Part shown: in pieces, positions 1-13,225 of the stretch | Position numbering within the stretch: the stretch's first letter is position 1 | Layout of the letters: each line of letters starts with the position of its first letter | Source of the DNA: a virus | UHGV virus genome: UHGV-0112548 | DNA length: 13,225 nt | Reading direction: 5' to 3' (one strand) | Program-made: the position numbers and the translations under genes | Notes under the pieces: generated by a model | Told to the model about the DNA's origin: nothing | Seen by the model: only the letters and a program-made list of their open reading frames with translations | Database searches by the model: none

Positions 1-77
1 TGCAGATCGTTCAGGCTGTAACGCCCATAAGCATCACGACGAACTTCAATACCATCAATGACCATCAGATTATTCAT
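1..77 (-). CDS. KilA-N domain-like phage protein, 5' end only (gene continues beyond window start)
   Basis: Minus-strand ATG at 77..75 preceded by AAGAGGAG Shine-Dalgarno; my translation is MNNLMVIDGIEVRRDAYGRYSLNDL.., open to the window edge. The IDG..YSLNDL pattern recalls KilA-N N-termini (from memory, not searched). Confidence 0.4.
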   Translation of the reverse strand, partial: MNNLMVIDGIEVRRDAYGRYSLNDL

Positions 78-96
78 ACTTCGTTTCTCCTCTTAA

Positions 97-486
97 TCAG
101 GCGGCTGCACCCGCCGTTTTCTCGTACTTACTGATAGTGATCTCGACCTTCCCTTCCGGGATAACCGGTCCCCACTCCACCAGCATTCTTTTCACCTGAC
201 TGTCGTCTTCCCACACCCCCGCGTGGGTCAGGGCGTCAAACAGCGCCTTGTTATAGTTGTCCAGATCGCGGATCCGGTTATCCGGAGGAAACAACACGAT
301 CTCCACTGAAGCAGGTGCCGACGTTGGTTTCGGCAGACGACGTAACTGCTCAACTATTGCTGCGCACGCCGCGCTCTGGAATTTTCGCCCCGCCGCGCTT
401 ATCAGGCTCTTACCAGCAAACGCCCCTTTGTTGGGGTGTCGCCAGTACGTGTTCACGCTGGGCGGAAAAGGCAGGATCAGCTTCAT
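97..486 (-). CDS. rusA: RusA-family Holliday junction resolvase
   Basis: 129-aa ORF; N-terminal LPFPPSVNTYWRH and the acidic RDLDNYNKALFDAL segment match the RusA family signature as I recall it. Start overlaps the stop of the upstream gene (483..486). Confidence 0.8.
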   Translation of the reverse strand: MKLILPFPPSVNTYWRHPNKGAFAGKSLISAAGRKFQSAACAAIVEQLRRLPKPTSAPASVEIVLFPPDNRIRDLDNYNKALFDALTHAGVWEDDSQVKRMLVEWGPVIPEGKVEITISKYEKTAGAAA

Positions 487-809
487 ACTTTCAGGCCCCT
501 CTCATGTAACCAGTGGGCTGCACGCAGCCTGGCGTTTTCCTCACCGGCAAGCAGTGAGCGGATAATCCCGACCGCCTCGCTGTCGTCGTCCTTCACCGCG
601 GTATGAAGCGTTATCCCCCGTGCCACGCCACGCTTTATCGTGATGACGCCTTTTTTCTCCAGTGCGCGAAGATGCTCCACCGCTGCATTCACTGAACGGT
701 ATCCCAGCATGGTTGCCACCTCCTGATTGGTTGGCGGGAAGCCACGTTCTTTCTGATAAGAAATCAGCATATCCAGCACCTGCTGCTGGCATTGAGTTAA
801 CGTCGTCAT
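483..809 (-). CDS. LexA-like DNA-binding-domain protein (no S24 peptidase domain)
   Basis: 108 aa; first ~70 residues (LTQCQQQVLDMLISYQKERGFPPTNQEVATMLGYRSVNAAVEHLRALEKKGVI) align with the LexA N-terminal winged helix. Protein ends after a short linker with no Ser/Lys peptidase module. 4-nt ATGA-type overlaps on both sides (806..809 and 483..486). Confidence 0.65.
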   Translation of the reverse strand: MTTLTQCQQQVLDMLISYQKERGFPPTNQEVATMLGYRSVNAAVEHLRALEKKGVITIKRGVARGITLHTAVKDDDSEAVGIIRSLLAGEENARLRAAHWLHERGLKV

Positions 810-1459
810 GCCGCCATCTCCCTGACCAGTTTTTCCGCCTGCTGGCGAACCTGCGCCAGAAAGGCCTCACCACATGCCTCAAGTTCATCGCGCCCGATGT
901 AGCTGATTGCCGGTCCCTTCCAGGTCTTGTCGAAAACAGCAATAGCACCAGCGAAGAACGCTCCTGTAGGCACCTGCTTCTCATCCTTCGGGATAAACCA
1001 GGCAGGCAGTTCAAAACCAATACGCCCGCGAATAAAAGCAATATGGTCTGCATCTTCCGGCCACCACACTTCGCTGGTGGCAGCTTTGATCAGGAAAACA
1101 TAGCGCCCGCCTTTATCACGCATGGCACTGGCATGCTTCATGATGTAACGCATGCCGGTGATGTATTGCCCCTCATGCTGACTGGCGCGGCTGTACGGGG
1201 GATTACCAAAGGCAGCACCTTTAAGCTCCGCAAGACGTTCAGACCAGTCATGCGCCAGCGCGTTGTCTTCCGCAGTGTAATAAGCGGCACATTTGGCGTT
1301 ATCACCATCAGTGAACAGATCCAGAACAAACGGGCCAAACAGGGTGTTAATTCCCCAGAAAATGTTGTCCGGCGTGCGCCACTGATCGCCCACTTCCTTC
1401 AGTTCATGGGCTGGTTTGTTCCGCAGTTCCACCAGCGCCTGGCAATATTTATTACTCAT
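806..1459 (-). CDS. phage DNA N6-adenine methyltransferase (Dam-type, NPPY motif)
   Basis: ORF contains GNPPYS (catalytic motif IV of amino-methyltransferases). Start placed at the ATG at 1459..1457, which overlaps the upstream stop as TAATG and follows a GGGGG SD; the ORF-track start at 1492 is an alternative. Confidence 0.75.
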   Translation of the reverse strand: MSNKYCQALVELRNKPAHELKEVGDQWRTPDNIFWGINTLFGPFVLDLFTDGDNAKCAAYYTAEDNALAHDWSERLAELKGAAFGNPPYSRASQHEGQYITGMRYIMKHASAMRDKGGRYVFLIKAATSEVWWPEDADHIAFIRGRIGFELPAWFIPKDEKQVPTGAFFAGAIAVFDKTWKGPAISYIGRDELEACGEAFLAQVRQQAEKLVREMAA

Positions 1460-1947
1460 TAAGCCCCCACGTAATTCCCTGACAGATACCACTCTTCACC
1501 CGATGCAGCGCGCTTGCTGCTTTTCCGTAAGCACCGCTCACGACGCGCCAGAAAATTGTTTCGTTCTGGCTGGGAGTGGCTTTCACGGAATGCCGCCATC
1601 CACACCGTTGCAGCACGACGGTATAAGCCCCTGGACTCCAGTTCTTCCGCCTGGCGGGTCAGGCACAAAATCTCCCGCGGGTCGTTAGTGCCGACATAGA
1701 AATTGCGCACAGGTCTGGTTTCACGAACTGGTTGCGGTTCCGCCTCCTGCGCTCTCTCAGTCAGACGCGGGAAATGTCTGCGTGTATCCCCTTCACAACG
1801 GTGAGCCACACGCCCACTCTGACGTAACTTGCTTGCTGACTGCAGAACGCGCTGCCGTGAGTAACCTGCAAAAGCATCCGCAATGTCTCCGGAAGTACAC
1901 CCCGGATGGGCTTCAATGAATTTCTGAACGTCATTTAACAGACTCAT
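1459..1947 (-). CDS. PerC/ANR-like regulatory protein with N-terminal winged-helix-like region
   Basis: The track ORF begins with GTG at 1953; the ATG at 1947 with a GGGGG SD 5 nt upstream is the more likely start (MSLLNDVQKF..). The C-terminal LESRGLYRRAATVWMAAF resembles the PerC/ANR helix motif (from memory). Confidence 0.45.
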   Translation of the reverse strand: MSLLNDVQKFIEAHPGCTSGDIADAFAGYSRQRVLQSASKLRQSGRVAHRCEGDTRRHFPRLTERAQEAEPQPVRETRPVRNFYVGTNDPREILCLTRQAEELESRGLYRRAATVWMAAFRESHSQPERNNFLARRERCLRKSSKRAASGEEWYLSGNYVGA

Positions 1948-1949
1948 GA

Positions 1950-2891
1950 TCACCCCCTGAATCCTGCCGGGATCTGGCTGTAGTCCACGTTGTCGTAACT
2001 GGATTTGAAGTACGGGTCTTCGCGTTTTTCGATGTACGTGCTGACGGACGGCGATAAGCGCAGGGAAAGCTCATCCCATTTTTCCCGCAGCTTCGACGGG
2101 CTGAGCACGTTACGGCACCAGAACGGATCGCGGCTGACGCGGCTGTACATCTCGCAGATTTGTTTGTGAGTACGACCATCCTGCACACACATCAGGCGAA
2201 TTTCGTTTGCCCAGGCTGTCCAGTTCGGTTCTTTGGGACGAACCACCTCGCCGTCACATTCGGCGGCCTGCTCGTACAGGGCGATGATTTTTTTCCAGAG
2301 CCACTGTGCGCAGGTCAAATCATCCTGCGTTCCCCACTGGCGCTTTTTAGGGCTGAATACAACCGCATCAGGATGGCGAGTTAAAAAATCCTGTTCATCC
2401 GTCTGCGTGTCCGGTTGCGAAGCGTCCGGACGAGAAGTTTTTTTATCTGACGGATCATGTTTTGATTTTACTGACGGATCCCCGCCAGATTCTGACGGGT
2501 GAAAACCCGCTTTTTTGCCAGATTTCGACGCATCAAATTTTGACGGGTCAGATTTTGATGCGTCAGATTTTGACGGGTCAGAATCTGACAGTTGAGAAAA
2601 TGCCGCTGCCTGAAGCTTCGCAACGTTAAGCTGATAAACATTCGACGCATTGCGGTTACCCTGGCGACGCGCCTTACGCGTTAACCAGCCTTCTGCTTCC
2701 AGCCGTGCGATAGCCGTTCTGACGGTACTCATCCCCGCGCCAATCTGGCGGGCAATGGTTTCAATTGATGGCCAGCACACACCTTCGTCATTACTGAAAT
2801 CAGCCAGGCGGGCCATAATTGCCACGCTGGATAATTTCATGCCTGATGCAGCGCAACCATCCCATACATAGCCGGTTAATTTAGTGCTCAT
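1950..2891 (-). CDS. phage replication initiator (HTH N-domain, low-complexity linker encoded by iterons, conserved C-domain)
   Basis: 313 aa; N-terminus has a helix-turn-helix-like segment (SIETIARQIGAGMSTVRTAIARLEAEGWL); the SDxSKSD linker is encoded by the tandem repeats at 2445..2591; GAGG SD before the ATG at 2891. Arrangement mirrors lambda O with ori inside the gene. Confidence 0.6.
   Translation of the reverse strand: MSTKLTGYVWDGCAASGMKLSSVAIMARLADFSNDEGVCWPSIETIARQIGAGMSTVRTAIARLEAEGWLTRKARRQGNRNASNVYQLNVAKLQAAAFSQLSDSDPSKSDASKSDPSKFDASKSGKKAGFHPSESGGDPSVKSKHDPSDKKTSRPDASQPDTQTDEQDFLTRHPDAVVFSPKKRQWGTQDDLTCAQWLWKKIIALYEQAAECDGEVVRPKEPNWTAWANEIRLMCVQDGRTHKQICEMYSRVSRDPFWCRNVLSPSKLREKWDELSLRLSPSVSTYIEKREDPYFKSSYDNVDYSQIPAGFRG
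2445..2591. repeat. iteron array (about 8 copies of a ~15-bp GATTYTGACGGRTCA-like unit) with adjacent AT-rich patch; putative origin of replication
   Basis: Read directly: units at 2445-2459, 2470-2484, 2487-2501, then four phased tandem 15-mers at 2521-2535, 2536-2550, 2551-2565, 2566-2580 and a partial unit 2581-2591. AT-rich gaagtttttttatctga at about 2433-2450. Confidence 0.6.
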
Positions 2892-2900
2892 GACCGACCT

Positions 2901-3239
2901 CTATTTCCCTGAATTTACGACGAAACTGTTCGAGCGGGCTGAAGCACTCATGCTCATAGCCTTCGCGGAGGTAGATAACCCGTTGTGTTTCCGGCTCCCA
3001 ACGAATGACTCTGACGGGCACTCCGTAGTGATCTTTGAACCAGCGGTTAACTTGTCGCAAAGGACTGTCTCCTTCTGCCGGTTGAAATCACCCACAGCCC
3101 ACTCTGCAAAGCTGTGGGTTACAATTTCCCTGTCACCTGGTACATTCACTGCATAGCAATATTCCACCTTCGCTTTTCCACCCGGTACAGGAAGCGCAAT
3201 CAGTTGCGAGCAACGGTAGTGTGTTGTTAAACTGTTCAT
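2901..3239 (-). CDS. hypothetical protein; apparent frameshift near 3060-3087 (C-terminal part continues in another frame to 2881)
   Basis: ATG at 3239 overlaps the upstream stop (ATGA). The first ~55 aa look protein-like, the frame then turns Ser-rich, while the -1 frame reads ..[42 protein letters not shown].. and stops at 2881, overlapping the initiator start. Confidence 0.4.
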
Positions 3240-3820
3240 GCGTTAGTTTCTCCACAACCAGAAGCAATCGACGCCACGACGCCCGGAGCTGCACACTCGC
3301 GGGCGTTACTCTTTTCCGGCGCACAAAAAACACGAAATAACAGTGTTAAATGCTCCTGCCACTTCGCCATTACTTGGTAGCTGTTCTCTTCGATTTGCTC
3401 ACGCTCAGCCTGGTCAATAACTCCATCAGCAGTTGCCTTGCGTAAGTACTGGGAATGCTTGCCAATCCATTCTATTGACTCCATCAGCCGCTGATTAATG
3501 TCACCATTGTCAATGTCATCAATGACCACCAGCGGCACAAACACCCCATTACTACGACGGGCTATTGCATCTGTTACATGCCTGGTACCACTGGCATCCT
3601 GTAAAACCATGGCCCACTCAAGTGGAAAAATTTGATCCCCACCGCTACGCAGTCTGTTATGCAATTGATCTTTTGCTGGGGTGATATCATCAGATTTATA
3701 CAAACCAAGAATTTCTGCTGCTTCCTCATAGCCATGAGGTAAATCAGCAATCGTTCTTCGTATTGCTGCCACCAGCCATGCTGGTTGTTTATCAACTTTC
3801 CATTCAGGTTCTTTACCCAC
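3236..3820 (-). CDS. CII-like / YdaT-like early regulatory protein
   Basis: 194-aa ORF with GTG start at 3820 and GAGGAA SD 8 nt upstream; sits directly downstream of the Cro-like gene, where lambdoid phages carry cII. Family assignment is from position and recollection only. Confidence 0.45.
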
Positions 3821-3847
3821 GGTTAATTCCTCATTTCTGTGGTGTTT

Positions 3848-4045
3848 TTATGCCGCAGCACTGTTAGTCTTTTGATATAAAGACACGTCAACTTTCAGTT
3901 TCCCGTTAGTAATTTTTTCTAACTGGTACGCTCGGCCTTCAGGAATAATCTCAGGCCACTCTGAAACAGACGGATGCTTAATACCTAGGGCTTCGGCAGT
4001 TTTACAAACTCCGCCGAAATAATTAATCACGTCGGATTTCCGCAT
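3848..4045 (-). CDS. cro: Cro-like repressor (YdaS-type HTH)
   Basis: 65 aa, divergent from the CI gene; NYFGG..KTAEALGI..SVSEWPE..IP..RAYQLE..T.GKLK matches the small Cro/YdaS-type HTH pattern; GGGAG SD upstream of the ATG at 4045. Confidence 0.7.
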   Translation of the reverse strand: MRKSDVINYFGGVCKTAEALGIKHPSVSEWPEIIPEGRAYQLEKITNGKLKVDVSLYQKTNSAAA

Positions 4046-4140
4046 TTCTGTCTCCCGTTAAATTACGTTAAGCAGAAATGTAGGATATCCAACATACCAA
4101 TGTCAAGAATCCTACATGGGCATGTGGTAGGATTGCCTAC
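4046..4140. promoter_or_regulatory. divergent PR / PRM-like promoter-operator region
   Basis: On the minus strand: TTGACA (plus 4101-4106), 18-bp spacer, TACATT (plus 4077-4082) with the 18-bp operator ATGTAGGATATCCAACAT (4078-4095) over the spacer and -10. A second symmetric element AATCCTAC-N11-GTAGGATT (4108-4134) overlaps a TAGGAT -10-like hexamer 7 nt before the cI ATG, implying a leaderless cI mRNA as at lambda PRM. Confidence 0.55.
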
Positions 4141-4794
4141 ATGATGAACATGAGTGATCGTATTCGCCAAAGGCGAAAAGAACTGAACCTGACACAACAA
4201 GCACTGGCTGATTTGACTGGTGTGAACCGTGTCACGGTTACTGGATGGGAAAAGGACGACTACCAACCAAATGGAGCCAACCTTCAAGCCCTAGCCAACG
4301 CACTTAAATGCGATCCTCTGTGGCTTGTTAGCGGAAAAGGCTCGCCTGAACCAAAGATAAATCTAAAACCTGAAATATTCGCAGTTAAAAAAGTCCCCCT
4401 CATCTCGTGGGTTCAGGCGGGTTCATGGACAATGACGGAGCCTGGTGTCAGGAAAGAAGATGCTGAAGAGTGGGTTTATACTACCGCCCTTGTATCAGAA
4501 ATGGCATTTGCACTACGGGTCCGTGGTGATTCAATGACCAATCCCCTCGGCTCACCATCGATACCAGAAGGTTCTATCGTTATCGTAGAGCCAGATATTA
4601 TTGATACAGAGTGTATTAACGGAAAAATCGTTGTTGCCCATATCAATGGTGGGCAAGAAGCGACACTCAAAAAATTTGTTGAGGACTGGCCGAACAGGTA
4701 TCTCGTCCCACTAAATCCTAACTATAAAACTATTGAATGCGGTGAGAACTGCAGAATAGTTGGTCTTGTCAAACAAGTAATAATGGATTTTTGA
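4141..4794 (+). CDS. cI: CI-type prophage repressor (HTH_XRE N-domain + S24 LexA-like autopeptidase C-domain)
   Basis: 217 aa; N-terminal HTH (LNLTQQALADLTGVNRVTVTGWE), C-terminal serine motif VRGDSM and downstream lysine (ATLKKF); divergent from cro across an operator region; no SD upstream. Confidence 0.85.
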   Translation: MMNMSDRIRQRRKELNLTQQALADLTGVNRVTVTGWEKDDYQPNGANLQALANALKCDPLWLVSGKGSPEPKINLKPEIFAVKKVPLISWVQAGSWTMTEPGVRKEDAEEWVYTTALVSEMAFALRVRGDSMTNPLGSPSIPEGSIVIVEPDIIDTECINGKIVVAHINGGQEATLKKFVEDWPNRYLVPLNPNYKTIECGENCRIVGLVKQVIMDF

Positions 4795-4815
4795 CACATC
4801 TTCCTCACTATCGCA

Positions 4816-4840
4816 AAACCGGGGTATCCCCGGTTTTTTT
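4816..4840 (+). terminator. rho-independent terminator downstream of cI
   Basis: AACCGGGG-TAT-CCCCGG GC-rich hairpin followed by a run of seven T (4834-4840), about 20 nt after the cI stop. Confidence 0.7.
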
Positions 4841-4856
4841 ATGAGCCTATCTTTTT

Positions 4857-4910
4857 ATGTAGGATAACCAACATAAACTCTTGACACTCACATGTTGGAT
4901 ATCCTACATT
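4857..4910 (+). promoter_or_regulatory. PL / OL-like promoter-operator
   Basis: TTGACA at 4881-4886, 18-bp spacer, TACATT at 4905-4910. Operator ATGTTGGATATCCTACAT (4892-4909) is the exact reverse complement of the PR operator at 4078-4095; a second copy ATGTAGGATAACCAACAT lies at 4857-4874. Confidence 0.55.
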
Positions 4911-4992
4911 TGTTTTTAGAGTAGCCGCCGGTGGCATATGAATAACCGGATGATTCGCTGACAGAAAACTTAGGTTGGGGGTAGAGGTTTAC

Positions 4993-5358
4993 ATGAATCA
5001 TTTATTCACATGCTCATTTTGCGGAGCAACCGAACTGGGAGCGATAAAGATCGTCGCAAAAGGTGGTAAGGACGAACCTGCCATCTGTTCGGAATGCGTA
5101 GTCACATGTGTAGAAAAAATGATCCTGACTAAAAAATCAGAGGCTGAAAAACCAACCTCTGATAACGAAATAATATCAGTCGATAAAAAACTATTTAAAG
5201 AGCTTCTTCAGCTTGTCCTCAACCTTCCTGATTTCGGAAGTAAGCTGGCTGCTGTTGACATTGATAGTAGCTCCACATCGACAAGTGAAACTTTTGTTCG
5301 ACTTGAGCCAAGCGATTTTCTTCTTCGTCTTAGTGCCGCACTTAGGGCATGCGGGTAA
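4993..5358 (+). CDS. small protein with ClpX-type C4 zinc finger (ClpX N-terminal zinc-binding-domain-like)
   Basis: First ORF downstream of the PL-like promoter; ATG at 4993 after a GGGGGTAGAGG SD (the track start at 4975 is an alternative). CSFCGATELGAIKIVAKGGKDEPAICSECVVTC parallels ClpX [30 protein letters not shown]; no AAA+ module follows. Confidence 0.55.
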   Translation: MNHLFTCSFCGATELGAIKIVAKGGKDEPAICSECVVTCVEKMILTKKSEAEKPTSDNEIISVDKKLFKELLQLVLNLPDFGSKLAAVDIDSSSTSTSETFVRLEPSDFLLRLSAALRACG

Positions 5359-5388
5359 CGTAATTTCCTGGTTATCAAAAGCGCCCAT
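5191..5388 (-). CDS. small zinc-ribbon protein, antisense to the 3' half of the ClpX-zinc-finger gene
   Basis: 65 aa from the second ATG (5388), which has an AAGAGGG SD about 7 nt upstream. Contains CPKCG..(18 aa)..CRCG and a Lys-rich tail. Overlaps 5191..5358 of the plus-strand ORF, so one of the two may be a shadow ORF. Confidence 0.4.
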   Translation of the reverse strand: MGAFDNQEITLPACPKCGTKTKKKIAWLKSNKSFTCRCGATINVNSSQLTSEIRKVEDKLKKLFK

Positions 5389-5481
5389 AAACATCCCTCT
5401 TGGTTGTGTGAGAACACCAAGATACCACCGCGCCTGATGTGGTTAAAAGCAGGCTAAAGCAATAACAAGTAACTCCCTGTT

Positions 5482-5531
5482 CTGGCGGCCCGGTGTTTTC
5501 CCGTGTATTTCCGGTAACCGCCAGCCTTTTT
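5482..5531 (+). terminator. putative terminator-like hairpin (tL-like) in the leader upstream of rdgC
   Basis: CTGGCGG (5482-5488) pairs with CCGCCAG (5519-5525) around a ~30-nt loop, followed by CCTTTTTC. The loop is long for a classic terminator. Confidence 0.3.
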
Positions 5532-5536
5532 CAGGG

Positions 5537-5648
5537 CACAACAGAAAAGGGCATCACCGGGCGACGGGCTCATAACCCAATCCACCCGGGCAAAAAGAAA
5601 GCGGTCTCTGCAAGCCGCCGACCAATGCAGGTGCCCTTCTCTGTTGTG
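5537..5648. other. long-range inverted repeat (17 bp, one mismatch) enclosing ~78 nt; predicted long RNA stem in the early-left leader
   Basis: CACAACAGAAAAGGGCA at 5537-5553 versus TGCCCTTCTCTGTTGTG at 5632-5648 (reverse complement CACAACAGAGAAGGGCA). Confidence 0.4.
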
Positions 5649-5700
5649 TATGGAGAAACTAACTTTTTAGCGCCGGTGCAGAGGCGTTGAGGAACCGAGA

Positions 5701-6618
5701 ATGAACAATCCGTTTTTCAAAAATATGTTGGTGTATCGCATTAGTCGCGATTTCACCATCAACCAGGAAGAGCTGGAACAGCAGCTTGAACTATTTCGCT
5801 TCACTCCATGCGGTAGCCAGGATATGGCAAAAACCGGTTGGGTATCACCACTTGGTCAGCTGTCAGATCGCTTGCATCACACTGTCAATAATCAAGTGTT
5901 GTTGGTTATTCGCCGGGAAGAAAAAATACTGCCATCTCCTGTCATTGCTGAAGAACTGCGCAAGCGTGTGTCGCGTCTGGAATCCGATCAGGGGCGTCGC
6001 CTCAAAAAAACTGAGAAAGATTCGCTGCGTGATGAAGTGTTGCACTCCCTGCTTCCTCGGGCGTTCTCCAAAAACTCGACTGTTAGTTTGTGGATCAACG
6101 TCACCGACGGTCTGATCATGGTTGATGCAGCCAGCGCTAAACGTGCCGAAGACTCACTGGCCCTGCTTCGTAAAACTCTCGGTTCTCTCCCGGTGGTACC
6201 GCTGACTATGGAAACGCCGATCGAACTAACTATGACCGAATGGGTTCGTTCCGGTAGTGCGCCTGCTGGCTTTGGCCTGGGTGATGAAGCCGAACTGAAA
6301 GCTATTCTTGAAGATGGCGGTATTGGACGCTTTAAAAAACAGACTCTGGTCAGTGACGAAATTCATGTGCATCTGGAAGCTGGCAAAGTAGTTACAAAGC
6401 TGTCTATCGACTGGCAACAGCGCATTCAGTTCGTTCTTTGCGATGACGGCAGCATCAAACGCCTTAAGTTCTCTAATGAGATTACAGAACAAAACGACGA
6501 TATCGACCGTGAGGATGCGGCTCAGAGGTTCGACGCTGACTTTGTTCTGATGACCGGCGAGCTTATCTCTCTCATTAACGGATTAACAACCTCTCTCGGC
6601 GGCGAAGCCAAGCGATAA
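5701..6618 (+). CDS. rdgC: RdgC-family recombination-associated protein (prophage-borne paralogue)
   Basis: 305 aa; [62 protein letters not shown] and [14 protein letters not shown] track E. coli RdgC along its full length as I recall it. GAGGAA SD before the ATG. Confidence 0.85.
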
Positions 6619-6726
6619 ACACCAGGCAACAATTACCCCCATAAGCATGGGTTGGGTTGCTGCACGCTAAATTCAGCAATTCATTAATTTAATGGCGCGG
6701 TGCAGCGCGCCAATATGGAGAAAACC

Positions 6727-7266
6727 ATGAGCTACATTCAGACATTATCCGGCAAACATTTTAATTACCTCGATATCCAACAGGACGATATCGTGATCGA
6801 GGATATTGCTACCGCGTTGTCTCATATCTGCCGCTTTGCAGGGCATCTTCCTGAGTTTTACAGCGTCGGCCAGCATAGCGTTTTAACCAGCCATCTCGTT
6901 CCGCAGGAGTTTGCCTTAGAAGCACTGCTTCATGATGCCGCCGAAGCCTACCTGCAAGATATTCCCTCACCGCTTAAGCGCCTGTTACCGGATTACCAGG
7001 TGATCGAAGCTCGCGTAGACGCTGCTATTCGCCAGAAATTTGGCCTACCGACGGAGCAACACCCAACAGTGAAATATGCCGATCTGGTGATGCTCGCCAG
7101 CGAACGCCGCGATTTTGAGATTGACGAAGGTTCCGTGTGGCCATGCCTCGATGGCGTTGTCCCGACGGACCTATTCATCATCAATCCAGTTCGTCCAGGC
7201 CAGTCATACGGCATGTTCATAAATCGCTTTAATGAGTTGATGGAGCAGCGTCAATGCGCCGCATGA
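6727..7266 (+). CDS. HD-domain phosphohydrolase (YfdR-like 5'-deoxynucleotidase class)
   Basis: His at LSHICRFAGH and the HD dyad at EALLHDAAEAY fit the HD superfamily. Start chosen at the ATG at 6727 with GGAG 6 nt upstream; the track start at 6700 is a GTG. Confidence 0.6.
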   Translation: MSYIQTLSGKHFNYLDIQQDDIVIEDIATALSHICRFAGHLPEFYSVGQHSVLTSHLVPQEFALEALLHDAAEAYLQDIPSPLKRLLPDYQVIEARVDAAIRQKFGLPTEQHPTVKYADLVMLASERRDFEIDEGSVWPCLDGVVPTDLFIINPVRPGQSYGMFINRFNELMEQRQCAA

Positions 7267-7430
7267 AGGTAAAAGAACTCGTGGCGGAGGCGTTTGCCTC
7301 CGTGGCTGAATTGCCACCAAAGCATGCATCGCTTATGCGCGAAGTCGCTACCAGGCTTGAAGCTACGTTCGCAGCATTAACCGAATCATTGGCGCAACTG
7401 GAACAGGAACGTAAAGGTAAAACGCAATGA
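7254..7430 (+). CDS. hypothetical small protein (58 aa)
   Basis: Not in the ORF track (under 60 aa). My translation: MRRMKVKELVAEAFASVAELPPKHASLMREVATRLEATFAALTESLAQLEQERKGKTQ. Start overlaps the HD-gene 3' end and the stop overlaps the next ATG as ATGA, consistent with translational coupling. Confidence 0.35.
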   Translation: MRRMKVKELVAEAFASVAELPPKHASLMREVATRLEATFAALTESLAQLEQERKGKTQ

Positions 7431-7681
7431 CCGTATTTGAATATCTCCAGGGCCACCCGAACGCCACCAGCGGTGAAATCGCAAGGGCGATGGGTAAAAA
7501 GACGCCAGCCGTAGCCAGCGCACTATCTCAGCTTTATGCAACAGGGAGAATTGTTAAGTCTGGCGCACGCGGTGGGATACCGACATACCGCGTCAATGAT
7601 CTGCCGTTTGGATGCAGCAATAACTTAACGCTGATATTTAACCAGCTTCTGCGAAACGTCCGCAAAGGAGCAGCCCAATGA
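7427..7681 (+). CDS. small winged-helix-like DNA-binding protein
   Basis: 84 aa; SGEIARAMGKKTPAVASALSQLYATGRI has the helix-turn-helix / wing pattern; ATGA overlaps at both ends. Confidence 0.45.
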   Translation: MTVFEYLQGHPNATSGEIARAMGKKTPAVASALSQLYATGRIVKSGARGGIPTYRVNDLPFGCSNNLTLIFNQLLRNVRKGAAQ

Positions 7682-7995
7682 GCAAATTTACGGCATTACC
7701 AGTAGAACGCGACCAATACGGCTACTGGACTCACCCCGTCTATGAGCAATTTTGCGATGGTCGTGAATTTATCTCACCTGATGAGTTCAACGCCTGGCTG
7801 GATAAAAACGGCCTCGAATGGACGGTAGTTTACCGGGATGAAGAAGACATCGATCCTGAAGTTGATGGTTACGATATTTCAGCCTGGCAGCCAGAATCGC
7901 CAGCCGGTGAAGGTTGGTTTGTCGGTTCAATTCACAACACCGAAGATGGCGCGGTATGCATCTGGTTACGTAACGTTGAAGGCGGTGCAGCATGA
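7678..7995 (+). CDS. hypothetical phage protein
   Basis: 105-aa ORF, coupled to neighbours by ATGA overlaps; acidic, no motif I recognise. Confidence 0.5.
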   Translation: MSKFTALPVERDQYGYWTHPVYEQFCDGREFISPDEFNAWLDKNGLEWTVVYRDEEDIDPEVDGYDISAWQPESPAGEGWFVGSIHNTEDGAVCIWLRNVEGGAA

Positions 7996-8750
7996 CAGTC
8001 CATACACTGAAGCAATGCCGCCCGGACCAAGAAGAAACCGAGTATTTCTGGAAGTTGTTTCATGCGGCACAACGGAATGACGCTCGCTGGCACGGTAGTG
8101 AAATCAGCATTATCGCCGATGAACTATCCCGGACGGATTTAGATCGTAATCAAAAACTGTTTCTTCTCCGTGCCTGGCAAGTGCTGGTAGACGACAAAGG
8201 TGGATTCGGGCGCTTGATGGGTGCCTTTGATACTTACGTCTACAACATGCAGGACCCTGATGATGACTGCGTAGCCTGGAAGCCTGAACTGGCTAAGCTG
8301 CTACAGGATGGCAATCTGTTTGATGTTGTGCTGACGGCATATCAGGAGGCCTGCCATGAGGGGATCGTTAATTGGGAGGCAGCGGTATCTCTTTCTGAGG
8401 AAAACGTAGAACTGAAGCGCAAACTCTACGCAGCAGAGAATCAAATAGCAGAACTGGAGGCGCGGACGTTCAATCCTGCAATTCTAGATGTGATAGCAGA
8501 GCGCCAGCGGCAGAAAGCCGTTGAGGGCTGGACGTCTGAGCATGACGACGCCTATCAAAACAGTGAGCTGGCAGATGCTGCAGCTTGCTATGCGATTAAC
8601 GCACACAATCAAGGCCTCTCAACGCCAGCGCATTGGCCGTGGGCTCCTGATTGGTGGAAGCAATCTGGGCCGCGTCGTGACCTTGTGAAAGCTGGCGCAC
8701 TTATTCTGGCCGAAATTGAACGCATAGACCGCCAGGAGGCCGCCCAATGA
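7992..8750 (+). CDS. hypothetical phage protein with central coiled coil (possibly Ead/Ea22-like)
   Basis: 252 aa; coiled-coil segment NVELKRKLYAAENQIAELEART; C-terminal WTSEHDDAYQNSELADAAACYA. The family label is a recollection only. Confidence 0.5.
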   Translation: MTVHTLKQCRPDQEETEYFWKLFHAAQRNDARWHGSEISIIADELSRTDLDRNQKLFLLRAWQVLVDDKGGFGRLMGAFDTYVYNMQDPDDDCVAWKPELAKLLQDGNLFDVVLTAYQEACHEGIVNWEAAVSLSEENVELKRKLYAAENQIAELEARTFNPAILDVIAERQRQKAVEGWTSEHDDAYQNSELADAAACYAINAHNQGLSTPAHWPWAPDWWKQSGPRRDLVKAGALILAEIERIDRQEAAQ

Positions 8751-9139
8751 GCAACATCAACAAACGCGCAACAGAGATGCTGATTGAAAACGGAGTGCTG
8801 GTTGCCGACACGCTGAGGCGTTTGGCTGATAACGAAATCGACTCCGATTACTTTGCTATTTGCCACACAAACGAAAACGGAACTGAAATTGAATGCGAGC
8901 TGGCAATTACAGATTACGCACGCCAATCTGCTGGAATCGTTGATGATCTGGTAAATGCGCTGGAAGCCGCAGAGAAGCGCATTGCAGAACTGGAAGCGCG
9001 GGAAATATCGCTCCCAGAACTTAGCAGCATGCTTCATCGAACAGATTTTCACGAGGATTACCAAACGGTAATGGCATACAAAGTTTCTGAGGTCATCGCT
9101 GCAATCCGCGCCGCTGGCATTCGCATCAAAGGAGAGTGA
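8747..9139 (+). CDS. hypothetical phage protein with coiled coil
   Basis: 130 aa; AEKRIAELEARE repeats the motif of the upstream gene; ATGA coupling at the start. Confidence 0.5.
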   Translation: MSNINKRATEMLIENGVLVADTLRRLADNEIDSDYFAICHTNENGTEIECELAITDYARQSAGIVDDLVNALEAAEKRIAELEAREISLPELSSMLHRTDFHEDYQTVMAYKVSEVIAAIRAAGIRIKGE

Positions 9140-9140
9140 T

Positions 9141-9575
9141 ATGGCGTTAACACACCGCGAACTCTGTCAGATTGCGTACAAGTTCCTTAAGCGCAACGGG
9201 TTCAAGGTTTGTTTTCATGACCGCTTTATAGCTGTAACCAGTACCGGAGAACAGCCAGATGCTATGGGATTCAGAAATTCAGCATCATGCCTGATAGAGG
9301 CGAAATGTTCTCGTGCTGACTTGTTGGCAGATAGAAAAAAGCGTTTTCGTAAAAATCCGTCTCTTGGAATGGGCGACTGGCGATTCTTTATTAGTGAGCC
9401 GGGAATTATTTCAATTGAGGATTTACCACCTGGCTGGGGATTACTTCACGTTGTTAACGGAAGAGTACGGAAAGTGCATGGGTGCCCAAGGGTAATTGCT
9501 GTTGGGGTAATCCTGACGATAAGCCATTTACTGGAAATAAGCAGGTTGAATGCGATTACATGTTATCTGCATTAA
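9141..9575 (+). CDS. PD-(D/E)xK nuclease-fold protein (VRR-NUC-like); C-terminus possibly frameshifted
   Basis: GEQPDAMGF followed by CLIEAKCS gives a PD...(E)xK arrangement. After about residue 105 the frame looks poor, while another frame (9458..9655) reads protein-like and ends in ATGA overlap with the next gene. Confidence 0.5.
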   Translation: MALTHRELCQIAYKFLKRNGFKVCFHDRFIAVTSTGEQPDAMGFRNSASCLIEAKCSRADLLADRKKRFRKNPSLGMGDWRFFISEPGIISIEDLPPGWGLLHVVNGRVRKVHGCPRVIAVGVILTISHLLEISRLNAITCYLH

Positions 9576-9651
9576 GGCGCATGGAGTTGAGAGGGCACCT
9601 TAATGAAATATATGACGGTGTAATTGTTAATAAGAAAGAAGGAAACGCGGC

Positions 9652-10353
9652 ATGATCACTATTACCAAAGAGCGACTGCTGACAATCAAGCAGTGGCGCG
9701 AAACATACGGACCTGGTAGCAACGTTGTACTGCCAGCAGAAGAAGCGGAAGAACTGGCACGAATTGCTCTGGCATCGCTGGAAGCAGAGCCTATTGGTGA
9801 GGTTTCAGAGAAGCGACTCGGCCTTGTTATGGATGGAACGGTAGACCTTGGCGGGAAATCAACTTATCGCATCATTAAGGGAGAAAAAGCGATGAAGTTG
9901 TTGCCGCTGGGGACGAAGTTTTATGCCGCCCCTCCAGTGCCAGTAGTACCGGAAGAAAAACCAATGCCTAACCCTCTTAAAATGTACGCGGTTGATGCTG
10001 TTGCCGCTATTGCAGAGGTGAGAGGCTGGAACGCCTGTCGTGCCGCTATGCTTCAGGGTAAATCCGAACAACCACAAAACGCACAACAAAATATTCCGGA
10101 AAATATTCACGGTGGCAACTCTCCGGTAACTCCGGATGGTTGGATAAGCTGTAGTGATCGAATGCCGGAAAAGAATCAGAACGTGCTTATTTCAGTGAAT
10201 TTCGATAGCTCTCTGGTTGAACCGCTAATATGCTCCGCACGCTATACCGGAAGCACCTTTCGGCGCGGAGATGCAACGATTAAGCCGGGTAATGGTATTG
10301 AGCAAGCAACTCACTGGATGCCGCTACCGGAACCGCCGCAGGAGGTGAAGTAA
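9652..10353 (+). CDS. DUF551-like phage protein
   Basis: 233 aa; C-terminal DGWISCSDRMPE ... ATHWMPLPEPP resembles the conserved end of DUF551-family phage proteins (from memory). Confidence 0.55.
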   Translation: MITITKERLLTIKQWRETYGPGSNVVLPAEEAEELARIALASLEAEPIGEVSEKRLGLVMDGTVDLGGKSTYRIIKGEKAMKLLPLGTKFYAAPPVPVVPEEKPMPNPLKMYAVDAVAAIAEVRGWNACRAAMLQGKSEQPQNAQQNIPENIHGGNSPVTPDGWISCSDRMPEKNQNVLISVNFDSSLVEPLICSARYTGSTFRRGDATIKPGNGIEQATHWMPLPEPPQEVK

Positions 10354-10925
10354 TGAATAACTTAATGATCGACCTTGAGACGATGGGGAAAAATAAGGAT
10401 GCACCGATCGTTTCCATTGGCGCGGTGTTCTTCACTCCAGAAACCGGAGACATCGAACAAGAATTCTATACGGTTGTTAGCCTGGAAAGTGCTATGGAGC
10501 AAGGAGCTACACCTGACGGCGATACCATCCTGTGGTGGTTGAAACAGAGCTCTGAAGCACGAGCTGCAATCTGTATTGATGATACTTTGTCGATCAGCGA
10601 TGCACTCTCTGAACTGAGCCATTTCATTAATCAGCATGCAGACAATACAAAATATTTAAAAGTCTGGGGTAACGGGGCCACCTTCGACAACGTAATTTTA
10701 CGTGGAGCTTACGAGCGAGCAGGACAAATCTGCCCGTGGGCGTACTGGAATGACCACGATGTACGCACGATCATTACGCTTGGGCGTTCCATCGGATTCG
10801 ACCCAAAAATGGACATGCCTTTCGATGGCGAACGGCACAACGCCCTGGCTGATGCCCGTCATCAGGCAAAATATGTTTCCGCTATCTGGCAGAAACTAAT
10901 TCCTGCCACCAGCACAGAATTATGA
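10353..10925 (+). CDS. DEDD-type 3'-5' exonuclease
   Basis: 190 aa; Exo I motif MIDLETMG, mid-protein VWGNGATFDNVIL, C-terminal HNALADARHQAKY (H-x4-D), the DEDDh pattern. Start overlaps the upstream stop as TAATG. Confidence 0.7.
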   Translation: MNNLMIDLETMGKNKDAPIVSIGAVFFTPETGDIEQEFYTVVSLESAMEQGATPDGDTILWWLKQSSEARAAICIDDTLSISDALSELSHFINQHADNTKYLKVWGNGATFDNVILRGAYERAGQICPWAYWNDHDVRTIITLGRSIGFDPKMDMPFDGERHNALADARHQAKYVSAIWQKLIPATSTEL

Positions 10926-10961
10926 TTTTCCCGGGTGCAGCCGGTTTTGATGGAGAAAATT

Positions 10962-11243
10962 ATGAACACCTTGTTTTTACTGATGGCTGAATTCAATACC
11001 CCTAACATTGAACTCTCAGCAGTTAGCCAGAAGTACTTTGGCATGAGTCCAGCCACGGCAGAAGCAAAAGCAAACGCTTGTAAGTTGCCCGTTCCAACAT
11101 ATCGCATCGGCACATCACAAAAAGCAAAACGTTGCATCAATATTCAGGATCTTGCGGAATACATAGACAAAAGACGAGAAGAAGGACGTATCGAGTGGGA
11201 ACAGGTCAGAACAGGCAAACAGAAGGGCAAAGAACATCACTAA
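10962..11243 (+). CDS. PrtN / excisionase-like small DNA-binding protein
   Basis: Start at the ATG at 10962 with GGAG 6 nt upstream (MNTLFLLMAEF..); resembles PrtN-family proteins as I recall them; last gene of the plus-strand operon. Confidence 0.5.
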   Translation: MNTLFLLMAEFNTPNIELSAVSQKYFGMSPATAEAKANACKLPVPTYRIGTSQKAKRCINIQDLAEYIDKRREEGRIEWEQVRTGKQKGKEHH

Positions 11244-11275
11244 AGAAAAAACCCGCCTGAAGGCGGGTTTTCAAA
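11244..11275. terminator. bidirectional rho-independent terminator
   Basis: A-run (11244-11251), stem ACCCGCC (11251-11257), loop TGAA, stem GGCGGGT (11262-11268), then TTTT. Serves the plus-strand operon and the convergent minus-strand gene. Confidence 0.7.
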
Positions 11276-11290
11276 AAGCACCAGCTATGA

Positions 11291-11464
11291 TCATGCTGCT
11301 TTGCGACGACGAAGCTTACCCTGCTGCTCTTTACCAGAGACAGTAGCGTGAGTGAACGCATTAGGAGCAGCCTTCATCAGAACTTCAACAGCAGCACCCA
11401 TACCTGCGAATGCTTTCATTGTGTCGAACTTAACCTGTGGCTTGGTTGCTTTTTGATCTTTCAT
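11291..11464 (-). CDS. hypothetical small basic protein (57 aa)
   Basis: Not in the ORF track. ATG at 11464 with GGGAG SD 6 nt upstream. My translation: MKDQKATKPQVKFDTMKAFAGMGAAVEVLMKAAPNAFTHATVSGKEQQGKLRRRKAA; stop at 11291-11293. Confidence 0.45.
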   Translation of the reverse strand: MKDQKATKPQVKFDTMKAFAGMGAAVEVLMKAAPNAFTHATVSGKEQQGKLRRRKAA

Positions 11465-11660
11465 AGAAAACTCCCGAGACAGTAAAGGCGTCTCTAACCC
11501 TCTCTTTAAAGCTAGCTTGTTTCGCTAACTTATGCCAATCGATCATGTCGATTGGTGACATCGTTTCTTAGTAGTTTAAGCACAAAACGACTGCCATAGA
11601 TGTACCTTTAAGGTAATCTGGACGGGTATCCTACAATTTGTAGACCCTTCTCGTCTATAC

Positions 11661-12197
11661 CTACTGAGCAAATTTAAGAAAGATATCCTGCAGCTCATCA
11701 ATGACTGCAGACATCACATAACCGCACTGTTCCATGCGGAAACCAAAAGACTCGTAATACTGCACCAGTTCTGGTACTGGCTCTACAATGTGGACAACTT
11801 TACATTCAACAGCTTTACAAAATATAAAAGCACTCATAAGAGTGAGTAAAACCATGCGCCCTTTCAATGGGTGAGATTCATCTTCTCTAGAAAACCTTTC
11901 GATCATATGGATACGAAAGATGTTTTCTTCAACCCCATAAACACAAATTGCTGCTCCTGATGGTATTCCCTGAACCCGACCTTGCTGAACAAGTTTTATG
12001 CAGAACTCATACTTTTCTCTGGAGTTGCCATAGGTGCTTAACGCATAGTCCCATTCAAGCTCACCATAGCCACCACACAGAATCTTGTAATCATCATCAC
12101 TGAGCGGACCAACAGCAAGAGGTAAGCCGACATGATCAATAATCAACTGGATATTGTTACGTACAGATTGACCTATCTCGTCTAGGGTAAGCATCAT
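11661..12197 (-). CDS. hypothetical protein, possibly GNAT-like acyltransferase fold
   Basis: 178-aa ORF in the AT-rich segment; the C-terminal VHIVEPVPELVQYYESFGF resembles the GNAT terminal strand-helix motif, but no clear acetyl-CoA-binding loop. A TATAAT hexamer lies about 30 nt upstream (plus 12228-12233). Confidence 0.45.
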   Translation of the reverse strand: MMLTLDEIGQSVRNNIQLIIDHVGLPLAVGPLSDDDYKILCGGYGELEWDYALSTYGNSREKYEFCIKLVQQGRVQGIPSGAAICVYGVEENIFRIHMIERFSREDESHPLKGRMVLLTLMSAFIFCKAVECKVVHIVEPVPELVQYYESFGFRMEQCGYVMSAVIDELQDIFLKFAQ

Positions 12198-12737
12198 AGA
12201 CTCTCAAGCGGAACACTAAAAATCTCATTATATCTCATTCTGATGCCCGGCATGGATTACACCTTGAAATGAAAACACCGGGTTCCCAATAGGCTCCCAC
12301 AAAGTGTATAACTACTTGTTTTTCAAAAACGGTACATCCTATCGAGCATTGGTGCAACGCTAAACCGACCACTCCAGTGAACGTCAGTTTTTTCAGGCAT
12401 TGCGCTGGTTTGGTTGATTTTTTGCATTTCAGAATTACCGTGCATTTTCAAATGTAGAGATTATTTTATCGATATATCATGGGGTTATGTTATTCAGCAT
12501 CACTATTCAGGAGGCTCAATAGCGGGGTACTATACCATAACAACAGGAAGCGCCTGTCTCATTGCAAAAGAAAATTGAGATCCTCTCAAGGCATGAAGCT
12601 CTCACGAAGTGATGGAAATAATCTTATTAGCCGTTAACTTTGTTAAGGCCAATGATAAACAATCCAGGTTCGACGATAAATAAAAAATCACACATTAAAC
12701 TCTGGTGATATATCTCCCTGCTAATAGCATTGATAGA

Positions 12738-12770
12738 GAAAAAAGAACCCAATAAATATTGGGTCCTTTT
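12738..12770 (-). terminator. rho-independent terminator downstream of the signal-peptide protein gene
   Basis: Hairpin ACCCAATA-AAT-ATTGGGT (12747-12766) followed on the minus strand by TTCTTTTTTCTC (plus 12735-12746); about 40 nt after the stop at 12808. Confidence 0.55.
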
Positions 12771-12807
12771 ATATAATGCCTTCCATACTATCGAAGAACT
12801 TCACATA

Positions 12808-13225
12808 TTATTTCTCCGATTTAACCCCGAACAAATCATAAATTAATTTAGAAGTGTCTGTAAGTATTTTAATCTCTTCCTTTGAGGTTGGGTCAAACGA
12901 CTTCGCGAAGCTAATTAATTGTGGTGCAGCATCTCGCATTTTGCTTAAAATATCAGGATCGAGCGTTCCTTCATTCACCAGATGTGACATCTTATCCAGA
13001 TAGCCATCAAAATTCATTTCTCCCCCATCAGCCAGACGCTTCATCTCTCCCAGGTACTTCTTCATATCACGTTGAGATAATTTTTCAAACTGAGCTTTCA
13101 GGTAGCTCTCATTATTTTCATTAATATACACTGTTTCTGATAAATCTGCGTAGGCACTAGAATATGAAAGTGAAATTAACAGCGAAGCAAATAATTTTAA
13201 GCTGTTGTCATCATGTTCCTGGCAG
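12808..13225 (-). CDS. hypothetical exported protein, 5' end beyond window (signal-peptide-like N-region)
   Basis: The track ORF (12808..13131) starts at a GTG, but the frame stays open to the window edge with no stop; the extra upstream residues read ..NSLKLFASLLISLSYSSAYA/DLSETV.., a hydrophobic core plus AxA cleavage-like site. Confidence 0.5.
   Translation of the reverse strand, partial: CQEHDDNSLKLFASLLISLSYSSAYADLSETVYINENNESYLKAQFEKLSQRDMKKYLGEMKRLADGGEMNFDGYLDKMSHLVNEGTLDPDILSKMRDAAPQLISFAKSFDPTSKEEIKILTDTSKLIYDLFGVKSEK

What the first reader, a model, noticed from the sequence alone, without database searches (positions are those of the whole stretch)
483..809. LexA DNA-binding-domain-only protein translationally coupled to the methyltransferase and RusA
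Seen: about 70 N-terminal residues align with the LexA winged-helix DNA-binding domain, but the protein stops after a short linker and has no S24 autopeptidase module (contrast the CI gene in this window, which has GDSM and the Lys). Start and stop overlap neighbours by 4 nt. Established: LexA binds SOS boxes (CTGT-N8-ACAG) through this domain and is inactivated by RecA-stimulated self-cleavage. Inference: a non-cleavable LexA-DBD could occupy SOS boxes or form mixed dimers, uncoupling some promoters from the SOS signal.
Basis: partly seen in the sequence, partly recalled or inferred. Interest (0 to 1): 0.65.

Follow-up and report, generated by a model that had tools for sequence, protein, structure and literature searches.

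The report
Phage LexA DNA-binding-domain-only regulator
A very common E. coli prophage gene encodes the DNA-reading head of the SOS repressor LexA without the part that lets DNA damage destroy it, so it probably acts as a damage-proof SOS-type repressor during phage growth; the gene is already annotated, but I found no test of its function.

Summary
ORF 483..809 (-) encodes a 108-aa protein whose residues 1-65 match the whole LexA winged-helix domain (Pfam E=2.9e-19; AF2 model 1.0-1.2 A from E. coli LexA, about 51% identity). It has no S24 peptidase domain, and ATGA overlaps join it to Dam and RusA.

It is not a truncation artefact:
- All 72 distinct alleles are intact, with dN/dS 0.08.
- Relatives down to 39% identity keep the same length.
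- They also keep a conserved C-terminal two-helix tail, so residues 70-108 are not a "short linker".

The gene occurs in 2233 of 5426 complete E. coli genomes, in SfV and in Stx2 phages. PGAP names it "LexA family transcriptional regulator".

Context:
- RusA lies within two genes downstream in 21 of 22 diverse loci.
- In a distant subgroup (5 of 5 loci) the gene sits in an operon behind a canonical SOS-box promoter, once with dinI and once with a RecA-C-domain gene.
- Four of LexA's five DNA-contact residues are kept. E44 is always replaced.
- The window itself has no SOS box.

Best reading (about 0.45): a RecA-insensitive SOS-box-type repressor made from pR after induction. Mixed dimers with LexA are unlikely.

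The closest characterised case is GIL01 gp6, a truncated LexA homologue that activates a late promoter. Verdict: a new variant of a known kind, moderate interest.

The parts
483..809 (-). Gene for the 108-aa LexA-DBD-only protein (phrog_362; PGAP 'LexA family transcriptional regulator')
603..809 (-). Codons 1-69: LexA-type winged helix-turn-helix (H6-22, H28-35, H40-52, strands 56-58 and 66-68)
   Evidence: Pfam PF01726 over its full length; AF2 model plus Foldseek to 1lea/3jso at rmsd 1.0-1.2 A; dN/dS 0.02
654..692 (-). Codons 40-52: recognition helix VNAAVEHLRALEK. It keeps N41, A42 and E45 (with S39 just before it); LexA E44 is V here.
486..602 (-). Codons 70-108: flexible linker (71-75, pLDDT below 50), then a conserved two-helix tail (H74-87, H93-102). 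Proposed dimerisation or partner-binding module.
   Evidence: dN/dS 0.20. The function is inferred.
806..809 (-). ATGA overlap: Dam stop codon / start codon of the LexA-like gene
483..486 (-). ATGA overlap: LexA-like stop codon / RusA start codon. The same overlap is seen in distant loci L082, L083 and L088.
97..486 (-). RusA Holliday-junction resolvase gene, the conserved downstream partner
   Evidence: PF05866 E=6e-15; RusA lies within two genes downstream in 21 of 22 diverse loci
806..1459 (-). Phage N6-adenine methyltransferase (Dam). The ORF extends to GTG 1492, but the ATG at 1457-1459 matches the PGAP annotation of relatives. This upstream neighbour varies in other loci.
   Evidence: PF05869 E=1e-45, TIGR01712 E=2e-76
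1..77 (-). 5' end of the next gene (MNNLMVIDGIEV...). It corresponds to the KilA-N domain gene of the 98.8%-identical E. coli 40EC prophage.
4077..4106 (-). pR-like promoter (TTGACA-18-TACATT) in the cI-cro intergenic region. It is the only strong promoter match upstream on the gene's strand.
   Evidence: consensus scan only
4141..4794 (+). CI repressor with HTH_3 plus Peptidase_S24, the RecA-cleavable switch that gates pR

Best explanation
The gene encodes a RecA-insensitive surrogate of LexA: a gamma-proteobacterial-type LexA DNA-binding domain joined by a flexible linker to a small helical tail that replaces the S24 dimerisation and cleavage domain.

Proposed sequence of events in this prophage:
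1. The gene is silent in the lysogen. It sits in the overlap-coupled early-right operon (cro ... O-like, PerC, Dam, LexA-like, RusA) behind the CI-controlled pR.
2. DNA damage makes RecA* destroy CI and host LexA. pR fires and the protein accumulates.
3. Because it cannot be cleaved, it binds CTGT-type (SOS-box-like) operators and re-imposes repression on SOS-box promoters while RecA* is still active. Targets would be in the host, in co-resident prophages, and on phage genes that carry such boxes.

Shown: the domain content, the absence of a cleavage module, purifying selection, the operon position, and the SOS-rich genomic context of relatives.
Inferred: DNA specificity, dimerisation through the tail, and the repressive outcome.
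For: - Full-length LexA wHTH at about 51% identity to E. coli LexA.
- Helix III reads S-V-N-A-A-V-E-H-L. It keeps four of the five LexA DNA-contact residues named in PMC3091678 (S39, N41, A42, E45). V at position 40 also occurs in 171-183-aa LexA-DBD-bearing hits (these are shorter than a full LexA, and their C-terminal domains were not checked).
- No S24 domain in this protein or in any of 170 close homologues.
- The layout is DBD, disordered linker, helical module. This mirrors the LexA two-hybrid principle: the LexA DBD represses sulA only when fused to something that dimerises (PMC7595419).
- Strong purifying selection: 72 intact alleles, dN/dS 0.08.
- In the distant subgroup (L087, L090, L092, L093, L104; 5 of 5) a canonical SOS box sits at a sigma-70-like promoter heading the operon that contains the LexA-like gene. 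That operon starts once with dinI (PF06183 E=2.6e-25) and once with a RecA_C-only gene (PF21096 E=9e-10). This geometry resembles lexA autoregulation.
- Close relatives carry canonical SOS boxes just downstream of RusA, in front of a KilA-N/Ant-like gene, and at a late-region methyltransferase.
- The same window encodes an RdgC homologue (PF04381 E=8e-116). From my own knowledge RdgC is a RecA-inhibitor family, which would fit a theme of damping RecA/SOS.
Against: - No binding data exist.
- LexA's E44 is replaced in every family member. E45 is lost in some distant members (P0172, P0207) that nevertheless sit behind SOS boxes, so those boxes may serve host LexA only.
- The window has no SOS box above chance: five 1-mismatch hits against 4.2 expected, and no exact hit.
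- The one characterised phage truncated-LexA protein, GIL01 gp6, evolved a different operator and is an activator (PMC6182141).
- The LexA-like protein diverges faster (42-51% identity) than the adjacent RusA (65-79%) in the same loci. That would fit shifting DNA specificity.
Confidence: 0.45

Rival explanations
1. A gp6-like dedicated phage transcription factor. The LexA-derived domain has drifted to a phage-specific operator that is not the SOS box. It activates or represses one phage promoter, for example to time the downstream RusA, KilA-N, DUF968 and Q genes or a late function.
For: - GIL01 gp6 is a truncated LexA homologue that binds GaCACAnnTGTGaC and activates the late promoter P3 (PMC6182141).
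- E44 is systematically replaced, and helix III varies among distant members.
- The protein evolves faster than neighbouring RusA.
- PHROG names the family only generically as 'transcriptional repressor'.
Against: - No recurrent alternative palindrome was found in the window, in SfV or in the 40EC prophage.
- Helix III is much closer to true gamma-proteobacterial LexA than gp6 is. gp6 gives no BLASTP alignment to this protein.
- Late genes here already have a Q antiterminator.
Confidence: 0.25
2. A DNA-binding accessory of RusA. The wHTH protein, made in fixed ratio with RusA by translational coupling, targets or restrains the Holliday-junction resolvase, with the tail binding RusA.
For: - RusA lies within two genes downstream in 21 of 22 diverse loci, while the upstream neighbour varies.
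- The ATGA overlap with RusA recurs in distant loci.
Against: - L092 has the LexA-like gene but no RusA.
- In L086, L087 and L093 other genes are inserted between the two.
- 4-nt overlaps are generic in this operon.
- From my own knowledge, RusA works alone in vitro and in phages that lack this gene.
- No fusion of LexA_DNA_bind with RusA appeared among the hits.
Confidence: 0.1
3. A dominant-negative partner of host LexA that forms mixed dimers.
For: The only support is the homology of the DNA-binding domains.
Against: - LexA's C-terminal domain is its dimerization domain (PMC3091678). That domain is absent here.
- The tail has no detectable similarity to it.
Confidence: 0.03
4. A decaying remnant of a captured lexA gene with no function.
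For: - HMMER aligns residues 88-90 (AGE) with the LexA A84-G85-E86 cleavage site. That suggests descent from a lexA cut just after that site.
Against: - 117 full-length copies, 72 distinct alleles, all intact. dN/dS is 0.08 overall, 0.02 in the DBD and 0.20 in the tail.
- Length and tail are conserved down to 39% identity across Escherichia, Shigella, Kosakonia, Buttiauxella and Enterobacter (genome records); source names also give Salmonella, Citrobacter and Hafnia.
- The gene is present in 41% of complete E. coli genomes.
Confidence: 0.02

Closest known systems
[quoted passage not shown]
   Same: - Encoded by a temperate phage.
- Consists of the LexA winged-helix DNA-binding domain without the S24 domain.
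- Expressed from an early operon after SOS derepression.
- Interplays with host LexA control.
   Different: - gp6 is 66 aa with no C-terminal tail. This protein is 108 aa with a conserved two-helix tail.
- The two give no BLASTP alignment, so they are independent derivations: gp6 has 44% identity to B. thuringiensis LexA, this protein about 51% to E. coli LexA.
- gp6's recognition helix changed (K38). It binds a non-LexA palindrome and activates a late promoter. Here helix III stays LexA-like, and the phage uses Q antitermination for late genes.
Host LexA repressor (E. coli; TIGR00498)
   Same: - Same DNA-binding fold.
- 4 of 5 helix-III contact residues are kept.
- The alignment runs through the linker to the A84-G85 position.
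   Different: - No S24 peptidase or dimerisation domain and no Ser119/Lys156.
- The AG dipeptide is not conserved in the family.
- E44 is replaced.
- Scores below the equivalog cut-off.
Engineered LexA-DBD fusions of the LexA bacterial two-hybrid system (Dmitrova et al. 1998, as described in PMC7595419)
   Same: The layout is LexA DBD, linker, then a heterologous interaction module. In that system, repression of an SOS-box reporter (sulA-lacZ) depends on the module dimerising.
   Different: This is a natural phage protein. Its tail is only predicted to be helical, and its self-association is untested.
Other phage-encoded SOS modulators (GIL01 gp7, Listeria AriS, prophage DinI)
   Same: They give a phage control over the amplitude or duration of the host SOS response (PMC4551915 and PMC9043618, listed; dinI heads the LexA-like operon in L092).
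   Different: GIL01 gp7 acts on LexA itself, and DinI binds RecA filaments (paper titles and abstract, PHROG name); how AriS acts was not read. This protein would instead substitute for LexA on DNA.

Membership tests
Canonical LexA repressor (TIGR00498 equivalog) | N-terminal LexA-type winged-helix DNA-binding domain | tested here: met
   PF01726 matched over positions 1-65 of 65, E=2.9e-19. Foldseek to 1lea/3jso at rmsd 1.0-1.2 A.
Canonical LexA repressor (TIGR00498 equivalog) | C-terminal S24 serine-lysine autopeptidase and dimerisation domain | tested here: not met
   The protein ends at residue 108. There is no PF00717 hit in it or in 170 close homologues.
Canonical LexA repressor (TIGR00498 equivalog) | Conserved Ala-Gly cleavage site in the linker | tested here: not met
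   A88-G89 aligns with LexA A84-G85. In relatives the pair is V-G or A-N, or ER/TR/SG/DD/AC/AE/AD in distant ones. The region is predicted helical.
Canonical LexA repressor (TIGR00498 equivalog) | Score at or above the curated equivalog cut-off | tested here: not met
   70.8 bits against a cut-off of 110.95. Only profile positions 1-91 of 203 align.
Canonical LexA repressor (TIGR00498 equivalog) | Binds CTGT-N8-ACAG SOS boxes | not testable with these tools
   Only indirect evidence: 4 of 5 contact residues are kept, and relatives have SOS boxes nearby.
Phage truncated LexA homologues (GIL01 gp6 type) | Phage-encoded protein consisting essentially of the LexA DBD, lacking the catalytic domain | tested here: met
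   However, this protein carries an extra 38-aa tail that the 66-aa gp6 lacks.
Phage truncated LexA homologues (GIL01 gp6 type) | Detectable sequence relationship to gp6 | tested here: not met
   BLASTP finds no alignment at E<=100. The two share only the Pfam-level fold.
Phage truncated LexA homologues (GIL01 gp6 type) | Recognises a non-LexA operator and activates a late promoter | not testable with these tools
   No candidate alternative operator was found. The function is untested.
PHROG 362 ('transcriptional repressor') | Full-length match to the family profile | tested here: met
   E=1.4e-59, residues 1-108 against profile positions 1-106 of 106.

The most novel reading that the evidence does not exclude
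Lambdoid prophages in about 40% of complete E. coli genomes, including Stx2 and SfV-type phages, carry an uncleavable LexA surrogate. Once a prophage is induced, this protein switches the host SOS regulon back off despite persisting RecA*. That would silence SOS-box-controlled antirepressors of rival prophages, colicins, SOS-induced defences and mutagenic polymerases. It would work together with RusA, and here with an RdgC homologue, as a damage-response takeover module.
Probability: 0.3. Interest if true: 0.7.

Novelty: new variant of a known kind. Interest (0 to 1): 0.5.

Why it matters
SOS induction drives Shiga-toxin phage induction, antibiotic-triggered mutagenesis and cross-talk between prophages. 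This protein is expressed from the early operon of very common E. coli and Shigella prophages. If it re-represses SOS boxes independently of RecA, it would shape how long and how strongly the SOS response runs in induced cells. It would also affect which co-resident prophage wins. It would be a natural counterpart of the engineered fusions of the LexA DBD to a dimeriser. If it instead has its own operator, it would be a second, independent case of a phage turning LexA's head domain into a private regulator, after GIL01 gp6. Simple reporter and binding assays can separate the two.

Tried and rejected
- SOS boxes in the window: no exact CTGT-N8-ACAG, and 1-mismatch hits at chance level (5 against 4.2).
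- CTGT...ACAG at other spacings (0-20) and other 4-mer palindromes with AT-rich N8 spacers, in the window, SfV and the 40EC prophage: nothing recurrent.
- The idea that A88-G89 is a retained cleavage site, which might allow cleavage in trans: rejected. The dipeptide is not conserved and the region is predicted helical.
- Ten literature searches for a functional study of this coliphage family: none found. It appears only in lists such as 'pham 237, LexA family transcriptional regulator, pfam01726' in Stx phages (PMC8136144). The Zhang et al. 2010 LexA-DNA structure paper is not held.
- PADLOC defence models: only a weak wHTH-level hit.
- Foldseek against PDB for the whole model: only the DBD matches, and the tail has no convincing structural relative.
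- Obligate link between the late-region methyltransferase SOS box and this gene: 30 of 40 contigs carry both. The contigs are closely related, so this is not decisive.
- First genome-contig scan with alignment A3: it failed for lack of a conserved stretch. Alignment A4 worked.

Full report
**The feature**

The minus-strand ORF 483..809 encodes 108 aa. Pfam LexA_DNA_bind (PF01726) matches residues 1-65 to the whole 65-position profile at E=2.9e-19. NCBIfam's lexA equivalog aligns only its first 91 of 203 positions and scores 70.8 bits, below the 110.95 cut-off. phmmer against PDB sequences finds E. coli LexA at E about 1e-15. An AlphaFold2 model (mean pLDDT 80.6) superposes on LexA N-terminal-domain structures 1lea and 3jso at 1.0-1.2 A over 66-69 residues, with 50-52% identity. 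No S24 peptidase domain is present. The window's CI (4141..4794 +) does carry HTH_3 plus Peptidase_S24 (E=3.7e-25) and the GDSM motif.

Both 4-nt ATGA overlaps are real, at 806-809 with the Dam gene and at 483-486 with RusA. Residues 70-108 are not merely a short linker. After a low-confidence stretch (71-75) the model has two helices (74-87 and 93-102), and this tail is conserved in the family.

**Not a truncated copy**

- All 170 close homologues found are about 104-108 aa, apart from fragments and gene-calling fusions, and none has PF00717.
- An exhaustive HMMER search of 1.84 billion representatives found relatives at 39-52% identity (P0125, P0126, P0129, P0131, P0137, P0159, P0172, P0207, P0220). 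They align over the full length, including the tail.
- Among 117 full-length copies in the loci I fetched there are 72 distinct alleles, all intact. dN/dS is 0.08 overall, 0.02 in the DNA-binding domain and 0.20 in the tail.
- The A88-G89 pair that HMMER aligns with LexA's A84-G85 cleavage site is not conserved in relatives. It is at most a trace of ancestry.

**How common and how annotated**

- The protein is identical or nearly identical in SfV (orf42), SfII, SfIV, cdtI, mEp460 and Stx2a/Stx2c-converting phages.
- The 327-nt gene occurs in 2233 of 5426 complete E. coli genomes, with up to 4 copies per genome. PGAP names it 'LexA family transcriptional regulator'.
- PHROG 362 ('transcriptional repressor') matches over the full length.
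- Ten literature searches found no functional study. A Stx-phage survey lists it only as a pham with pfam01726 (PMC8136144).

**Operon position**

The window is an SfV/CPS-53-like lambdoid prophage. On the minus strand a pR-like promoter (4106..4077) is followed by these genes, packed or overlapping:

| Gene | Coordinates |
|---|---|
| cro | 3848-4045 |
| CII-like gene | 3236-3820 |
| DUF4222 | 2881-3060 |
| O-like replication gene | 1950-2891 |
| PerC/YfdN | 1459-1953 |
| Dam | 806-1459 |
| LexA-like gene | 483-809 |
| RusA | 97-486 |
| start of a KilA-N-type gene | 1-77 |

The consensus scan found no separate promoter for the gene. It should therefore be expressed only after CI is inactivated. 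This is an inference from the layout.

**Conserved context**

I examined 22 diverse loci from Logan/ENA/NCBI assemblies and GTDB species genomes; the organisms named in the genome records are Shigella, Kosakonia, Buttiauxella and Enterobacter. RusA lies within two genes downstream in 21 of them, often with the same 4-nt overlap. The upstream neighbour varies: Dam, Dcm-type methylases, a replication protein or a small ORF. In the same loci RusA is 65-79% identical to the window's RusA, while the LexA-like protein is only 42-51% identical.

**SOS context**

The window has no SOS box. There is no exact CTGT-N8-ACAG, and 1-mismatch hits are at chance level. Relatives are different.

- In the most distant subgroup (L087, L090, L092, L093, L104; 5 of 5) a canonical box lies at or just after a sigma-70-like -10 element, in L087 and L090 just after a terminator-like hairpin. 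Examples are TACTGTTTATATATACAGTG and TACTGTTTATTTATACAGTA, and L093 has tandem boxes.
- That promoter heads an operon of phrog_1813, the LexA-like gene, phrog_1212, RusA, DUF968 and Q.
- The operon begins once with dinI (PF06183, E=2.6e-25) and once with a 95-aa RecA C-terminal-domain protein (PF21096, E=9e-10).
- Among near-identical loci, five have a canonical box about 50 nt after RusA and about 100 nt before a KilA-N/Ant-like gene.
- SfV-type genomes have a canonical box over the first codons of a late-region DNA methyltransferase. It co-occurs with the LexA-like gene in 30 of 40 contigs.
- The window itself also encodes an RdgC homologue (5701..6618, E=8e-116). From my own knowledge RdgC is a RecA-inhibitor family.

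**DNA-reading residues**

LexA's contact residues are S39, N41, A42, E44 and E45 in helix III (PMC3091678). The window protein has S39, N41, A42, V44 and E45. V at position 40 also occurs in 171-183-aa LexA-DBD-bearing hits (these are shorter than a full LexA, and their C-terminal domains were not checked). E44 is present in nearly all hits of at least 190 aa, but it is never present in the RusA-linked short family. E45 is retained in 7 of 11 divergent members. This suggests a CTGT-like half-site, but with a systematic change whose effect is unknown.

**Mechanism**

The LexA two-hybrid system shows that the LexA DBD represses sulA only when fused to a dimerising partner (PMC7595419). The natural protein has the same layout: DBD, flexible linker, then a small conserved helical module.

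My best explanation (confidence about 0.45) is a RecA-insensitive LexA surrogate. After induction it rebinds SOS-type operators in the host, in other prophages and on phage genes. In the distant subgroup it would also feed back on its own SOS-box promoter.

Mixed dimers with LexA are unlikely, because LexA's C-terminal domain is its dimerization domain (PMC3091678) and that domain is missing here.

**Rivals**

- A gp6-like private regulator (0.25). GIL01 gp6 is a 66-aa truncated LexA homologue that binds a different palindrome and activates a late promoter (PMC6182141). It shows no BLASTP similarity to this protein, so the two are independent truncations.
- A RusA accessory (0.1).
- A dominant-negative partner of LexA (0.03).
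- A dead remnant (0.02), effectively refuted by the selection analysis.

**Novelty**

The gene is already annotated, and phage-encoded truncated LexA homologues are a known kind. This lineage differs in four ways:
- it arose independently from a proteobacterial LexA;
- it keeps a LexA-like recognition helix;
- it adds a conserved helical tail;
- it is tied to RusA in the region between the replication genes and Q, where lambda has its nin genes.

I rate it a new variant of a known kind, with interest 0.5. Function remains untested, and simple reporter, EMSA or DAP-seq and oligomerisation assays would settle it.

Noticed in passing
window 5701-6618 (+): Full-length RdgC homologue (PF04381, E=8e-116) on the strand opposite the early-right operon, in what would be the early-left arm of the same prophage. 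From my own knowledge RdgC is a RecA-inhibitor family, so together with the LexA-like gene and RusA the phage may carry several RecA/SOS-modulating functions.
   Followed up: partly
L001 (SfV) 34172-34187; L091 24114; L090 6741; L099 6796: A canonical SOS box (TACTGTAAAAATAAACAGTG) overlaps codons 4-9 of a late-region DNA methyltransferase (SfV orf48), just before the lysis genes. It is conserved in E. coli, Kosakonia and a distant locus. 30 of 40 viral contigs with this box also carry the LexA-like gene 2.7-6.4 kb upstream.
   Followed up: partly
L007 1096-1111 (inside ORF 630..1322 -); L096 2105; 11 further loci: A near-perfect SOS box (TACTGTTTTTATATACAGTA) in L007 lies inside the ORF in the cI position, between what look like its HTH and S24 parts (the ORF was not scanned). 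The same box lies 2.9-3.7 kb upstream of the gene in L096 and 11 further loci, whose ORF context was not examined. This is not the CI of the window. Its purpose is unknown.
   Followed up: no
L067 4767-4782 (also L050, L069, L070, L077): In some near-identical relatives an SOS box (TACTGTATTTATGAACAGTG) sits about 50 nt after the RusA stop and about 100 nt upstream of a 275-aa KilA-N/Ant-like gene. This would be a LexA-controlled antirepressor-type gene next to the LexA-like/RusA pair. In the window the next gene follows RusA after only 19 nt, with no box.
   Followed up: partly
L093 4244-4597; L092 515-785: A 95-aa protein consisting of a RecA C-terminal domain (PF21096, E=9e-10) behind tandem SOS boxes, and a DinI homologue behind a single box. 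Each heads the operon that contains a distant LexA-like gene. Small conserved unknowns (phrog_1813, phrog_1212) flank the LexA-like gene in this subgroup.
   Followed up: partly
proteins P0132, P0133, P0152, P0153, P0156, P0160, P0164: Proteins of about 140-220 aa carrying two tandem LexA DNA-binding domains and apparently no peptidase domain. This may be a single-chain way of making a dimeric LexA-type binder.
   Followed up: no
window 1457-1461 and 1950-1953 (-): The PerC/Dam junction is TAATG. The true Dam start is probably the ATG at 1457-1459 rather than the GTG at 1492. The O-like/PerC junction overlaps by 4 nt. The whole run O-like, PerC, Dam, LexA-like, RusA is therefore overlap-coupled, so the overlaps are not specific to the LexA-like gene.
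   Followed up: yes
L001 34025-34160; L090 6600-6735: The roughly 130-nt region upstream of the late methyltransferase (gtgggcggctggtgggtgttgg...) is conserved between SfV and a distant locus and looks structured. It was not analysed.
   Followed up: no

Follow-up and report, generated by a model that had tools for sequence, protein, structure and literature searches.

A candidate replication origin within the initiator gene

The stretch of viral DNA analysed here, a window of 13,225 nucleotides, very probably contains the vegetative replication origin of a temperate phage of the SfIV/SfII/e14 type. Judged from its sequence, this origin would occupy positions 2433-2598 and thus lie in the linker-coding part of the replication initiator gene (1950-2891, minus strand; 313 amino acids, defined by the open reading frame and its translation). 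Such an arrangement, with the origin inside the initiator gene, is expected, as in phage lambda. The region consists of phased iterons followed by an AT-rich patch, it is conserved at the level of the DNA, it is linked to the N-terminal domain of the initiator and it parallels the annotated origins of the phages lambda and P22. In the literature searched, we found neither a description of an origin for SfV, SfIV, SfII or phiP27-type phages or for initiators with an HTH_36 domain, nor binding, footprint, ori-cloning or marker-frequency data for the SfIV-type origin.

The initiator and its domains

The encoded initiator is 99% identical to gp41 of the Shigella phage SfIV, and the DNA identity of the gene to SfIV gp41 and to other phage genes annotated as 'replication protein O / primosomal protein' is 99.2-99.3%. 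Moreover, the protein matches the family phrog_391 'replication initiation O-like' (E 4e-135). From its N- to its C-terminus, an HTH_36 winged-helix domain is followed by a disordered linker, a C-domain like that of lambda O and a tail resembling DnaT. The N-terminal DNA-binding domain (amino acids 1-101; 2589-2891, minus strand) matches the Pfam model HTH_36 (PF13730) with 42.9 bits (gathering cut-off 25, E 4.2e-11). A winged-helix fold is predicted for this domain, which is presumed to be the reader of the iterons. The linker (residues 102-158) has pLDDT values below 50 and connects two folded domains, of which the second (amino acids 160-283; 2043-2414, minus strand; AF2 pLDDT 80-90) is homologous to the C-terminal half of lambda O. 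The N- and C-modules meet at a conserved junction (2400-2437, minus strand) that codes for ..TSRPDASQPDTQT...

The earlier note had stated that the protein does not obviously resemble lambda O. This view has to be revised because the C-terminal half of the initiator aligns with lambda O in BLASTP (31% identity over 216 residues, E 4e-26), and the two proteins share the blocks WGTxxDLTxAxW...WANxIRLMxxxDGRxH...FWxxNVLSPxKLRxKW. The relationship was detected solely by direct BLASTP. A permissive Pfam scan revealed no model for the C-domain. Likewise, when sequences in the PDB were searched with a profile of the full-length protein, with its C-terminal 156 residues or with a C-domain profile, only weak winged-helix matches or none were returned. 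The drawing of lambda O with a Phg_2220_C domain (PMC5509034) was not adopted, as Pfam assigns Phg_2220_C to the phiNP-type C-domain and does not detect it in lambda O.

A consensus scan alone identified a pR-like promoter (TTGACA-18-TACATT; 4077-4106, minus strand) between cI and cro. This candidate promoter would transcribe cro, a cII-like gene, an open reading frame and the initiator gene, and transcription would therefore pass through the origin. Downstream of the initiator gene are genes for a PerC-like protein, Dam, a LexA-domain protein and RusA. Many phages of the SfIV/SfII/e14 type carry their own dam gene beside the initiator gene.

Iterons and AT-rich patch

The repeat units are located at nucleotides 304-445 of the gene, i.e. 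after the part encoding the winged-helix domain. Four in-phase tandem units of 15 bp had been described in the earlier note, and Tandem Repeats Finder indeed reports an array at 2519-2582 with a period of 15, 4.3 copies, 81% matches, no indels and a score of 86. In gene orientation, the units read TCTGACCCGTCAAAA (2568-2582), TCTGACGCATCAAAA (2553-2567), TCTGACCCGTCAAAA (2538-2552) and TTTGATGCGTCGAAA (2523-2537). Together they span 2523-2582, have the core TGA-N4-TCA-RAA and code for SDPSK SDASK SDPSK FDASK; they are defined by Tandem Repeats Finder, a unit table, a logo, motif clustering and conservation at 80 loci. The linker peptide SDPSKSDASKSDPSKFDASKS had been read correctly and falls within the segment of low pLDDT. 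The inverted repeat TGAC-GG-GTCA, which had been assigned to every tandem unit, is exact in only two of the four, whereas TGA-N4-TCA is common to all; the conserved core is this shorter motif and not TGACGGGTCA. When the array is read with a period of 30, the matches amount to 88%. The corresponding alternation of P and A units was rejected as a feature: it is present here and in phiNP and is not kept in other homologues.

Four further dispersed or partial copies had also been claimed. Outside the tandem array, we observed a partial unit, an isolated unit and two GATCCGTCAG motifs. The partial, degenerate unit lies at the upstream edge of the array (2583-2598), contains a TCAGAT half-site and reads TGACAGTTGAGAA on the plus strand. 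On the other side, the array is followed by a spacer with an A6 run (2507-2522; TCTGGCAAAAAAGCGG in gene orientation), which could be aligned across the homologues, and then by the isolated iteron-like unit GTTTTCACCCGTCAGAATCTGG (2485-2506). Its A/T tract is on the opposite side as compared to the tandem units, with which it forms the inverted-repeat pairs I1 and I2. Allowing one mismatch at most, TGANNNNTCARAA occurs 18 times in the 13.2-kb window, as against 8.5 +/- 2.8 times in shuffled sequences (none of 200 shuffles reached 18), and 11 of the 18 matches fall within 2445-2598.

Read in the direction of the gene, the iterons come before the AT-rich patch, in agreement with the earlier note. 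The patch (2433-2480), a candidate DNA-unwinding element, contains the two GATCCGTCAG motifs (2471-2480 and 2447-2456, 24 nt apart) and an A7 run (2438-2444). The stretch that had originally been singled out as AT-rich (2433-2450) has an A+T content of 78%. Of all 40-mers of the gene, the one at 2433-2472 has the lowest stability (dG -46.2 vs a window mean of -54.7); in this respect it belongs to the top 2% of the window. The patch is short, with about 65-72% A+T, and its instability is modest in absolute terms because the intergenic stretches of the window are more AT-rich and less stable. The density of GATC sites is 19.7 per kb in the patch vs 2.5 per kb in the remaining gene.

Other candidate elements were discarded. 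An antisense terminator-like hairpin at 2496-2509 is not preserved in the homologues and was attributed to chance. Rfam produced only sub-threshold, spurious matches to microRNA models, which arise because the repeats are palindromic. Six one-mismatch matches to the DnaA box are present in the window, which is not above chance, and none of them lies in or beside the initiator gene.

Comparison with known origins

The order of N-domain, iterons, AT-rich patch and C-domain matches that of the annotated lambda and P22 origins, and in this respect the lambda-like logic proposed in the earlier note is borne out. In lambda, the annotated iterons (gene nucleotides 349-433) directly follow the part encoding the Phage_rep_O domain (amino acids 22-115), and the placement is the same here. 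In both systems, the gene belongs to a pR operon and contains about four dyad-symmetric tandem sites, with an A/T-rich segment behind them in gene direction. However, the N-domain of the present initiator is HTH_36 and has no match to Phage_rep_O (PF04492), a model that lambda O and P22 gp18 do match; the hhalign probability for the initiator vs P22 gp18 is 3.8%. Furthermore, the lambda units are 18-19 bp long and of the ATCCCTCAAAACGAGGGA type, whereas those described here have 15 bp and the TGA-N4-TCA core. As a point against an origin, a spacing of 15 bp does not correspond to complete helical turns and departs from the roughly 20-24 bp of lambda. The additional isolated unit and the GATC motifs in the AT-rich patch also distinguish the present region from lambda. 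The C-terminal half of lambda O contacts P, and a P gene is missing here. Finally, lambda O ends with ...NTDWIYGVDL, whereas the tail of the present initiator resembles DnaT.

The annotated rep_origin of P22 (nucleotides 353-497 of gene 18) has the same relative position and its own repeats. In contrast to the present initiator, gp18 is a Phage_rep_O protein, and gene 12, which follows its gene, encodes a DnaB-type helicase of the phage itself; the repeats of the two systems are not related in sequence. According to a published comparison, the coding regions for lambda O and for the gp18 proteins of P22 and phage L all contain iterons of their own, and by the same kind of comparison the six 11-bp repeats in gene 18 of phage L were proposed to be its origin (PMC8022706). 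The replication proteins of the non-lambdoid Stx phages are a further case, about which nothing is known according to the authors of a previous study (PMC8951638). The HTH_36 'O' proteins of these phages (Eru5, 6, 8, 11, 13; 24B O) and of SfV belong to the same Pfam N-domain family as the present initiator. Their genes contain a tandem array in the same place, but its sequences and periods (21-24 bp) differ. Moreover, a gene for a helicase, a primase or a P-like protein comes after several of these initiator genes, which is not the case here.

The region also resembles the origins of iteron plasmids in having a winged-helix initiator, direct repeats beside an AT-rich element and GATC sites within this element. 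In iteron plasmid origins, a winged-helix Rep protein is combined with direct repeats that adjoin an AT-rich element for unwinding, and in oriC and P1 oriR such elements are where GATC sites are concentrated. However, plasmid iterons usually have 17-22 bp, are spaced by about two helical turns, are located outside the rep gene and are often accompanied by DnaA boxes, whereas the present repeats have a period of 15 bp and lie inside a gene that contains no DnaA box.

Alternatively, the repeats, as binding sites of the initiator, could be mainly regulatory and serve roadblock autorepression, copy-number control or handcuffing, or the exclusion of related phages, with the true origin elsewhere in the phage. 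The sites are indeed situated within the initiator's own transcription unit, and plasmid iterons act in control too. Likewise, cloned lambda ori iterons are reported to cause a replication-directed inhibition of homologous phages (PMC3349717). However, the array, the isolated unit and the least stable, GATC-rich segment are conserved together, there is no second cluster of the iteron motif in the 13-kb window, and the position of the repeats is that of the annotated lambda and P22 origins. A mainly regulatory function is therefore unlikely, and we favour the interpretation of the region as a replication origin.

Conservation of the repeat DNA

The conservation of the region was studied at 80 species-level homologous loci, and the position of the AT minimum was compared in 76 homologues. 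The earlier note had named the absence or lack of conservation of the repeats in homologous initiator genes as the observation that would speak against an origin. At least two TGA-N4-TCA motifs are present in the corresponding segment of 77 of the 80 homologues from different species, and this result supports the assignment as a replication origin. The motif occurs 13.06 times per kb in the linker segment, 0.44 times in the remaining gene and 0.32 times in the flanks; its density is thus 30-40-fold higher in the linker segment than elsewhere. The isolated unit was found with at most four substitutions in 68 of the 80 homologues, and in 62 of 76 homologues the stability minimum directly follows the array on its 3' side. 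The exact number of units is not fixed, since it ranges from 2 to more than 8 between alleles, some of which lack the tandem units altogether. It should be kept in mind that slippage can homogenise tandem repeats and thereby inflate the apparent conservation inside one array.

Slippage could also explain the repeats as such, if they were the by-product of a low-complexity linker of the type (S/F)-(D/E)-x-S-K under selection for its flexibility or charge, with no role of the DNA in cis. The region does code for a disordered linker, the copy number changes in steps of five residues among close alleles, and peptide repeats of this kind arise easily. However, the pattern of substitutions is not that of a conserved peptide. 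In the logo of the 15-mer, T3, G4-A5 and T10-C11-A12 are conserved and the entire middle codon is variable; positions 1 and 2 of the first codon vary, and its residue changes among S, F, I, R, P and Y, whereas the third base remains T. Third-codon positions in the repeats, synonymous and even non-synonymous ones, are conserved, and they are better conserved than positions 1 and 2 of the same codon. Moreover, the codon usage is extreme: serine in the linker is encoded by TCA in 63 of 109 cases (58%) and never by AGC, as compared to 26 TCA and 41 AGC codons among 165 elsewhere in the same genes. The choice of Asp codons depends on the position, since all 56 Asp-Pro pairs in the iterons are encoded by GAC-CC, whereas 149 of the 222 in the patch are encoded by GAT-CC, which creates GATC. 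By contrast, where residues of the adjacent N-domain are conserved, only 35-58% of their codons are identical, and the synonymous sites of this domain are largely randomised. Furthermore, the DNA of the isolated unit is kept in three homologues (Citrobacter L084, phiP27 and Stx2_KH16-043) even though the reading frame differs, and unrelated N-domains are associated with unrelated repeats in the same place. These comparisons of sequences point to selection acting on the repeat DNA rather than on the peptide, and an origin of the repeats from the linker peptide is very improbable.

Modular inheritance with the N-domain

The N-domain, the repeats and the AT-rich patch are inherited as a single block, to which C-domains of at least three types have been joined by swapping. 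For instance, mEp460_4F5 has the same C-domain and another N-domain, together with its own repeats of 23-24 bp (5.4 copies) and an A-rich array of 12-mers; the homology to this phage begins at about position 2446. The more distant HTH_36 initiators of 24B, SfV and ST13-OXA48phi12.5 have different repeats at the same position. The repeat sequence is thus specific to the N-domain of the initiator, and a different N-domain is accompanied by different repeats. That the repeats instead serve another DNA transaction, as sites for a phage or host protein (PerC-like or LexA-domain regulators, or SeqA at GATC) or as a recombination hotspot for module exchange, is hardly credible: a mosaic junction with clustered GATC sites (2400-2446) and regulator genes do follow directly downstream, but the array does not include the junction, the motif is unlike a LexA box, and the repeats co-vary with the N-domain, while the genes further downstream differ from locus to locus and show no such co-variation.

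The DnaT-like tail and helicase loading

The last nine residues of the initiator, SQIPAGFRG (1953-1979, minus strand), match the end of E. coli DnaT (SQIPPGFRG) at eight of nine positions, and in the relative P0103, 14 of the last 20 residues of DnaT are matched. Only these last 9-20 residues align and the rest of DnaT is not shared: the initiator shows no similarity to the N-domain or the three-helix ssDNA-binding domain of DnaT, and profile and sequence searches of the PDB retrieved no DnaT chain. The tail accounts for the annotation of such proteins as 'primosomal protein I'. Among the relatives, for which about 0.7-0.9 kb downstream of each gene were inspected, no phage helicase-loader gene accompanies the DnaT-like tail.

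No gene for a helicase loader (P or DnaC-like) or a helicase was found directly downstream of the initiator gene, elsewhere in the window or in the complete genome of SfIV, a functional phage in which the initiator gene is the sole replication gene. Tentatively, the origin may be a loader-less ('initiator-solo') one, with the C-terminal peptide ...SQIPxGFRG, copied from DnaT, as the means by which the initiator attracts the helicase machinery of the host, although we consider this idea less likely than not. If it is true, the DnaT-like tail of the initiator would stand in for lambda P or DnaC-like genes, and residues 154-179 of the DnaT tail would be identified as a docking handle for DnaB-DnaC or PriA/PriB.

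Taken together, we infer a sequence of events that comprises binding, unwinding, helicase recruitment and the start of replication. Upon derepression, transcription from the pR-like promoter would lead to the synthesis of the initiator, whose winged-helix N-domain would bind to the four phased TGA-N4-TCA units and to the isolated unit. The resulting nucleoprotein complex would destabilise the adjoining GATC-containing AT-rich patch, and the lambda-O-like C-domain with its DnaT-like tail would bring in the host DnaB helicase machinery. As the putative unwinding element is laden with GATC sites, firing of the origin could possibly be under the control of Dam methylation.

Implications

For widespread temperate phages and prophages of enterobacteria, the analysis provides a concrete candidate origin, which comprises about 170 bp, and TGA-N4-TCA in a 15-bp phase as the consensus of its iterons. 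Among these phages are SfII and SfIV, which convert the serotype of Shigella, as well as e14-like elements and relatives from dozens of genera. The same rule applies to the many HTH_36 'O' proteins of the non-lambdoid Stx phages, all of which have repeats of their own. The candidate could be used for the annotation of prophages, for tests of ori-based incompatibility or exclusion and for the construction of vectors. The side finding of the DnaT-like tail could even outweigh that of the origin, as it may offer a handle on how DnaT-type factors recruit DnaB-DnaC.

The initiator gene and its product

Strong comparative evidence supports the proposal of the earlier note that a replication origin is embedded in the initiator gene, and this origin would very probably consist of the 15-bp repeats together with the adjacent AT-rich patch. 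The repeats lie inside an ORF of 313 codons (1950-2891, minus strand), which shares 99.2-99.3% DNA identity with gp41 of the Shigella phage SfIV and with several E. coli phage genes annotated as 'replication protein O' or 'primosomal protein', and 98.6% identity with the SfII gene. Moreover, it matches phrog_391 ('replication initiation O-like', E 4e-135). The surroundings form an early-right operon of lambdoid layout, with a cI-like repressor gene (4141-4794, plus strand), a match to the pR-like promoter consensus (4106-4077), a P22-Cro-like gene (3848-4045, minus strand), a YmfL/cII-like gene (3236-3820) and a small gene of unknown function (2901-3239) preceding the initiator gene. Genes for a PerC-like protein, a Dam methylase, a LexA-DNA-binding-domain protein and RusA follow. 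Three further ORFs lie on the left-operon side (4975-5358, 5701-6618 and 10353-10925); this side encodes a small protein weakly matching a ClpX-type zinc finger, an RdgC-family protein (E 8e-116) and a protein with an Rv2179c-like 3'-5' exoribonuclease domain.

In an AlphaFold2 model based on 24 homologues, a winged-helix N-domain spans aa 1-101 (pLDDT about 80) and is connected through a disordered segment (aa 102-158, pLDDT 31-43) to a helical C-domain (aa 160-283, pLDDT 80-90); the tail is disordered. The repeats and the AT-rich patch (codons 102-153) sit exactly within the disordered segment. The C-terminal half, for which no Pfam model was found, is clearly homologous to that of lambda O (2043-2414, minus strand; 31% identity over 216 residues, E 4e-26), contrary to the earlier impression that the protein does not obviously resemble lambda O. 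However, the N-domains of lambda O and P22 gp18 belong to a different family, Phage_rep_O. The window protein is therefore an O-type initiator with a swapped DNA-recognition module, which fits the differing iteron sequence.

Organisation of the repeat array

Tandem Repeats Finder delimits an array at 2519-2582 with a period of 15, 4.3 copies and no indels, bearing out the four phased units of the earlier note. In gene orientation the units read TCTGACCCGTCAAAA, TCTGACGCATCAAAA, TCTGACCCGTCAAAA and TTTGATGCGTCGAAA (2582 down to 2523). The inverted repeat TGAC-GG-GTCA, which had been ascribed to every unit, occurs in its exact form in only two of the four, and the core common to all is TGA-N4-TCA. 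An A6-run spacer separates the tandem units from an isolated unit, GTTTTCACCCGTCAGAATCTGG (2506-2485), beyond which GATCCGTCAG occurs twice at a 24-nt interval (2480-2471 and 2456-2447), followed by an A7 run (2444-2438). With at most one mismatch, TGANNNNTCARAA matches the window 18 times, compared with 8.5 +/- 2.8 times in shuffled sequences, and 11 of the 18 matches fall within 2445-2598.

Among close alleles of 2485-2591 (P0006, P0009, P0010, P0015, P0018, P0019 and P0048) the number of iterons varies from 2 to 8 or more, changing in 5-residue steps. Rare alleles lack the entire tandem array and encode proteins of 287, 282 and 274 aa; by analogy with the in-frame ori deletions of lambda, these may represent origin-defective prophages.

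Two RNA-level candidates in this region were rejected. Matches to Rfam microRNA precursors (2516-2590; mir-5880, scoring 30.7 bits where the gathering threshold is 97) are below threshold and an artefact of the palindromic repeats. A terminator-like hairpin antisense to the gene (CGGGTGAAAACCCG then CTTTTTTGCC; 2496-2509, plus strand), located after the tandem array and before the isolated unit, is not conserved in homologues and so probably arose by chance.

Selection on the DNA or on the peptide

Repeats in a linker could also reflect selection on the encoded peptide. Two sets were used for comparison, eight phage homologues with 58-88% identity in the N-domain and 80 chromosomal loci across Enterobacterales, one per species. 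In the 80 loci, TGA-N4-TCA occurs 13.06 times per kb in the 291 nt that follow the N-domain, compared with 0.44 per kb elsewhere in the gene and 0.32 per kb in the flanks. Absence or poor conservation of the repeats in homologous initiator genes had been named beforehand as one observation that would refute an origin; they are kept, with at least two copies in 77/80 loci and at least three in 66/80, nearly always spaced by 15 nt.

A logo over 40 units revealed that T3, G4, A5, T10, C11, A12, R13, A14 and A15 are conserved and that positions 1-2 and 6-9 are variable. The first codon of the unit may specify S, F, I, R, P or Y with its third base T kept, and the middle codon is unconstrained (CCG, GCA, ACA, GGG, CCT and others). 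On the aligned units, this is not the pattern that peptide-level selection would produce. Codon choice is also unusual in the linker, where serine is encoded by TCA 63 times, by TCT 37 times and never by AGC (n=109); elsewhere in the same genes the counts are 26 for TCA and 41 for AGC (n=165). Similarly, Asp-Pro is written GAC-CC in 56/56 cases in the iteron zone, creating TGAC, and GAT-CC in 149/222 cases in the AT-rich patch, creating GATC. In the adjacent N-domain, the same codon is used for just 35-58% of identical residues; thus, synonymous sites have widely diverged, and the iteron cores have remained undiverged despite this. Furthermore, in phiP27 (gene nt 446-466), Stx2_KH16-043 (461-481) and a Citrobacter prophage (439-460), an upstream indel of 1 nt places the isolated unit in another reading frame, giving VLTLQNL or VFTRQNL instead of the usual GFHPSES. 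The DNA is kept, with 20/22 positions retained in the Citrobacter prophage. Given the combined results on conservation, logo, codons and frame shift, it is very unlikely that the repeats are explained at the peptide level alone.

The AT-rich segment and its GATC sites

The AT-rich stretch described earlier is real but modest: no 40-mer of the gene is less stable than 2433-2472, which falls about 2 SD under the mean stability of the window and belongs to its least stable 2%, but stability is lower still in several intergenic stretches. The corresponding minimum begins at gene nt 400-499 in 62 of 76 complete homologues, immediately 3' of the iterons, and deviates from the mean of the gene by about 3 SD. 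This segment is also eightfold enriched in GATC (19.7 per kb at gene nt 391-520 of the 80 loci versus 2.5 per kb elsewhere in the gene); no gene is without a site there, and most have two or three. The GATC-rich patch resembles two known origin elements that also contain GATC, the oriC 13-mers and the P1 oriR heptamers. A Dam-family methylase gene (806-1492) is located two genes downstream of the initiator gene, and in many loci a dam-type gene lies one or two genes downstream; SfIV has none. A role for methylation in origin firing is speculation.

A possible route of helicase recruitment

Genes for a P protein, a DnaC-like protein, a helicase or a primase were found neither in the 13,225-nt window nor in SfIV, a viable phage whose genome is complete. 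The initiator ends with a DnaT-like tail, SQIPAGFRG (1953-1979, minus strand), to which 'primosomal protein I' annotations can be attributed. Its end, ...NVDYSQIPAGFRG, matches that of E. coli DnaT, ...SEPDSQIPPGFRG, at eight of the last nine residues, and tails of relatives match DnaT at 14 of the last 20. Within about 0.7-0.9 kb downstream per locus, and among phylogenetically related loci, a P-like or DnaC-like gene accompanies 0/45 of the initiators with a GFR-type tail (45 of the 80 loci), compared with 12/31 of those with other tails (Fisher p = 4.5e-6). Homologues that combine the same C-domain with a lambda-O-like tail (..NTDWIYG..) have a Phage_lambda_P gene directly downstream, as does the initiator of a Klebsiella phage ending in ..HWNSPEGW... 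As a caveat to the pattern, a Vibrio relative whose tail loosely resembles the GFR type (..QLPERRG) has a DnaC-like neighbour. A third class, of about 335-350 aa, carries a C-terminal extension ending in ..W(K/Q)(E/Q)..Q(R/A)....AA (L005, L027, L033, L035, L050, L052, L056, L063, L066-L068 and L073-L082) and has no P-like or DnaC-like gene within about 0.8 kb downstream; neither this extension nor the 156-aa ORF downstream in YeP1 has a Pfam match. DnaT residues 154-179 are without assigned structure or partner, and the mechanism by which DnaT recruits DnaB-DnaC is stated as unknown (PMC4132743; PMC13377028). Thus, the tail may allow a loader-less initiator to tap the host machinery.

Linkage to the DNA-binding domain and relation to known origins

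The N-domain, iterons and AT-rich patch form a block that is combined with no fewer than three unrelated types of C-domain (lambda-O-like, Phg_2220_C and the phiP27 type). Directly after the origin-like segment lies a conserved module junction coding for ..(P/T)S(C/R)P(D/V)A(S/P)QPD.. (2400-2446). The initiator gene of mEp460_4F5 is 97% identical to the window gene in the C-terminal half, with homology reaching position 2446; it has a different N-domain and, at the same place, 5.4 copies of a 23-24-bp repeat (gene nt 315-491) followed by an A-rich 12-mer array. More distant HTH_36 initiators (43-46% identity) each have dyad repeats of their own, 21-24 bp in length, at gene nt ~290-370, namely 24B O (292-355), Klebsiella ST13-OXA48phi12.5 (320-368) and SfV orf39 (286-420). 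All four arrays are tandem and partly palindromic. Such repeats linked to the N-domain are the classical signature of lambdoid origin specificity.

In the lambda record, four iterons (gene nt 349-433) directly follow the Phage_rep_O domain (aa 22-115) and are followed by an A-rich run, and in P22 the rep_origin is annotated at gene nt 353-497. The grammar of the window locus is alike, but the reader domain differs and the unit is different and shorter. The SfIV paper and the other literature searched yielded no description of an origin in an SfIV-type initiator gene, and a survey of non-lambdoid Stx phages states that nothing is known about their replication proteins (PMC8951638). An origin within the initiator gene is of a well-known kind and involves no new principle; the same pattern generalises to the HTH_36 initiators of Stx and other phages.

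Follow-up and report, generated by a model that had tools for sequence, protein, structure and literature searches.

In phage lambda, the divergent promoters PR and PRM share three operators, a second operator cluster lies at PL beyond cI, and the repressor is a self-cleaving S24 protein. Lambda cI is also a precedent for a leaderless repressor mRNA that starts at its own AUG, and the establishment transcripts of the same gene carry a leader. Another precedent for a leaderless repressor mRNA is PaaR2, for which transcription start mapping and N-terminal sequencing were done (PMC8630535). In phage P22, the operators follow the consensus ATTTAAGATATCTTAAAT, which is contacted at positions 2-7 and 12-17 and uncontacted in its centre at positions 8-11 (PMC5175364; PMC4267663).

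We analyzed the whole stretch of 13,225 nucleotides of the virus genome UHGV-0112548 (hereafter, the window). The initial annotation had recognized an immunity region in it, with cI lying between two outward promoters that carry the same operator, and both phylogenetic footprinting and the homology with the P22 switch back this view. We consider it very likely that positions 3844-4922 form a complete lambdoid-prophage immunity switch built on the P22/phage-21 plan, with the operators, the PRM promoter and the leaderless cI mRNA proposed below. The module and its genes are the following:

3844-4922: whole exchangeable module, composed of cro, control region, cI and OL/PL
3848-4045, minus strand: cro-like gene of 65 aa, first gene of the PR operon (Pfam P22_Cro, E 7.6e-22; P22 Cro structure 1rzs, E 7e-12)
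4141-4794, plus strand: cI-like repressor gene of 217 aa, with the Pfam HTH_3 domain and an S24 self-cleaving domain (Peptidase_S24)
4815-4841, plus strand: intrinsic terminator 3' of cI (10-bp stem, 3-nt loop and U run; -17 kcal/mol, z -4.1)

The layout is that of a CI/Cro bistable switch, in which a gene coding for an HTH and S24 protease protein is divergent from a cro-like gene, and five related operators occur over PR/PRM and at PL beyond cI. The gap between cro (minus strand) and cI (plus strand) measures 95 bp and makes a short control region (< 100 bp); it includes the cro Shine-Dalgarno sequence GGGAG (4056-4052, minus strand), 6 nt before the cro ATG. Leftward of cro, the PR operon continues with a ymfL/CII-like gene, followed by ymfM and by an O-like replication gene; the CII-like gene (Phage_CP76 family) occupies positions 3236-3820. 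A hairpin with a T run is found at the place of the cI terminator in the relatives too, with a different stem sequence. An Rfam search of the window and of three relatives returned zero matches, leaving the PL leader without a known RNA family.

The start codon of cI at 4141 is identical to that chosen in the RefSeq entry WP_000981537.1. CI shares around 45% identity with P22 C2 and with the phage-21-type repressor (44-46% by tblastn), and it matches the structures of the P22 C2 N-domain (2r1j and 3jxb, E 5.7e-14) and of full-length lambda CI (3bdn, E 7e-25). The self-cleavage apparatus, composed of Ala93-Gly94, Ser131 (in GDSM) and Lys177, is invariant in the alignment, including P22 C2, and CI is probably cleavable through its S24 domain in a RecA/SOS-dependent manner.

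The control elements, all assigned from sequence, are listed below, with scores from a position weight matrix (PWM) that was trained on OR1, OL1 and OL2 only, leaving OR3 and OR2 out of the training:

4077-4106, minus strand: predicted promoter PR, with -35 TTGACA (4106-4101), 18-nt spacer and -10 TACATT (4082-4077); start predicted near 4070
4078-4095: putative operator OR1, ATGTAGGATATCCAACAT, near-consensus, over the PR spacer and -10 (PWM 29.8, rank 2 of 13,208 positions)
4100-4117: putative weak operator OR2, ATGTCAAGAATCCTACAT, whose left half is the PR -35 and whose right half is a perfect half-site (PWM 8.3, rank 5 in the window)
4125-4142: putative operator OR3, TGGTAGGATTGCCTACAT, over the PRM -10 and reaching two bases into the cI start codon (PWM 17.9)
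4125-4133, plus strand: predicted promoter PRM, with extended -10 TGgTAGGAT; start predicted at the A of the ATG at 4141
4857-4874: putative operator OL2, ATGTAGGATAACCAACAT, 6 nt upstream of the PL -35 (PWM 27.4; 1 mismatch to OR1)
4881-4910, plus strand: predicted promoter PL, with -35 TTGACA (4881-4886), 18-nt spacer and -10 TACATT (4905-4910); start predicted near 4917
4892-4909: putative operator OL1, ATGTTGGATATCCTACAT, exact reverse complement of OR1 (PWM 30.0, rank 1)

As first annotated, the 18-mer found at 4078-4095 recurs at 4892-4909 as its exact reverse complement: the two show 0 mismatches, and no match with ≤ 3 mismatches arose in 200 shuffles. Both promoters were also placed properly, as two outward TTGACA-18-TACATT units that each gave 10 of 12 matches in an independent promoter scan. 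The operators had been described as lying between the -35 and -10 boxes, but each one runs from position 6 to position 18 of the spacer and on over five bases of the -10, starting with the first, and hence is not strictly between the hexamers. The third copy at 4857-4874 had been credited with two changes, whereas it differs by one base from the copy at 4078 and by three from the copy at 4892 read on the same strand. When all 13,208 positions of the window were scored, OR3 ranked fourth, above the maximum of 200 shuffles (17.9 and 16.7, respectively), and OR2 ranked fifth, inside the shuffle range. The symmetric consensus of the sites is ATGTAGGATATCCTACAT, and we infer that a CI dimer would bind such 18-bp two-fold symmetric operators, made of ATGTAGGAT followed by its reverse complement ATCCTACAT; any order of affinity among the sites is likewise deduced from their sequence. 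A LexA box was discarded by inspection, as the operator reads ATGT-N10-ACAT over 18 bp and not CTGT-N8-ACAG.

The conservation of these elements was directly observed. OR1 is invariant in relatives down to 76% CI identity, where the flanks can no longer be aligned, and in the clade at 83% the OR blocks are still invariant with synonymous sites near saturation. Nearly all relatives retain the PR -35 TTGAC. Enterobacteria phage mEp390 and Yersinia phages YeP1-3, whose CI proteins are 61-65% identical and have the same recognition helix, belong to the same clade and display the same OR1/OR2/OR3/OL2/OL1 layout, with one half-site reading ATCTTACAT or ATCTGACAT in place of ATCCAACAT. In YeP1 and mEp390, OR1 and OL1 changed together, from CCAACAT to CTGACAT or CTTACAT at both sites.

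Inverted and nearly identical repeats on either side of a single gene could also be recombination sites or terminal repeats, in which case the 29-bp repeats around cI (TTGACA-N5-18-mer-T) would delimit an invertible or mobile cI cassette rather than act as operators. We regard this as extremely improbable. The orientation of cI relative to cro is constant in all of the approximately 110 related loci that we examined, and for this reason the cassette was rejected; moreover, no recombinase adjoins the repeats, further operator copies are found at 4857 and 4125, and the layout is homologous to that of P22, whose operators are experimentally defined.

Taking the repeats as operators, the location of OR1 and OL1 within the spacer and -10 of two strong divergent promoters would allow CI to shut both PR, which would transcribe cro, ymfL and the replication genes, and PL, which would transcribe rightward, in the lysogen. 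Two further sites, OL2 (35 bp upstream of OL1) and the weak OR2 across the PR -35, probably contribute to cooperative occupancy. The P22-type Cro would be expected to act at the same sites and to turn PRM off during lytic growth.

The comparison with P22 supports this plan in several respects. P22 has a homologous repressor (C2, 45% identity to CI) and a homologous Cro (48% identity), and the operators of both switches are 18 bp long and symmetric about the step between bp 9 and 10, with an A/T-rich uncontacted centre of the ATAT type. The sites here start at 4078, 4100 and 4125 at OR and at 4857 and 4892 at OL; the corresponding offsets (22, 25 and 35 bp) resemble those of a P22-type phage (23, 25 and 35 bp, from starts at 717/740/765 and 1501/1536), and the distance of 35 bp between the centres of OL1 and OL2 is also that of the P22-type locus L086. 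In both systems, the last five bases of OL1 plus a T form the PL -10, OR3 sits at the repressor start codon with a hexamer TAAGAT or TAGGAT at operator positions 4-9, and a terminator after the repressor gene is followed by OL/PL in the same direction. Other features differ. Here PR copies the layout of PL, with OR1 in the spacer and -10, whereas in P22 the PR spacer belongs to OR2, with OR1 lying over the -10 and the start; OR3 and the start codon share 2 nt here, and in P22 the codon comes after the operator; the PR operon carries ymfL/ymfM-type genes instead of c1; and P22 has OL1-3, whereas the search for an OL3 upstream of OL2 found nothing with ≤ 6 mismatches.

The differences extend to specificity. 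The operator ATGTAGGATATCCTACAT is identical to the P22 consensus at 14 of 18 positions and departs from it only at the contacted positions 3 and 6 and their mirror positions 13 and 16. Positions 3 and 6 are G here (ATGTAGG) and T and A in P22 (ATTTAAG), and the recognition helix reads NRVTVTG, invariant across the clade, instead of the SNVAISQ of P22. Since both half-site and recognition helix differ, hetero-immunity with P22 is expected, and the module appears to be a P22/21-type relative with a different specificity rather than homo-immune with P22/21. It represents a new operator specificity within a known kind of switch.

Compared to lambda, the overall logic is shared, but the lambda operators are 17 bp long and unrelated in sequence, and lambda has rexA/rexB after cI. 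The immunity type of the e14 prophage of E. coli K-12 (cohE/croE/ymfL) was ruled out: the two loci have in common a ymfL-type gene beside cro, of which only the 3' end matches, and at the DNA level no similarity to the e14 immunity genes and operators is detectable.

A second symmetric element, AATCCTAC (4108-4115)-N11-GTAGGATT (4127-4134), had been reported as distinct and located at PRM. The two arms are indeed present, but they consist of the same half-site as the 18-mer, being the right half of OR2 (4100-4117) and the left half of OR3 (4125-4142). The region is better parsed into three 18-bp sites, OR1-4bp-OR2-7bp-OR3, as in P22, and on sequence grounds the distinct element is a mis-parse of OR2 and OR3 halves. 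It could be argued that OR has only two true repressor sites, OR1 and OR3, and that the half-site at 4109-4117 either pairs with the left half of OR3 in a long palindrome, used by another protein or in another mode, or has no function. The inverted repeat is exact in the window, and the site at 4100-4117 departs from the symmetric consensus at 5 positions, does not score outside the range of the shuffles with the PWM and has a right half that degenerates in some relatives. However, the palindrome is lost in several relatives (L068 and L081-L085, which read ATCTTAC or TTCTTAC) that keep OR3 and the 22/25-bp register. Furthermore, the proven OR2 of P22 is equally degenerate, being the poorest consensus match of that phage (6 mismatches), and lies at the same offset, and an HTH dimer suited to 18-bp sites should not be able to bridge half-sites 9 bp further apart. 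A two-site OR is therefore improbable in our opinion, and we retain the three-site parse.

At the right end of OR, the cI ATG (4141) follows the hexamer TAGGAT (4128-4133) by 7 nt, as originally noted. The accompanying statement that cI has no Shine-Dalgarno sequence was too strong, because AGGA (4129-4132) lies inside TAGGAT, 8 nt before the ATG, and could serve as such on longer cI transcripts. Across Enterobacterales, TAGGAT or TAGGCT followed by exactly 7 nt and ATG is found in all 31 diverged lineages, which also keep GTAGGATTRCCTACATG of OR3. The TGn of an extended -10 is present at OR3 in 30 of the 31 lineages and never at OR1 in that register. The -10 element falls within 6-8 nt of the A of the start codon, and in Morganella this ATG is the only one available. 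An extended -10 PRM that produces a leaderless cI mRNA is plausible from these patterns, and the conserved spacing supports it well; the first base of the transcript would most likely be the A of the cI AUG, which would parallel lambda cI.

Sequence inspection and the promoter scan found no recognizable -35 for PRM, which leaves room for a cI mRNA made from an upstream promoter, for instance an establishment promoter activated by CII/YmfL. In such a case AGGA would be the Shine-Dalgarno sequence, at an acceptable spacing of 8 nt, and TAGGAT would be kept only as half-site and ribosome-binding element. The presence of the CII-like gene at 3236-3820 and the leader on the lambda establishment transcripts fit this scenario, and conservation alone cannot separate the roles of GTAGGAT, which is at once operator half-site, -10 and SD-like AGGA. 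We nevertheless consider it unlikely that cI is not leaderless. In a lysogen, any rightward promoter to the left of 4117 would be covered by OR1 or OR2; at OR3 specifically, ATG has become TGG, which creates the extended -10 seen in nearly all lineages; a Shine-Dalgarno sequence would tolerate a variable spacing, as opposed to the fixed 7 nt; and both modes may coexist, as in lambda. With the leaderless PRM transcript as the preferred reading, the overlap between OR3 and the extended -10 means that CI would limit its own synthesis at high concentration. If transcription starts at 4141, OR2 is centred at -32.5, compared to near -42 of PRM in lambda (annotated coordinates). This is not the classical activator position, so positive autoregulation cannot be assumed, and PRM activation by OR2-bound CI is conjectural.

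The boundaries of the module can be read from its matches:

near 3843: left mosaic joint, between ymfL and cro, as the H114 match reaches 3843 only
4922-4923: right mosaic joint, at about +5 of the predicted PL transcript, where homology to six phage records stops

For the 142 E. coli records, homology stops at 4922-4925 among the matches listed, and two alternative right flanks are seen beyond the joint in the relatives. A copy of 3848-4922 with at least 99% identity is present in 140 of 5,426 E. coli genomes (about 2.6% of the complete genomes) and in six phage records with different flanks. These distributions indicate that phage genomes which otherwise differ exchange the module as a whole, with joints at around 3843 and 4922. 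Among its carriers are prophages of strains O121, O111 and O103 as well as Stx2c-converting phages of O157:H7. Of the 23 loci returned, which represent various Enterobacterales genera, 21 retain the architecture of the switch. The specificity, initially attributed to this one prophage, is thus wider, as recognition helix and operator core are common to a clade across Enterobacterales. Searches of the literature for the operator strings retrieved unrelated primer matches only, and no prior description was found in the literature searched.

Within these otherwise near-clonal copies of the module, three short linkers are hypervariable:

4096-4098: linker in the OR1/OR2 gap, corresponding to the PR spacer beside the -35
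4118-4120: linker at the start of the OR2/OR3 gap
4888-4890: linker between the PL -35 and OL1

Nucleotide diversity at the nine linker bases is around 35 times that of four-fold synonymous sites. The sites are multi-allelic (at 4096-4098, three alleles per column with minor-allele counts of 4-14 in 39 haplotypes), and all four gametes occur in adjacent columns. Identical alleles turn up repeatedly in O157 genomes of independent origin (USA, Argentina and Japan), which led us to reject sequencing error; within O157 lineages, they are passed on stably. An import from diverged clades, or gene conversion between PR and PL, is also unlikely, given the single-step allele networks around ACC/GCC and CTCAC; PL alleles always come with a leading C and PR alleles always with a leading TT. 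Nor does the hypervariability seem general to lambdoid switches, as 81 lambda-immunity loci used as control showed no excess in their operator linkers, unlike here, and the P22 and imm21 sets were equivocal. We tentatively propose that the linkers are sites of recurrent change. Either hypermutation would act locally on DNA that is exposed or distorted where it lies between tightly bound repressor dimers and the -35 hexamers, or selection would repeatedly tune the strength of the promoters and the stability of the lysogens, Stx2c phages included. Mutation hotspots beside transcription-factor sites are known from human tumours; a limited literature search found no bacterial or phage precedent for such linker hotspots.

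Overall, these data provide a concrete and testable map of operators and promoters for a previously uncharacterized immunity type. In each half-site, only two contacted positions distinguish the operator from the solved P22 site, and the recognition helix carries corresponding changes; the two systems therefore offer a natural specificity-swap pair for the study of HTH-DNA recognition. If the linkers are real hotspots or tuning sites, they would open a new angle on the evolution of prophage switches. With the map, it becomes possible to predict which of these prophages are homo- or hetero-immune, a matter of relevance to superinfection and to the stability of toxin phages.

The window carries the 18-bp sequence ATGTAGGATATCCAACAT at 4078-4095 and, on the far side of cI, its exact reverse complement (4892-4909). 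In 200 dinucleotide-preserving shuffles, nothing matched the 18-mer with three or fewer mismatches. An independent consensus scan of positions 3600-5400 returned only two strong sigma-70-like promoters, and in both of them, PR and PL, the 18-mer occupies spacer positions 6-18 and the first five bases of the -10. The sequence agrees with the initial annotation, which had placed the 18-mer at one promoter and its exact reverse complement at the other. A third copy at 4857-4874, described there as carrying two changes, is indeed present, but only a single base separates it from the 4078 copy. These repeats are very probably CI/Cro operators of a P22-type switch; an invertible cassette, as an alternative account of the inverted 18-mers, is very improbable. 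The main features are as follows.

Features of the immunity region
3848-4045, minus strand: cro-like gene, 65-aa P22_Cro-family protein (Pfam E 7.6e-22; P22 Cro structure 1rzs, E 7e-12)
4106..4077, minus strand: PR promoter, TTGACA-18-TACATT (consensus scan)
4141-4794, plus strand: cI-like gene, 217-aa HTH_3 and Peptidase_S24 repressor (domain matches)
4815-4841: strong hairpin and U run, predicted terminator of the cI transcript before OL2 (-17 kcal/mol, z -4.1)
4881..4910, plus strand: PL promoter, TTGACA-18-TACATT (consensus scan)

On sequence grounds, the P22/phage-21 switch is the nearest characterised relative. CI shares 45% identity with both P22 C2 and the 21-type repressor in the alignment (44-46% by tblastn), and Cro shares 48-49% with its P22 and 21 counterparts. 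Comparison with solved structures pairs CI with full-length lambda CI (3bdn, E 7e-25) and with the N-domain of P22 C2 (2r1j and 3jxb, E ~6e-14). P22 repressor has six natural 18-bp operators with the consensus ATTTAAGATATCTTAAAT (PMC5175364). They are symmetric about the step between bp 9 and 10 and are contacted at bases 2-7 and 12-17, with no contacts at the centre, 8-11 (PMC4267663). The symmetric operator consensus in the window, ATGTAGGATATCCTACAT, agrees with the P22 consensus at 14 of 18 positions; the four exceptions are all contacted bases, at positions 3 and 6 and, as their mirror images, at 13 and 16. The recognition helix, NRVTVTG in the window CI and SNVAISQ in P22, parallels these differences. 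We scanned the P22-type region of phage UAB_Phi20 with the consensus and compared the layouts.

Operator starts in the window and in P22-type phage UAB_Phi20
OR1/OR2/OR3, UAB_Phi20: 717/740/765 (offsets 23, 25)
OR1/OR2/OR3, window: 4078/4100/4125 (offsets 22, 25)
OL2/OL1, UAB_Phi20: 1501/1536 (offset 35)
OL2/OL1, window: 4857/4892 (offset 35)

In both phages OR3 abuts the repressor start codon, and the PL -10 consists of the last five OL1 bases plus T. Given the P22-like offsets, AATCCTAC-N11-GTAGGATT, annotated as a distinct element, resolves into the right half of OR2 and the left half of OR3, with the same half-site as the 18-mer. The operator model was otherwise essentially right, and the P22-type switch is its precise homologous template. 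When a weight matrix was trained only on clade OR1, OL1 and OL2 sites, the five operators took ranks 1-5 among 13,208 window positions. OR3 scored 17.9 bits, against a maximum of 16.7 in 200 shuffles, and OR2 scored 8.3, which alone is not significant and would suit a rival OR with two sites. OR2 is also the poorest match in both phages (5 mismatches in the window, 6 in the P22-type phage), and we consider 4100-4117 a likely true third OR site.

In a lysogen, CI dimers would occupy OR1 and OL1, helped by OL2 and OR2, and block PR and PL, and at high CI the occupation of OR3 would turn PRM off. SOS-induced self-cleavage of CI would release PR and PL, after which Cro would take the same sites. 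An alignment including P22 C2 shows no change at CI Ala93-Gly94, Ser131 or Lys177, which leads us to expect RecA-stimulated self-cleavage.

PRM was compared across 31 non-redundant regions upstream of cI. In every one CCTACATG ends in the cI ATG, the distance from TAGGAT (TAGGCT in Proteus) to the ATG is exactly 7 nt in all regions, and TGn precedes the hexamer in 30 of them (29 TGG, 1 TGT). The equivalent bases of OR1 are ATG, TAG or TTG, never TGn in register. This OR3-specific deviation from the operator consensus creates an extended -10, which would explain how PRM could function without a recognisable -35. Since RefSeq annotates the same cI start and Morganella has no second in-frame ATG, the fixed geometry and the extended -10 make a transcript beginning at the A of the AUG the most economical reading, and we lean towards a leaderless cI in the lysogen. 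Lambda cI is a precedent for such a start. PaaR2 of CP-933P is another (PMC8630535). The initial annotation had rightly noted TAGGAT 7 nt before the ATG, but denying cI any SD was too strong, as the hexamer holds AGGA: GTAGGAT is at once operator half-site, -10 and SD-like AGGA (8-nt spacing). An establishment promoter further upstream could give rise to transcripts that take this AGGA as SD, and in lambda leadered cI transcripts from such a promoter do occur; that cI is leadered only is the less favoured reading. With a start at 4141, OR2 would be centred at -32.5, and lambda-like activation of PRM is therefore not assumed.

The cI terminator lies ahead of OL2, so that PL is a separate promoter, as in lambda and P22, where it likewise reads in the same direction as cI. 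Left of cro are a YmfL/CII-like gene (Phage_CP76), ymfM and an O-like replication gene; the genes to the right of PL encode a ClpX-zinc-finger protein, RdgC and an HD hydrolase. The product of the first gene past PL (4984-5358; 124 aa) has a ClpX-type C4 zinc finger (Pfam E 8e-6, slightly under the curated cutoff). The gene sits where an N-like antiterminator would be expected, and at this place the sequence differs greatly in other copies of the immunity module. The PL leader contains a hairpin at 4928-4949 (~+12 to +33), CCGGT-12 nt loop-ACCGG followed by GATGATTCGC, immediately 3' of a mosaic joint at 4922/4923. Hairpin and GATGATTCGC are kept in several diverged relatives (YeP1 and relative loci L068, L172-L174 and L189), and three base pairs are altered on both sides across relatives. 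Rfam searches of the window and of three relatives gave no match; the hairpin could be a regulatory RNA element, nut/boxB-like or of another kind. The predicted cro 5' leader carries a direct repeat, CGTTAA-ATTA-CGTTAA (4055-4070), just downstream of the PR start.

The segment 3848-4922 (1.07 kb) recurs with 99% identity or more in six phage records (three Stx2c-converting phages, Lys8385Vzw, SKA5 and vB_EcoM-720R4), and 140 of the 5426 complete E. coli genomes contain it. Similarity ends at 4922, ~+5 of the predicted PL transcript, and in some genomes near 3843, between ymfL and cro; hence the segment is swapped whole, as a classical imm module. The e14 prophage shares part of ymfL but not the immunity genes. 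OR1 is unchanged in IMG/VR loci with CI 92, 84-83, 80 and 76% identical, where the flanks are unalignable, and in the 83% clade the OR1, -35/OR2 and OR3 blocks are invariant despite synonymous sites near saturation. In mEp390 and Yersinia YeP1 (CI 61-65%) one half-site is altered, CTTACAT or CTGACAT instead of CCAACAT, identically at OR1 and OL1 inside each phage. Layout and helix V(N/S)RVT(V/I)TGWE are kept in 21 of 23 genome loci, even where CI identity falls to 48% (Trabulsiella, Enterobacter, Pantoea, Erwinia, Rahnella, Kluyvera, Sodalis, Tatumella, Proteus, Morganella, Serratia and others). In Yersinia phage YeP2 (L003), a ~250-bp tandem duplication (2190-2335 vs 2439-2584) of the cI 3' end, terminator, OL2, PL and OL1 gives two copies of the OL/PL control region, whereas YeP1 has one; the blast match to YeP3 has the same coordinates as that to YeP2.

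Among 65 near-identical module copies (39 haplotypes, CI protein 100% identical), nearly all differences sit in three 3-nt patches, 4096-4098, 4118-4120 and 4888-4890. Two of these, at PR and PL, are the linker between -35 hexamer and operator, and the third starts the OR2-OR3 gap.

Diversity (pi) among the 65 copies
Nine hot positions: 0.30
All 22 linker positions (class set beforehand): 0.128
136 four-fold sites, cI and cro: 0.0087
Five operators: 0.0085
Other non-coding positions: 0.0078

The predefined linker class differs from four-fold sites (P = 2.5e-5, Fisher test). Three alleles occur at five of the nine hot columns, and all four gametes are seen between adjacent ones, a pattern that favours recurrent mutation over recombination. 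These alleles are real and heritable, and stably inherited in O157 lineages: 4118A/4120T is common to O157:H7 genomes (USA, Argentina) and a Japanese Stx2c phage, and 4097T/4119A to another set. A lambda-immunity control of 81 loci showed no OR-linker excess (pi 0.033 vs 0.092 at four-fold sites), and the P22 and imm21 sets were equivocal. The DNA between bound proteins may be locally hypermutable, or selection may have tuned the switch repeatedly. The sole strongly polymorphic coding position of the module is 4401, a synonymous cI site (Pro codon third base, end of the C5 run 4397-4401) with three alleles, C, A and T.

The specificity is new and uncharacterised, while the kind of switch is well known and will not surprise the specialist. 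In practice, these data provide an operator map for an immunity type found in Stx2c phages, and the system offers a naturally occurring variant of the P22 complex, whose structure is solved, with the specificity changed at two positions.

Follow-up and report, generated by a model that had tools for sequence, protein, structure and literature searches.

A prophage gene for a ClpX-type zinc-binding domain, first downstream of pL, overlaps an overlooked antisense zinc-ribbon gene in exact codon register

What does a prophage encode in the first ORF downstream of OL/pL, the map position of N in lambda and of Nun in HK022? In the stretch of viral DNA analysed here, hereafter the window (UHGV virus genome UHGV-0112548; 13,225 nucleotides), this position is held by an ORF for which a first-pass annotation had proposed a free ClpX-type zinc-finger mini-protein. 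[quoted passage not shown] The features read on the plus strand are listed below.

4141..4794 (+): CI-type repressor with HTH_3 and Peptidase_S24 domains (Pfam, E 1.1e-15 and 3.7e-25)
4815..4844 (+): intrinsic terminator of the repressor transcript, found by folding; 10-bp GC-rich stem with 3-nt loop (hairpin 4815-4837), then U7
4857..4910 (+): OL/pL, with 18-bp operator copies at 4857-4874 and 4892-4909 around TTGACA (4881-4886) and TACATT (4905-4910)
4983..4987 (+): Shine-Dalgarno sequence AGAGG, 5 nt ahead of ATG 4993, found by sequence inspection
4993..5358 (+): plus ORF, 121 aa, named 'ClpX C4-type zinc finger protein' by PGAP (WP_001374361.1 / WP_016240143.1)
4993..5130 (+): ClpX-type ZBD core, residues 1-46, predicted ligands C7, C10, C32 and C35 (Pfam PF06689, profile against PDB, codon periodicity)
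5161..5190 (+): ten codons read on the plus strand only (SDNEIISVDK K; conserved E-x-I-x-[VI]-D-K), immediately ahead of the minus stop

The ORF exists as first described, ending at 5358 (stop codon 5356-5358) and with a possible start at TTG 4975, ATG 4993 with its Shine-Dalgarno sequence being the better option. Its protein, which begins MNHLFTCSFCGATELGAIKIVAKGGKDEPAICSECVVTC, is matched over its full length by phrog_20296 (E 3.2e-68). The position claimed for it, directly after the CI terminator and a PL-like promoter, was likewise upheld: the terminator folds at -17 kcal/mol (z -3.9; 0/200 shuffles equally stable), pL has the form TTGACA-18-TACATT (4881-4910; 10/12 in a promoter scan), and the 18-bp operator ATGTAGGATATCCAACAT is found at three sites, at 4857, at 4892 and in OR (4078-4095), which gives 6 strand-matches against a chance expectation of 0. 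An Rfam search of 4700-5800 at E<=1 returned nothing relevant. The pL transcript also contains a conserved Y-shaped RNA structure (5536..5650, +), upstream of the neighbouring rdgC and likewise with no Rfam match.

Related prophages of Salmonella and E. coli likewise have the finger gene in first place after pL. Two Salmonella phages and more than 40 viral contigs carry versions of the finger of 57-70 aa in this slot, and this form was found in more than 1000 Salmonella contigs. In phages F1055 and 118970_sal3, and at loci L089 and L124, an S24 repressor is followed by the finger gene as the first gene. The family is already listed by PGAP, UniProt and PHROGs, whereas a literature search found neither a functional study of a phage ClpX-like finger nor a mention of the locus tags of the region. 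The earlier statement that no such phage system had been described thus holds for the function but not for the annotation.

The only Pfam family found on the plus protein was zf-C4_ClpX (PF06689; E 7.6e-6, residues 6-41), for which the single sequence scores 26.2 bits, 0.8 bit under the gathering score of 27.0; precomputed Pfam matches are listed for a near-identical protein (P0001) and also for P0012 and P0013. When the single finger sequence was searched against PDB every match was a ClpX, and a profile of five phage homologues gave ClpX ZBDs as the top seven (E 3e-5 to 6e-3), with the next match above 0.1. The best NCBIfam matches were two ClpX equivalog models, aligned at the N-terminus only (residues 4-75) and scoring 15-21 bits against cutoffs of 359-371. 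The cysteines are arranged as C7-x2-C10-x21-C32-x2-C35, and the four-cysteine spacing and flanks noticed at first reading as those of ClpX were borne out by the Pfam and profile matches and by the conservation of all four residues. The flanks (CSFCG / ICxECV) are the same as in ClpX; the spacer is 21 residues against 18.

In comparison with the ClpX ZBD (E. coli ClpX ~10-50; PDB 1OVX, 2DS5-2DS8), the finger shares the C4 pattern and the signature CSFCG...K.IA...ICxECVxxC over ~40 residues at ~34% identity, but it is free-standing, carries a 3-residue insertion between the cysteine pairs, belongs to the first pL gene of a prophage and is known from its sequence. At thirteen positions of the alignment no difference is seen between the phage proteins and the E. 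coli ClpX N-domain, and these include residues S, F, G, K, A, I, E and V that are not ligands; the core segment of the E. coli sequence used in this alignment agrees with PDB chain 2ds5. F9 of the finger aligns with F16 of ClpX, a residue of the hydrophobic partner-binding pocket (PMC7804408), and position 42 (ClpX I46) is Lys. In the 46-codon core, compared in 18 distinct DNA versions, the inferred changes fall 19/25/63 at codon positions 1/2/3 (p 5e-8) and C7, C10, C32 and C35 are invariant (18/18), and on these two grounds the finger is beyond chance.

No AAA+ module follows the finger, the ORF stopping at 121 aa, as had been claimed. What did not hold was the treatment of all 121-127 residues as one mini-protein: the finger takes up only ~46 of them, the tails of its relatives (10-65 residues) are mutually unrelated, and most finger proteins lack the tail encoded in the overlap. 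A plus ORF ending ahead of the overlap was considered and rejected, since no stop codon occurs until 5356. Antitermination of the N type was also considered, and no feature was found in its favour; unlike N and Nun, the protein has no arginine-rich stretch and no match to an antiterminator family, Pfam showing the ClpX finger only, and in related phages a wide range of unrelated proteins is found at this position.

The most likely function of the finger, to which we give a probability of roughly 0.4, would be that of a soluble decoy of the ClpX N-domain, expressed early and competing for adaptors or substrates. SspB and RssB dock on the ZBD of ClpX (PMC7226468), and the decoy is plausible because the free ZBD, supplied in trans, inhibits RssB-mediated proteolysis of sigma-S by ClpXP (PMC7226468). 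The likeness to that isolated ZBD, a competitor in vitro, lies in the proposed mode, a soluble ZBD titrating an adaptor or substrate; the competitor there was an experimental fragment of ClpX, whereas the finger is a natural gene product whose binding specificity is predicted by analogy (PMC7226468).

Somewhat unlikely, in our estimate, is that the finger is an interaction or nucleic-acid-binding module of the ClpX-ZBD fold unrelated to ClpXP, an early regulator in the 'N position' that could act in control of transcription, replication or host takeover and for which the ZBD fold would be just a small dimeric zinc scaffold. The first-pL slot is filled in related phages by AlpA-type HTH, PF27050 and coiled-coil proteins as well, which suggests a site for assorted early accessory functions; the modest identity to ClpX points the same way, as does the occurrence of the Pfam ClpX finger in non-ClpX architectures, for which cyanobacterial sigma-factor relatives are an example (PMC11119718). 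Against such a module, the similarity is ClpX-specific in Pfam, in NCBIfam and in both the single-sequence and the profile searches of PDB, it extends to surface and core residues besides the zinc ligands, and no DNA-binding family matched the plus protein.

The second half of the plus ORF is shared with the minus-strand gene, whose features are as follows.

5130..5163 (-): intrinsic terminator, 12-bp stem 5163->5136 and U6 5135->5130, inside the linker of the plus ORF (KKSEAEKPTSD)
5191..5358 (both strands): antisense overlap of 168 nt = 56 codons in the same codon register, from sequence comparison
5191..5388 (-): minus gene, a 65-aa zinc ribbon (CPKCG...CRCG and a C-terminal helix), start ATG 5388
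5399->5395 (-): Shine-Dalgarno sequence GAGGG, correctly spaced to ATG 5388
5427->5419 (-): putative promoter, extended -10-like TGGTATCTT, 8/12 plus TG motif with the -35-like element (12-locus alignment)
5446->5441 (-): putative promoter, -35-like TTAACC (12-locus alignment)

An in-frame ATG further upstream (5394) leaves no spacing to the Shine-Dalgarno sequence. The 5' signals of the minus gene (5395..5446) sit in a block, CCACxTCAGGC..GGTGGTAT, that is conserved in the 12 aligned loci and, in L089 and L124, also precedes minus ORFs of unrelated sequence; it may act as the promoter. The 5' UTR showed no significant structure (z 0.2). The terminator folds at -17.6 kcal/mol (z -7.0); scans of three further cassette types (AlpA-, coiled-coil- and short-type loci) did not find it there.

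A family search with the minus protein gave 336 representative clusters at E<=1e-3, 9 of them at <=1e-10. Most members are stand-alone proteins of 62-76 aa that align end to end, and the minus ORF conforms to their pattern of CPxCG-x17-CxCG, a W-[LI]-K motif and a C-terminal helix; C17, W27, C36 and C38 are invariant in an alignment of 26 sequences. The copies inspected have the same ends and four cysteines, save L038, which is frameshifted, and L032, in which one Cys is changed to Tyr. A scan of genome contigs for further loci added only 3. AF2 confidence was higher for the minus protein (pLDDT 80) than for the plus protein (53). The minus ORF was found in Nissle 1917 and, at a coverage of >=80% of the 901-nt region, in 37 complete genomes of E. 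coli, and GenBank ECOLIN_10270 is the minus protein, of 65 aa. It scored under the curated cutoffs of Lar (17.7 vs 28.6 bits), Com (15.9 vs 22.9) and YnfU (16.9 vs 36), a generic zinc-knuckle likeness, and a profile of the family against Pfam, PADLOC and PDB sequences gave generic zinc-ribbon noise only, with no significant match to any PADLOC defence model. The published 'pr' anti-phage clone from Nissle (PMC5987069) was considered as this locus and rejected, the primers of the clone mapping elsewhere.

Within the overlap, where the stop of each gene reads on the other strand as a Leu codon of its partner, evolution is dominated by the minus frame. Its identity exceeds that of the plus frame in 10/10 pairs, and the substitution pattern is like that of the minus-only region (p 0.47) and unlike that of the plus-only region (p 0.009); omega(-) is 0.11-0.41. 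Where residues T and A alternate in the plus frame, the minus strand has a Cys codon, TGT or TGC. The possibility raised at the outset, that the conserved product is the minus ORF, is therefore correct for the 3' half, with its 336 clusters and minus-dominated substitutions. Purifying selection is shown on the minus gene and on the finger core of the plus gene, as are the anatomy, homology and synteny of both genes.

Antisense pairs of long opposite-strand ORFs, the younger of which is taxonomically restricted as here, have been described in E. coli O157 and Pseudomonas (PMC9927249, PMC8850804; reviewed in PMC7457138). In the present pair the 'mother' is a short minus zinc ribbon, the overlapping frame forms the tail of several plus genes, and the frames, recognised by sequence comparison alone, are in exact codon register.

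This arrangement allows a reading by which the 56-codon plus tail is a selected C-terminal module, overprinted on the zinc-ribbon gene and common to at least 7 early proteins. We regard true dual coding of this kind as unlikely, although several observations argue for it. Both frames are open with the same two stop positions in 18/18 distinct sequences, the exception being L038, where the frameshift hits both frames; at least 7 unrelated N-terminal regions are continued in frame by an open plus tail, a result free of ascertainment bias because loci found via the minus protein are included. Among 88 minus-synonymous changes none created a plus stop, against 4.2 expected (P 0.014). Only TTA or CTA occurs at minus Leu13 (18/18), so that every plus stop is TAA or TAG, while other Leu sites vary freely. 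The ten plus-only codons show a plus-strand coding pattern (inferred changes 18/13/35 at positions 1/2/3, p 7.6e-4), and the plus replacements that result from minus-synonymous changes are more conservative than expected (transition/transversion-stratified p 0.001 and 0.013), the rdgC control for this test being not significant. Minus Lys codons in the overlap are AAG in 75% of cases against a background of 33% and are frozen per site (p 0.004), but this bias could instead reflect avoidance of poly-A runs.

The rate tests, in contrast, give no plus constraint: omega(+|N-) is 0.87, the minus-synonymous rate per codon is the same inside the overlap as outside (~1.7 vs ~1.5), and the overlap pattern is not separable from minus-only coding. 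Openness of the plus frame is partly compositional, because in 4/5 distinct distant members of the minus family the in-register antisense frame is also open, or closed only at its extreme end; codon usage alone gives a probability of 0.06-0.26 per sequence that it is open. The tail is predicted with an AF2 pLDDT of 40-60, and its absence from most finger proteins also counts against a common module. More speculatively, it might serve in tethering or degradation, since it ends ...FLLRLSAALRACG and its L-R-x-h motifs resemble LKxh, the consensus for ZBD-binding peptides (PMC7226468); the match is, however, a 4-residue motif imposed by the CPxCG knuckle of the minus protein. A selected, antisense-encoded plus tail is thus possible, and a description as a finger plus a passenger tail may be too simple given these signs of selection. 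That the whole is a selected gene pair in exact register, with a 56-residue module overprinted on at least 7 early proteins and a finger joining a ClpX-like receptor to a ClpX-tethering-like tail, appears distinctly unlikely.

The opposite reading, that the plus ORF alone is real and the minus ORF its chance shadow, agrees with PGAP/RefSeq, which annotates only the plus ORF, and with the 1 minus-protein cluster against 11 plus-tail clusters among 5.8 billion predicted proteins (few minus proteins are called because gene callers favour the longer plus ORF), but it is rejected as hardly credible in view of the 336 stand-alone homologues elsewhere, the four cysteines kept through plus-frame T/A changes, the substitution pattern (p 0.009) and the properly spaced Shine-Dalgarno sequence for ATG 5388.

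Morons of lambdoid prophages are independent cassettes of promoter, gene and terminator. The minus gene would be like them in that it runs opposite to its operon and has its own Shine-Dalgarno sequence, promoter-like block and, in this phage, predicted terminator, and in that other genes take its place at this slot in related phages; unlike them, it overlaps the coding frame of its neighbour rather than sitting between genes. Under the decoy reading, the locus would work as two convergent genes that share 168 nt in a common codon register. The first (+, 4993-5358) would head the pL transcript once the CI-type repressor is inactivated; the N-terminal ~46 residues would be its functional unit, the frame continuing through the linker and the antisense of the second gene. 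The second (-, 5388-5191) would be a moron-like insert with a ribosome-binding site and promoter-like block of its own and a terminator that is strong in this phage, probably expressed in the prophage while pL is shut and overrun by pL transcription after induction. In early lytic growth the free ZBD-like protein would presumably bind zinc, dimerise as the ClpX ZBD does and compete for docking partners, either SspB/RssB-type adaptor tails or ZBD-dependent substrates; alternatively, it might pair with the N-domains of ClpX itself. Either route would alter which proteins ClpXP degrades.

Phage-encoded modulators of host ATP-dependent proteolysis include RexB of lambda and PinA of T4. The rexB gene lies in the immunity region, and its product, a membrane protein made together with cI in the lysogen, has been reported to protect lambda O and antitoxins from Clp proteases; PinA targets Lon. 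To our knowledge, neither resembles ClpX.

A free homologue of the ClpX N-domain, kept at the first pL position in many Salmonella and E. coli prophages, is cheap and directly testable. The locus also shows how automated annotation can hide a conserved minus gene beneath a longer plus ORF, and its overlap, with 18 distinct sequences in at least 7 N-terminal contexts, is a well-replicated natural data set for the question of whether an antisense-encoded tail can become functional. The finger itself could be a natural phage modulator of adaptor or substrate choice by ClpXP, of a kind for which we found no description in the literature.

The open reading frame placed at 4975-5358 by the first-pass annotation exists, and ATG 4993 is its better start: AGAGG lies 5 bases 5' of it, RefSeq also begins there, and the product has 121 aa, ending at TAA 5356-5358. 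Its claimed place as the first gene past OL/pL is correct, because the repressor, its terminator and an operator-bracketed promoter stand upstream.

3848-4045: cro-like gene (P22_Cro, E 7.6e-22)
4078, 4857 and 4892: copies of an 18-bp palindromic operator (chance expectation none), the copy at 4078 lying between the cro-like gene and the repressor
4141-4794: HTH+S24 repressor, upstream of the plus ORF
4815-4844: repressor terminator, a strong hairpin with a U7 tail (-17 kcal/mol, z -3.9)
4881-4910: promoter pL, TTGACA-18-TACATT, flanked on both sides by operator copies
4993-5358 (+): plus ORF, or finger gene, with the zinc finger in residues 1-46
5388-5191 (-): minus gene, a 65-aa zinc ribbon, antisense to the last 56 plus codons (5191-5358)

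The reported likeness to the ClpX N-terminal zinc-binding domain (ZBD), with no ATPase following it, was borne out, since the Pfam, NCBIfam and PDB matches were all ClpX. In the suggested profile-HMM check, zf-C4_ClpX was the sole Pfam family matched (residues 6-41, E 7.6e-6), though its 26.2 bits fall short of the gathering score, 27.0, and the NCBIfam matches were two ClpX equivalog models only, at the model N-termini only. Searching PDB sequences with the single protein returned ClpX exclusively, and a profile of five phage homologues matched seven ClpX entries (E 3e-5 to 6e-3), with no non-ClpX match below 0.1. Alignment of the finger with the E. coli ClpX N-domain (a sequence whose core segment matches the 2ds5 alignment from the PDB search) left 13 positions invariant, including the four ligands and S, F, G, K, A, I, E and V; the spacer between the Cys pairs is three residues longer in the finger, through an insertion. 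When 18 distinct DNA versions of the core (46 codons) were compared, the changes inferred numbered 19/25/63 at codon positions 1/2/3 (p 5e-8) and every Cys was invariant, so that the four cysteines first noticed here are indeed kept in homologues. By its homology matches, codon-position pattern and invariant cysteines, the finger is therefore a real, selected ClpX-type ZBD homologue; the AAA+ module is absent from the ORF.

Finger proteins are encoded at 71 IMG/VR loci, most commonly with 67 aa, then 61-63 aa, 112 aa and the 121-aa type of the window, and their tails past residue ~46 are mutually unrelated, which leaves the finger as the shared unit. The finger gene is also the first behind an S24 repressor in Salmonella phages F1055 and 118970_sal3 and in two of the related IMG/VR loci, L089 and L124. 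One protein cluster, of 57-70 aa and titled 'ClpX C4-type zinc finger', is represented on over 1000 Salmonella contigs. Among 5426 complete E. coli genomes, 402 match part of the 901-nt query region, and 37, Nissle 1917 included, have at least 80% of it. The system had been taken as undescribed; a literature search for the function of ClpX-type finger phage proteins found no paper, but PGAP already names the product 'ClpX C4-type zinc finger protein', and in PHROGs the protein is phrog_20296, its residues 1-56 matching the 70-residue family phrog_5259. It is a member of the ClpX-type zinc-binding family at the domain level, and of a catalogued but unstudied phage family at the protein level.

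The 121-aa protein has two kinds of homologue: some have the finger alone, others the C-terminal ~60 residues behind unrelated N-termini (AlpA HTH, PF27050, coiled-coil regions and others). Minus ORF 5394/5388-5191 is, codon register included, the exact reverse complement of this C-terminal part; the ORF's product is M(FM)GAFDNQEITLPACPKCGTKTKKKIAWLKSNKSFTCRCGATINVNSSQLTSEIRKVEDKLKKLFK, and it is accompanied by the following signals.

6 bases before ATG 5388 (-): Shine-Dalgarno GAGGG
upstream block (-): conserved extended -10-like TGGTATCTT
just beyond the minus stop: hairpin of 12 bp with U6 in this phage (z -7.0), this terminator not being found in three other cassette types scanned

The ORF is ECOLIN_10270 (65 aa) in the original GenBank annotation of Nissle; RefSeq omits it, favouring the longer plus ORF. 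Scanned exhaustively with HMMER, 1.84 billion representatives yielded 336 relatives at E<=1e-3, most of them stand-alone proteins of 62-76 aa aligning end to end, and the family had no significant match in Pfam, NCBIfam, PADLOC or PDB. Its distant members lie in phage early or immunity regions, often antiparallel to the early operon. AF2 (26-sequence alignment) predicted a zinc ribbon with a C-terminal helix for the minus protein (pLDDT 80); the plus protein reached pLDDT 53, its tail 40-60. Start, stop and four Cys are kept in nearly all diverged copies examined, with the frameshifted L038 and the variant L032 as exceptions, and opposite two of these Cys the plus-frame residues switch T/A according to TGT/TGC on the minus strand. 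Single variants were a Cys-to-Tyr change in L032, CG to CA in L045, and in L038/L066 the loss of 1 nt at the plus stop, by which the minus N-terminus is disrupted and the plus ORF lengthened to 147 aa; decay or sequencing error could account for these variants.

Parsimony inferred 304 changes among 18 distinct sequences of this zinc-ribbon/antisense module, recombination being ignored in the counts. By plus codon positions 1/2/3, changes were 18/13/35 in the 10 plus-only codons 5' of the minus stop (plus wobble enriched, p 7.6e-4), 27/10/13 in the 13 minus-only codons (minus wobble enriched, p 0.002) and 91/31/66 in the 56-codon (168-nt) overlap, a pattern differing from plus-only (p 0.009) and showing no difference from minus-only (p 0.47). 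Identity was higher in the minus frame in 10 of 10 pairs, and a four-category analysis gave omega(-) of 0.41 or 0.11, while omega(+) was 0.87 for changes nonsynonymous in the minus frame and, on very few doubly synonymous sites, 0.23. Plus-only coding is therefore rejected, and the minus gene dominates in the overlap. The suspicion that the conserved product is actually the minus ORF accordingly holds for the second half of the plus ORF and fails for the finger core, itself selected.

Several observations suggest that the plus frame in the overlap is nonetheless not neutral and that some selection may be holding it open. At least seven unrelated N-terminal regions, also at loci retrieved via the minus protein, run into it in frame without an interrupting stop; no plus stop has arisen against 4.2 expected (P 0.014); minus Leu13 is TTA or CTA only (18/18 sequences), which keeps the plus stop; and changes that are synonymous in the minus frame cause more conservative plus replacements than expected (p 0.001 and 0.013, stratified), the rdgC control being not significant. 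As a caveat, of five distinct distant members of the minus family, four have an antisense frame that stays open to its end or very nearly so. Minus Lys codons are AAG in 75% (background 33%), frozen per site, a bias that may instead reflect avoidance of poly-A runs. With no stop codon before it, the plus tail is certainly translated whenever the mRNA is; as a functional domain it is putative.

Upstream of the minus gene, a conserved block CCACxTCAGGC..GGTGGTATCTTGG (5405-5446, -) has counterparts at ~3150-3200 in L089 and ~3020-3070 in L124, and precedes three unrelated minus-strand ORFs in the same slot. It resembles a promoter common to these inserts or else a recombination boundary, and because it precedes differing ORFs, the stretch from the first pL gene to rdgC is apparently a slot for interchangeable minus-strand inserts. 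The ~340-nt gap between plus ORF and rdgC (5359-5700) is mosaic; insertions of ~245-580 nt near position 5540 in related contigs suggest a further hotspot there. In one phage group (L012, L039-L045) the module lies away from the repressor, with a LysA-like gene on one side and HNH/terminase genes on the other, all in plus orientation, and the plus ORF begins 20 nt past the preceding gene. At 5536-5650 (+), in the pL transcript 5' of rdgC, stands a Y-shaped conserved RNA structure, also present at L089 3447-3545 and at over 40 IMG/VR loci, in which two small hairpins sit on a basal stem of ~20-24 bp (window -54 kcal/mol, z -4.0; L089 z -6.8). Its GC<->AU changes are compensatory, and several U-G pairs that would be mismatched on the opposite strand are invariant. 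It has no match in Rfam; an RNase III site, a put-like antiterminator and an rdgC leader are candidate roles. The minus-strand reading at 5524-5537, GCCCTGAAAAAGGC, opposite to pL transcription, is the lambda boxB hairpin less one G. Within the minus-strand, initiator-like ORF 1950-2891, positions 2440-2650 encode tandem DPSK/DASKS-type repeats; since both strands give repeated QILTGQ-type translations, these are probably iterons, marking an origin within the replication gene as is the case for lambda O.

The finger, an early-operon gene product, is under purifying selection, and the convergent overlapping zinc-ribbon gene is under such selection too. Derepression of pL would yield the finger protein, which as a soluble ZBD might compete for ZBD-docking partners or pair with ClpX N-domains; we put the probability of such a decoy at about 0.4. 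The idea recalls the experimental use of isolated ClpX ZBD and, more loosely, RexB and PinA, phage modulators of host proteases. Its precedent is biochemical: the ZBD is the SspB/RssB platform, and free ZBD inhibits RssB-mediated sigma-S degradation (PMC7226468). ClpX F16, a residue of the partner pocket (PMC7804408), is kept as F9 in the phage finger. A role of the finger unrelated to ClpX is somewhat less probable than the decoy. The prophage probably expresses the minus gene until convergent pL transcription silences it on induction. The overlap resembles antisense gene pairs reported in bacteria (PMC9927249, PMC8850804), but unlike the usual pairs its overlapping frame is the tail of several different genes. 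The finding is of moderate interest, for its testability and for the overlooked antisense gene.

Follow-up and report, generated by a model that had tools for sequence, protein, structure and literature searches.

Organization of the Locus

The window analyzed here, 13,225 nucleotides of the UHGV virus genome UHGV-0112548, carries an antisense gene pair whose host setting is an E. coli prophage. On the plus strand, an ORF extends over 4975–5358; read from the ATG at 4993, which stands behind a GAGG Shine–Dalgarno sequence, it encodes a protein of 121 aa that is the first gene of the early-left operon (4993–5358, as annotated by PGAP in identical prophages). The minus strand holds a second ORF (5394/5388 to 5191), unannotated, which from its ATG at 5388 encodes 65 aa (5191–5388) with a CPKCG (Cys14, Cys17) and a CRCG (Cys36, Cys38) motif, a KTKKK basic patch, and a C-terminal helix. 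The preliminary description of this DNA had credited the minus ORF with its own Shine–Dalgarno sequence and a CPxCG-type zinc ribbon, and both are borne out: the two cysteine motifs can be read in the sequence, and AGAGGG (5395–5400, minus strand), separated by a 6-nt gap from the ATG, is conserved as AAGA(A/G)GG in all contexts.

Codon by codon, each frame is the exact complement of the other, with plus position 2 falling on minus position 2 and plus position 3 on minus position 1. Antisense to minus Leu11 (TTA) is the plus stop TAA (5356–5358), and antisense to plus Leu67 (CTA) is the minus stop TAG (5191–5193). Plus codons 67–121 with their stop correspond to minus codons 11–65 with theirs, a dual-coding stretch of about 165–168 nt on both strands (5191–5358) that is defined by the ORF listing, the sequence, and the alignments. 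It takes up 168 of the 198 nt (85%) of the minus ORF, the first 10 codons of which (5359–5388) lie beyond the plus stop. The earlier claim that the minus ORF is wholly antisense to plus residues ~70–121 thus holds for the overlap, which begins at codon 67, but not for full containment. The low-complexity stretch SSSTSTSETF recorded in the plus tail is present, and is the exact antisense of the second zinc knuckle, FTCRCGAT. Neither gene boundary is mis-set, as had been considered; what is missing is the annotation of the minus gene. PGAP/RefSeq gives the plus CDS as the sole CDS of the overlap region, and the minus gene is absent from all three RefSeq records inspected. E. coli Nissle 1917, in which the cassette is identical, is one of these three.

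The pair had also been placed between PL and the repressor; instead, PL sits between the repressor gene (4141–4794) and the pair. A consensus scan finds it as a PL-like sigma-70 promoter on the plus strand (TTGACA-18-TACATT, 4881–4910, 10/12 matches), and it is overlapped by a repressor operator. Two 18-bp operator palindromes were found here by repeat search, ATGTAGGATAACCAACAT at 4857–4874 and ATGTTGGATATCCTACAT at 4892–4909, and the palindrome recurs at 4078–4095 (PR), between the cro-like and cI-like genes.

The minus gene has candidate control signals at both ends. Downstream, an intrinsic terminator (5136–5163, minus strand; 12-bp stem, 4-nt loop, U6) lies 28 nt past the minus stop and within the linker of the plus gene. 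Its fold has an energy of −22 kcal/mol (z −6.3), a U run follows the hairpin on the minus strand only, and a hairpin occurs at this site in every homologous context, with compensatory changes in the stem. Upstream, alignment of 16 contexts reveals a conserved leader (5399–5454, minus strand) containing a −35-like TTTAAC (5447–5442), a 17-nt spacer, and an extended −10-like TGgTATCTT (5427–5419), together with two dyads, CCAC...GTGG (5442–5425) in the spacer and CTTGG...CCAAG (5421–5399). This block of roughly 55–75 nt is conserved in 16/16 aligned contexts, with homology ending just upstream; it also precedes ymfI in the e14 prophage of K-12 and turns up in about 430 E. coli genomes. From its motifs and conservation we infer that it may be the promoter of the minus gene, although it could instead be an RNA element on the PL transcript. 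The search for a minus-strand promoter upstream of 5388, suggested earlier, therefore yielded a conserved promoter-like block, but not one called by a simple consensus scan, in which it has 8/12 matches. No convincing LexA box was seen by eye in the conserved block; for ymfI, a "potential SOS box" has been listed (PMC6590174). An Rfam search of 4700–5800 gave nothing relevant. The "phage repressor (pr)" gene of Nissle prophage 3 (PMC5987069) was considered as a link to this locus and dismissed, as its primers map elsewhere.

The Minus-Strand Gene Belongs to a Widespread Zinc-Ribbon Family

An exhaustive phmmer search with the minus ORF against 1.84 billion representative sequences returned 331 homologue clusters at E ≤ 1e-3, including 9 at E ≤ 1e-10. 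The homologues are mostly stand-alone proteins of 62–76 aa, aligned over query residues ~2–63 and therefore over their full length. Residues C17, K23, W27, C36, and C38 are invariant in 23 family members, and C14 and G39 nearly so. Among 25 distinct enterobacterial copies, all share the same ATG, 23 retain all 65 codons and terminate at the same stop, and 21 keep the zinc-ribbon motif, the exceptions being one C36Y, one G18A, and two R37K.

Scoring synonymous and nonsynonymous change in each frame, as the preliminary description had proposed, was conclusive for one frame only. For the minus frame, the overlap-aware ratio dNN/dNS is 0.13 (CI 0.07–0.24) in 18 sequences and 0.19 (CI 0.11–0.31) in 25 sequences, whereas for the plus frame dNN/dSN is 0.51 (CI 0.33–0.79; 25 sequences), which is not significant: 17% of 54-codon control windows from ordinary genes, our empirical null, give an equally low value for a phantom frame. 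An initial, OLGenie-like estimate of 0.33 for the plus frame lost its significance once more divergent copies and the control-gene null were included. Variable sites by minus codon position number 28/17/44, a pattern that fits the minus frame and not the plus frame. The minus protein is predicted by AF2 as a zinc ribbon followed by a helix (pLDDT 78).

These results bear on the reading that accepts the plus gene alone and treats the minus ORF as the shadow cast by a plus protein rich in Leu and Ser. It would agree with the RefSeq/PGAP annotation of the plus CDS alone, and with the protein database, in which the minus ORF of these prophages is represented by one cluster only. That single cluster, the outcome of a word-indexed search, first hinted at a shadow ORF, a hint overturned by the 331 clusters of the exhaustive search; it arises because in this clade gene callers always choose the plus ORF, which is the longer of the two. 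The presence of stand-alone homologues in unrelated genomes effectively refutes such a shadow, and the cysteine ligands are conserved while the plus residues opposite them vary (T/A, S/A/P). Purifying selection in the minus frame, its codon-position pattern, a Shine–Dalgarno sequence, terminator, and conserved leader of its own, and the confident fold all speak against it as well, leaving an explanation that we regard as scarcely credible.

Alternatively, the chief role of the minus unit might be that of a cis-antisense RNA directed at the first PL gene, in the manner of lambda oop or P22 sar, with its ORF incidental. Its convergent geometry, with the terminator inside the plus gene, would suit this role, as would the promoter-like block that it shares with other cargo genes of the same slot. 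Strong protein-level purifying selection and the wide family nevertheless indicate that the ORF is not incidental, and we consider this account very improbable; an antisense RNA effect may nonetheless operate alongside the minus protein.

Judged by these comparisons of sequence, the minus ORF represents a true gene overlooked by RefSeq, and the zinc-ribbon family to which it belongs is old, widespread, and uncharacterized, and is the dominant constraint on the DNA of the overlap. A profile search with the minus protein retrieved only "hypothetical" family names and no Pfam domain. Named zinc-ribbon families scored below their cut-offs: Lar 17.7 bits (cut-off 28.6), Com 15.9 (22.9), and YnfU 16.9 (36). 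PADLOC gave no match, and function searches across PDB, BFVD, PADLOC, Pfam, NCBIfam, and PHROGs returned generic zinc ribbons or nothing; the fold searches likewise gave only generic ribbons, such as those of ribosomal eS27/eL42 and HVO_2753. In the cultured-phage collection the cassette occurs in only one record, itself unannotated. As a working guess, the minus product may assist the lysogen as a small accessory factor that binds nucleic acid or protein.

The Plus-Strand Tail as a Probable Overprinted Frame

The plus protein consists of a ClpX-type C4 zinc finger (residues 6–41), a linker, and a C-terminal tail of 55 residues. PF06689 matches its N-terminus just under the cut-off (26.2 bits against 27, E 7.6e-6, residues 6–41), the CSFCG...CSEC motif is present, and close relatives carry a precomputed PF06689 match; phrog_20296 matches the protein over its full length. 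The tail is the part that lies opposite the minus gene, and an open frame there is weak evidence in any single sequence: an open codon-complement antisense frame occurs in 24% of 54-codon windows from ordinary genes of these phages, so that the significance of the pair rests on comparison across relatives only.

Such comparison shows the plus frame to be open for 54 codons in every one of the 18 copies whose minus ORF is intact, each keeping TTA or CTA at minus Leu11 and with it the plus stop at one fixed codon. As these copies were gathered by a minus-frame search, the set is free of ascertainment on the plus frame. When sequences were simulated under selection on the minus frame alone (same tree, matched pS and pN, with a simple mutation model and uniform omega), about 10 of the 18 copies were expected to carry an interruption, and the probability of none was 0.002–0.007; for all 25 copies it was 0.0003–0.002. 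About 10 to 14 interruptions were expected across the 18 to 25 copies, and none was observed. The codons TCA, TTA, and CTA do appear in the 9 nonoverlapped minus codons.

The tail is joined in frame to about nine unrelated N-termini: the ClpX-ZnF, an AlpA HTH, PF27050, a coiled coil, a 171-residue N-terminal region, and four others. No member of the clade has the tail out of frame or separated from its partner by a stop. The synonymous rate of the minus frame also changes along the overlap. It is 1.75 in the nonoverlapped codons 2–10 and 1.69 in the loop codons 30–52, against 0.31 in codons 12–29 and 0.53 in codons 53–65 (permutation p < 5e-5), a 3–5-fold fall in two segments whose onset coincides with the plus stop. 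Conserved RNA structure was rejected as the cause of this suppression, the alifold z scores of −1.6 and −0.65 being nonsignificant. The suppressed segments are Lys-rich, and poly-A avoidance, rather than plus coding, could account for part of the effect. Comparison of dS between the overlap and the neighboring plus N-terminal region is confounded by mosaic recombination and serves as a hint only.

Individual sites vary in how far they preserve the plus residue. Plus Pro79 is maintained through the minus codons AGG/CGG/GGG, and the Ser of EPS is maintained by a switch from AGC to TCT/TCC while the minus residue goes from Ala to Arg/Gly. Over the SSSTSTSETF region, the plus residues vary (T/A-S/A/P-T/A) and the opposite minus C-R-C is invariant. 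Overall, amino-acid identity is 65% for the plus tail versus 76% for the minus protein, with the plus value lower in 285 of 300 pairs. The tail is predicted by AF2 at pLDDT 35–53, which would fit a young or disordered peptide and equally a nonfunctional one.

The main competing explanation holds that only the minus gene is functional, and that the tail is passive read-through from a first PL gene lacking a stop before the cassette. The low-confidence structure prediction, the lower identity of the plus frame, the position of its dNN/dSN within the phantom-frame null, the frequency of open complement frames in ordinary genes, and the absence of overlap in distant family members are all in keeping with it. 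Passive read-through does not, however, predict an uninterrupted frame in 18 to 25 divergent copies (P 0.0003–0.007), a stop held at one codon, nine independent N-terminal fusions that are all in frame, or a drop in minus synonymous change where the plus frame begins to be read, and we judge it unlikely.

Quite improbable, in our estimate, is a variant in which the plus frame is kept open for the transit of ribosomes and not for its protein, limiting Rho-dependent polarity on rdgC and downstream genes or shielding the mRNA from the minus RNA. Maintenance of the ORF is significant and selection at the amino-acid level not clearly so, and the strand opposite the tail is occupied precisely there by a convergent transcription unit that carries a terminator, both of which are as this variant would have it. 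Against this, about 340 nt between the plus stop and rdgC are untranslated anyway, and a tolerated untranslated stretch of about 870 nt, made up of antisense cargo, follows the short ClpX-ZnF gene of a Salmonella relative; the fixed stop and the segment-specific suppression of minus synonymous change would be left unexplained.

The order in which the two frames arose can be read from their relatives. Distant stand-alone homologues of the minus gene either have no called gene overlapping them or have stops in the plus-equivalent frame, and short ClpX-ZnF proteins ending at their own stop exist; together these indicate the polarity of the overprinting, with the plus tail the younger. The evidence favors a minus gene that is older and more strongly constrained than the plus tail, and a tail that is a younger, overprinted, weakly conserved frame, yet one held open by selection and not a mere shadow. 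The preliminary description had left open whether both frames are translated or one is a shadow; the minus family, its omega, and the open plus frame favor two real ORFs, and the polarity between them had not been foreseen. The plus product may, as a working guess, belong to the early lytic proteins, its tail serving as a module for interaction or stability.

A Proposed Reversed Cassette in the Early-Left Operon

We regard as the probable explanation, though one with room for others, that overprinting gave rise here to a genuine pair of antisense overlapping genes, in which the minus gene forms a moron-like cassette and the two products would be expressed in alternation. The putative cassette of about 330 bp (roughly 5136–5465) would consist of the leader, the Shine–Dalgarno sequence, the 65-aa ORF, and the intrinsic terminator, inserted in reverse immediately behind the gene that opens the repressor-controlled early-left (PL) operon. 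Within the enterobacterial clade, the first PL gene, having no stop before the cassette, would read 55 codons of its antisense strand and end at the fixed stop complementary to minus Leu11. The resulting tail appears to consist of a low-complexity linker that evolves freely, flanked by two short segments that form helices and are constrained, and would have persisted through at least nine exchanges of its N-terminal partner.

The lysogen would keep PL repressed, and the minus gene would be transcribed from its own promoter and terminate before PL. Upon induction, strong PL transcription would run head-on through the cassette and yield the plus protein, keeping the minus gene suppressed through both transcriptional interference and pairing of the RNAs, such that plus and minus products would alternate. 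That convergent transcription couples the two genes, as had been proposed, is plausible from the arrangement of the signals. More tentatively, and as a possibility that we would not favor at present, the overlap may be a selected bifunctional lysis–lysogeny toggle, setting a zinc ribbon of the lysogen against a portable lytic tail module, the two being exclusive through head-on transcription and possibly acting on one another or on some target that they share; the module would then have arisen de novo and spread onto at least nine N-termini.

The locus is of interest in several respects. Whether long antisense coding overlaps in bacteria and in phages are real is disputed, largely since the evolutionary evidence for them is usually weak, and this locus offers an unusually clean comparative case, an old gene being 85% embedded antisense to an annotated gene, with the second frame apparently maintained. 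It exposes a systematic annotation gap, in that the better-conserved gene is the one missing from RefSeq (three records inspected), and provides a natural example of antisense overprinting whose new peptide became a shuffled C-terminal module. It also marks out, in e14-like prophages and K-12 e14 among them, a slot whose cargo is inserted in reverse behind a conserved leader, and switching of the slot cargo between lysogeny and induction by convergent transcription would be directly testable in K-12 or Nissle.

Comparison with Known Systems

The minus protein shares its small size and CxxC...CxC zinc-ribbon topology with Lar (PF14354), YnfU, Mu Com, and the TNB ribbon of Cas12f/TnpB, but its matches to these (E 0.004–0.01, 16–18 bits) are far below their cut-offs of 23–36. 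As a unit, it resembles the morons of HK97 and HK022, autonomous promoter–gene–terminator units in phage operons that normally lie between genes. The likeness lies in its compactness, its own terminator and promoter-like leader, and cargo that varies among prophages at a fixed slot; it differs in that the minus cassette is read through on the opposite strand by the neighboring ORF. Elsewhere the slot holds ymfI, in e14, or a BssS-like gene, in a Salmonella prophage with a short ClpX-ZnF gene.

The nearest parallel to the arrangement is the ymfJ/ymfI pair of e14, where the first gene after a LexA-like repressor likewise converges with a reverse gene that has the same leader block upstream. The annotated CDSs overlap tail to tail there by 63 nt, less than here; YmfI (113 aa) is an unrelated cargo without a zinc ribbon, both genes are annotated, and there is no sign of a shared, shuffled C-terminal module.

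Viral overprinting typically pairs one widespread, well-folded frame with another that is restricted, less conserved, and predicted to be disordered. The classical cases are mostly same-strand, whereas here the frames are antisense and codon-complementary, and the new frame is a C-terminal extension recombined onto many N-termini. The antisense overlapping genes of E. coli O157:H7 reportedly rest on RNA-seq and ribosome profiling (PMC9927249). They likewise involve a coding ORF antisense to an annotated gene, with expression signals of its own; in that comparison, the evidence at the present locus is comparative, and it is the unannotated ORF that is old and the annotated tail that is the novelty.

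Genomic Context and Geometry of the Overlapping Pair

The window is immunity and early-region DNA from an e14-like lambdoid E. coli prophage; strain AH04 carries a near-identical copy of it, and Nissle 1917 one of the segment considered here. From an operator region, a LexA-like repressor gene is read on the plus strand (4141-4794) and a cro-like gene in the opposite direction, on the minus strand (3848-4045). An 18-bp palindrome occurs in three copies (ATGTAGGATATCCAACAT and variants; 4078-4095, 4857-4874, and 4892-4909), and a consensus scan placed a promoter, TTGACA-18-TACATT, downstream of the repressor gene at 4881-4910. Two palindrome copies overlap this promoter and the third lies between the cro-like gene and the repressor gene, which identifies the promoter as the early-left promoter PL and the palindromes as this immunity type's operators at PR/PRM and PL. 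A strong hairpin at the end of the repressor gene (4815-4840; fold -17 kcal/mol, z -3.9), not listed by the consensus terminator scan, is preceded by an A run and followed by a T run and could therefore terminate transcription in both directions, as a backstop for minus-strand transcripts passing the terminator at 5136-5163.

The first PL gene is the plus-strand ORF at 4993-5358 (ATG at 4993, GAGG Shine-Dalgarno [SD] sequence), which encodes a 121-residue protein with an N-terminal ClpX-type zinc finger and is followed by rdgC, starting at 5701. Before rdgC, the untranslated gap contains a 55-nt stretch (5537-5591) with no annotated feature beneath it and with 90-95% identity to sequences in approximately 260 E. 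coli genomes; a small G+C hairpin within this stretch was flagged as terminator-like on the minus strand (5566-5552). The adjoining sequence GCCCTGAAAAAGGCT (5523-5537) closely resembles the lambda boxB hairpin, but lies on the minus strand, opposite to PL transcription.

The preliminary description had reported a zinc-ribbon ORF antisense to the plus gene, and both ORFs exist as claimed: the minus ORF runs from 5388 to 5191 (65 codons), with the SD sequence AGAGGG at 6-nt spacing and a CPKCG…CRCG signature. It is not fully antisense to its partner, as had been stated, its first ten codons lying beyond the plus stop; nor does the pair lie between PL and the repressor gene, the order being repressor, PL, and plus start codon. 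With these small corrections to coordinates and context the observation is confirmed. The overlap comprises 168 nt in exact codon-complement frame, and each ORF's stop codon lies opposite a Leu codon of its partner. Of the two, PGAP annotates the plus CDS alone. In a single sequence such an overlap is unremarkable: among 54-codon windows taken from ordinary genes in these phages, 24% are likewise open in that antisense frame.

The Minus-Strand Zinc-Ribbon Gene

The minus ORF is almost certainly a real, unannotated gene. A word-indexed protein search recovered only one cluster; an exhaustive search of 1.84 billion representatives gave 331 clusters at E≤1e-3, nearly all of 62-76 residues and aligning end to end. 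The family consensus is FD…I.IPCP.CG.KT.KSI.WIK.N..F.C.CG..I.LD…F..EI.K.E..L, with C17, K23, W27, C36, and C38 invariant and C14 nearly so. No family member carries a Pfam domain or informative name. AlphaFold2 predicts a confident zinc ribbon followed by a C-terminal helix (pLDDT 78), for which fold and sequence searches returned only generic ribbons.

Among 25 distinct enterobacterial copies, collected from viral, metagenomic, and genomic contigs, all share the position of the minus ATG and 23 run through all 65 codons to a common stop. These 23 include one cysteine loss (C36Y) and three others with an altered knuckle residue; the Cys36→Tyr change of the one copy (L024/L069) reads Thr→Ile in the plus frame. 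Of the two broken copies, one has both frames wrecked by a 1-nt deletion and the other is a decayed pseudogene. In the former (L023/L038/L075), the lesion lies near the plus stop, removes the minus N-terminus, and leaves a plus ORF 26 codons longer; the latter (L087) has a stop in the minus frame and no start, with a plus frame that is still open. An intrinsic terminator (5136-5163, minus strand) follows 28 nt past the minus stop, inside the linker of the plus gene, with a 12-bp stem, then U6 (-22 kcal/mol, z -6.3), the U run lying 3' of the hairpin on the minus strand only. A hairpin is present at this site in every context, with stems that differ and covary.

Selection on the Two Frames

Whether both ORFs are genuine or one is a shadow of the other had been left as alternatives, with synonymous versus nonsynonymous change in each frame as the proposed discriminator. 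Because the codon-complement arrangement makes each 3-nt unit a codon of both genes, NN, NS, SN, and SS changes could be counted in the manner of OLGenie. Across the 25 sequences, dNN was 0.13, dNS (minus-synonymous) 0.66, and dSN (plus-synonymous) 0.25, yielding ω(minus) = 0.19 (CI 0.11-0.31) and ω(plus) = 0.51 (CI 0.33-0.79). For a null, six ordinary gene families of these loci were put through the same estimator in their noncoding antisense frame; the median was 0.81, and 17% of windows of 54 codons had values no higher than 0.51. Judged against these control frames, the minus frame is therefore clearly under selection, whereas ω(plus) falls within the control range and amino-acid selection on the plus frame is not established by this test.

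Amino-acid identity was higher for minus than plus in 285 of 300 pairs (means 76% vs 65%), and variable sites at minus codon positions 1/2/3 numbered 28/17/44. The low-complexity stretch previously remarked in the plus protein lies opposite the second zinc knuckle; its residues vary as T/A-S/A/P-T/A because the minus frame keeps Cys-Arg-Cys while third positions change.

Probable Maintenance of the Plus Tail

The plus tail (C-terminal 55 residues, codons 67-121) is very probably part of a real protein, and its maintenance by selection is rather likely. In a set of 18 copies with intact minus ORF, retrieved by minus-frame search and so free of ascertainment on the plus frame, plus is open across the 54 shared codons in every copy, and all hold TTA or CTA at minus Leu11, the plus stop. 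Within the overlap, minus Leu codons interchange freely among CTC, CTT, CTG, and TTG, and minus Ser codons among TCG, TCT, TCC, AGT, and AGC, never reaching TTA, CTA, or TCA, which are present in the nine non-overlapped minus codons. When evolution was simulated with selection on the minus frame alone (same tree, pS and pN matched), zero interruption arose in 0.2-0.7% of runs for the 18 copies (approximately 10 of 18 expected broken) and in 0.03-0.2% for all 25. A caveat to the evidence for maintenance is that Lys-rich runs may prefer AAG to avoid poly-A tracts.

The tail is fused in frame to approximately nine unrelated N-terminal parts: the ClpX zinc finger, an AlpA HTH, PF27050, a 143-residue coiled-coil protein, a 171-residue N-terminal region, two kinds of approximately 35-residue leader, and two more. 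Those that could be tested evolve as coding sequence (ω 0.13-0.37), and no arrangement with a stop separating N-terminus from tail was found in this clade.

Minus-frame synonymous divergence, for which parsimony counts were also made, is high in non-overlapped codons 2-10 (1.75) and central overlapped codons 30-52 (1.69) and much lower in codons 12-29 (0.31) and codons 53-65 (0.53; column-permutation p<5e-5), the drop starting from the plus stop. Opposite the two suppressed segments the plus frame reads LEPSDFLLRLSAALRACG and LFKQLLQLVLNLP, and each of these stretches holds one of the two helices predicted for the tail by AlphaFold2 (plus residues 109-120 and 65-76; confidence across the tail is low, pLDDT 35-53). 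No conserved RNA structure explaining the suppression was found. Minus Arg54 is encoded by AGG or CGG only (or is Gly GGG), keeping a plus Pro, and the plus Ser in EPS is kept through an AGC→TCT/TCC switch at which the minus residue changes from Ala to Arg or Gly; both columns read as apparent compromises between the frames.

A Slot for Reverse-Oriented Cargo

Conservation in all contexts extends over approximately 75 nt preceding the minus ATG, and homology stops just past this. This leader block (5399-5454, minus strand; also L093, 2501-2555) combines the motif TTTAAC-17-TGgTATCTT, resembling an extended -10 promoter, with two dyads (CCAC…GTGG and CTTGG…CCAAG) and the SD sequence. A search for a minus-strand promoter upstream of 5388 had been proposed; the conserved block supplies a candidate, which may act either as a promoter with an operator or, on the PL transcript, as an RNA element of two hairpins. 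It occurs in approximately 430 E. coli genomes. K-12 e14 has it immediately in front of ymfI, a gene convergent with ymfJ and overlapping it by 63 nt, and the second dyad there shows compensatory changes (GCTGG…CCAGC); in a Salmonella relative the position is occupied by a BssS-like gene. Given the common block and these occupants, these phages share a slot for reverse-oriented cargo directly after the first PL gene, and of the cargos encountered only the zinc-ribbon gene is read through on the opposite strand. In the Salmonella prophage (L094, 2501-3018), a 66-residue ClpX zinc-finger gene with its own stop precedes the reverse-oriented BssS-like gene, with an apparently bidirectional terminator between them; two further called genes (71 and 64 residues) look spurious, lying in conserved noncoding sequence.

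The distant GC-rich phage homologue on L088 (3001-3216, 46% identity) is likewise antisense, flanked by the first early-left gene on one side and a DUF1376-rdgC operon on the other; this shared synteny suggests that position is conserved in addition to the protein. Its neighboring gene ends 69 nt short of it, and another homologue has stops within the antisense frame. As the zinc-ribbon family is distributed far more widely than the tail, distant homologues have no called gene overlapping them or have stops in that frame, and short ClpX zinc-finger proteins with their own stop are known (P0013, P0014; phrog_5259), the plus tail is the derived, overprinted frame.

Proposed Regulation and Comparison with Known Systems

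Regulatory coupling of the two genes is plausible, and we consider its likelihood evenly balanced. In the lysogen, with PL repressed, the cassette of leader, minus gene, and terminator would be transcribed from its own putative promoter and stopped before PL. Repressor cleavage would send PL transcription head-on through the cassette, producing the plus protein with its tail, and minus expression should then be suppressed. In e14, ymfJ is induced late in the SOS response (log2 fold change 4.8), with a weaker rise of ymfI (PMC11002266). Neither protein matched defense-system, toxin, or regulator models. The pair does not constitute a new kind of system; it is a new, well-supported case of antisense overprinting, a known but rare process, giving rise to a dual-coding region.

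Follow-up and report, generated by a model that had tools for sequence, protein, structure and literature searches.

The window analysed here is a 13,225-nt stretch of the virus genome UHGV-0112548, and window coordinates are counted from its first letter. A PL-type promoter and operator repeats are located between the repressor gene and a gene for a ClpX-type zinc-finger protein; the operator repeat (ATGTAGGATATCCAACAT, 18-19 nt) also occurs on the PR side at 4078-4096. As the promoter and operators precede the ClpX-finger gene, this gene is the first gene of the PL operon, and the region between it and rdgC is therefore an internal leader of that operon. The RNA of this region is transcribed from the PL-type promoter, and the prophage is an N-less lambdoid prophage that carries the RNA in its early-left (PL) leader. 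The first-pass annotation, which was made from the sequence alone, had described a leader of about 340 bp containing a CTGGCGG...CCGCCAG hairpin at 5482-5531, followed by two arms (5537-5553 and 5632-5648) that pair with one A-C mismatch and enclose GC-rich sub-hairpins. The non-coding stretch measures 342 nt (5359-5700), the hairpins are present as described, and the arms are 94% complementary over 17 nt. The flagged region consists of two adjacent modules, T1 and a cassette of roughly 114 nt, of a mosaic non-coding leader (Table 1). Further upstream, module B of this leader is kept in Flotzy, Eeyore, SfV and CFT073, and in loci L011 and L018 it lies directly 3′ of the promoter region. A covarying hairpin was also observed just after PL, at 4920-4958.

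Table 1. Features of the early-left leader, in window coordinates
Feature	Position	Strand	Basis
PL-type promoter, TTGACA-18-TACATT	4881-4910	+	promoter scan
Operator copies overlapping the PL-type promoter	4857-4875, 4892-4910		repeat search
Leader module B, ACCACCGCGCCUGAUGUGGUUAAAAGCAGGC, conserved, upstream of T1	5424-5454	+	homologue comparison
T1, intrinsic-terminator-type hairpin (CUGGCGG...CCGCCAG), then CCUUUUUC	5482-5532	+	folding, homologue variants
P1, 5′ arm of 20-bp closing stem, purine-rich	5536-5555	+	folding, covariation, RNAalifold
P1 internal mismatch, A5546 opposite C5639, conserved	5546	+	alignment
P2, nearly invariant branch (CCGGG/CCCGG base, internal loops, apical hairpin)	5557-5589	+	window MFE
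CGGGCUCAUAACCC, initiator-tRNA look-alike hairpin (three G-C pairs and 7-nt loop)	5565-5578	+	sequence identity
P3, branch of variable length (12-39 nt in homologues)	5590-5628	+	alignment
P1, 3′ arm, pyrimidine-rich	5630-5649	+	folding, covariation, RNAalifold
GGAGAAAC, purine-rich, conserved, directly after P1	5652-5659	+	alignment
P4, small GC-rich hairpin (GCGCC-GGUGCAGA-GGCGU) upstream of rdgC Shine-Dalgarno	5670-5687	+	homologue tails
rdgC Shine-Dalgarno GAGGA; ATG at 5701	5689-5693		

The T1 stem is formed by CTGGCGG (5482-5488) and CCGCCAG (5518-5524) with an inner CCGG/CCGG pair, has an energy of about -18 kcal/mol, and is followed by CC-TTTTT-C at 5525-5532. Homologues yielded 24 sequence variants of T1 in two forms, with a compensatory G-C to U-A change, and C(C)U4-6 stands behind every one of them. 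Among 247 loci, about 93% have a GC-rich hairpin with a U-run immediately before the cassette (197 were scored by script, and the other long hairpins ending in TTTTT were counted by eye); the cassette starts 0-6 nt past it.

The closing stem of the cassette, P1, is longer than first noted: it comprises 20 pairs, including a U5554·G5631 wobble. Folding of 5537-5648 gave -48.9 kcal/mol (z = -5.9), a value equalled by none of 200 shuffled sequences, and the 231-nt leader 5470-5700 gave z = -3.1. In an alignment of 84 distinct homologues, 94.4% of the P1 cells were paired, compared with only 38-53% in slid controls, and 134 cells were changed on both sides against 50 in shuffles, a number reached by none of 500 shuffles. 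Pair 9/106 switches cleanly between GC (50 sequences) and CG (34), and pair 15/100 between AU (48) and GC (31). RNAalifold recovered P1 independently (18 of the 20 pairs). Folding of the leader and covariation across homologues, two of the checks that the first-pass annotation had proposed, both upheld the structure. The mismatch columns, 11/104, are unpaired in 73 of the 84 sequences, and the A·C mismatch occurs in class II cassettes too. A U·G wobble at 19/96 is present in 72 of the 84 sequences and a G·U wobble at 3/112 in 22, and the plus strand is therefore the RNA strand. It could be argued that the inverted repeat does not act as RNA and instead arose by chance as a palindrome, functions at the DNA level or belongs to a gene on the minus strand, where the CAT of the loop reads ATG. 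The minus strand does fold slightly better in the window (-58.9 kcal/mol), since A5546·C5639 is replaced by a G·U pair on that strand, and a minus-strand ORF of 43 aa is listed at 5454-5585. However, the compensatory changes and the plus-strand-specific wobbles contradict such a reading, and the conservation of the cassette across many genera also counts against it. ORFs starting from the loop ATG range from 11 to >90 aa with no conserved end, and a small protein encoded there was rejected as its ORF is not conserved. A non-RNA origin of the repeat is scarcely credible.

P1 encloses an interior of two branches, P2 and P3. P2, which bears an apical hairpin GGG-CUCAUAA-CCC at 5566-5578, hardly varies between Escherichia and Erwinia, Mixta or Phytobacter, whereas P1 and P3 drift with compensation. 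The P2 pair G24-C52 is replaced by A-U in three Phytobacter-type sequences, and both sides change at the P3 pairs 57/91 and 58/90. For the P2 base RNAalifold gives an alternative pairing, which makes the branch topology less secure than P1. The look-alike hairpin in P2 is identical at 14/14 nt to the anticodon stem-loop of the E. coli initiator tRNA, with matching hairpin geometry; the initiator tRNA gene sequence was verified (100% identity, four copies per genome). ARAGORN found no tRNA genes in the window, the Rfam tRNA model (RF00005) gave no match over 5300-5750 at E up to 10, and the tRNA-likeness of the window is confined to the anticodon-arm hairpin.

These features raise the possibility that the interior is itself functional, either embedded or excised, as a small structured RNA that mimics the initiator-tRNA anticodon stem-loop with the tip of P2 and serves as a regulator or decoy. 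Putative partners would be the 30S P site with IF3, methionyl-tRNA synthetase, or an initiator-tRNA-targeting nuclease such as VapC-type toxins, and cutting of P1 by RNase III would be compatible with such a role. The 14-nt identity in the same geometry argues for it, a chance match to any E. coli tRNA being estimated at about 1e-3, as does the near-invariance of P2 across genera against the drifting stems. In addition, GGGCUCAU..CCC is kept in 141 of 144 loci, although the search pattern had left those 13 positions free. Related leaders contain further tRNA-like pieces, namely L035 1800-1925 (40 bits on the Rfam tRNA model) and L129 2210-2288 (a tRNA by ARAGORN), and the phiNP leader has T-arm-like hairpins. 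On the other hand, the P2 of class II cassettes, though homologous, carries the loop AACUAA in place of CUCAUAA, so that CAU is not universal in the wider family. Loop positions 37-38 of the look-alike vary (AA, UC, UA), and a U at position 37 is unlike tRNAs. Only three of the five anticodon-stem pairs are copied, the Rfam and ARAGORN results speak against a tRNA-like element in the window, and the P2 loop might owe its conservation to a tertiary contact instead, with the conserved mismatch of P1 as one possible partner. Taken as the primary role of the cassette, this reading appears improbable.

At the 3′ side of the cassette, class II cassettes have GAAGAAA where the window has GGAGAAAC. 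A hairpin at the place of P4 was present in 59 of 60 distinct tails, with (G/U)GCA within the loops, and L073 carries a compensatory variant of P4, GCGUC...(A)UGCGC. The distance from the end of the cassette to the first large ORF is 47-51 nt regardless of the ORF, which is yfdP-like in 84 loci, rdgC in 28 and other genes in the rest. The cassette together with GGAGAAAC and P4 might be a cis-acting 5′-UTR element that controls translation or stability of the first early-left gene independently of RNase III, acting as a 5′ stabilizer, as a ribosome stand-by platform or as a compact structure that keeps Rho off the leader. This is consistent with the fixed spacing from P1 to the start and with the constancy of GGAGAAAC and P4 despite varying downstream genes and upstream contexts, and also with minimal leaders, in which the cassette is the sole conserved RNA from PL to the gene. 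The ORF-free leaders of 400-900 nt in phiNP and Flotzy would presumably be exposed to Rho otherwise. However, a recombination boundary directly after GGAGAAA indicates that the cassette and the unit of P4, Shine-Dalgarno and gene are separable modules, the rdgC Shine-Dalgarno is not sequestered by the cassette in the predicted folds, and a 20-bp P1 is too stable for a switch. Such an element would, moreover, account for the invariant P2 no better than the RNase III model presented below, and we consider it unlikely. Several other candidate interactions in this part of the leader were rejected. A leader peptide from the A/GUG right after P1 would have 6-20 codons, which are chance lengths, without a Shine-Dalgarno, and some loci have ACG there. 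A pseudoknot of the CUCAU loop with AUGGAG or the start codon was discarded as loop and tail variants do not covary, and the idea that the P4 loop GCAGAG competes with the P1 5′ arm was dropped, as P4 is unchanged when P1 goes from CAGAG to CACAC.

The cassette is carried by the Shigella phages SfV, SfII and SfIV, Salmonella phage ST64B, LLS, phiNP, Stx2c and some Stx2a phages, and by prophages of about ten enterobacterial genera, including those of Nissle 1917 and CFT073; in K-12 CPS-53 it has been deleted. In a large group of N-less lambdoid phages and prophages, few non-coding features are better conserved. Among 80 loci picked solely for a yfdP relative, 74 have this cassette, and the remaining six have cassettes with the same stem base and other interiors. 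The genes that co-occur best are those for YmfL, DUF4222, an O-like HTH protein and a YfbR-like phosphatase. YmfL was considered as an N-like partner and rejected, being CII-like (Pfam CP76). A search of the window against Rfam 15, as proposed in the first-pass annotation, yielded no family at the gathering score, and an E-value scan gave none for the cassette. Rfam searches over the cassettes of Flotzy, phiNP, SfV, CFT073, L126 and L133 likewise gave no match, nor did a full-text literature search with the cassette core sequence. No second copy was found in the PR operon or elsewhere, each phage having one.

Among the functional options in the first-pass annotation were a small RNA gene and a cis-acting antitermination RNA. 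The former does not hold as an independent gene, since scans found no promoter or terminator of its own; an RNA excised from the cassette by processing is conceivable. As to the latter, the cassette might be a put-like or nut-like processive antitermination signal for the PL transcripts of N-less phages. It occupies the nutL/putL-equivalent place in the early-left leader, directly after PL in some phages, and its carriers are without an N homologue; in one of them, LLS, no N homologue was found and its authors guessed at a put-like mechanism (PMC12315714). The cassette also contains unpaired bases that are strongly conserved, and its one copy is confined to the left operon, matching the annotation of putL in HK639. 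However, a scan of 5700-11240 for strong intrinsic terminators on the plus strand found none. A covariance model of the cassette had no match in HK022 or HK639, and BLAST of the HK022 and HK639 putL sequences against element-bearing loci returned nothing except one 15-nt match (E 0.19). The HK022 putL region itself had no match in Rfam, which means that the Rfam copy used did not detect put there. Furthermore, terminator-like hairpins lie upstream and not downstream of the cassette in most loci (the 93% given above), and the presence of unrelated interiors in the same slot is hard to square with binding to one conserved RNA polymerase surface. The absence of an evident N, boxA or boxB had been noted at first reading and was borne out: a search of the window for boxA (CGCUCUUA / GCUCUUUAACA) gave two matches at two mismatches, as chance predicts, and the lack of boxA is a further point against a nut-like signal. 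A boxA inside the P1 3′ arm (UGCUCUU) was rejected, as one position covaries with the base it pairs with in P1; 31 of the 84 sequences have C there. The hairpin at 4920-4958 is better placed and is the better antitermination candidate. With no relation to put, one copy per phage, terminator-like hairpins upstream and interchangeable interiors, antitermination by the cassette seems very unlikely.

A further option, a processing site, gained support indirectly, through the similarity of P1 to a stem in the dicBF leader of the cryptic prophage Qin of E. coli K-12. The cassette covariance model matches this leader at L270 2673-2768 in the stem arms only; the match is weak (13.4 bits, E 0.008 in 5 kb). 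P1 and the Qin stem (2673-2693/2739-2758 on L270) have the arm motifs CA(C/U)AAC..AAAG.GCA / GUGC.CUUC..GUUGUG in common in the alignment, and in L249 the slot is filled by a class IV cassette that is close to the Qin stem and bridges it and the P1 of the window. In L270, dicF lies at 2883-2935, and a second, 21-bp long-range stem runs from 3 nt past the U-run of dicF to 13 nt before the ATG of dicB. Full-length dicBF mRNA is processed by RNase III to the 72-nt DicF (PMC5069750), and a 190-nt DicF species, whose 5′ end has been mapped, is lost without RNase III (PMC10448788). RNase III cutting of the DicF flanks is attributed to Faubladier 1990 as cited in these two papers. By length arithmetic, the 5′ end of the 190-nt species would be at L270 2746-2751, inside the 3′ arm of 2673-2693/2739-2758, and the 3′ end of the 72-nt DicF would be at 2954, 12 nt into the 21-bp stem. 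The RNase III dimer accommodates roughly 22 bp (PMC6212723), and P1, at 20 bp or about two helical turns, is close to this span.

Because of the arm homology and the published RNA lengths mapped onto the Qin sequence, the evidence tilts towards P1 being a stem that RNase III processes within a mosaic leader of the dicBF type, and by analogy P1 is probably cut as in Qin, the system from which the cleavage is known. Short leaders between PL and the cassette count against this reading: in L133, L080, L126, L075 and L036 the cassette follows PL by about 20-30 nt, and there is no upstream RNA worth releasing. The RNase III model does not explain the P1 mismatch, the purine/pyrimidine asymmetry or the conserved interior. 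Cutting by RNase III would make no demands on the interior sequence, so the near-invariance of P2 means that the cassette must do more than be cut.

In the proposed mechanism, T1 would end the conserved upstream leader RNA, and part of the PL transcripts would stop there. In read-through transcripts P1 would form and host RNase III may cut near its middle, parting the upstream leader RNA from the mRNA of rdgC and the downstream genes, with a presumed effect on rdgC expression. The 5′ end of the cut mRNA would then carry a short remnant of the P1 3′ arm, the GGAGAAAC tract, P4 and the ribosome-binding site, and cuts on both arms would also free the branched domain as a small RNA. More speculatively, and with low probability, this three-branch domain could be an RNase III-released phage RNA whose copy of the initiator-tRNA anticodon arm binds a host component (the 30S P site with IF3, MetRS or a toxin that cleaves initiator tRNA). 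If so, the released domain would be a decoy or regulator of translation initiation early in infection, and the alternative cassettes in the slot would be exchangeable RNA payloads within a common processing stem.

The anticodon-arm hairpin invites comparison with the thrS operator, an anticodon-arm mimic in an mRNA leader that is bound by ThrRS. Like mimics of this type, the window has a 5′-leader hairpin that copies a tRNA loop and three G-C pairs, but it copies only these three stem pairs and has a sister cassette class without CAU. RNase III sites are present in the early leaders of other phages, such as the lambda N leader and T7 early mRNA, and, like P1, they are long imperfect duplexes that lie ahead of the first gene's start in an early transcript of a phage with the same lifestyle; to our knowledge, those sites have no conserved branched interior. 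The put elements of HK022 and HK639, RNA-only antiterminators of which the HK022 type works through the zinc-binding domain of RNA polymerase beta', are likewise structured RNAs in the PL leader of N-less lambdoid phages, in a single left-operon copy in the case of HK639. However, put, at about 70 nt, is a pair of neighbouring stem-loops that lacks a closing stem (PMC9378689), whereas the element of the window has a closing stem with two branches, is preceded by terminator-like hairpins and has no sequence or structure match to put.

The DicF sRNA (RF00039) resembles the pre-cassette hairpin of most related phages in its terminator and occupies the same operon position (L035 2190-2238), but the L035 T2 hairpin scores 29.1 bits against a gathering score of 48 and has another 5′ seed. 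The DicF model has no match in the window including T1, and T1 is not DicF. RNase III cleavage has been shown for Qin only, and the interior of the cassette in the window is absent from Qin, as from K-12 CPS-53. In spite of these differences, both leaders belong to repressor-controlled early-left operons of lambdoid prophages, and the dicF-dicB junction has the same layout: a terminator hairpin, a U-run, a long-range stem of about 20 bp around a branched domain, and the ribosome-binding site of the first gene. Other leader modules are shared outright, as between L026 and Qin. The link between the cassette and dicBF predicts RNase III cuts in P1 and bears on early-left transcription and processing in N-less phages, for which a put-like mechanism has so far been guessed (PMC12315714). 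The same link points to a modular construction of prophage early leaders from exchangeable units, namely a terminator-ended sRNA, a processing stem and a payload.

The inverted repeats reported by the first-pass annotation are present in the window. CTGGCGG (5482-5488) pairs with CCGCCAG (5518-5524) to form the terminator-type hairpin T1, followed by CCTTTTTC, and a single A·C mismatch interrupts the pairing between arms 5537-5553 and 5632-5648. The closing stem P1 is longer than had been claimed (20 pairs, 5536-5555 with 5630-5649) and encloses two branches, P2 (5557-5589; tip hairpin GGG-CUCAUAA-CCC) and P3 (5590-5628), the latter variable among homologues. Folding of the 112-nt core gave -48.9 kcal/mol (z = -5.9), which was equalled in 0 of 200 shuffles. 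The T1 family has two forms, which differ by a compensatory G-C to U-A change, and 24 variants in all, each followed by C(C)U4-6. Module B (ACCACCGCGCCUGAUGUGGUUAAAAGCAGGC; window 5424-5454, + strand) may fold into a small pseudoknot (ACCAC/GUGGU and GCCUG/CAGGC). Module B and T1 (5482-5532) make up a roughly 110-nt terminator-ended RNA, which in loci L011 and L018 begins directly after the early-left promoter (PL); no Rfam family matched it, and it is possibly an early sRNA.

Prophages of E. coli O68:H12 strain 97.3 and of Nissle 1917 match the window at 100% and 98.9% identity, respectively, and the early-left direction of the window is the + strand. The positions of the promoter-like site and the operators indicate that the PL operon opens with the ClpX-type zinc-finger gene; the 342 nt between this gene and rdgC form a leader internal to the operon. 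The ClpX-finger coding sequence holds, on the minus strand (5136-5163), a 12-bp hairpin with TTTTT after it, which looks like a terminator of antisense transcription. A strong GC-rich hairpin (GAAAACCCGCC...GGCGGGTTTTT; 11247-11272, minus-strand score) lies directly after the PrtN-like gene and may be a two-way terminator at the end of the early-left operon.

Coordinates of early-region genes and sites in the window and of cassette-related elements in homologous loci
Feature	Position	Strand	Remark
cro-like gene	3848-4045	-	
LexA-family repressor gene	4141-4794		
Repressor terminator	about 4819-4840		
Operator copies of ATGTAGGATATCCAACAT	4078-4096, 4857-4875, 4892-4910		
Mirror-image promoter-like sites	4106-4077, 4881-4910	-, +	TTGACA-18-TACATT
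ClpX-type zinc-finger gene	4993-5358		Pfam match just below threshold
rdgC	5701-6618		
Class II cassettes	L263, L234, L239		slot about 1340-1465 in L2xx loci
Class III cassettes	L230, L232		slot about 1340-1465 in L2xx loci
Class IV cassettes	L249; L005 2596-2692		L249 slot about 1340-1465, as in L2xx loci
DicF-like hairpins	L035 2190-2238; Flotzy L005 ~2820-2875; phiNP L006 ~2440-2500; CFT073 L002 ~4935-5000		

A pattern built from the core of the P1-closed domain (the cassette) matched more than 120 viral contigs as well as prophages of Citrobacter, Phytobacter, Kosakonia, Mixta, Buttiauxella, Enterobacter, Pseudescherichia, Leclercia, Erwinia and Klebsiella. BLAST found the cassette in SfV, SfII, SfIV, ST64B, mEp460, cdtI, LLS, Flotzy, Eeyore and phiNP, in Stx2c phages and in some Stx2a phages; 306 of 5426 complete E. 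coli genomes carry it. In an alignment of 84 distinct sequences, 134 cells had both sides of a pair changed compared with about 50 after shuffling, and none of 500 shuffles reached 134, confirming covariation. The proposed structure paired 94.4% of cells, against 38-53% with partners slid. Pair 9/106 is GC in 50 sequences and CG in 34, and pair 15/100 is AU in 48 and GC in 31. RNAalifold independently recovered 18 of 20 P1 pairs and the GGG/CCC hairpin; it pairs the P2 base differently, so the branch topology is less certain. The single internal P1 mismatch (columns 11/104; A5546·C5639 in the window) is unpaired in 73 of 84 sequences. Wobbles at 19/96 (U·G, 72 of 84 sequences) and 3/112 (G·U, 22 sequences) would be mismatches on the opposite strand, indicating that the RNA is the + strand, the PL transcript. 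A minus-strand ORF starting from the loop ATG was not conserved and was rejected.

Each locus holds one copy of the cassette. The distance from the end of P1 to the first large ORF is 47-51 nt irrespective of which gene that is (84 loci with a yfdP-like gene, 28 with rdgC, a few with others). This interval always contains the purine tract GGAGAAAC and P4, a GC-rich hairpin of small size (59 of 60 distinct tails). Upstream, a GC-rich hairpin with a run of 5-7 U adjoins P1 in about 93% of 247 loci (197 scored by script; the others, long hairpins followed by TTTTT, counted by eye); in a few phages PL lies about 20-30 nt from the cassette with nothing between. K-12 CPS-53 has lost the immunity region and cassette from its yfdO-yfdP gap (L189 7240-7620) and keeps the ribosome-binding region of yfdP (GAUGAGGAGCAGCAAAAUG), with tandem GAYGSGTCAGATTTT repeats upstream.

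Among 80 loci picked solely for encoding a yfdP relative, 74 have the cassette at >100 bits and six have other cassettes (classes II-IV) in exactly the same slot. These share the stem base CACAAC...GUUGUG and flanks, with interiors unrelated or diverged. Long leaders (Flotzy, phiNP, L035) hold several cassettes in tandem with a terminator-type hairpin before each. tRNA-like elements also occur within the early-left leader in related prophages: an Rfam tRNA match whose anticodon arm carries a 68-nt insert (L035 1800-1925, 40 bits), an ARAGORN call of tRNA-Ile(aat) (L129 2210-2288, minus strand), and T-arm-like hairpins (GGUUCGAUUCC) within a long-stem cassette of phiNP (L006 2141-2278). In most phages the hairpin immediately upstream of the cassette is a DicF-like terminator, scoring 29 bits (E 0.001) with the Rfam DicF model, under the gathering score. 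Its conserved 5' part (UUGCUGUGUGUAGUC) is not that of DicF, and these hairpins thus may be a DicF paralogue family with another seed.

Between genera that share only about 65% identity in their yfdP proteins, P2 hardly varies, whereas P1 and P3 drift with compensation. An RNase III site needs no specific interior, and the conservation of P2 is unexplained by a processing role. The P2 tip (5565-5578, CGGGCUCAUAACCC) equals the initiator tRNA anticodon stem-loop over 14 nt in the same hairpin form, the tRNA gene sequence being confirmed at 100% identity (four copies per genome), and GGGCUCAU..CCC was kept in 141 of 144 loci in a search that placed no constraint on these positions. At the sequence level the resemblance is real. 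That the P2 tip acts as a decoy or regulator resembling the initiator tRNA anticodon arm nevertheless seems unlikely: the class II loop is AACUAA, loop positions 37-38 are variable and only three stem pairs are copied, all of which speak against a strict mimic.

The first-pass annotation had also considered a small-RNA gene and a cis-acting antitermination RNA. As an independent gene, the former was not borne out. A search of Rfam 15 matched no family in the window, the cassette included, or in related-phage leaders, and tRNA gene calling returned none in the window. In SfV (L150 462-549 and 574-650, minus strand), above-threshold matches to C4 antisense RNA (82 bits) and isrK (64 bits) sit in the orf37 region of the early-right (PR) operon. 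Antitermination by the cassette is disfavoured because no relation to put was found, the terminator-like hairpins lie upstream and not downstream, and the interiors are exchangeable. The cassette model did not match the put RNAs of HK022 and HK639, and put sequences found nothing in cassette-bearing loci except one 15-nt match (E 0.19). No strong + strand terminator was found in 5700-11240. Casjens and colleagues described no N homologue in the cassette-bearing LLS and offered a put-like mechanism only as a guess (PMC12315714). The gene after cro (3236-3820, minus strand) encodes a YmfL-family protein that matches Pfam Phage_CP76 (phage 186-type CII) and accompanies the cassette in 123 of 131 loci (DUF4222 in 126 of 131); as the sole strongly co-occurring regulator this protein was considered as an N-like partner and rejected as CII-like.

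A better-placed candidate for a nut/put-like signal, which it fits better than the cassette does, is a hairpin just after PL (4920-4958, + strand; AGUAGCCGCC-stem-GGCAUAUGAAUA-stem-GGAUGAUUCG, stem 4-5 bp, loop GGCRUAYGAA..). Its 38 variants come from phages of different immunity types and show many compensatory stem changes (CCGG/CCGG, CCCGG/CCGGG, CCCCA/UGGGG, CCUGG/CCAGG, CCACC/GGUGG), with loop and flanks conserved. CGAACAGGCAGGACGCCCACGA lies upstream of it in most phages and is absent from the window. The first-pass annotation had noted no evident boxA, and the window has none beyond chance. A perfect rrn-type boxA (GCTCTTTAACA), absent from the window, occurs on the PL strand in CFT073 (L002 4128-4142) and 16 other loci (17/249, about 7%), 1.0-1.8 kb upstream of the cassette and shortly after the promoter-proximal hairpin; the CFT073 copy adjoins an inserted reverse-strand gene.

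The ydfC-dicB interval of K-12 Qin (L270) contains the same leader modules as the cassette-bearing phages. The cassette model matched L270 2673-2768 through its stem arms only, and class IV cassettes are close to this stem. Directly after the dicF terminator and its U-run, Qin has a 21-bp long-range stem around a branched domain, with 13 nt between the stem and the dicB ATG. Primer extension mapped the 5' end of the 190-nt DicF species, which depends on RNase III (PMC10448788, including Fig. S1). A 72-nt DicF arises when RNase III processes the full-length dicBF mRNA (PMC5069750); Faubladier et al. 1990 is cited in both papers. By arithmetic from published RNA lengths, with dicF at L270 2883-2935, this 5' end falls at 2746-2751, within the 3' arm of the stem 2673-2693/2739-2758, and the 3' end of the 72-nt species falls at 2954, 12 nt into the 5' arm of the stem after dicF. 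By this reckoning the DicF ends lie inside the Qin stems, indicating that long-range stems of this leader family are RNase III substrates at the one place studied. By homology to these stems, we infer support for the RNase III processing site proposed in the first-pass annotation. On balance, sequence comparison leads us to lean slightly towards the cassette being the RNase III processing stem of a dicBF-type prophage early-left leader, carrying a conserved payload: the P1 arms in the window are homologous to one Qin stem, and P1 is equivalent in position to the other.

Follow-up and report, generated by a model that had tools for sequence, protein, structure and literature searches.

The 13,225-nt DNA stretch analyzed in this work (UHGV virus genome UHGV-0112548, referred to below as the window) carries at 5701..6618 on the + strand an intact rdgC gene, which belongs to a phage lineage distinct from the host gene, lies behind the early-left promoter PL, and resides in a phage that lacks a recombination (Rec) module and is rich in oriented Chi sites. 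The source is a temperate SfV-like E. coli phage of 43.7 kb. We propose that a DNA-encircling RdgC ring made early restrains RecA, keeping RecFOR-loaded RecA off the phage DNA and damping the SOS response; this is our preferred reading, held with somewhat less than even confidence.

The rdgC ORF starts with ATG and encodes 305 aa. Residues 5-302 match the Pfam family RdgC (PF04381) over profile positions 2-298 of 298 (E=8.2e-116; 386.9 bits, cut-off 25). The protein also falls into PHROG 724 ("exonuclease recombination-associated"; E=3.9e-125), and the NCBIfam equivalog NF001460 gives 513.3 bits, above its curated cut-off of 501. The nearest solved structure is that of E. coli chromosomal RdgC (PDB 2OWL, E=9e-136), a protein of the same family and length class; the BLASTP alignment shows 203 identities in 301 positions (67%) with no gaps. 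The original prediction of full-length similarity to RdgC is thus borne out. Ten residues of E. coli RdgC have been defined by mutation and the mutants lose function (Briggs et al., PMC2965237). They are the gate residues R118 and F120, the horseshoe residues Q212, E218, H222, and K227, and the fingertip residues R97, K98, K100, and K101, which are needed for loading onto circular DNA (PMC2965237). In the gap-free alignment to 2OWL all six gate and horseshoe residues are identical in the phage protein at an offset of +2, its N-terminus being two residues longer. The basic fingertip reads R99-R100-L-K102-K103, so that K98 is replaced by R and the other three residues are identical. The dN/dS ratio of phage rdgC is 0.03-0.11 in comparison with relatives in which synonymous changes have reached saturation (pS 0.71-0.74). 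Judged from its sequence, phage RdgC is intact and under purifying selection along its whole length, and is not a decaying copy. Since it keeps all ring-closure and DNA-loading residues, restraint of RecA is a reasonable mechanism.

The conserved residues also bear on a different outcome, in which phage RdgC would form mixed rings with host RdgC and thereby lead to more, not less, RecA-dependent recombination. The identity of the gate and horseshoe residues in both proteins speaks for such mixing. However, the DNA-loading finger is intact too, and normal function would therefore be predicted for mixed rings; nor does a protein under purifying selection from end to end look like a degenerate or "poison" subunit. 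We consider this outcome most improbable.

Next, we compared the phage gene with the host rdgC. Phage rdgC DNA is present at ≥99% identity in prophages of 33 out of 5426 complete E. coli genomes, one of them Nissle 1917. The same DNA is found in two strains, AH02 and CT01, on a 43.7-kb circular record with lysis, baseplate, tail, and integrase genes aboard, evidently the excised phage. In a lower-stringency search the host rdgC was detected in 5425 of the 5426 genomes, with 67-69% DNA identity to the phage gene, and the best-matching strain (97.3) contains both copies, which substantiates the earlier call of a paralogue distinct from the host gene. The host gene is located in the order sbcC-mak-rdgC-ppnP(-aroM), where one chromosomal protein was verified, whereas the phage gene is in an early operon under repressor control. 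The original prediction had allowed for the case that the gene is the host locus itself. We looked for this case and ruled it out: the neighbors are phage genes and not sbcC-mak-rdgC-ppnP-aroM, the DNA identity is 67-69%, and a separate host copy exists.

The phylogeny of phage versus chromosomal RdgC, proposed earlier as a check, gave separate clades in a neighbor-joining tree. The temperate-phage copies (the window, three prophage lineages with 87%, 74%, and 71% identity, and phages F1055 and KpF5) form one clade with 70-87% internal identity. Its sister clade consists of chromosomal Enterobacterales RdgC proteins, which are 82-91% identical to one another, and phage SP069 and P1 HrdC are found on deeper branches. 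As the phage copies branch apart from the chromosomal proteins and vary more among themselves, a recent capture from E. coli is ruled out and rdgC represents an old phage lineage. RdgC homologues (PHROG 724) were found in 355 phage records by protein-level search. Such a search was needed, since a nucleotide-level search of deposited phages with rdgC returned nothing beyond a 78-nt patch.

The immunity region to the left of rdgC defines its likely mode of expression. The Cro-like repressor (3848..4045, - strand; PF14549 P22_Cro, E=7.6e-22) heads the rightward early operon. Its promoter PR (4106..4077, - strand; TTGACA-18-TACATT) is overlapped by the OR operator, an 18-bp palindrome ATGTAGGATATCCAACAT at 4078..4095. 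The CI-type repressor (4141..4794, + strand) contains an HTH domain (PF01381) and an S24 self-cleaving peptidase domain (PF00717) and is therefore RecA-inducible. It is followed by a strong intrinsic terminator AAAACCGGGGTATCCCCGGTTTTTTT (4817..4841, + strand), read directly from the sequence; the homologous post-cI position in SfV is annotated as a terminator. Then comes OL/PL (4857..4910, + strand), with operators at 4857-4874 and 4892-4909 bracketing the promoter at 4881-4910, in which TTGACA starts at 4881 and TACATT ends at 4910 with a spacing of 18. The OL operators match the OR operator with one or two mismatches (three sites found against a chance expectation of 0), and the PL region is a 45-nt mirror image of the PR region on the other strand. 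The + strand contains no promoter-like site between PL and rdgC (4911-5700).

The first PL gene (4993..5358, + strand) encodes a protein of 121 aa whose N-terminus carries a C4 zinc finger of the ClpX type (PF06689, E=7.6e-6; phrog_20296); the PF06689 match falls just under the cut-off, and the RefSeq annotation provides further evidence. It is followed by a terminator-like hairpin (CTGGCGG...CCGCCAG) with a T-run (5482..5531, + strand), again read from the sequence, located directly 5' of a 135-nt leader. An equivalent hairpin and T-run precede the leader in nearly all related loci, and the hairpin may restrict PL read-through into rdgC. Between leader and gene, a small hairpin that closes in a UGCAG loop is followed by the Shine-Dalgarno sequence GAGGA, 7 nt before the start codon (5664..5700, + strand); the window and locus L002 show a compensatory change in this small hairpin. 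Thus rdgC is the second PL gene. The earlier assignment to the early-left operon, driven from the PL side, is supported by the operators around PL, but its placement at the head of the operon is not, as the zinc-finger ORF, the hairpin, and the leader come first. The arrangement supports a model in which rdgC, downstream of PL, would be repressed in the lysogen and turned on once CI is cleaved. The location of P1 hrdC in a C1-repressor-controlled operon likewise counts for PL-type early expression.

Zheng et al. (2025; PMC12315714) set RdgC aside as a protein outside the Rec module and suggested that it is expressed in the cI transcript, with a RexA-like role in superinfection exclusion or in biasing the lysis-lysogeny decision. 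The proximity of rdgC to cI (PMC12315714) fits this suggestion, and lambda RexA, a remote fold relative of RdgC, also binds DNA non-specifically and is encoded near cI (PMC11077077). In lambda, however, rexA is situated between cI and OL, shares the cI transcript, and has RexB as its partner, whereas in the window the terminator at 4817-4841 and OL/PL at 4857-4910 part cI from rdgC and no RexB-like membrane partner is adjacent. Expression of rdgC within the cI transcript is not supported by this arrangement. No sequence-level match was found between the window RdgC and RexA, and Pfam finds RdgC only; the resemblance to RexA is remote and structural only, while the identity to true RdgC is 67% with the closed-ring interfaces kept. 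A RexA-like role appears distinctly unlikely for this gene.

We then examined the recombination functions of the phage. Pfam and PHROG scans of the ORFs of at least 84 aa from PL to xis, thus leaving out the 58-aa ORF at 7254-7430, found no strand-annealing protein, no lambda-Exo/RecE, and no Gam/Abc2. The RefSeq annotation of an identical phage agrees in having no Rec-module genes. Chi sites (GCTGGTGG) number six on one strand and one on the other in the window, and 11 and two, respectively, in 33 kb of the phage, where ~0.2-0.5 per strand would be expected; the oriented sites occur at ~20 times the expected density. The same enrichment and strand bias were observed in the four other RdgC-bearing temperate lineages examined (five in all). 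Sister phages with YfdP and YfdQ in place of RdgC are Chi-rich as well, and Chi-richness therefore does not single out RdgC. Zheng et al. (2025; PMC12315714) described a RecBCD-dependent class of lambdoid phages that are Rec-less and carry at least eight Chi sites in one direction against few in the opposite direction; the growth of its type phage, LLS, is enhanced by RecBCD (PMC12315714). Like LLS, the window phage has no strand-annealing, exonuclease, or anti-RecBCD gene and has biased Chi, and these sequence features place it in the Rec-less, Chi-rich class. P1 depends on host RecA and RecBCD (PMC12315714), as does this class.

These results change the picture given by the original prediction, in which the phage copy stood where lambda has its genes exo, bet, and gam and might protect phage DNA ends. 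Rather than a replacement of these genes, we find a Chi-rich phage class that is entirely devoid of a Rec module (PMC12315714). One could still imagine that the ring shields linear phage ends from RecBCD and other nucleases like Gam, or serves as a general anti-defense protein: RdgC binds linear duplex DNA tightly (PMC2965237), and the phage has neither Gam nor Abc2. But end protection is a poor fit with a genome that recruits RecBCD through Chi, since oriented Chi at ~20-fold the expected density implies that RecBCD entry is used and not blocked, and the related phage LLS grows better with RecBCD (PMC12315714). PADLOC gave no match for RdgC, and no homology to known anti-defense proteins was found. 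We regard the shielding role as very unlikely.

The genes flanking rdgC are all of phage type, as stated in the original prediction. To the left, on the minus strand, are genes for P22-Cro-like, CP76/CII-like, replication-initiator-like, and PerC-like proteins, a Dam methylase, a LexA-like repressor, and RusA. To the right, on the + strand, the predicted HD hydrolase is confirmed as a YfdR-type HD 5'-deoxynucleotidase (6727..7266; phrog_318, E=3.7e-98); genes annotated as yfdR align to 97% of its length at 66-67% DNA identity. It is followed by four early-left ORFs (the winged-helix ORF 7427..7681, then 7678..7995, 7992..8750, and 8747..9139) to which the Pfam and PHROG scans assigned no function. 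The 144-aa ORF at 9141..9575, predicted earlier to be a PD-(D/E)xK nuclease, has a D40...E53-x-K55 motif and is a possible member of that family. It matches phrog_9263 and phrog_631 partially and is shorter than these profiles; it gave no Pfam, NCBIfam, or PDB sequence match even at E<=10, and its single-sequence structure model (pLDDT 47) is unusable. Further along are a DUF551 (YfdS-like) protein (9652..10353; PF04448, E=3.7e-22), a DEDD-type 3'-5' exonuclease (Rv2179c-like; 10353..10925; PF16473, E=2.5e-74; phrog_255), as predicted, and a PrtN/excisionase (10935..11243; PF11112, E=4.2e-23; phrog_1300). PADLOC defense models found nothing in the early-left block save a weak DEDDh match of the exonuclease.

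What had been taken for an unusual recombination or anti-defense module is instead the common YfdP/Q/R/S/T-type early-left block of SfV-like phages. In SfV, mEp460, and the K-12 prophage CPS-53 the homologous block reads YfdP-YfdQ(DUF2303)-YfdR-YfdS-YfdT-excisionase, so RdgC occupies the slot of YfdP and YfdQ. K-12 CPS-53 (yfdPQRST) and SfV (orf32-orf28) share with the window the YfdR-type HD protein, the DUF551 protein, and the TorI/PrtN-type excisionase; they have YfdP and YfdQ where the window has RdgC, and CPS-53 differs further in having lost the immunity region and the leader. With the same leader RNA on one side and the same YfdR-type gene on the other, RdgC and YfdP+YfdQ are thus alternatives. 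In other phages a very divergent RdgC (21-27% identity; PF04381, E=2e-33) is found in the slot behind the same leader, and in still others the slot is empty. The presence of a divergent RdgC lineage in the same slot suggests that an RdgC-type activity is selected at that position. A YfdR-type gene is directly 3' of RdgC in phage F1055, and a 178-179-aa gene, matching YfdR in size, is found there in three further temperate lineages; KpF5 has RdgC without an adjacent YfdR.

This exchange could mean that RdgC is the functional counterpart of YfdP and YfdQ and joins YfdR in shutting down or redirecting the initiation or restart of host replication, its primary target not being RecA. Consistent with such a role, overexpression of yfdQRS or yfdQRT from extra copies in K-12 inhibits initiation at oriC, YfdR binds DnaA at Phe46 (PMC4776307), and the PriA/PriB restart pathway shows genetic interactions with host rdgC (PMC11077077). 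The swap in one slot and the recurrent YfdR neighbor also count in its favor. Shared position, however, is no proof of shared function; KpF5 does without YfdR, and P1 pairs its RdgC with an NTP pyrophosphohydrolase and a methyltransferase. A YfdQ model (pLDDT 77.6) had no RdgC- or RexA-like match in PDB, which argues that the slot-mates are not disguised homologues. On balance we consider a primary role in replication unlikely.

The 135-nt leader (5529..5663, + strand) is a structured RNA with three helices according to the alignment and RNAalifold. Helix P1 has ~19 bp (~5536-5555 with 5631-5650), P2 is capped by the invariant sequence CGGGCUCAUAACCC (5565-5578), and P3 is variable. Across prophages whose RdgC proteins are 71-87% identical, the 170 nt 5' of rdgC are better conserved than the gene. 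The 16-mer GGCTCATWACCCAATC matches more than 120 viral contigs, and by blastn 62 deposited phages match the leader region, among them SfV, SfIV, mEp460, phiNP, Stx2c phages, LLS, and F1055; SfV, mEp460, and LLS carry the same leader RNA as the window. None of the annotations of these 62 phages describes the leader. The SfV-type leader is present in 2492 of 5426 E. coli genomes (~46%) in up to five copies per genome, with no RNA annotated at these sites. Compensatory changes were detected by RNAalifold in 11 pairs among 38 distinct sequences; paired cells make up 97.6%, compared with 42-56% when partners are slid, and none of 500 shuffles reaches the observed value. With a covariance model of the leader, the + strand reaches 95-123 bits and the - strand 32-37 bits (101 vs. 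32 in the window), indicating that the RNA is made in the rdgC direction.

The P2 cap CGGGCUCAUAACCC is the anticodon stem-loop sequence of the E. coli initiator tRNA (tRNA sequence from PMC8887418). We roughly estimate the probability that such a 14-mer would match some E. coli tRNA by accident at about 1 in 1000. In four of the 38 leader sequences one of the three G-C pairs is missing. ARAGORN found no tRNA in the leader, and Rfam 15 gave no family at gathering score in the window. A stray match to Termite-leu, seen in a permissive scan only, falls on the cI terminator, and a match to STnc100 in SfV (39.5 bits against 47) covers sequence 5' of the leader and not the leader. The put RNA of phage HK022 is ~70 nt long with two stem-loops and is located at or near the promoter (PMC9378689); the leader does not resemble putL/putR in its position ~620 nt downstream of PL or in its three-helix architecture. 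The covariance model had no match in an 8-kb HK022 stretch, in which no put, nun, or cI is annotated and which may omit the put sites. The leader is absent from the K-12 dicF-dicB region, and the rightward operon has no second copy. A literature search with the invariant sequence retrieved tRNA-fMet papers only, and no description of the leader was found. As a separate observation, the leader of the P1 ban operon has related long stems, one of them flanking a tRNA-like T-arm.

RNase III processing, translational control, and a tRNA-fMet decoy are candidate roles for the leader. It is conceivable, if rather improbable, that rdgC is an interchangeable cargo (RdgC, divergent RdgC, YfdP+YfdQ, or nothing, followed by YfdR) of a cassette governed by this leader RNA with its tRNA-like loop. 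In such a cassette the leader could make synthesis of these DNA-transaction proteins responsive to translation initiation status, or else it could be excised, for example by RNase III at P1, and become a stable tRNA-fMet decoy against factors that target the initiator tRNA.

We return to the preferred reading, restraint of RecA by an early-made ring. The phage gene would encode a functional ring-shaped dimer that encircles duplex DNA. In the lysogen, CI bound to the OL operators over PL would keep rdgC silent; upon infection, or after RecA-triggered cleavage of CI, RdgC would be made early from the PL transcript, with the terminator-like hairpin and the structured leader exerting whatever control they have on its expression. 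The protein would load onto DNA via its basic finger. In vitro, host RdgC inhibits the strand exchange and ATPase activities of RecA as well as LexA cleavage, according to Drees (2006) as cited in PMC11077077, and loaded phage RdgC would be expected to restrain RecA strand exchange, ATPase, and co-protease activity in the same way. The likely benefit is that RecA, especially RecFOR-loaded RecA, would be kept off replicating phage DNA and SOS signaling would be damped, while Chi-directed, RecBCD-loaded recombination would be spared as the productive route. Several points count against this mechanism. It looks paradoxical that a phage in need of RecA-dependent, Chi-stimulated recombination should carry a RecA inhibitor, and in a CRISPRi screen P1 formed plaques without hrdC (PMC10695390). 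The Chi-richness of the sister phages with YfdP and YfdQ and a possible limit on PL read-through at the terminator-like hairpin weigh in the same direction. The P1 result implies that any phenotype of phage RdgC may be conditional.

Phage RdgC is already known from RefSeq annotation, from P1 HrdC (listed since 2004), from PHROG 724, and from Zheng et al. (2025). P1 HrdC is also phage-borne, repressor-controlled, early, and encoded beside a nucleotide hydrolase (uhr in P1, the YfdR type here), but it is only 56% identical to the window RdgC and its operon is uhr-hrdC-dmt. The present analysis corrects the published guess about expression by placing rdgC behind PL and not in the cI transcript, assigns rdgC to the Rec-less, Chi-rich phage class, and identifies RdgC as an alternative to YfdP+YfdQ upstream of a gene of the DnaA-binding YfdR type. 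It raises the question of why a RecA restrainer is carried by phages that depend on host RecBCD and RecA. The larger potential value may lie in the leader RNA, a covariation-supported, unannotated element that is present in nearly half of the sequenced E. coli genomes.

Directly 5' of rdgC, the window carries a conserved three-helix leader RNA on the plus strand (positions 5529-5700), and copies of it lie in the phages SfV (L131, 3493-3602), mEp460 (L132, 3493-3602) and F1055 (L133, 4993-5102). Eleven of its base pairs covary. The site bears no RNA annotation, and no Rfam family matched the leader. Some 46% of the complete E. coli genomes carry it, and the gene on its 3' side in other phages is yfdP, a divergent rdgC or yfdR. 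The invariant loop of the leader, CGGGCUCAUAACCC, is identical in sequence to the anticodon arm of initiator tRNA. Closely similar to its helix P1 are the stems GCACAACAGGTAAGGG.../...CCCTTACCGTTGTG in the ban-operon leader of phage P1 (L134, 7035-7138 and 7481-7570). One of these phage P1 stems encloses a tRNA-like T-arm, which adjoins annotated tRNA-Asn and tRNA-Thr genes downstream of a 'dicF-like region'.

Immediately before the leader there is a hairpin followed by a U-run (5482-5531, plus strand), an arrangement shared by almost every locus. The 200-nt stretch of SfV that ends at this element (L131, 3287-3502) scored 39.5 bits against the Rfam small RNA STnc100, short of that family's gathering score of 47, and also weakly matched DicF. 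These SfV matches suggest a small RNA of the DicF/STnc100 type upstream of the leader; the hairpin region of the window itself matched neither of the two families.

The divergent RdgC proteins encoded behind this leader in other prophages form a second, highly divergent lineage of 305 aa, found on four IMG/VR contigs (L051, L058, L121 and L123). Their RdgC identity is 21-27%, and they match PF04381 with E=2e-33.

The product of the first gene after PL (4993-5358, plus strand) is 121 aa long and at its N-terminus is similar to the ClpX C4 zinc finger (Pfam E=7.6e-6, narrowly missing the cut-off); it could be a competitor of ClpX for adaptors or substrates. In lambda this position is held by the N gene; no N-like protein was recognized in the phage. 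Further downstream (9141-9655, plus strand), a 144-aa ORF (9141-9575) is overlapped at its end by a 57-aa ORF in a different frame. PHROG profiles of the 144-aa ORF are matched over their first half only (phrog_631, positions 21-139 of 260), and the gene may carry a frameshift or be truncated.

The assemblies of strains AH02 and CT01 contain the whole phage twice, once in the chromosome and once as a 43.7-kb circular 'plasmid' (NZ_CP081704.1 and NZ_CP081794.1), implying that it excises spontaneously or replicates in culture. On the circular form a dusA fragment adjoins the integrase, and a type II restriction-modification pair and a DinI-like gene are also present. Chi sites are divided by orientation 6 to 1 in the window (1-13225) and 11 to 2 in 33 kb of the phage (NZ_CP081704.1); with about 0.2-0.5 expected per strand, the phage is strongly Chi-enriched with an orientation bias. 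No recombination module was found in the phage, and this together with the oriented Chi enrichment places it in the Rec-less, Chi-rich class of lambdoid phages.

Follow-up and report, generated by a model that had tools for sequence, protein, structure and literature searches.

A predicted YfdR-family HD phosphohydrolase gene and a conserved upstream stem-loop in the putative early-left operon of an E. coli prophage

The HD gene and its place in the prophage

The window, by which we mean the whole 13,225-nt stretch of virus genome UHGV-0112548 analysed here, is 100% identical to a prophage in E. coli O68:H12 strain 97.3. It carries a gene for a YfdR-family HD-domain phosphohydrolase (hereafter the HD gene and HD protein), which is separated from an upstream rdgC homologue by an intergenic leader and is overlapped at its end by the next reading frame (Table 1). 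The identical protein of the E. coli prophage, WP_001515610.1, bears the RefSeq name 'phage protein'; for close relatives the name given is 'HD family hydrolase'. RefSeq starts the identical gene at the same ATG. A longer reading frame from a GTG at 6700 was considered and ruled out: the extension runs into a stop codon in phage 2H10 and in the L060 type and lies out of frame in ST64B. Since relatives do not conserve the extended frame, ATG 6727 is taken as the start, and the GGAG in front of it is retained at the same distance in nearly all upstream variants compared. At a dN/dS of 0.04-0.07 against relatives, the gene is under strong constraint; it is intact and encodes the full catalytic set.

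Table 1. Features of the locus, in window positions
Feature	Position	Strand	Remarks
cI-like repressor gene, LexA/S24 family	4141-4794	+	PHROG 4 transcriptional repressor, E 5e-59
19-bp operator-like palindrome ATGTWGGATATCCWACAT, 3 copies	4857-4875, 4892-4910 (PL-like); 4078-4096 (PR-like)		
PL-like sigma-70 promoter TTGACA-18-TACATT	4881-4910	+	consensus match
RdgC homologue gene	5701-6618	+	Pfam RdgC, E 8e-116
Rest of rdgC-yfdR intergenic leader	6619-6692	+	weak hairpin CCCAU-AAGC-AUGGG at 6638-6651 and a second predicted hairpin
Stem-loop uGGCGCG-GUGCAG-CGCGCCa	6693-6712	+	7 pairs; 4 nt 5' of the Shine-Dalgarno sequence
Putative Shine-Dalgarno sequence GGAG	6717-6720	+	6 nt 5' of ATG 6727; from sequence
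YfdR-family HD-domain phosphohydrolase gene	6727-7266	+	ATG to TGA, 179 aa
Metal-site codons of the HD gene	H50 6874-6876; H69-D70 6931-6936; E73 6943-6945; D78 6958-6960; D119 7081-7083	+	
58-aa ORF, helical	7254-7430	+	PHROG 12248 (unknown function); start overlaps the HD-gene end by 13 nt
Excisionase-like gene	10935-11243	+	co-oriented with the HD gene

The layout around the cI-like gene is that expected of a PL/PR region, with near-identical divergent promoters flanking the repressor gene, both carrying copies of ATGTWGGATATCCWACAT; the PR-like promoter (4106-4077) precedes a cro-like gene. The promoter and operon assignments are consensus matches. The ATGTWGGATATCCWACAT copies probably serve the prophage as its OR and OL sites, and the PL-like promoter is likely to be the start of an early-left operon that includes the HD gene, presumably under control of the cI-like repressor. 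The HD gene lies 1.8 kb downstream of this promoter, and the scan predicted no plus-strand terminator-like site between 4910 and 6727. From the HD gene onward, successive reading frames overlap by 13, 4, 4, 4 and 4 nt (the 4-nt overlaps being ATGA at 7427, 7678, 7992 and 8747), in a chain that runs to genes for a DUF551 protein, a DnaQ-type exonuclease and the excisionase-like product. The HD gene thus sits, co-oriented, between the repressor and PL on one side and xis on the other, as is typical of lambdoid early-left accessory genes. A matching layout surrounds it in ST64B, phiNP, 2H10 and the K-12 prophage CPS-53, and a survey of lambdoid phages describes this type of gene as a common early-left accessory gene (PMC12315714, 2025). 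The original prediction of an early operon is accordingly one that layout (PL-like promoter, operators, overlapping genes) and literature both support. Because such an operon is repressor-controlled, the HD gene would be expected to stay off in the lysogen and to be expressed early once the prophage is induced or a cell is infected.

The immediate neighbours of the gene vary. Among 87 related loci, rdgC lies directly upstream in 21, the window included, and yfdP-yfdQ (DUF2303) in 61, which reflects a mosaic swap upstream of the HD gene (window 5701-6726; loci L009-L088). Downstream, the 58-aa ORF follows in 83 of the 87 close loci and is absent at this place from the relatives of 64-70% identity (ST64B, phiNP, 2H10 and K-12). 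The K-12 proteins YfdP, YfdQ, YfdS and YfdT gave no tblastn match covering at least half of the query in window 4975-11243 (plus strand). No canonical recombination module (exo, bet, gam or erf) is recognisable in the early-left operon, which fits the lambdoid group with 'no Rec module' (PMC12315714), and PADLOC matched neither the HD gene nor its neighbours to any defence system.

Other observations concern the wider prophage. An unannotated 67-aa ORF with zinc-ribbon cysteines (CPKC...CRC) occupies 5191-5394 on the minus strand, where it overlaps, in antisense, the part of the annotated ClpX-type zinc-finger ORF (4975/4993-5358) that encodes its C-terminal half. Directly 3' of it lies a strong terminator-like hairpin (5136-5163, minus strand) with a 12-pair stem and a T-run. 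The ORF has no PHROG match and only weak zinc-ribbon Pfam matches; in phage 2H10 the equivalent position is occupied by a gene annotated on the minus strand. RefSeq further flags two damaged reading frames of the operon, an ead/Ea22-like gene that lacks its N-terminal part and an ORF with a frameshift (about 8774-9319; 10175-10720 in L001), and marks 105 nt of a tRNA-dihydrouridine synthase gene at the prophage edge by zur (about 12341-12445; 13742-13846 in L001). This suggests a partly decayed prophage integrated in a tRNA-dihydrouridine synthase gene, which we take to be dusA.

A conserved stem-loop in the leader

The leader contains one element that stands out by its conservation. The original prediction had pointed to a hairpin, GGCGCG-GTGCAG-CGCGCC, just upstream of the gene; it lies exactly at 6694-6711 and extends by a further pair. 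The mosaic junction with the yfdQ-type relatives falls at the 3' end of the preceding leader segment, and from the first base of the stem-loop onward the sequences are alike again. Because the stem-loop begins exactly where the homology between rdgC-type and yfdQ-type loci breaks, it belongs to the yfdR cassette.

For comparison of the hairpin, the 87 related loci and one E. coli/Shigella upstream variant (L091) were reduced to 18 distinct variants. The loop GUGCAG is unchanged in all 18, and over the same comparisons the neighbouring gene has reached saturation at its synonymous sites (pS of 0.79-0.88 when set against K-12, ST64B and the Klebsiella type). The stem shows compensatory changes, from GCGCG/CGCGC in the window to GCGCU/AGCGC in the Klebsiella type and GUGCG/CGCAC in 2H10; another type, with the stem GCGCU/GGCGU, uses wobble pairs, and K-12 yfdR has a related upstream hairpin core, GCGCGGTGCAGCGC, with its stem weakened to 4 pairs. 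In an anchored alignment the covariation score is 0.284, against a mean of 0.087 for shuffled alignments (none of 500 reached 0.284) and at most 0.112 for slid registers, a result that is suggestive rather than proof because the sample is small and its members are related. The hairpin is absent from phiNP and from Serratia relatives (63% identity), and a genome-wide scan yielded few enteric loci and added little to the test. Within the window the motif occurs as a single copy, and Rfam gave no match at gathering thresholds, and nothing but noise around the leader.

Several other readings of the leader were rejected. An intrinsic terminator is not indicated, as the hairpin has no plus-strand U-tract and the scan reported no terminator there. 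A pseudoknot between the loop GUGCAG and an upstream CUGCAC (6660-6665) was discarded since the complementarity exists in rdgC-type leaders and not in yfdQ-type ones. No promoter within the leader passed the scan, and the TTTAAT at 6688-6693 has no -35 partner. A further small hairpin, UAUGG-AGAAAA-CCAUG (6714-6729, plus strand), is predicted to pair part of the Shine-Dalgarno sequence with the start codon. Its formation depends on a leader that ends in AACCATG, and because it is lost in the GACATG and ATCATG variants it is probably incidental. The conserved stem-loop itself probably acts at the level of the mRNA on the yfdR cassette, through stability, processing or translation.

Family, fold and active site

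The HD protein aligns end to end and without gaps with E. coli K-12 YfdR (residues 1-178 on 1-178, 63% identity, E 7e-90), the product of yfdR (b2361) in prophage CPS-53, for which RefSeq gives '5'-deoxynucleotidase'. The comparison with YfdR made in the original prediction therefore holds. The two share size, catalytic residues and a prophage early-left position ahead of the xis/int end; they differ in their upstream neighbours (yfdP-yfdQ in K-12, rdgC in the window) and in the genes downstream. Among phage protein families, the HD protein matches PHROG 318, 'deoxyribonucleoside 5' monophosphate phosphatase', with an E value of 3.4e-96, and PHROG 7076, dATP triphosphohydrolase, weakly (E 1.3e-5). 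Its family is very large: a scan of 1.84 billion cluster representatives returned 23,482 relatives at E<=1e-3, which amounts to more than 23,000 clusters at 50% identity. Matches by tblastn occur in 281 phage records from many host genera; a species-level genome scan finds the family from Pseudomonadota to Actinomycetota and Bacillota, and many of its members are chromosomal bacterial genes rather than phage genes. As a separate observation, some relatives (P0122, P0124, P0125, P0139, P0169, P0194 and P0224) are tandem fusions of two YfdR-like domains, one of which has its HD dyad or adjoining residues replaced (FD, SK, SQ, RD, KD, HR or HN); judged by these replacements, the fusions look like pairs of an enzyme and a pseudo-enzyme.

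Curated profiles capture this family poorly. The HD-profile search proposed with the original prediction came close to refuting it: a YfbR-like match emerged, at 20.7 bits below the 25.9-bit threshold of Pfam PF12917, and no curated profile rose above threshold. HD_3 reached E 0.12, and the NCBIfam 5'-deoxynucleotidase equivalog NF003009 scored 16.8 bits against a cut-off of 122. The sub-threshold YfbR-like match is common to 69 of 75 diverse family members, with a best E value of 5e-8. Searches against PDB sequences found Atu1052 of Agrobacterium tumefaciens (2gz4) at E 2.8e-13 with the single protein and 5.8e-31 with the family profile, which also retrieves Lin2634 (1.5e-5) and YfbR (8.5e-5), and hhalign aligns the HD protein to YfbR with a probability of 93.9%. 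Taken together with an unambiguous fold search, the shared weak match and the profile and hhalign links settle membership of the HD superfamily (Aravind and Koonin 1998). The missed curated thresholds mark the family as a divergent branch whose substrate cannot safely be transferred from known members: the HD protein is predicted to work like YfbR, yet it falls outside the NF003009 equivalog.

The H...HD...D motif noticed originally corresponds to H50, H69-D70 and D119. In a set of 75 homologues of 41-86% identity, these residues are kept in 75, 74, 74 and 73 sequences, respectively; E73, D78 and E94 are each kept in 73 and K116 in 64. A bare H/HD/D pattern might be a coincidence, which the homology to YfdR at 63% identity, to PHROG 318 and to 23,482 cluster representatives is not. 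The segment HDAAEAYLQDIPSPLK is collinear with HDASEVLTGDLPTPVK of YfbR (2paq/2par), the shared arrangement being HD..E....D.....K, and R36-F37, ahead of the first His, matches R18-W19 of YfbR by eye. The two proteins differ in the spacing from the first His to the HD dyad (19 residues in the HD protein, 35 in YfbR), and the HD protein is modelled with an extra N-terminal beta-hairpin. In DatZ, the dATP triphosphohydrolase of cyanophage S-2L, metal site A is formed by H34/H66/D67/D119 and site B by E70/D75, with K116 neutralising phosphate and E93 conserved (PMC8065100). By motif spacing, rather than by residue-level structural alignment, the counterparts in the HD protein would be H50/H69/D70/D119 for site A, E73/D78 for site B, and K116 and E94. 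The HD protein thus appears to have all the metal-site residues and the phosphate-binding lysine of its solved relatives YfbR and DatZ.

An AlphaFold run with a single sequence gave a pLDDT of 33 and was replaced by one with the 75-sequence alignment as input, which reached a pLDDT of 97.5 and a pTM of 0.92. The resulting model has a predicted all-helical HD fold, and its superposition on Atu1052 takes in both the N-terminal beta-hairpin and the C-terminal helix. In structure comparison, Atu1052 gives a value of 23.2 with 178 residues aligned; PH0347, DatZ, HDDC2, YfbR, OxsA and AF1432 follow at 9.2-9.6, and cyclic-nucleotide HD phosphodiesterases (PgpH, V-cGAP3, HD-GYP) at 4.1-5.3. Foldseek concurs, and among predicted structures from viruses it is HD proteins encoded by phiCbK, phiKT and Agrobacterium phage Atu_ph04 that match best. 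Atu1052, at 26-28% identity, is chromosomally encoded, was deposited as 'unknown function' and has insertions by the H50 helix; a literature search for Atu1052 and for HD-domain phage deoxynucleotidases found no papers. Since YfbR, DatZ and OxsA are equidistant from the HD protein, structure does not pick out a phosphate chain length.

Proposed function and what it means

Our preferred reading, which we hold to be probable, is that the HD protein is a YfdR-family single-domain HD phosphohydrolase that carries out metal-dependent (deoxy)nucleotide dephosphorylation from the early-left operon. It would bind either a single divalent cation or two of them (relatives use Co2+, Mn2+ or Zn2+), and a metal-activated water would remove phosphate from a (deoxy)nucleotide. 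By analogy with the report on K-12 YfdR, 5'-dNMPs would be the most probable substrates, and their hydrolysis would shift nucleotide pools in lytic growth; as for K-12 YfdR, an added role may be to bind DnaA domain I and damp initiation of host replication. We place dephosphorylation first among the mechanisms on the ground that catalytic residues hardly vary across phyla and phage types. The original proposal that such an enzyme could reshape dNMP/dNTP pools accords with the published account of YfdR.

The name of the activity needs some care. Phage T5 Dmp, a deoxynucleoside-5'-monophosphatase, is expressed early and has nominally the activity after which PHROG and RefSeq name the phage homologues of YfdR. 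As a homologue, or as the source of the dNMP-phosphatase name, it was rejected (best E 0.88); because there is no sequence similarity, Dmp and YfdR share the name by analogy and not by homology. Dmp itself, as we read its sequence, has a DxDGT motif of the kind typical of HAD phosphatases.

Several points count against the main reading. A dNMP phosphatase brings no obvious benefit to a temperate phage that leaves the host DNA undegraded, and the missed curated thresholds mark a divergent branch. PMC4776307, citing Zimmerman 2008, describes YfdR as structurally homologous to YfbR but with nucleotide affinities far below those of YfbR, and says that its function 'remains elusive'; according to PMC10870394, deletion of yfdR in an engineered strain did not raise the yield of CMP.

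The original prediction missed the published DnaA-binding activity of YfdR, described in PMC4776307, which offers a different view of what is selected: the protein would bind DnaA domain I near Phe46, outcompete DiaA and DnaB and hold back host initiation, with catalysis secondary or otherwise used. K-12 YfdR, 63% identical to the HD protein, is reported there to bind DnaA directly and in a Phe46-dependent manner and to inhibit DiaA-DnaA and DnaB-DnaA binding moderately. Multicopy yfdQRST inhibits initiation (PMC4776307; restated in PMC5448010 and PMC12122000), and the authors propose a role in phage growth like that of lambda P (PMC4776307). Yet the same paper states that the effect in vivo required the entire yfdQRST at high copy and may be an overexpression artefact. 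The window has rdgC in place of yfdQ, and neither YfdS nor YfdT gives a tblastn match covering at least half of the query; because this prophage lacks yfdQ and a close YfdS or YfdT, a DnaA role is weakened for the HD protein. A family that extends from Actinomycetota to Bacillota and into many unrelated phages with near-invariant catalytic residues also argues that catalysis is the selected activity, and we regard the inhibitory role as possible but doubtful.

Substrates other than dNMPs are considered less likely. A (d)NTP triphosphohydrolase of the DatZ/OxsA kind, or a stepwise tri/di/monophosphatase, that clears one particular, damaged or modified nucleotide would accord with the conservation of both metal sites and of the lysine whose role in DatZ is to neutralise the phosphate chain, and with the weak match to PHROG 7076. 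We consider it unlikely: assays have been reported for one family member, YfdR, and that one is called a 5'-deoxynucleotidase; modified-base synthesis partners (purZ, dpoZ and others) were not found in the window. DatZ (6zpa; 19% identity to the HD protein) pairs with PurZ to make Z-DNA, and no such partner lies in the window; specificity residues are not mappable at 19-22% identity. Some HD-domain enzymes are cyclic-nucleotide phosphodiesterases, and the original prediction had raised degradation of nucleotide second messengers used by host defence. Early expression would suit an anti-defence enzyme that attacks the nucleotide messengers, cyclic oligonucleotides among them, on which CBASS, Pycsar, Thoeris or type III CRISPR rely, and PMC4776307 leaves the physiological substrate of the family unsettled. 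Nothing was found in support of it. The HD-protein sequence lacks the GYP motif, which sets it apart from the HD-GYP and PgpH phosphodiesterases; its fold is far from those of the cyclic-nucleotide phosphodiesterases; many family members are chromosomal rather than phage-borne; and no anti-defence role was found in the consulted papers that mention YfdR. We therefore rate this reading as highly improbable. We also hold unlikely a linked pair of proposals: that the GUGCAG stem-loop, which accompanies the yfdR cassette across mosaic junctions, is a new cis-acting RNA element, perhaps recognised by a protein or RNase that governs when or how much YfdR is made, and that the family in phages serves a take-over of host replication through DnaA domain I or the hydrolysis of a non-canonical nucleotide, not bulk dNMP dephosphorylation.

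In our preferred reading of a nucleotide phosphohydrolase, identification of the gene is already known: it is an intact prophage copy of the YfdR family in its usual lambdoid place. For all the size of the family, the HD protein scored below threshold with every curated Pfam and NCBIfam model; the sole studied member, YfdR, combines weak nucleotidase activity with unexpected DnaA binding (PMC4776307). What the YfdR family does for an inducible phage is thus a small, long-standing question, and the conserved stem-loop, the sole mildly new item at this locus, is a testable candidate for post-transcriptional control of the yfdR cassette.

What the first reader, a model, noticed from the sequence alone, without database searches (positions are those of the whole stretch)
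9141..9655. PD-(D/E)xK nuclease-like gene with a possibly frameshifted or hidden C-terminus
Seen: the annotated frame carries the nuclease motifs (QPDAMGF, LIEAKCS) but ends at 9575 with an implausible hydrophobic tail and a 76-nt gap, unlike every other junction in this operon. Another frame from 9458 reads ..NPDDKPFTGNKQVECDYMLSALRRMELRGHLNEIYDGVIVNKKEGNAA and stops in an ATGA overlap with the next gene at 9652. This suggests a frameshift near 9457-9490 or a separate coupled mini-gene.
Basis: seen in the sequence. Interest (0 to 1): 0.45.

Follow-up and report, generated by a model that had tools for sequence, protein, structure and literature searches.

The report
Frameshift-broken phage nuclease-like gene
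A prophage gene for a small nuclease-like protein has lost one G, which splits its reading frame in two; the mutation is real and inherited, but it is an ordinary gene-breaking frameshift and not a hidden gene or a recoding signal.

Summary
ORF 9141-9575 (144 aa) carries a D40...E53-x-K55 motif. The -1 frame continues to 9655 and ends in an ATGA overlap with the next gene.

Relatives explain it. In phage P7, POCJ13, JL22 and E. coli AR_0017 the gene is one 516-nt, 171-aa ORF. The window lacks one G of a GG pair (GGGTGGCCC to GGGTGCCC, at G9484). This changes W115 to C and shifts the frame.

The allele is rare: 1 of 663 complete E. coli records, 0 of 122 phage records, 0 of 136 plasmid records. 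It is not an assembly error. The exact 144-aa product is on record on 49 contigs from four sources, and three independent samples carry the identical deletion in slightly diverged copies of the same prophage.

The frameshift removes a conserved loop and two helices, including E137, R146 and R147, so loss of function is likely. There is no slippery site, no stimulatory RNA structure and no convincing ribosome-binding site for a restart. Low interest.

The parts
9141..9655 (+). Whole disrupted gene. It is the homologue of phage P7 upf89.0 and POCJ13 gp75 (516 nt, 171 aa when intact); here it is 515 nt.
   Evidence: Alignment to P7, POCJ13, JL22 and AR_0017 shows a single 1-nt gap and otherwise 97-99.6% identity. 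It matches PHROG 9263 and 631, both of unknown function.
9141..9575 (+). Frame-0 ORF giving the truncated 144-aa product. Residues 1-114 are native; residues 115-144 are an out-of-frame tail.
   Evidence: In the AF2 model of this product the tail (116-144) has pLDDT below 50.
9258..9305 (+). Putative active-site motif P39-D40 ... E53-A54-K55, of the PD-(D/E)xK type.
   Evidence: D40 is invariant, and E37, P39, E53 and K55 are at least 90% conserved, in 46 relatives of 34-55% identity. The motif aligns with D...IECK of SPO1766 (3dnx) and with Hjc.
9483..9485 (+). Frameshift site. Codon TGC replaces TGG (W115) because one G of a GG pair is missing, so G9484 stands where intact copies have GG.
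   Evidence: The same gap is present in three independent samples.
9485..9655 (+). Stranded C-terminal coding segment in the -1 frame. It encodes native residues 116-171 and its stop overlaps the next gene's ATG (ATGA at 9652-9655).
   Evidence: It contains the family-conserved residues W122, K128, P129, F130, N133, K134, Q135, E137, R146, R147, G152 and Y158.
9652..10353 (+). Downstream gene (DUF551 / EaA-like). In intact relatives it overlaps the nuclease-like gene's stop in an ATGA.
   Evidence: Pfam DUF551, E = 3.7e-22. The same ATGA junction is annotated in P7, POCJ13 and JL22.

Best explanation
Shown: region 9141-9655 is one gene of a prophage early operon that has been broken by a genuine, inherited deletion of a single G at G9484. 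Translation from ATG 9141 gives native residues 1-114, which hold the nuclease core and the D40/E53/K55 motif. It then changes W115 to C, adds 29 further out-of-frame residues and stops at 9575. The last 56 native codons are left untranslated in the -1 frame.

Shown for fold, inferred for activity: the intact 171-aa protein has the PD-(D/E)xK nuclease fold and is most closely related to the MmcB-like/DUF1052 family (structure 3dnx). It most likely acts as a Mg2+-dependent DNA endonuclease in phage DNA recombination or repair, alongside the neighbouring RdgC and DEDDh-exonuclease genes.

Inferred: the truncated allele is most likely a loss-of-function pseudogene. It lacks a conserved loop and both C-terminal helices, including the nearly invariant E137, R146 and R147.
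For: 1. The gap is in the window only. Intact copies are 516 nt and 171 aa and end in the ATGA overlap. The closest intact allele, in AR_0017, differs only by this G and one synonymous base.
2. The allele is real. The exact 144-aa product is on 49 contigs from NCBI, JGI, ENA and Logan and is indexed in 75 blocks of the collection. DNA from three independent samples shows the same gap, with flanks differing by 5-23 SNPs and no indels. CP061758 also carries it, in a prophage that is 98-99% identical but has a different immunity region.
3. The allele is rare and derived: 1 of 663 E. coli records, 0 of 122 phage records and 0 of 136 plasmid records.
4. The C-terminus belongs to the domain. Full-length coverage is seen across a family of 3,192 representative clusters, with conserved C-terminal residues. 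Distant homologues are single ORFs of 158-181 aa.
6. MmcB is described as an SOS-induced PD-(D/E)xK endonuclease (PMC9578287), and DUF1052/3dnx is listed in the PD-(D/E)xK superfamily (PMC3424549).
Against: Loss of function is inferred, not shown. The truncated product keeps the minimal core and all three motif residues, and the core is still predicted to fold. No biochemical data exist for any member of this family, so nuclease activity is itself an inference. All deletion-allele copies are nearly identical, so relaxed selection cannot be measured.
Confidence: 0.85

Rival explanations
1. Sequencing or assembly error: the true sequence has GG and the gene is intact.
For: Only 1 of 663 complete E. 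coli records has the allele. Single-base indels are a common assembly error. The one complete genome with it also has a frameshifted dinF.
Against: The identical 144-aa product is on 49 contigs from four independent sources. The identical gap is in the DNA of an ENA metagenome scaffold and two Logan SRA assemblies, whose flanks differ from the window by 5-23 SNPs. The site is a GG dinucleotide and not a long homopolymer.
Confidence: 0.03
2. Programmed -1 ribosomal frameshift: ribosomes slip back one base near 9480-9490 and produce the full-length protein from this allele.
For: The two frames overlap over 9458-9575, so a -1 slip anywhere there would restore the C-terminus. C-CCA-AGG at 9485-9491 is a weak near-slippery sequence (direct reading of the sequence).
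Against: No X-XXY-YYZ heptamer lies in frame in the overlap zone. The downstream RNA folds no better than shuffled sequence, z = -0.02. No matching complete E. coli genome other than CP061758, and no matching phage or plasmid record, carries this deletion, and every relative read in full encodes the protein in one frame. The arrangement is therefore a recent derived state, not a conserved recoding site.
Confidence: 0.02
3. Split gene: the C-terminal 57 codons are translated separately from GTG 9482, and the two pieces assemble into a working enzyme.
For: An in-frame GTG sits exactly at the deletion site (9482). The ORF 9482-9655 is open and keeps the ATGA coupling to the next gene.
Against: The SD:anti-SD pairing upstream of GTG 9482 is -3.5 kcal/mol, against a background of -2.7 +/- 2.5 and -3.9 to -11.6 for the starts used in this operon. 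No homologue examined is organised as two genes. The start lies inside a translated ORF.
Confidence: 0.05
4. The truncated core alone remains active or has an altered role, for example a detoxified or deregulated nuclease kept by selection in this prophage lineage.
For: The alpha-beta-beta-beta-alpha-beta core and D40/E53/K55 are retained and still predicted to fold. The allele persists in several slightly diverged, mosaic prophage copies. Other independent 1-nt deletion alleles of the same gene exist (P0094, P0103).
Confidence: 0.07

Closest known systems
MmcB-like / DUF1052 family (Pfam PF06319; structure 3dnx, SPO1766; Caulobacter MmcB)
   Different: The window protein and its close relatives do not reach Pfam's threshold (no hit; 10 of 46 distant relatives give weak hits at E <= 0.1, the one whose score was listed reaching 16.1 bits against a cutoff of 22). 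This family has its own conserved C-terminal motif (KPF-x-x-NKQ-x-E ... RR). It is carried by temperate phages and prophages of Enterobacterales and other bacteria, whereas DUF1052 is described as mostly alphaproteobacterial (PMC3424549). MmcB's role in crosslink repair has not been shown for this family.
Archaeal Holliday junction resolvase Hjc (PF01870) and related minimal PD-(D/E)xK nucleases (NucS, VRR-NUC)
   Different: The scores are far below those for 3dnx and none reaches the Pfam threshold. The extra beta-hairpin and C-terminal helices differ from Hjc. No evidence of junction resolution exists for this family.
Ordinary frameshift pseudogenes in prophages
   Same: A single-base deletion relative to many intact copies, a premature stop, loss of conserved residues, and a prophage that also carries an Ea22-like gene annotated as partial.
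   Different: Nothing unusual, except that the allele has spread enough to be seen in dozens of independent assemblies.

Membership tests
PD-(D/E)xK nuclease superfamily | alpha-beta-beta-beta-alpha-beta core fold | tested here: met
PD-(D/E)xK nuclease superfamily | Conserved acidic/lysine motif D ... (D/E)-x-K on strands beta2 and beta3 | tested here: met
   D40 is invariant, and E53 and K55 are at least 90% conserved, in 46 relatives of 34-55% identity. They lie at the start of the second strand (E41-45) and the end of the third (E48-54).
PD-(D/E)xK nuclease superfamily | Metal-dependent phosphodiesterase activity | not testable with these tools
   Needs biochemistry.
Pfam PF06319 MmcB-like (DUF1052) | Score at or above Pfam's gathering threshold (22 bits) | tested here: not met
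   No Pfam hit for the window ORF or the joined protein or for P0002. Only weak hits (E <= 0.1) occur in 10 of 46 relatives (best E 2.9e-4); the one whose score was listed, P0273, reached 16.1 bits.
Pfam PF06319 MmcB-like (DUF1052) | Homology to the family's solved structure 3dnx | tested here: met
Pfam PF06319 MmcB-like (DUF1052) | SOS-regulated role in repair of mitomycin C / crosslink damage, as for Caulobacter MmcB | not testable with these tools
   Known only from the literature on MmcB (PMC9578287). Nothing here bears on it.
Programmed -1 ribosomal frameshift site | Slippery heptamer X-XXY-YYZ in the zero frame within the overlap | tested here: not met
   None in 9440-9575.
Programmed -1 ribosomal frameshift site | Stimulatory downstream RNA structure | tested here: not met
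   Region 9486-9580 has MFE -20.1 kcal/mol against a shuffle mean of -20.0; z = -0.02.
Programmed -1 ribosomal frameshift site | Two-frame arrangement conserved among homologues | tested here: not met
   The deletion junction is absent from 662 of 663 E. coli records, 122 of 122 phage records and 136 of 136 plasmid records. Every homologue read in full is a single ORF.
Frameshift pseudogene | Indel relative to intact orthologues that truncates conserved sequence, reproducible in independent sequencing | tested here: met

The most novel reading that the evidence does not exclude
The truncated allele is not dead. Either the 114-residue core, freed of its C-terminal helices, acts as an altered (detoxified, deregulated or dominant-negative) nuclease, or it is complemented by a separately initiated 57-residue C-terminal peptide from GTG 9482. 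In either case the allele would be kept by selection in this dusA-integrated prophage lineage. The existence of at least two other independent 1-nt deletion alleles of the same gene would then reflect recurrent selection against the full-length protein in lysogens.
Probability: 0.05. Interest if true: 0.4.

Novelty: new member of a known kind. Interest (0 to 1): 0.12.

Why it matters
It matters little for biology at large: this is a routine single-base frameshift in an accessory prophage gene. There are two modest practical points.

1. The intact gene belongs to a large family (about 3,200 clusters at 50% identity) that is widespread in phages, has no Pfam or NCBIfam model and has no known function. 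This analysis places it next to the MmcB-like/DUF1052 branch of the PD-(D/E)xK nucleases, which gives a testable activity for a gene common in Stx-converting, P1/P7-like and other enterobacterial phages.

2. RefSeq annotation of this gene is unreliable. Intact copies are labelled as 179-nt "frameshifted" pseudogenes, so annotation alone cannot separate broken copies from intact ones.

Tried and rejected
- **Direct family searches found nothing.** Pfam, NCBIfam and PADLOC scans of the protein gave no hits. A single-sequence search of PDB sequences gave only noise. The link to 3dnx appeared only with a family profile and with the structure.
- **PGAP label dropped as support.** I first took the "frameshifted" label in CP061758 as independent recognition of the deletion. 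I rejected that when the same 179-nt label turned up on the intact AR_0017 copy.
- **Window identity.** I first assumed the window was CP061758 itself. BLAST shows 98-99% identity with a different immunity region, and no complete E. coli genome contains the window exactly.
- **Searches that could not run.** The genome-contig scan with the broad alignment A5 failed for lack of a conserved stretch and was rerun with A4.
- **No estimate of broken-copy frequency.** The IMG/VR scan returned only the 80 best matches, which are all intact, so it cannot give that fraction.
- **Rivals tested and not supported.** These were programmed frameshifting, a restart mini-gene and assembly error.

Full report
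**1. Observation**

The window has an ATG-initiated ORF at 9141-9575 (144 aa). It contains QPDAMGF and LIEAKCS and ends in a hydrophobic tail...HGCPRVIAVGVILTISHLLEISRLNAITCYLH*. The next gene starts at 9652, leaving a 76-nt gap.

The -1 frame is open from 9458. It reads ...PKGNCCWGNPDDKPFTGNKQVECDYMLSALRRMELRGHLNEIYDGVIVNKKEGNAA*, and its TGA overlaps the ATG at 9652.

**2. What it is**

A megablast of 9100-9700 against phage genomes gave 253 matching records. Each listed match spanned exactly one base more than the query.

In phage P7 (upf89.0), Shigella phage POCJ13 (gp75) and phage JL22 (gp104) the gene is a single 516-nt ORF of 171 aa. It ends in the same ATGA overlap with a DUF551/EaA gene. 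Alignment shows one gap: intact copies read CAT GGG TGG CCC AAG (H-G-W-P-K), while the window reads CAT GGG TGC CCA AGG. One G of a GG pair is missing at G9484. W115 becomes C and the frame shifts. The segment after the shift is 100% identical in protein to residues 116-171 of the P7 protein.

The closest intact allele, in E. coli AR_0017, differs from the window only by this G and one synonymous A/G change.

**3. Real mutation or error?**

A 64-nt query across the junction matches 663 complete E. coli records. Only one, CP061758 (O68:H12 strain 97.3), lacks the G. None of 122 phage records or 136 plasmid records lacks it. The allele is therefore rare and derived.

It is nevertheless reproducible:
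- The exact 144-aa product is on record on 49 contigs from NCBI, JGI/IMG, ENA and Logan and is indexed in 75 blocks of the contig collection.
- DNA from an 89.6-kb ENA metagenome scaffold and from two Logan assemblies of separate SRA runs shows the identical gap.
- Their flanks differ from the window by 5-23 substitutions with no indels.
- The window is not CP061758 itself. The two are 98-99% identical with a different immunity region, and no complete E. coli genome contains the window exactly.

The same deletion in several slightly diverged, mosaic copies of one prophage, sequenced independently, rules out a one-off assembly error. The site is not a long homopolymer.

One caution applies. PGAP marks the gene as "frameshifted" in CP061758, but it puts the same odd 179-nt pseudogene on the intact AR_0017 copy. 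That label is an annotation artefact and is not used as evidence here.

**4. Is the lost part important?**

Yes, by three lines of evidence:
- In 34 full-length relatives (58-87% identity), W122, K128, P129, F130, N133, K134, Q135, E137, A144, R146, R147, G152 and Y158 are invariant.
- In 46 more distant relatives (34-55% identity), E137, R146 and R147 remain at least 90% conserved, alongside E37, P39, D40, E53 and K55.
- A profile search of 1.84 billion representative proteins found 3,192 clusters (2,382 at E <= 1e-10), and most matches run to profile position about 145-163 of 166.

Relatives in Shewanella, Alteromonas, Halomonadaceae, an alphaproteobacterium and a Flavobacterium are mostly single ORFs of 158-181 aa.

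**5. What the protein is**

No Pfam, NCBIfam or PADLOC model matches it. PHROGs places it in families 9263 and 631, both of unknown function.

AlphaFold2 with the 34-sequence alignment gives a confident model (pLDDT 84.2, pTM 0.80). It has helix 5-18, strands 22-26, 41-45 and 48-54, helices 58-71, strand 80-85, a hairpin at 99-113, a loop, and helices 135-150 and 154-159. D40 sits at the start of the second strand, and E53 and K55 at the end of the third. This is the classic PD-(D/E)xK arrangement.

Pfam's threshold for PF06319 is not reached by this protein. Only 10 of 46 relatives give weak hits (E <= 0.1), and 19 of 46 give weak Hjc hits. I therefore read it as an unnamed sister family of MmcB-like within the PD-(D/E)xK superfamily, not as a member of PF06319.

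Caulobacter MmcB is described as an SOS-induced endonuclease that protects against mitomycin C (PMC9578287). Whether this phage family does anything similar is unknown.

The gene sits in a prophage early operon with RdgC, an HD-type dNMP phosphatase, Ea22-like genes, DUF551, a DEDDh 3'-5' exonuclease and a PrtN-like excisionase. That setting suggests a role in DNA metabolism.

**6. Consequence of the frameshift**

The 144-aa product keeps the minimal core and the three motif residues. It loses the conserved loop (115-134) and both C-terminal helices, and gains 30 unrelated residues. An AF2 model of it has lower confidence overall (pLDDT 70.4), with the tail below 50. Loss of function is the most likely outcome, but this is an inference.

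**7. Rivals**

- **Programmed -1 frameshifting.** There is no X-XXY-YYZ site in the overlap zone. The downstream RNA is no more structured than shuffles (z = -0.02). No other matching complete-genome, phage or plasmid record carries the deletion, and every relative read in full is a single ORF.
- **Restart mini-gene.** The only suitable in-frame start is GTG 9482. Its SD pairing is -3.5 kcal/mol, against a background of -2.7 +/- 2.5 and -3.9 to -11.6 for the starts used in this operon.
- **Assembly error.** Excluded by the independent assemblies described in section 3.
- **Retained or altered activity of the truncated core.** This cannot be excluded computationally. Other independent 1-nt deletion alleles exist (P0094 and P0103, which shift near the GGGG run and stop at the same codon), but they are rare next to the intact cluster of 1,363 member sequences.

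**8. Verdict**

The feature is an ordinary, real, lineage-specific 1-nt deletion that breaks a phage gene of the MmcB-like branch of the PD-(D/E)xK nucleases. Interest is low. The only mildly useful by-products are the fold-level assignment of a large unnamed phage family and the finding that RefSeq annotation of this gene is systematically unreliable.

Noticed in passing
L119:3501-4016 (E. coli AR_0017, NZ_CP024886.1 1367887-1368402); L004:9501-9679 (CP061758): PGAP annotates only the first 179 nt of this gene as a 'frameshifted' hypothetical pseudogene, even where the 516-nt ORF is intact (AR_0017). Many RefSeq records list no feature over codons ~105-125. This looks like a systematic annotation artefact for this family.
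   Followed up: partly
Proteins P0094 and P0103; equivalent to window ~9436-9445: At least two other independent 1-nt deletion alleles of the same gene exist, one of them in E. coli O104:H4 2009EL-2071. They shift frame near the GGGG run after GW99G and end at the same stop codon, also giving 144-aa products. Other truncated forms are on record too (P0122, 115 aa, on 39 contigs; P0040; P0080). I did not test whether inactivation is recurrent beyond chance.
   Followed up: no
window 7992-8750 and 8747-9139 (+): Two tandem ORFs joined by an ATGA overlap both match the C-terminal parts of Ea22-like PHROG families. PGAP calls the second one 'ead/Ea22-like, partial, missing N-terminus' in CP061758. 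This could be a mosaic junction or a second decayed gene just upstream.
   Followed up: partly
window ~12341-12448 and 10935-12200: The prophage ends next to a 105-nt 5' fragment of dusA (tRNA-dihydrouridine synthase), followed by yjbM and zur. No integrase lies between the PrtN-like excisionase gene and this end. A related phage is present as a separate 43.7-kb record (CP081704) whose match to the window stops at 12448, which marks the attachment site.
   Followed up: partly
window 3843-4920: The immunity region (a LexA/CI-like repressor at 4141-4794 and its surroundings) does not match CP061758, although the flanks are 98-99% identical. This is typical lambdoid mosaicism.
   Followed up: no
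window 9972-10038 (in the DUF551 gene) and 12165-12327: All three independent deletion-allele loci (L005-L007) share the same cluster of 5 substitutions relative to the window at 9972-10038. L005 and L007 share a second cluster at 12165-12327. These look like recombination tracts rather than scattered mutation.
   Followed up: no
L004:15358-16682 (CP061758, outside the window): The core gene dinF is annotated as frameshifted in the one complete genome that carries the deletion allele. I did not check whether this is real or an assembly or annotation issue.
   Followed up: no
L114:2986-3449 (Alteromonas gracilis): The homologous match runs to 3449 but the ORF stops at 3312 (108 aa). This may be another independently broken copy in a distant species.
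   Followed up: no
Family level: The family has 3,192 clusters at 50% identity, is found in Proteobacteria and in at least one Flavobacterium, and has no Pfam or NCBIfam model. Some members are fused to larger proteins (for example P0161, 428 aa, with a TniB/AAA domain N-terminal to the nuclease-like domain).
   Followed up: partly

Follow-up and report, generated by a model that had tools for sequence, protein, structure and literature searches.

The window analysed here, that is the whole stretch of 13,225 nucleotides from the virus genome UHGV-0112548, ends in a block (positions 11244 to 13225) in which every credible gene is carried on the minus strand. The genes between 5701 and 11243 are on the plus strand and tightly coupled, their stops and starts overlapping or abutting, and the flip in orientation after 11243 noted in the first-pass annotation is clear. 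The last gene of this plus-strand early-left operon lies just outside the block at 10935-11243 and encodes an excisionase of the PrtN/pyocin-activator family (PF11112, E = 4e-23; phrog_1300 excisionase, E = 8e-40), as it is also annotated in phage mEp460. The block itself holds three ORFs, for a basic protein of 57 amino acids (11291-11464), an acidic protein of 178 amino acids with a GNAT fold (11661-12197) and part of the host protein YjbM (12808-13225). The spacers separating them measure precisely 196 bp (11465-11660) and 610 bp (12198-12807), as had been reported, but the longer one is not empty. Besides the promoter region of the cassette described below, it contains an att core, what remains of the 5′ end of dusA, host sequence from upstream of that gene and the terminator of yjbM.

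The block very probably represents three adjacent pieces rather than one island, namely an accessory cassette, a phage-host junction in dusA and host DNA. A moron at the end of the prophage arm and the prophage-host junction had been proposed as alternatives; both are present, in succession, with the cassette occupying 11244 to approximately 12290 and the junction at 12342-12349. The composition is in keeping with this division. The GC content computed over the window is 0.404 in 11244-13225 against 0.498 in 1-11243, and a sliding scan of the whole sequence finds no other 1982-bp segment below 0.436. The AT-rich break perceived by eye after the terminator is therefore real, but it does not mark a single island. 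The AT-richness has two unrelated sources, phage cargo and host DNA. The phage cargo (11244-12341) has a GC content of 0.427, about equal to the 0.432 of the prophage immunity region (3750-5250). The host portion (12342-13225), at 0.376, accounts for most of the drop and is a naturally AT-rich region. Of the three pieces only the cassette is of interest.

From 12342 onwards the sequence is host chromosome. It comprises the dusA stub, the region upstream of that gene, the terminator of yjbM (a 13-pair hairpin at 12741-12770, reported on both strands by the terminator scan and identical to that of Escherichia coli K-12) and the 3′ 60% of the core gene yjbM (DUF2713; 12808-13225, minus strand), which is cut by the end of the window. 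The yjbM ORF matches positions 98-235 of the PF10897 profile (E = 5e-93) and all 138 of its 138 residues are identical to residues 98-235 of K-12 YjbM; the sequence upstream of dusA is likewise identical to K-12. A 2-kb query matched 4380 of 5426 E. coli genomes, most of these through the host part only. The hydrophobic stretch LKLFASLLISLSYSSAYA, which had been read as a signal-peptide-like N-terminal region, corresponds to residues 106-123 or thereabouts of the 235-residue YjbM. It is an internal segment, since the ORF present in the window covers residues 98-235, and the true N-terminus lies outside the window. The idea that the three genes form a single AT-rich island, with a modifying enzyme and an exported protein acting as a toxin/immunity or defence pair, drew on the GC drop and on the three ORFs sharing one strand. 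It is refuted and can hardly be correct, given that the supposed exported protein is encoded by a host core gene located beyond the prophage and shared with prophage-free K-12; the protein lacks its N-terminus here, and the att core separates its gene from that of the enzyme. Conservation in prophage-free relatives is thus true of the third gene, found as yjbM in K-12, but not of the first two.

The junction was defined by three-way and four-way alignments of att sites, using the window junction, the attP of mEp460, the attB of K-12 and the integrase-side junction of strain 873.10. The crossover core TCGAGCAT spans 8 bp at 12342-12349, with prophage on its left and host DNA on its right, and a reciprocal exchange of arms around this 8-mer is evident across attB, attP, attL and attR. 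The core falls in the Met-Leu-Asp codons of the DusA segment ...APMLD, about 100 nt into dusA. The displaced native 5′ end of dusA (12341-12445, minus strand) extends over 35 codons (MHGNSEMQK...APMLD), is identical to the 5′ end of the K-12 gene and continues into phage sequence up to a stop at 12323, giving a pseudogene. The equivalent position carries the RefSeq label ‘tRNA-dihydrouridine synthase, incomplete, missing C-terminus’. The match between the window and mEp460 runs as far as the att region, with 97% identity over 11200-12448. In mEp460 the attP lies between gp23 and int and includes a dusA 5′ end that has diverged, whereas the window has the native copy as the stub. The full prophage of strain 873.10 is arranged as restored dusA, int, then, at the other end, xis, the 57-residue protein gene, the GNAT gene and the dusA remnant. 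The tyrosine integrase gene (1738-2835 of L115) adjoins the restored dusA (612-1649) in that strain, and int is outside the present window.

The core at 12342-12349 is thus where a tyrosine integrase of the dusA-associated kind joined attP to the PMLD codons of the host gene. The phage supplies a replacement 5′ end of dusA at the far, integrase-side junction, and the native 5′ end together with its upstream region remains as a stub pointing into the cassette. That mEp460 is known as a free phage implies that it excises. All of this is already-known biology. A family of dusA-specific integrases that leave behind a remnant of the gene's 5′ end has been described (Farrugia et al. 2015, PMC4482086). 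The prophage shares with these elements and with mEp460 (NC_019716) its insertion into the 5′ end of the gene, an integrase beside the restored copy, a replacement 5′ end supplied by the element, a native remnant at the far junction and imperfect direct repeats around a conserved core. Nothing essential differs and the prophage is a member of that family, although we note that the 8-bp identity core of this E. coli phage was read off our alignment and not taken from PMC4482086. The junction adds only confirmation that lambdoid prophages targeting dusA are common in E. coli, O157:H7 and O111 strains included.

The region from 11244 to approximately 12290 is a self-contained accessory cassette, or moron, of an mEp460-like lambdoid E. 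coli prophage, placed in the slot between xis and attP. In the order of transcription it consists of a −10 box, the 178-residue GNAT-fold protein gene, a leader of about 196 nt, the 57-codon gene and an intrinsic terminator. The gene pair is present in the free phage mEp460 as gp23 and gp24. Conservation across loci starts near 12290 and stops at the terminator, an 11-bp stem with six G-C pairs and a U-run at 11247-11272 on the minus strand. A bidirectional terminator had been placed at 11244-11275. A terminator was detected on the minus strand, with a run of six or more U, but in the plus-strand direction the stem runs into UUUUC and the structure is at best weakly bidirectional, the terminator scan reporting the minus strand only. 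In all contexts examined the small ORF is followed by a terminator; after the ORF a stem-loop and T-run occupy the same place in five phage contexts unrelated to one another, with a near-identical sequence in Pseudescherichia. At the other end of the cassette, a promoter scan gave neither gene a convincing sigma-70 promoter, and the sites it listed were no more numerous than expected by chance. The candidate promoter is a −10-like box (TATAAT, 12227-12232, minus strand) some 30 nt upstream of the acetyltransferase start, which the consensus scan did not call because the −35 is poor. Cassettes from contexts unrelated to each other retain TATAAT, TACAAT or TAAAAT here.

The 178-residue protein (11661-12197, minus strand; mEp460 gp23, phrog_4350) displays the GNAT α/β fold, bearing out the earlier description of it as GNAT-like, and its assignment is by fold, with no match to a curated family. 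The acetyl-CoA motif Q/R-x-x-G-x-G/A that follows strand β4 is degenerate, reading HPLKGRM, and throughout the family the motif is replaced by an invariant H-P-L-x-G-x-M. Only the central glycine is retained, and therefore cofactor binding is putative and catalysis not assured. Tyr148 and Glu100, residues of catalytic type, are invariant in the family. Neither the protein nor ten distant relatives match Pfam or NCBIfam at E ≤ 1, a search of PDB sequences gives no match to any GNAT, and the viral structure library BFVD offers nothing closer than generic GNATs at TM scores of about 0.5. An exhaustive HMMER search recovered 93 cluster representatives at E ≤ 1e-3, with Pfam matches in none of ten sampled; by this measure the family is small and isolated, and nothing among these sequences pointed to a function.

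Phage GNATs with anti-defence roles exist, AcrVA5, which acetylates Cas12a, being one. This precedent and the confirmed fold are compatible with a counter-defence role, in which the enzyme would disable a protein of host immunity in the course of infection, with the small protein as cofactor. We regard such a role as improbable. The cassette is transcribed against the direction of the early-left operon, ends in a terminator of its own and occupies accessory positions expressed in lysogens, which fits prophage rather than early lytic expression, and the structural neighbours in BFVD are no closer than the generic GNATs mentioned above.

The 57-residue protein gene (11291-11464, minus strand; mEp460 gp24, phrog_2741, E = 8e-36) is preceded by the ribosome-binding site GGGAG at 11472-11476. 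The product was correctly described as basic, with a pI of 10.5 and a net charge of +8, and has no transmembrane segment. The AF2 prediction places a helix at residues 15-32 with a mean pLDDT of 66, modelling the protein as a single central helix with disordered tails rich in lysine and arginine. It has no Pfam domain. Searches of Pfam, NCBIfam, PADLOC and PDB sequences with both cassette proteins gave no matches, with zero at E ≤ 1 against the defence-system models of PADLOC-DB 2.0, and PHROGs returned only families of ‘unknown function’. Toxin-antitoxin models do not match the cassette, and a literature search on its RefSeq protein identifiers, and on GNAT with prophage defence, found nothing specific. 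The cassette is unnamed and newly described, with no family assignment in the libraries searched here.

Is the 57-codon ORF a gene? Synonymous divergence in it is unusually low, which could reflect constraint at the RNA level, and the leader upstream is structured; on these grounds 11244-11660 might be a non-coding RNA or the 3′ untranslated region of the acetyltransferase transcript. That is very unlikely. A dN/dS of 0.05-0.31 identifies a real coding gene, both cassette genes being under purifying selection. The frame, the ATG and the ribosome-binding site are retained down to 27-45% protein identity, indels are of whole codons, and there is no match in Rfam. A search of 10900-13225 at a permissive Rfam threshold returned sub-threshold, terminator-like matches only, none of them in the leader.

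Between the two genes lies a structured leader RNA of 196 nt (11465-11660, minus strand), supported by folding and covariation, with hairpins H2 (11603-11616), H3 (11536-11556), H4 (11509-11531) and H5 (11477-11495). The minimum free energy has a z-score of −3.48 and none of 200 shuffled sequences folds as well. In an alignment of 23 sequences 88.6% of cells are paired, compared with 22-46% when partners are slid, and 36 cells with double changes are observed against 13.7 ± 3.3 in shuffles (0 of 500). The compensatory changes are located in H3 and H4, with none in H5 within the Enterobacteriaceae. A covariance model of the leader matches all long-form Enterobacteriaceae cassettes and does not recover the Edwardsiella, Xenorhabdus and Shewanella spacers; the leader as modelled is therefore specific to Enterobacteriaceae. 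A small RNA, sRNA-17, of E. coli K1 RS218 has been reported in an mEp460-like prophage (PMC7719688). It was considered as the leader or the small ORF and represents a different locus, as the primer and probe sequences are not found in the window at up to three mismatches.

The two genes are strictly linked. The small gene is found just downstream of the acetyltransferase, on the same strand and at a distance of 80-200 nt, in 109 of 109 acetyltransferase loci, which include 40 distinct spacers. The true partner of the enzyme is the 57-residue protein. The first-pass annotation listed this protein and made no link to the enzyme. The unit of acetyltransferase, small ORF and terminator recurs in at least six different genomic contexts. 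It is at the Q-holin position in Serratia, before the holin in Enterobacter and Edwardsiella, inside the tail genes in Photorhabdus, in the gpA-portal interval of a P2-like Edwardsiella prophage, between int and tail at dusA in Morganella and beside host genes at an apparent prophage end in Pseudescherichia and Shewanella. The cassette is present in approximately 6.6% of complete E. coli genomes. There the slot is occupied either by this cassette (358 genomes) or by a Panacea toxin-antitoxin pair (208 genomes), the latter replacing the cassette in SKA5 and Lys8385Vzw, for example. The small ORF occurs in 562 E. coli genomes, close to the two counts combined, and is found apart from the acetyltransferase only in the allele bearing the Panacea pair.

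What might such a pair do? We tentatively place first an effector/neutraliser (toxin/neutraliser-like) or phage-exclusion module that benefits the lysogen, a mechanism we infer from the features described. The cassette would be transcribed in the lysogen from its own −10 box and might also receive read-through from the sequence upstream of dusA, given that there is no terminator between that sequence and the cassette. The acidic acetyltransferase would be the effector, with an activity held or directed by binding of the basic partner. The charges are opposed across the families, with pI values of 4.3-4.9 for the acetyltransferases (5.5 for one truncated member) and 9.7-10.5 for the small proteins. 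Counting against an effector and its neutraliser are the degenerate HPLKGRM motif, the lack of any PADLOC or toxin-antitoxin model match, and a gene order, a spacer of about 200 nt and a partner with no DNA-binding domain that are unlike known GNAT toxin-antitoxin pairs. The toxins TacT and AtaT are basic, and the acidity of the present enzyme argues against a tRNA substrate like theirs.

The same complementary charges, and the eight to ten lysines of the small protein, would also suit an enzyme and its substrate. The acetyltransferase could acetylate its lysine-rich partner, or the two together could modify a host protein or small molecule, altering host physiology with neither toxicity nor an anti-phage role. 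Many accessory phage cassettes are conversion genes. The invariant Tyr148 and Glu100 are consistent with such an activity, and the persistence of the small ORF in the 208 genomes lacking the acetyltransferase suggests that it may have a function of its own. We rate this non-toxic conversion slightly below the effector reading, with low confidence in either; it leaves unexplained why the enzyme gene is never found apart from the small one, why a toxin-antitoxin pair is the alternative occupant of the slot and why one relative resides in the P2 defence hotspot.

The effector/neutraliser reading can be extended to the leader. The acetyltransferase, the leader RNA and the 57-residue protein might together form a previously undescribed three-part system, toxin-antitoxin-like or serving anti-phage exclusion, a proposal we hold with low confidence. 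The leader would set the amount of the small neutraliser made relative to the enzyme, and the system would have been spread by temperate phages of the Enterobacterales (and Shewanella). Whichever function applies, this is a compact unit of two genes that always stay together as they pass among unrelated temperate phages, and its defined slot is filled in other E. coli genomes by a toxin-antitoxin pair. The pairing, the mobility and the sharing of a slot make it a cheap, well-delimited candidate of about 1 kb for a defence, exclusion or toxin-antitoxin screen, and it is a possible case of RNA-level control within such a module.

Several known systems invite comparison. Type II toxin-antitoxin pairs of the GNAT/RHH type (TacAT, AtaRT, KacAT and ItaRT) are recognized by an antitoxin gene that lies upstream with an overlap and encodes an RHH DNA-binding domain. 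In the cassette the partner is downstream, after 196 nt, and is predicted to be a single helix with no Pfam domain, which sets it apart from these pairs. Experiments have established the gpA-gpQ interval of P2, with tin and old, as a defence hotspot (Rousset et al. 2022, PMC9122126). The gpA-portal hotspot of the Edwardsiella P2-like prophage houses a relative of the cassette. Two papers on prophage defence hotspots, that on P2 (PMC9122126) among them, make no mention of an acetyltransferase system; compared with the systems of such hotspots the cassette is without a PADLOC match and any anti-phage role is putative. With the PanA-PanT (Panacea) pair it shares its E. coli slot, which either may fill. 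The cassette also resembles the morons of lambdoid phages, which are autonomous promoter-gene-terminator insertions such as bor and lom of lambda, or stx between Q and the lysis genes. Like these, the cassette has its own terminator and candidate promoter and a composition unlike its surroundings, is present or absent among close relatives and in other phages takes the Q-holin position. Unlike these, it combines two genes separated by a structured RNA, and the two travel together, as one unit, through lambdoid, P2-like and myovirus genomes.

The 1982 bp from 11244 to 13225 have a GC content of 0.404, compared with 0.498 for positions 1-11243, and no other window of that length in the sequence falls below 0.436. 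The AT-rich shift that the first-pass annotation had noticed by eye after the terminator is therefore real. Its orientation flip and long spacers also hold on measurement: the plus-strand ORFs from 5701 to 11243 overlap or abut, the credible ORFs past 11243 lie on the minus strand and the gaps between them are exactly 196 and 610 bp. Most of the drop in GC derives from host DNA, which begins at 12342 (GC 0.376), while the phage cargo, at 0.427, is not below the immunity region. A second trough (0.43 over 3750-5250, with a minimum of 0.41 at 4751-5250) surrounds the divergent repressor region, where the 217-aa ORF at 4141-4794 is the counterpart of the LexA-family ymfK-like repressor, so the cargo end is not alone in its low GC. 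The terminator had been described as bidirectional. For the stem-loop at 11247-11272 only the minus strand gives a terminator call; UUUUC comes after it on the plus strand, which leaves it weakly bidirectional at best.

The window was aligned to the attP of the free phage mEp460 and the attB of Escherichia coli K-12, and the integrase-side junction was then included. The attB sequence reads ...GTCCGTCCAG, TCGAGCAT, TGGTGCAACGC (left arm, core, right arm) and attP reads ...GGTACATCCTA, TCGAGCAT, AGGAGCAATGC. The integrase-side junction combines the host left arm with the phage right arm, the window junction the phage left arm with the host right arm, and the four att sequences form the classical reciprocal pattern. 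Their shared core occupies 12342-12349, in the Met-Leu-Asp codons of DusA '...APMLD', so the prophage-host junction suggested earlier does fall in this block. On homology and the four att sequences together, the integration mechanism can be regarded as established.

The native dusA 5′ end persists as a 35-codon stub (12341-12445) entering phage DNA. Past the core the phage arm repeats the dusA 5′ end in diverged form, and for that reason the mEp460 megablast match reaches 12448; at the other junction this phage-borne copy provides the working dusA 5′ end. The displaced end (12323-12451, minus strand) retains its start codon and native upstream region, and its frame continues past the att core into the phage sequence. 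The resulting chimeric ORF, 40-42 aa long, ends ...SVAPMLDRMYRF before the stop and is a pseudogene in RefSeq. Transcription of this displaced end toward the cassette may persist. From 12342 onward the DNA is identical to K-12, including the yjbM terminator at 12741-12770. The third gene, formerly counted with the island, is ordinary host yjbM lying beyond the core, with residues 98-235 identical at 138/138 positions to K-12, and its supposed signal-peptide-like N-region is a hydrophobic stretch internal to YjbM.

E. coli chromosomes match the 2-kb block at 99.9% identity, and for this region RefSeq gives the order PrtN-family protein, two hypothetical proteins, truncated tRNA-dihydrouridine synthase and DUF2713 protein. 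Phage mEp460 matches 11200-12448 at 97% identity and runs xis (gp25), gp24 (57 aa), gp23 (178 aa), an untranslated stretch and int (gp22) pointing away. This order places attP between gp23 and int, such that integration leaves xis and int at opposite prophage ends. The complete prophage of strain 873.10 confirms the arrangement (pspG, intact dusA, int, dinI, tail, head, lysis, Q, replication, immunity, early-left, xis, 57 aa, 178 aa, dusA remnant, yjbM, zur). That prophage (locus L115) also has, at 25747-28586 and outside the window, a second accessory-like insertion between the Q antiterminator and holin genes, an ATP-dependent nuclease and a DNA cytosine methyltransferase on the strand opposite to their neighbours.

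The small ORF is found 80-200 nt downstream of the acetyltransferase gene, on the same strand, in 109/109 recovered enzyme loci (40 distinct spacers, enzyme identity 42-100%). The cassette occupies the xis-attP interval in E. coli and Salmonella dusA prophages, Q-holin in Serratia, a position directly upstream of holin in lambdoid phages of Enterobacter and Edwardsiella, a site within the tail genes of a myovirus from Photorhabdus, the interval from int to tail genes in a Morganella dusA prophage, and an apparent prophage end adjoining host genes in Pseudescherichia and Shewanella. In an Edwardsiella P2-like prophage it lies between gpA and the portal gene, a locus that experiments in P2 have established as a defence hotspot (PMC9122126). 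All contexts examined have a terminator 3′ of the small ORF, a TATAAT/TACAAT box is conserved about 30 nt upstream of the acetyltransferase start, and cross-locus conservation extends from about 12290 to the terminator; the terminator at 11247-11272 is therefore part of the cassette. Comparison of loci thus shows a mobile unit that behaves as a moron, in keeping with the accessory-island reading of the first-pass annotation. Its transcription would start at its own -10 or by read-through from upstream of dusA, since the terminator scan found no minus-strand terminator from 12450 to 12197.

The slot has a second allele. The flanks and the 57-aa gene recur in phages SKA5 and Lys8385Vzw, with a Panacea-domain protein (PF13274, E=2e-19) and a 139-aa partner replacing acetyltransferase and leader; the breakpoint falls exactly at the small-ORF ribosome-binding site. 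In this xis-attP occupant (L004, the SKA5 locus, 2805-3793, and L005) the 190-aa Panacea-domain protein overlaps the 139-aa gene, which has a faint ICMT (membrane-enzyme) match, and the same 57-aa ORF starts 39 nt past the pair. These two genes are likely a PanA-PanT toxin-antitoxin pair. The small ORF is present in 562 complete E. coli genomes, the acetyltransferase gene in 358 and the Panacea pair in 208, the two alleles covering essentially all small-ORF cases. Among recovered loci the enzyme never occurs without the small gene; the small gene does occur without the enzyme.

By its pattern of conservation the 57-aa ORF is a real gene, with dN/dS of 0.05-0.31 and with frame, ATG and ribosome-binding site conserved down to 27-45% identity. 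When 11291-11464 and 11661-12197 are compared with seven loci (L006, L017, L024, L093, L094, L103 and L075), pS is 0.32-0.39 for the small ORF (L075, 0.08) and 0.62-0.96, mostly saturated, for the acetyltransferase gene in the same pairs. Either recombination homogenises the cassette 3′ end or the small ORF is under extra constraint at the nucleotide level. The family (phrog_2741) is basic throughout (pI 9.7-10.5, 8-10 Lys); the 57-aa protein has no membrane segment and is predicted to form a single helix (15-32) with disordered tails (pLDDT 66).

When 1.84 billion representatives were searched exhaustively with HMMER, only 93 relatives of the acetyltransferase came up, and ten sampled relatives gave no Pfam match. 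Invariant positions in a 30-sequence alignment include E100, H109-P-L-x-G113-x-M115 and Y148-x3-G-F, which we read as placing an invariant Tyr and Glu at the usual GNAT catalytic positions. His97 is also invariant there, yet is Tyr in a Morganella relative and so is unlikely to be essential. This 47%-identical member (L116, 2302-2853) has IYAVE in place of IHMIE and retains E100, HPL-G-M and the YxxxGF motif. In the family the canonical acetyl-CoA motif is degenerate, and the proteins are acidic throughout (pI 4.3-4.9; 5.5 in one truncated member).

The fold of the 196-nt spacer beats 200/200 shuffles (z = -3.48). Over 23 distinct cassettes aligned with MAFFT, 88.6% of cells are paired in a four-hairpin structure, against 22-46% with slid partners, and double-change cells number 36, where shuffles give 13.7 ± 3.3 (0/500). 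The compensatory changes are in hairpins H3 (11536-11556) and H4 (11509-11531). At the DNA level H3 forms a near-perfect palindrome, CCAATCGA-N5-TCGATTGG, and could equally be a protein-binding operator; its C-G to U-A changes are consistent with both. H5 (11477-11495), directly 5′ of the ribosome-binding site, has near-invariant arms with no compensatory change and is therefore unproven. RNAalifold pairs its 3′ arm instead with an invariant UAGAC at the spacer 5′ end. On the minus strand (11477-11495 and 11650-11655) the invariant GUCUC 5′ of the ribosome-binding site has two potential partners, the nearby GAGAC of H5 or the UAGAC directly past the acetyltransferase stop codon; with the latter, the 190-nt leader would be closed over its full length. 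Such alternatives make a two-state switch possible. A covariance model detects the leader in every long-form cassette from Enterobacteriaceae but not in more distant ones, and Rfam has no match to it.

What might the cassette do? Our preferred, though tentative, reading is that the prophage expresses a two-protein effector/neutraliser or exclusion module. It is suggested by the strict one-way dependence, the complementary charge and a partner that apparently folds on binding, and by the exchange for a toxin-antitoxin pair in the slot and the accessory or defence positions. Counting against it are the degenerate cofactor motif of the acetyltransferase, the lack of any cassette match among toxin-antitoxin and defence models, and an architecture unlike that of TacAT and AtaRT. 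So does the acidity of the enzyme, which makes tRNA an unlikely substrate. A non-toxic role, with the two proteins as enzyme and substrate or in lysogenic conversion, we consider only a little less likely, and a counter-defence role improbable. The function is within reach of small experiments.

The behaviour of the window prophage is exactly that described for dusA-associated integrases, down to the 'remnant dusA 5′ end' that they leave behind (PMC4482086), and neither the prophage-host junction nor the targeting of dusA is new. As an accessory module the cassette is widespread but unnamed, a new member of the phage morons and of the GNAT superfamily.
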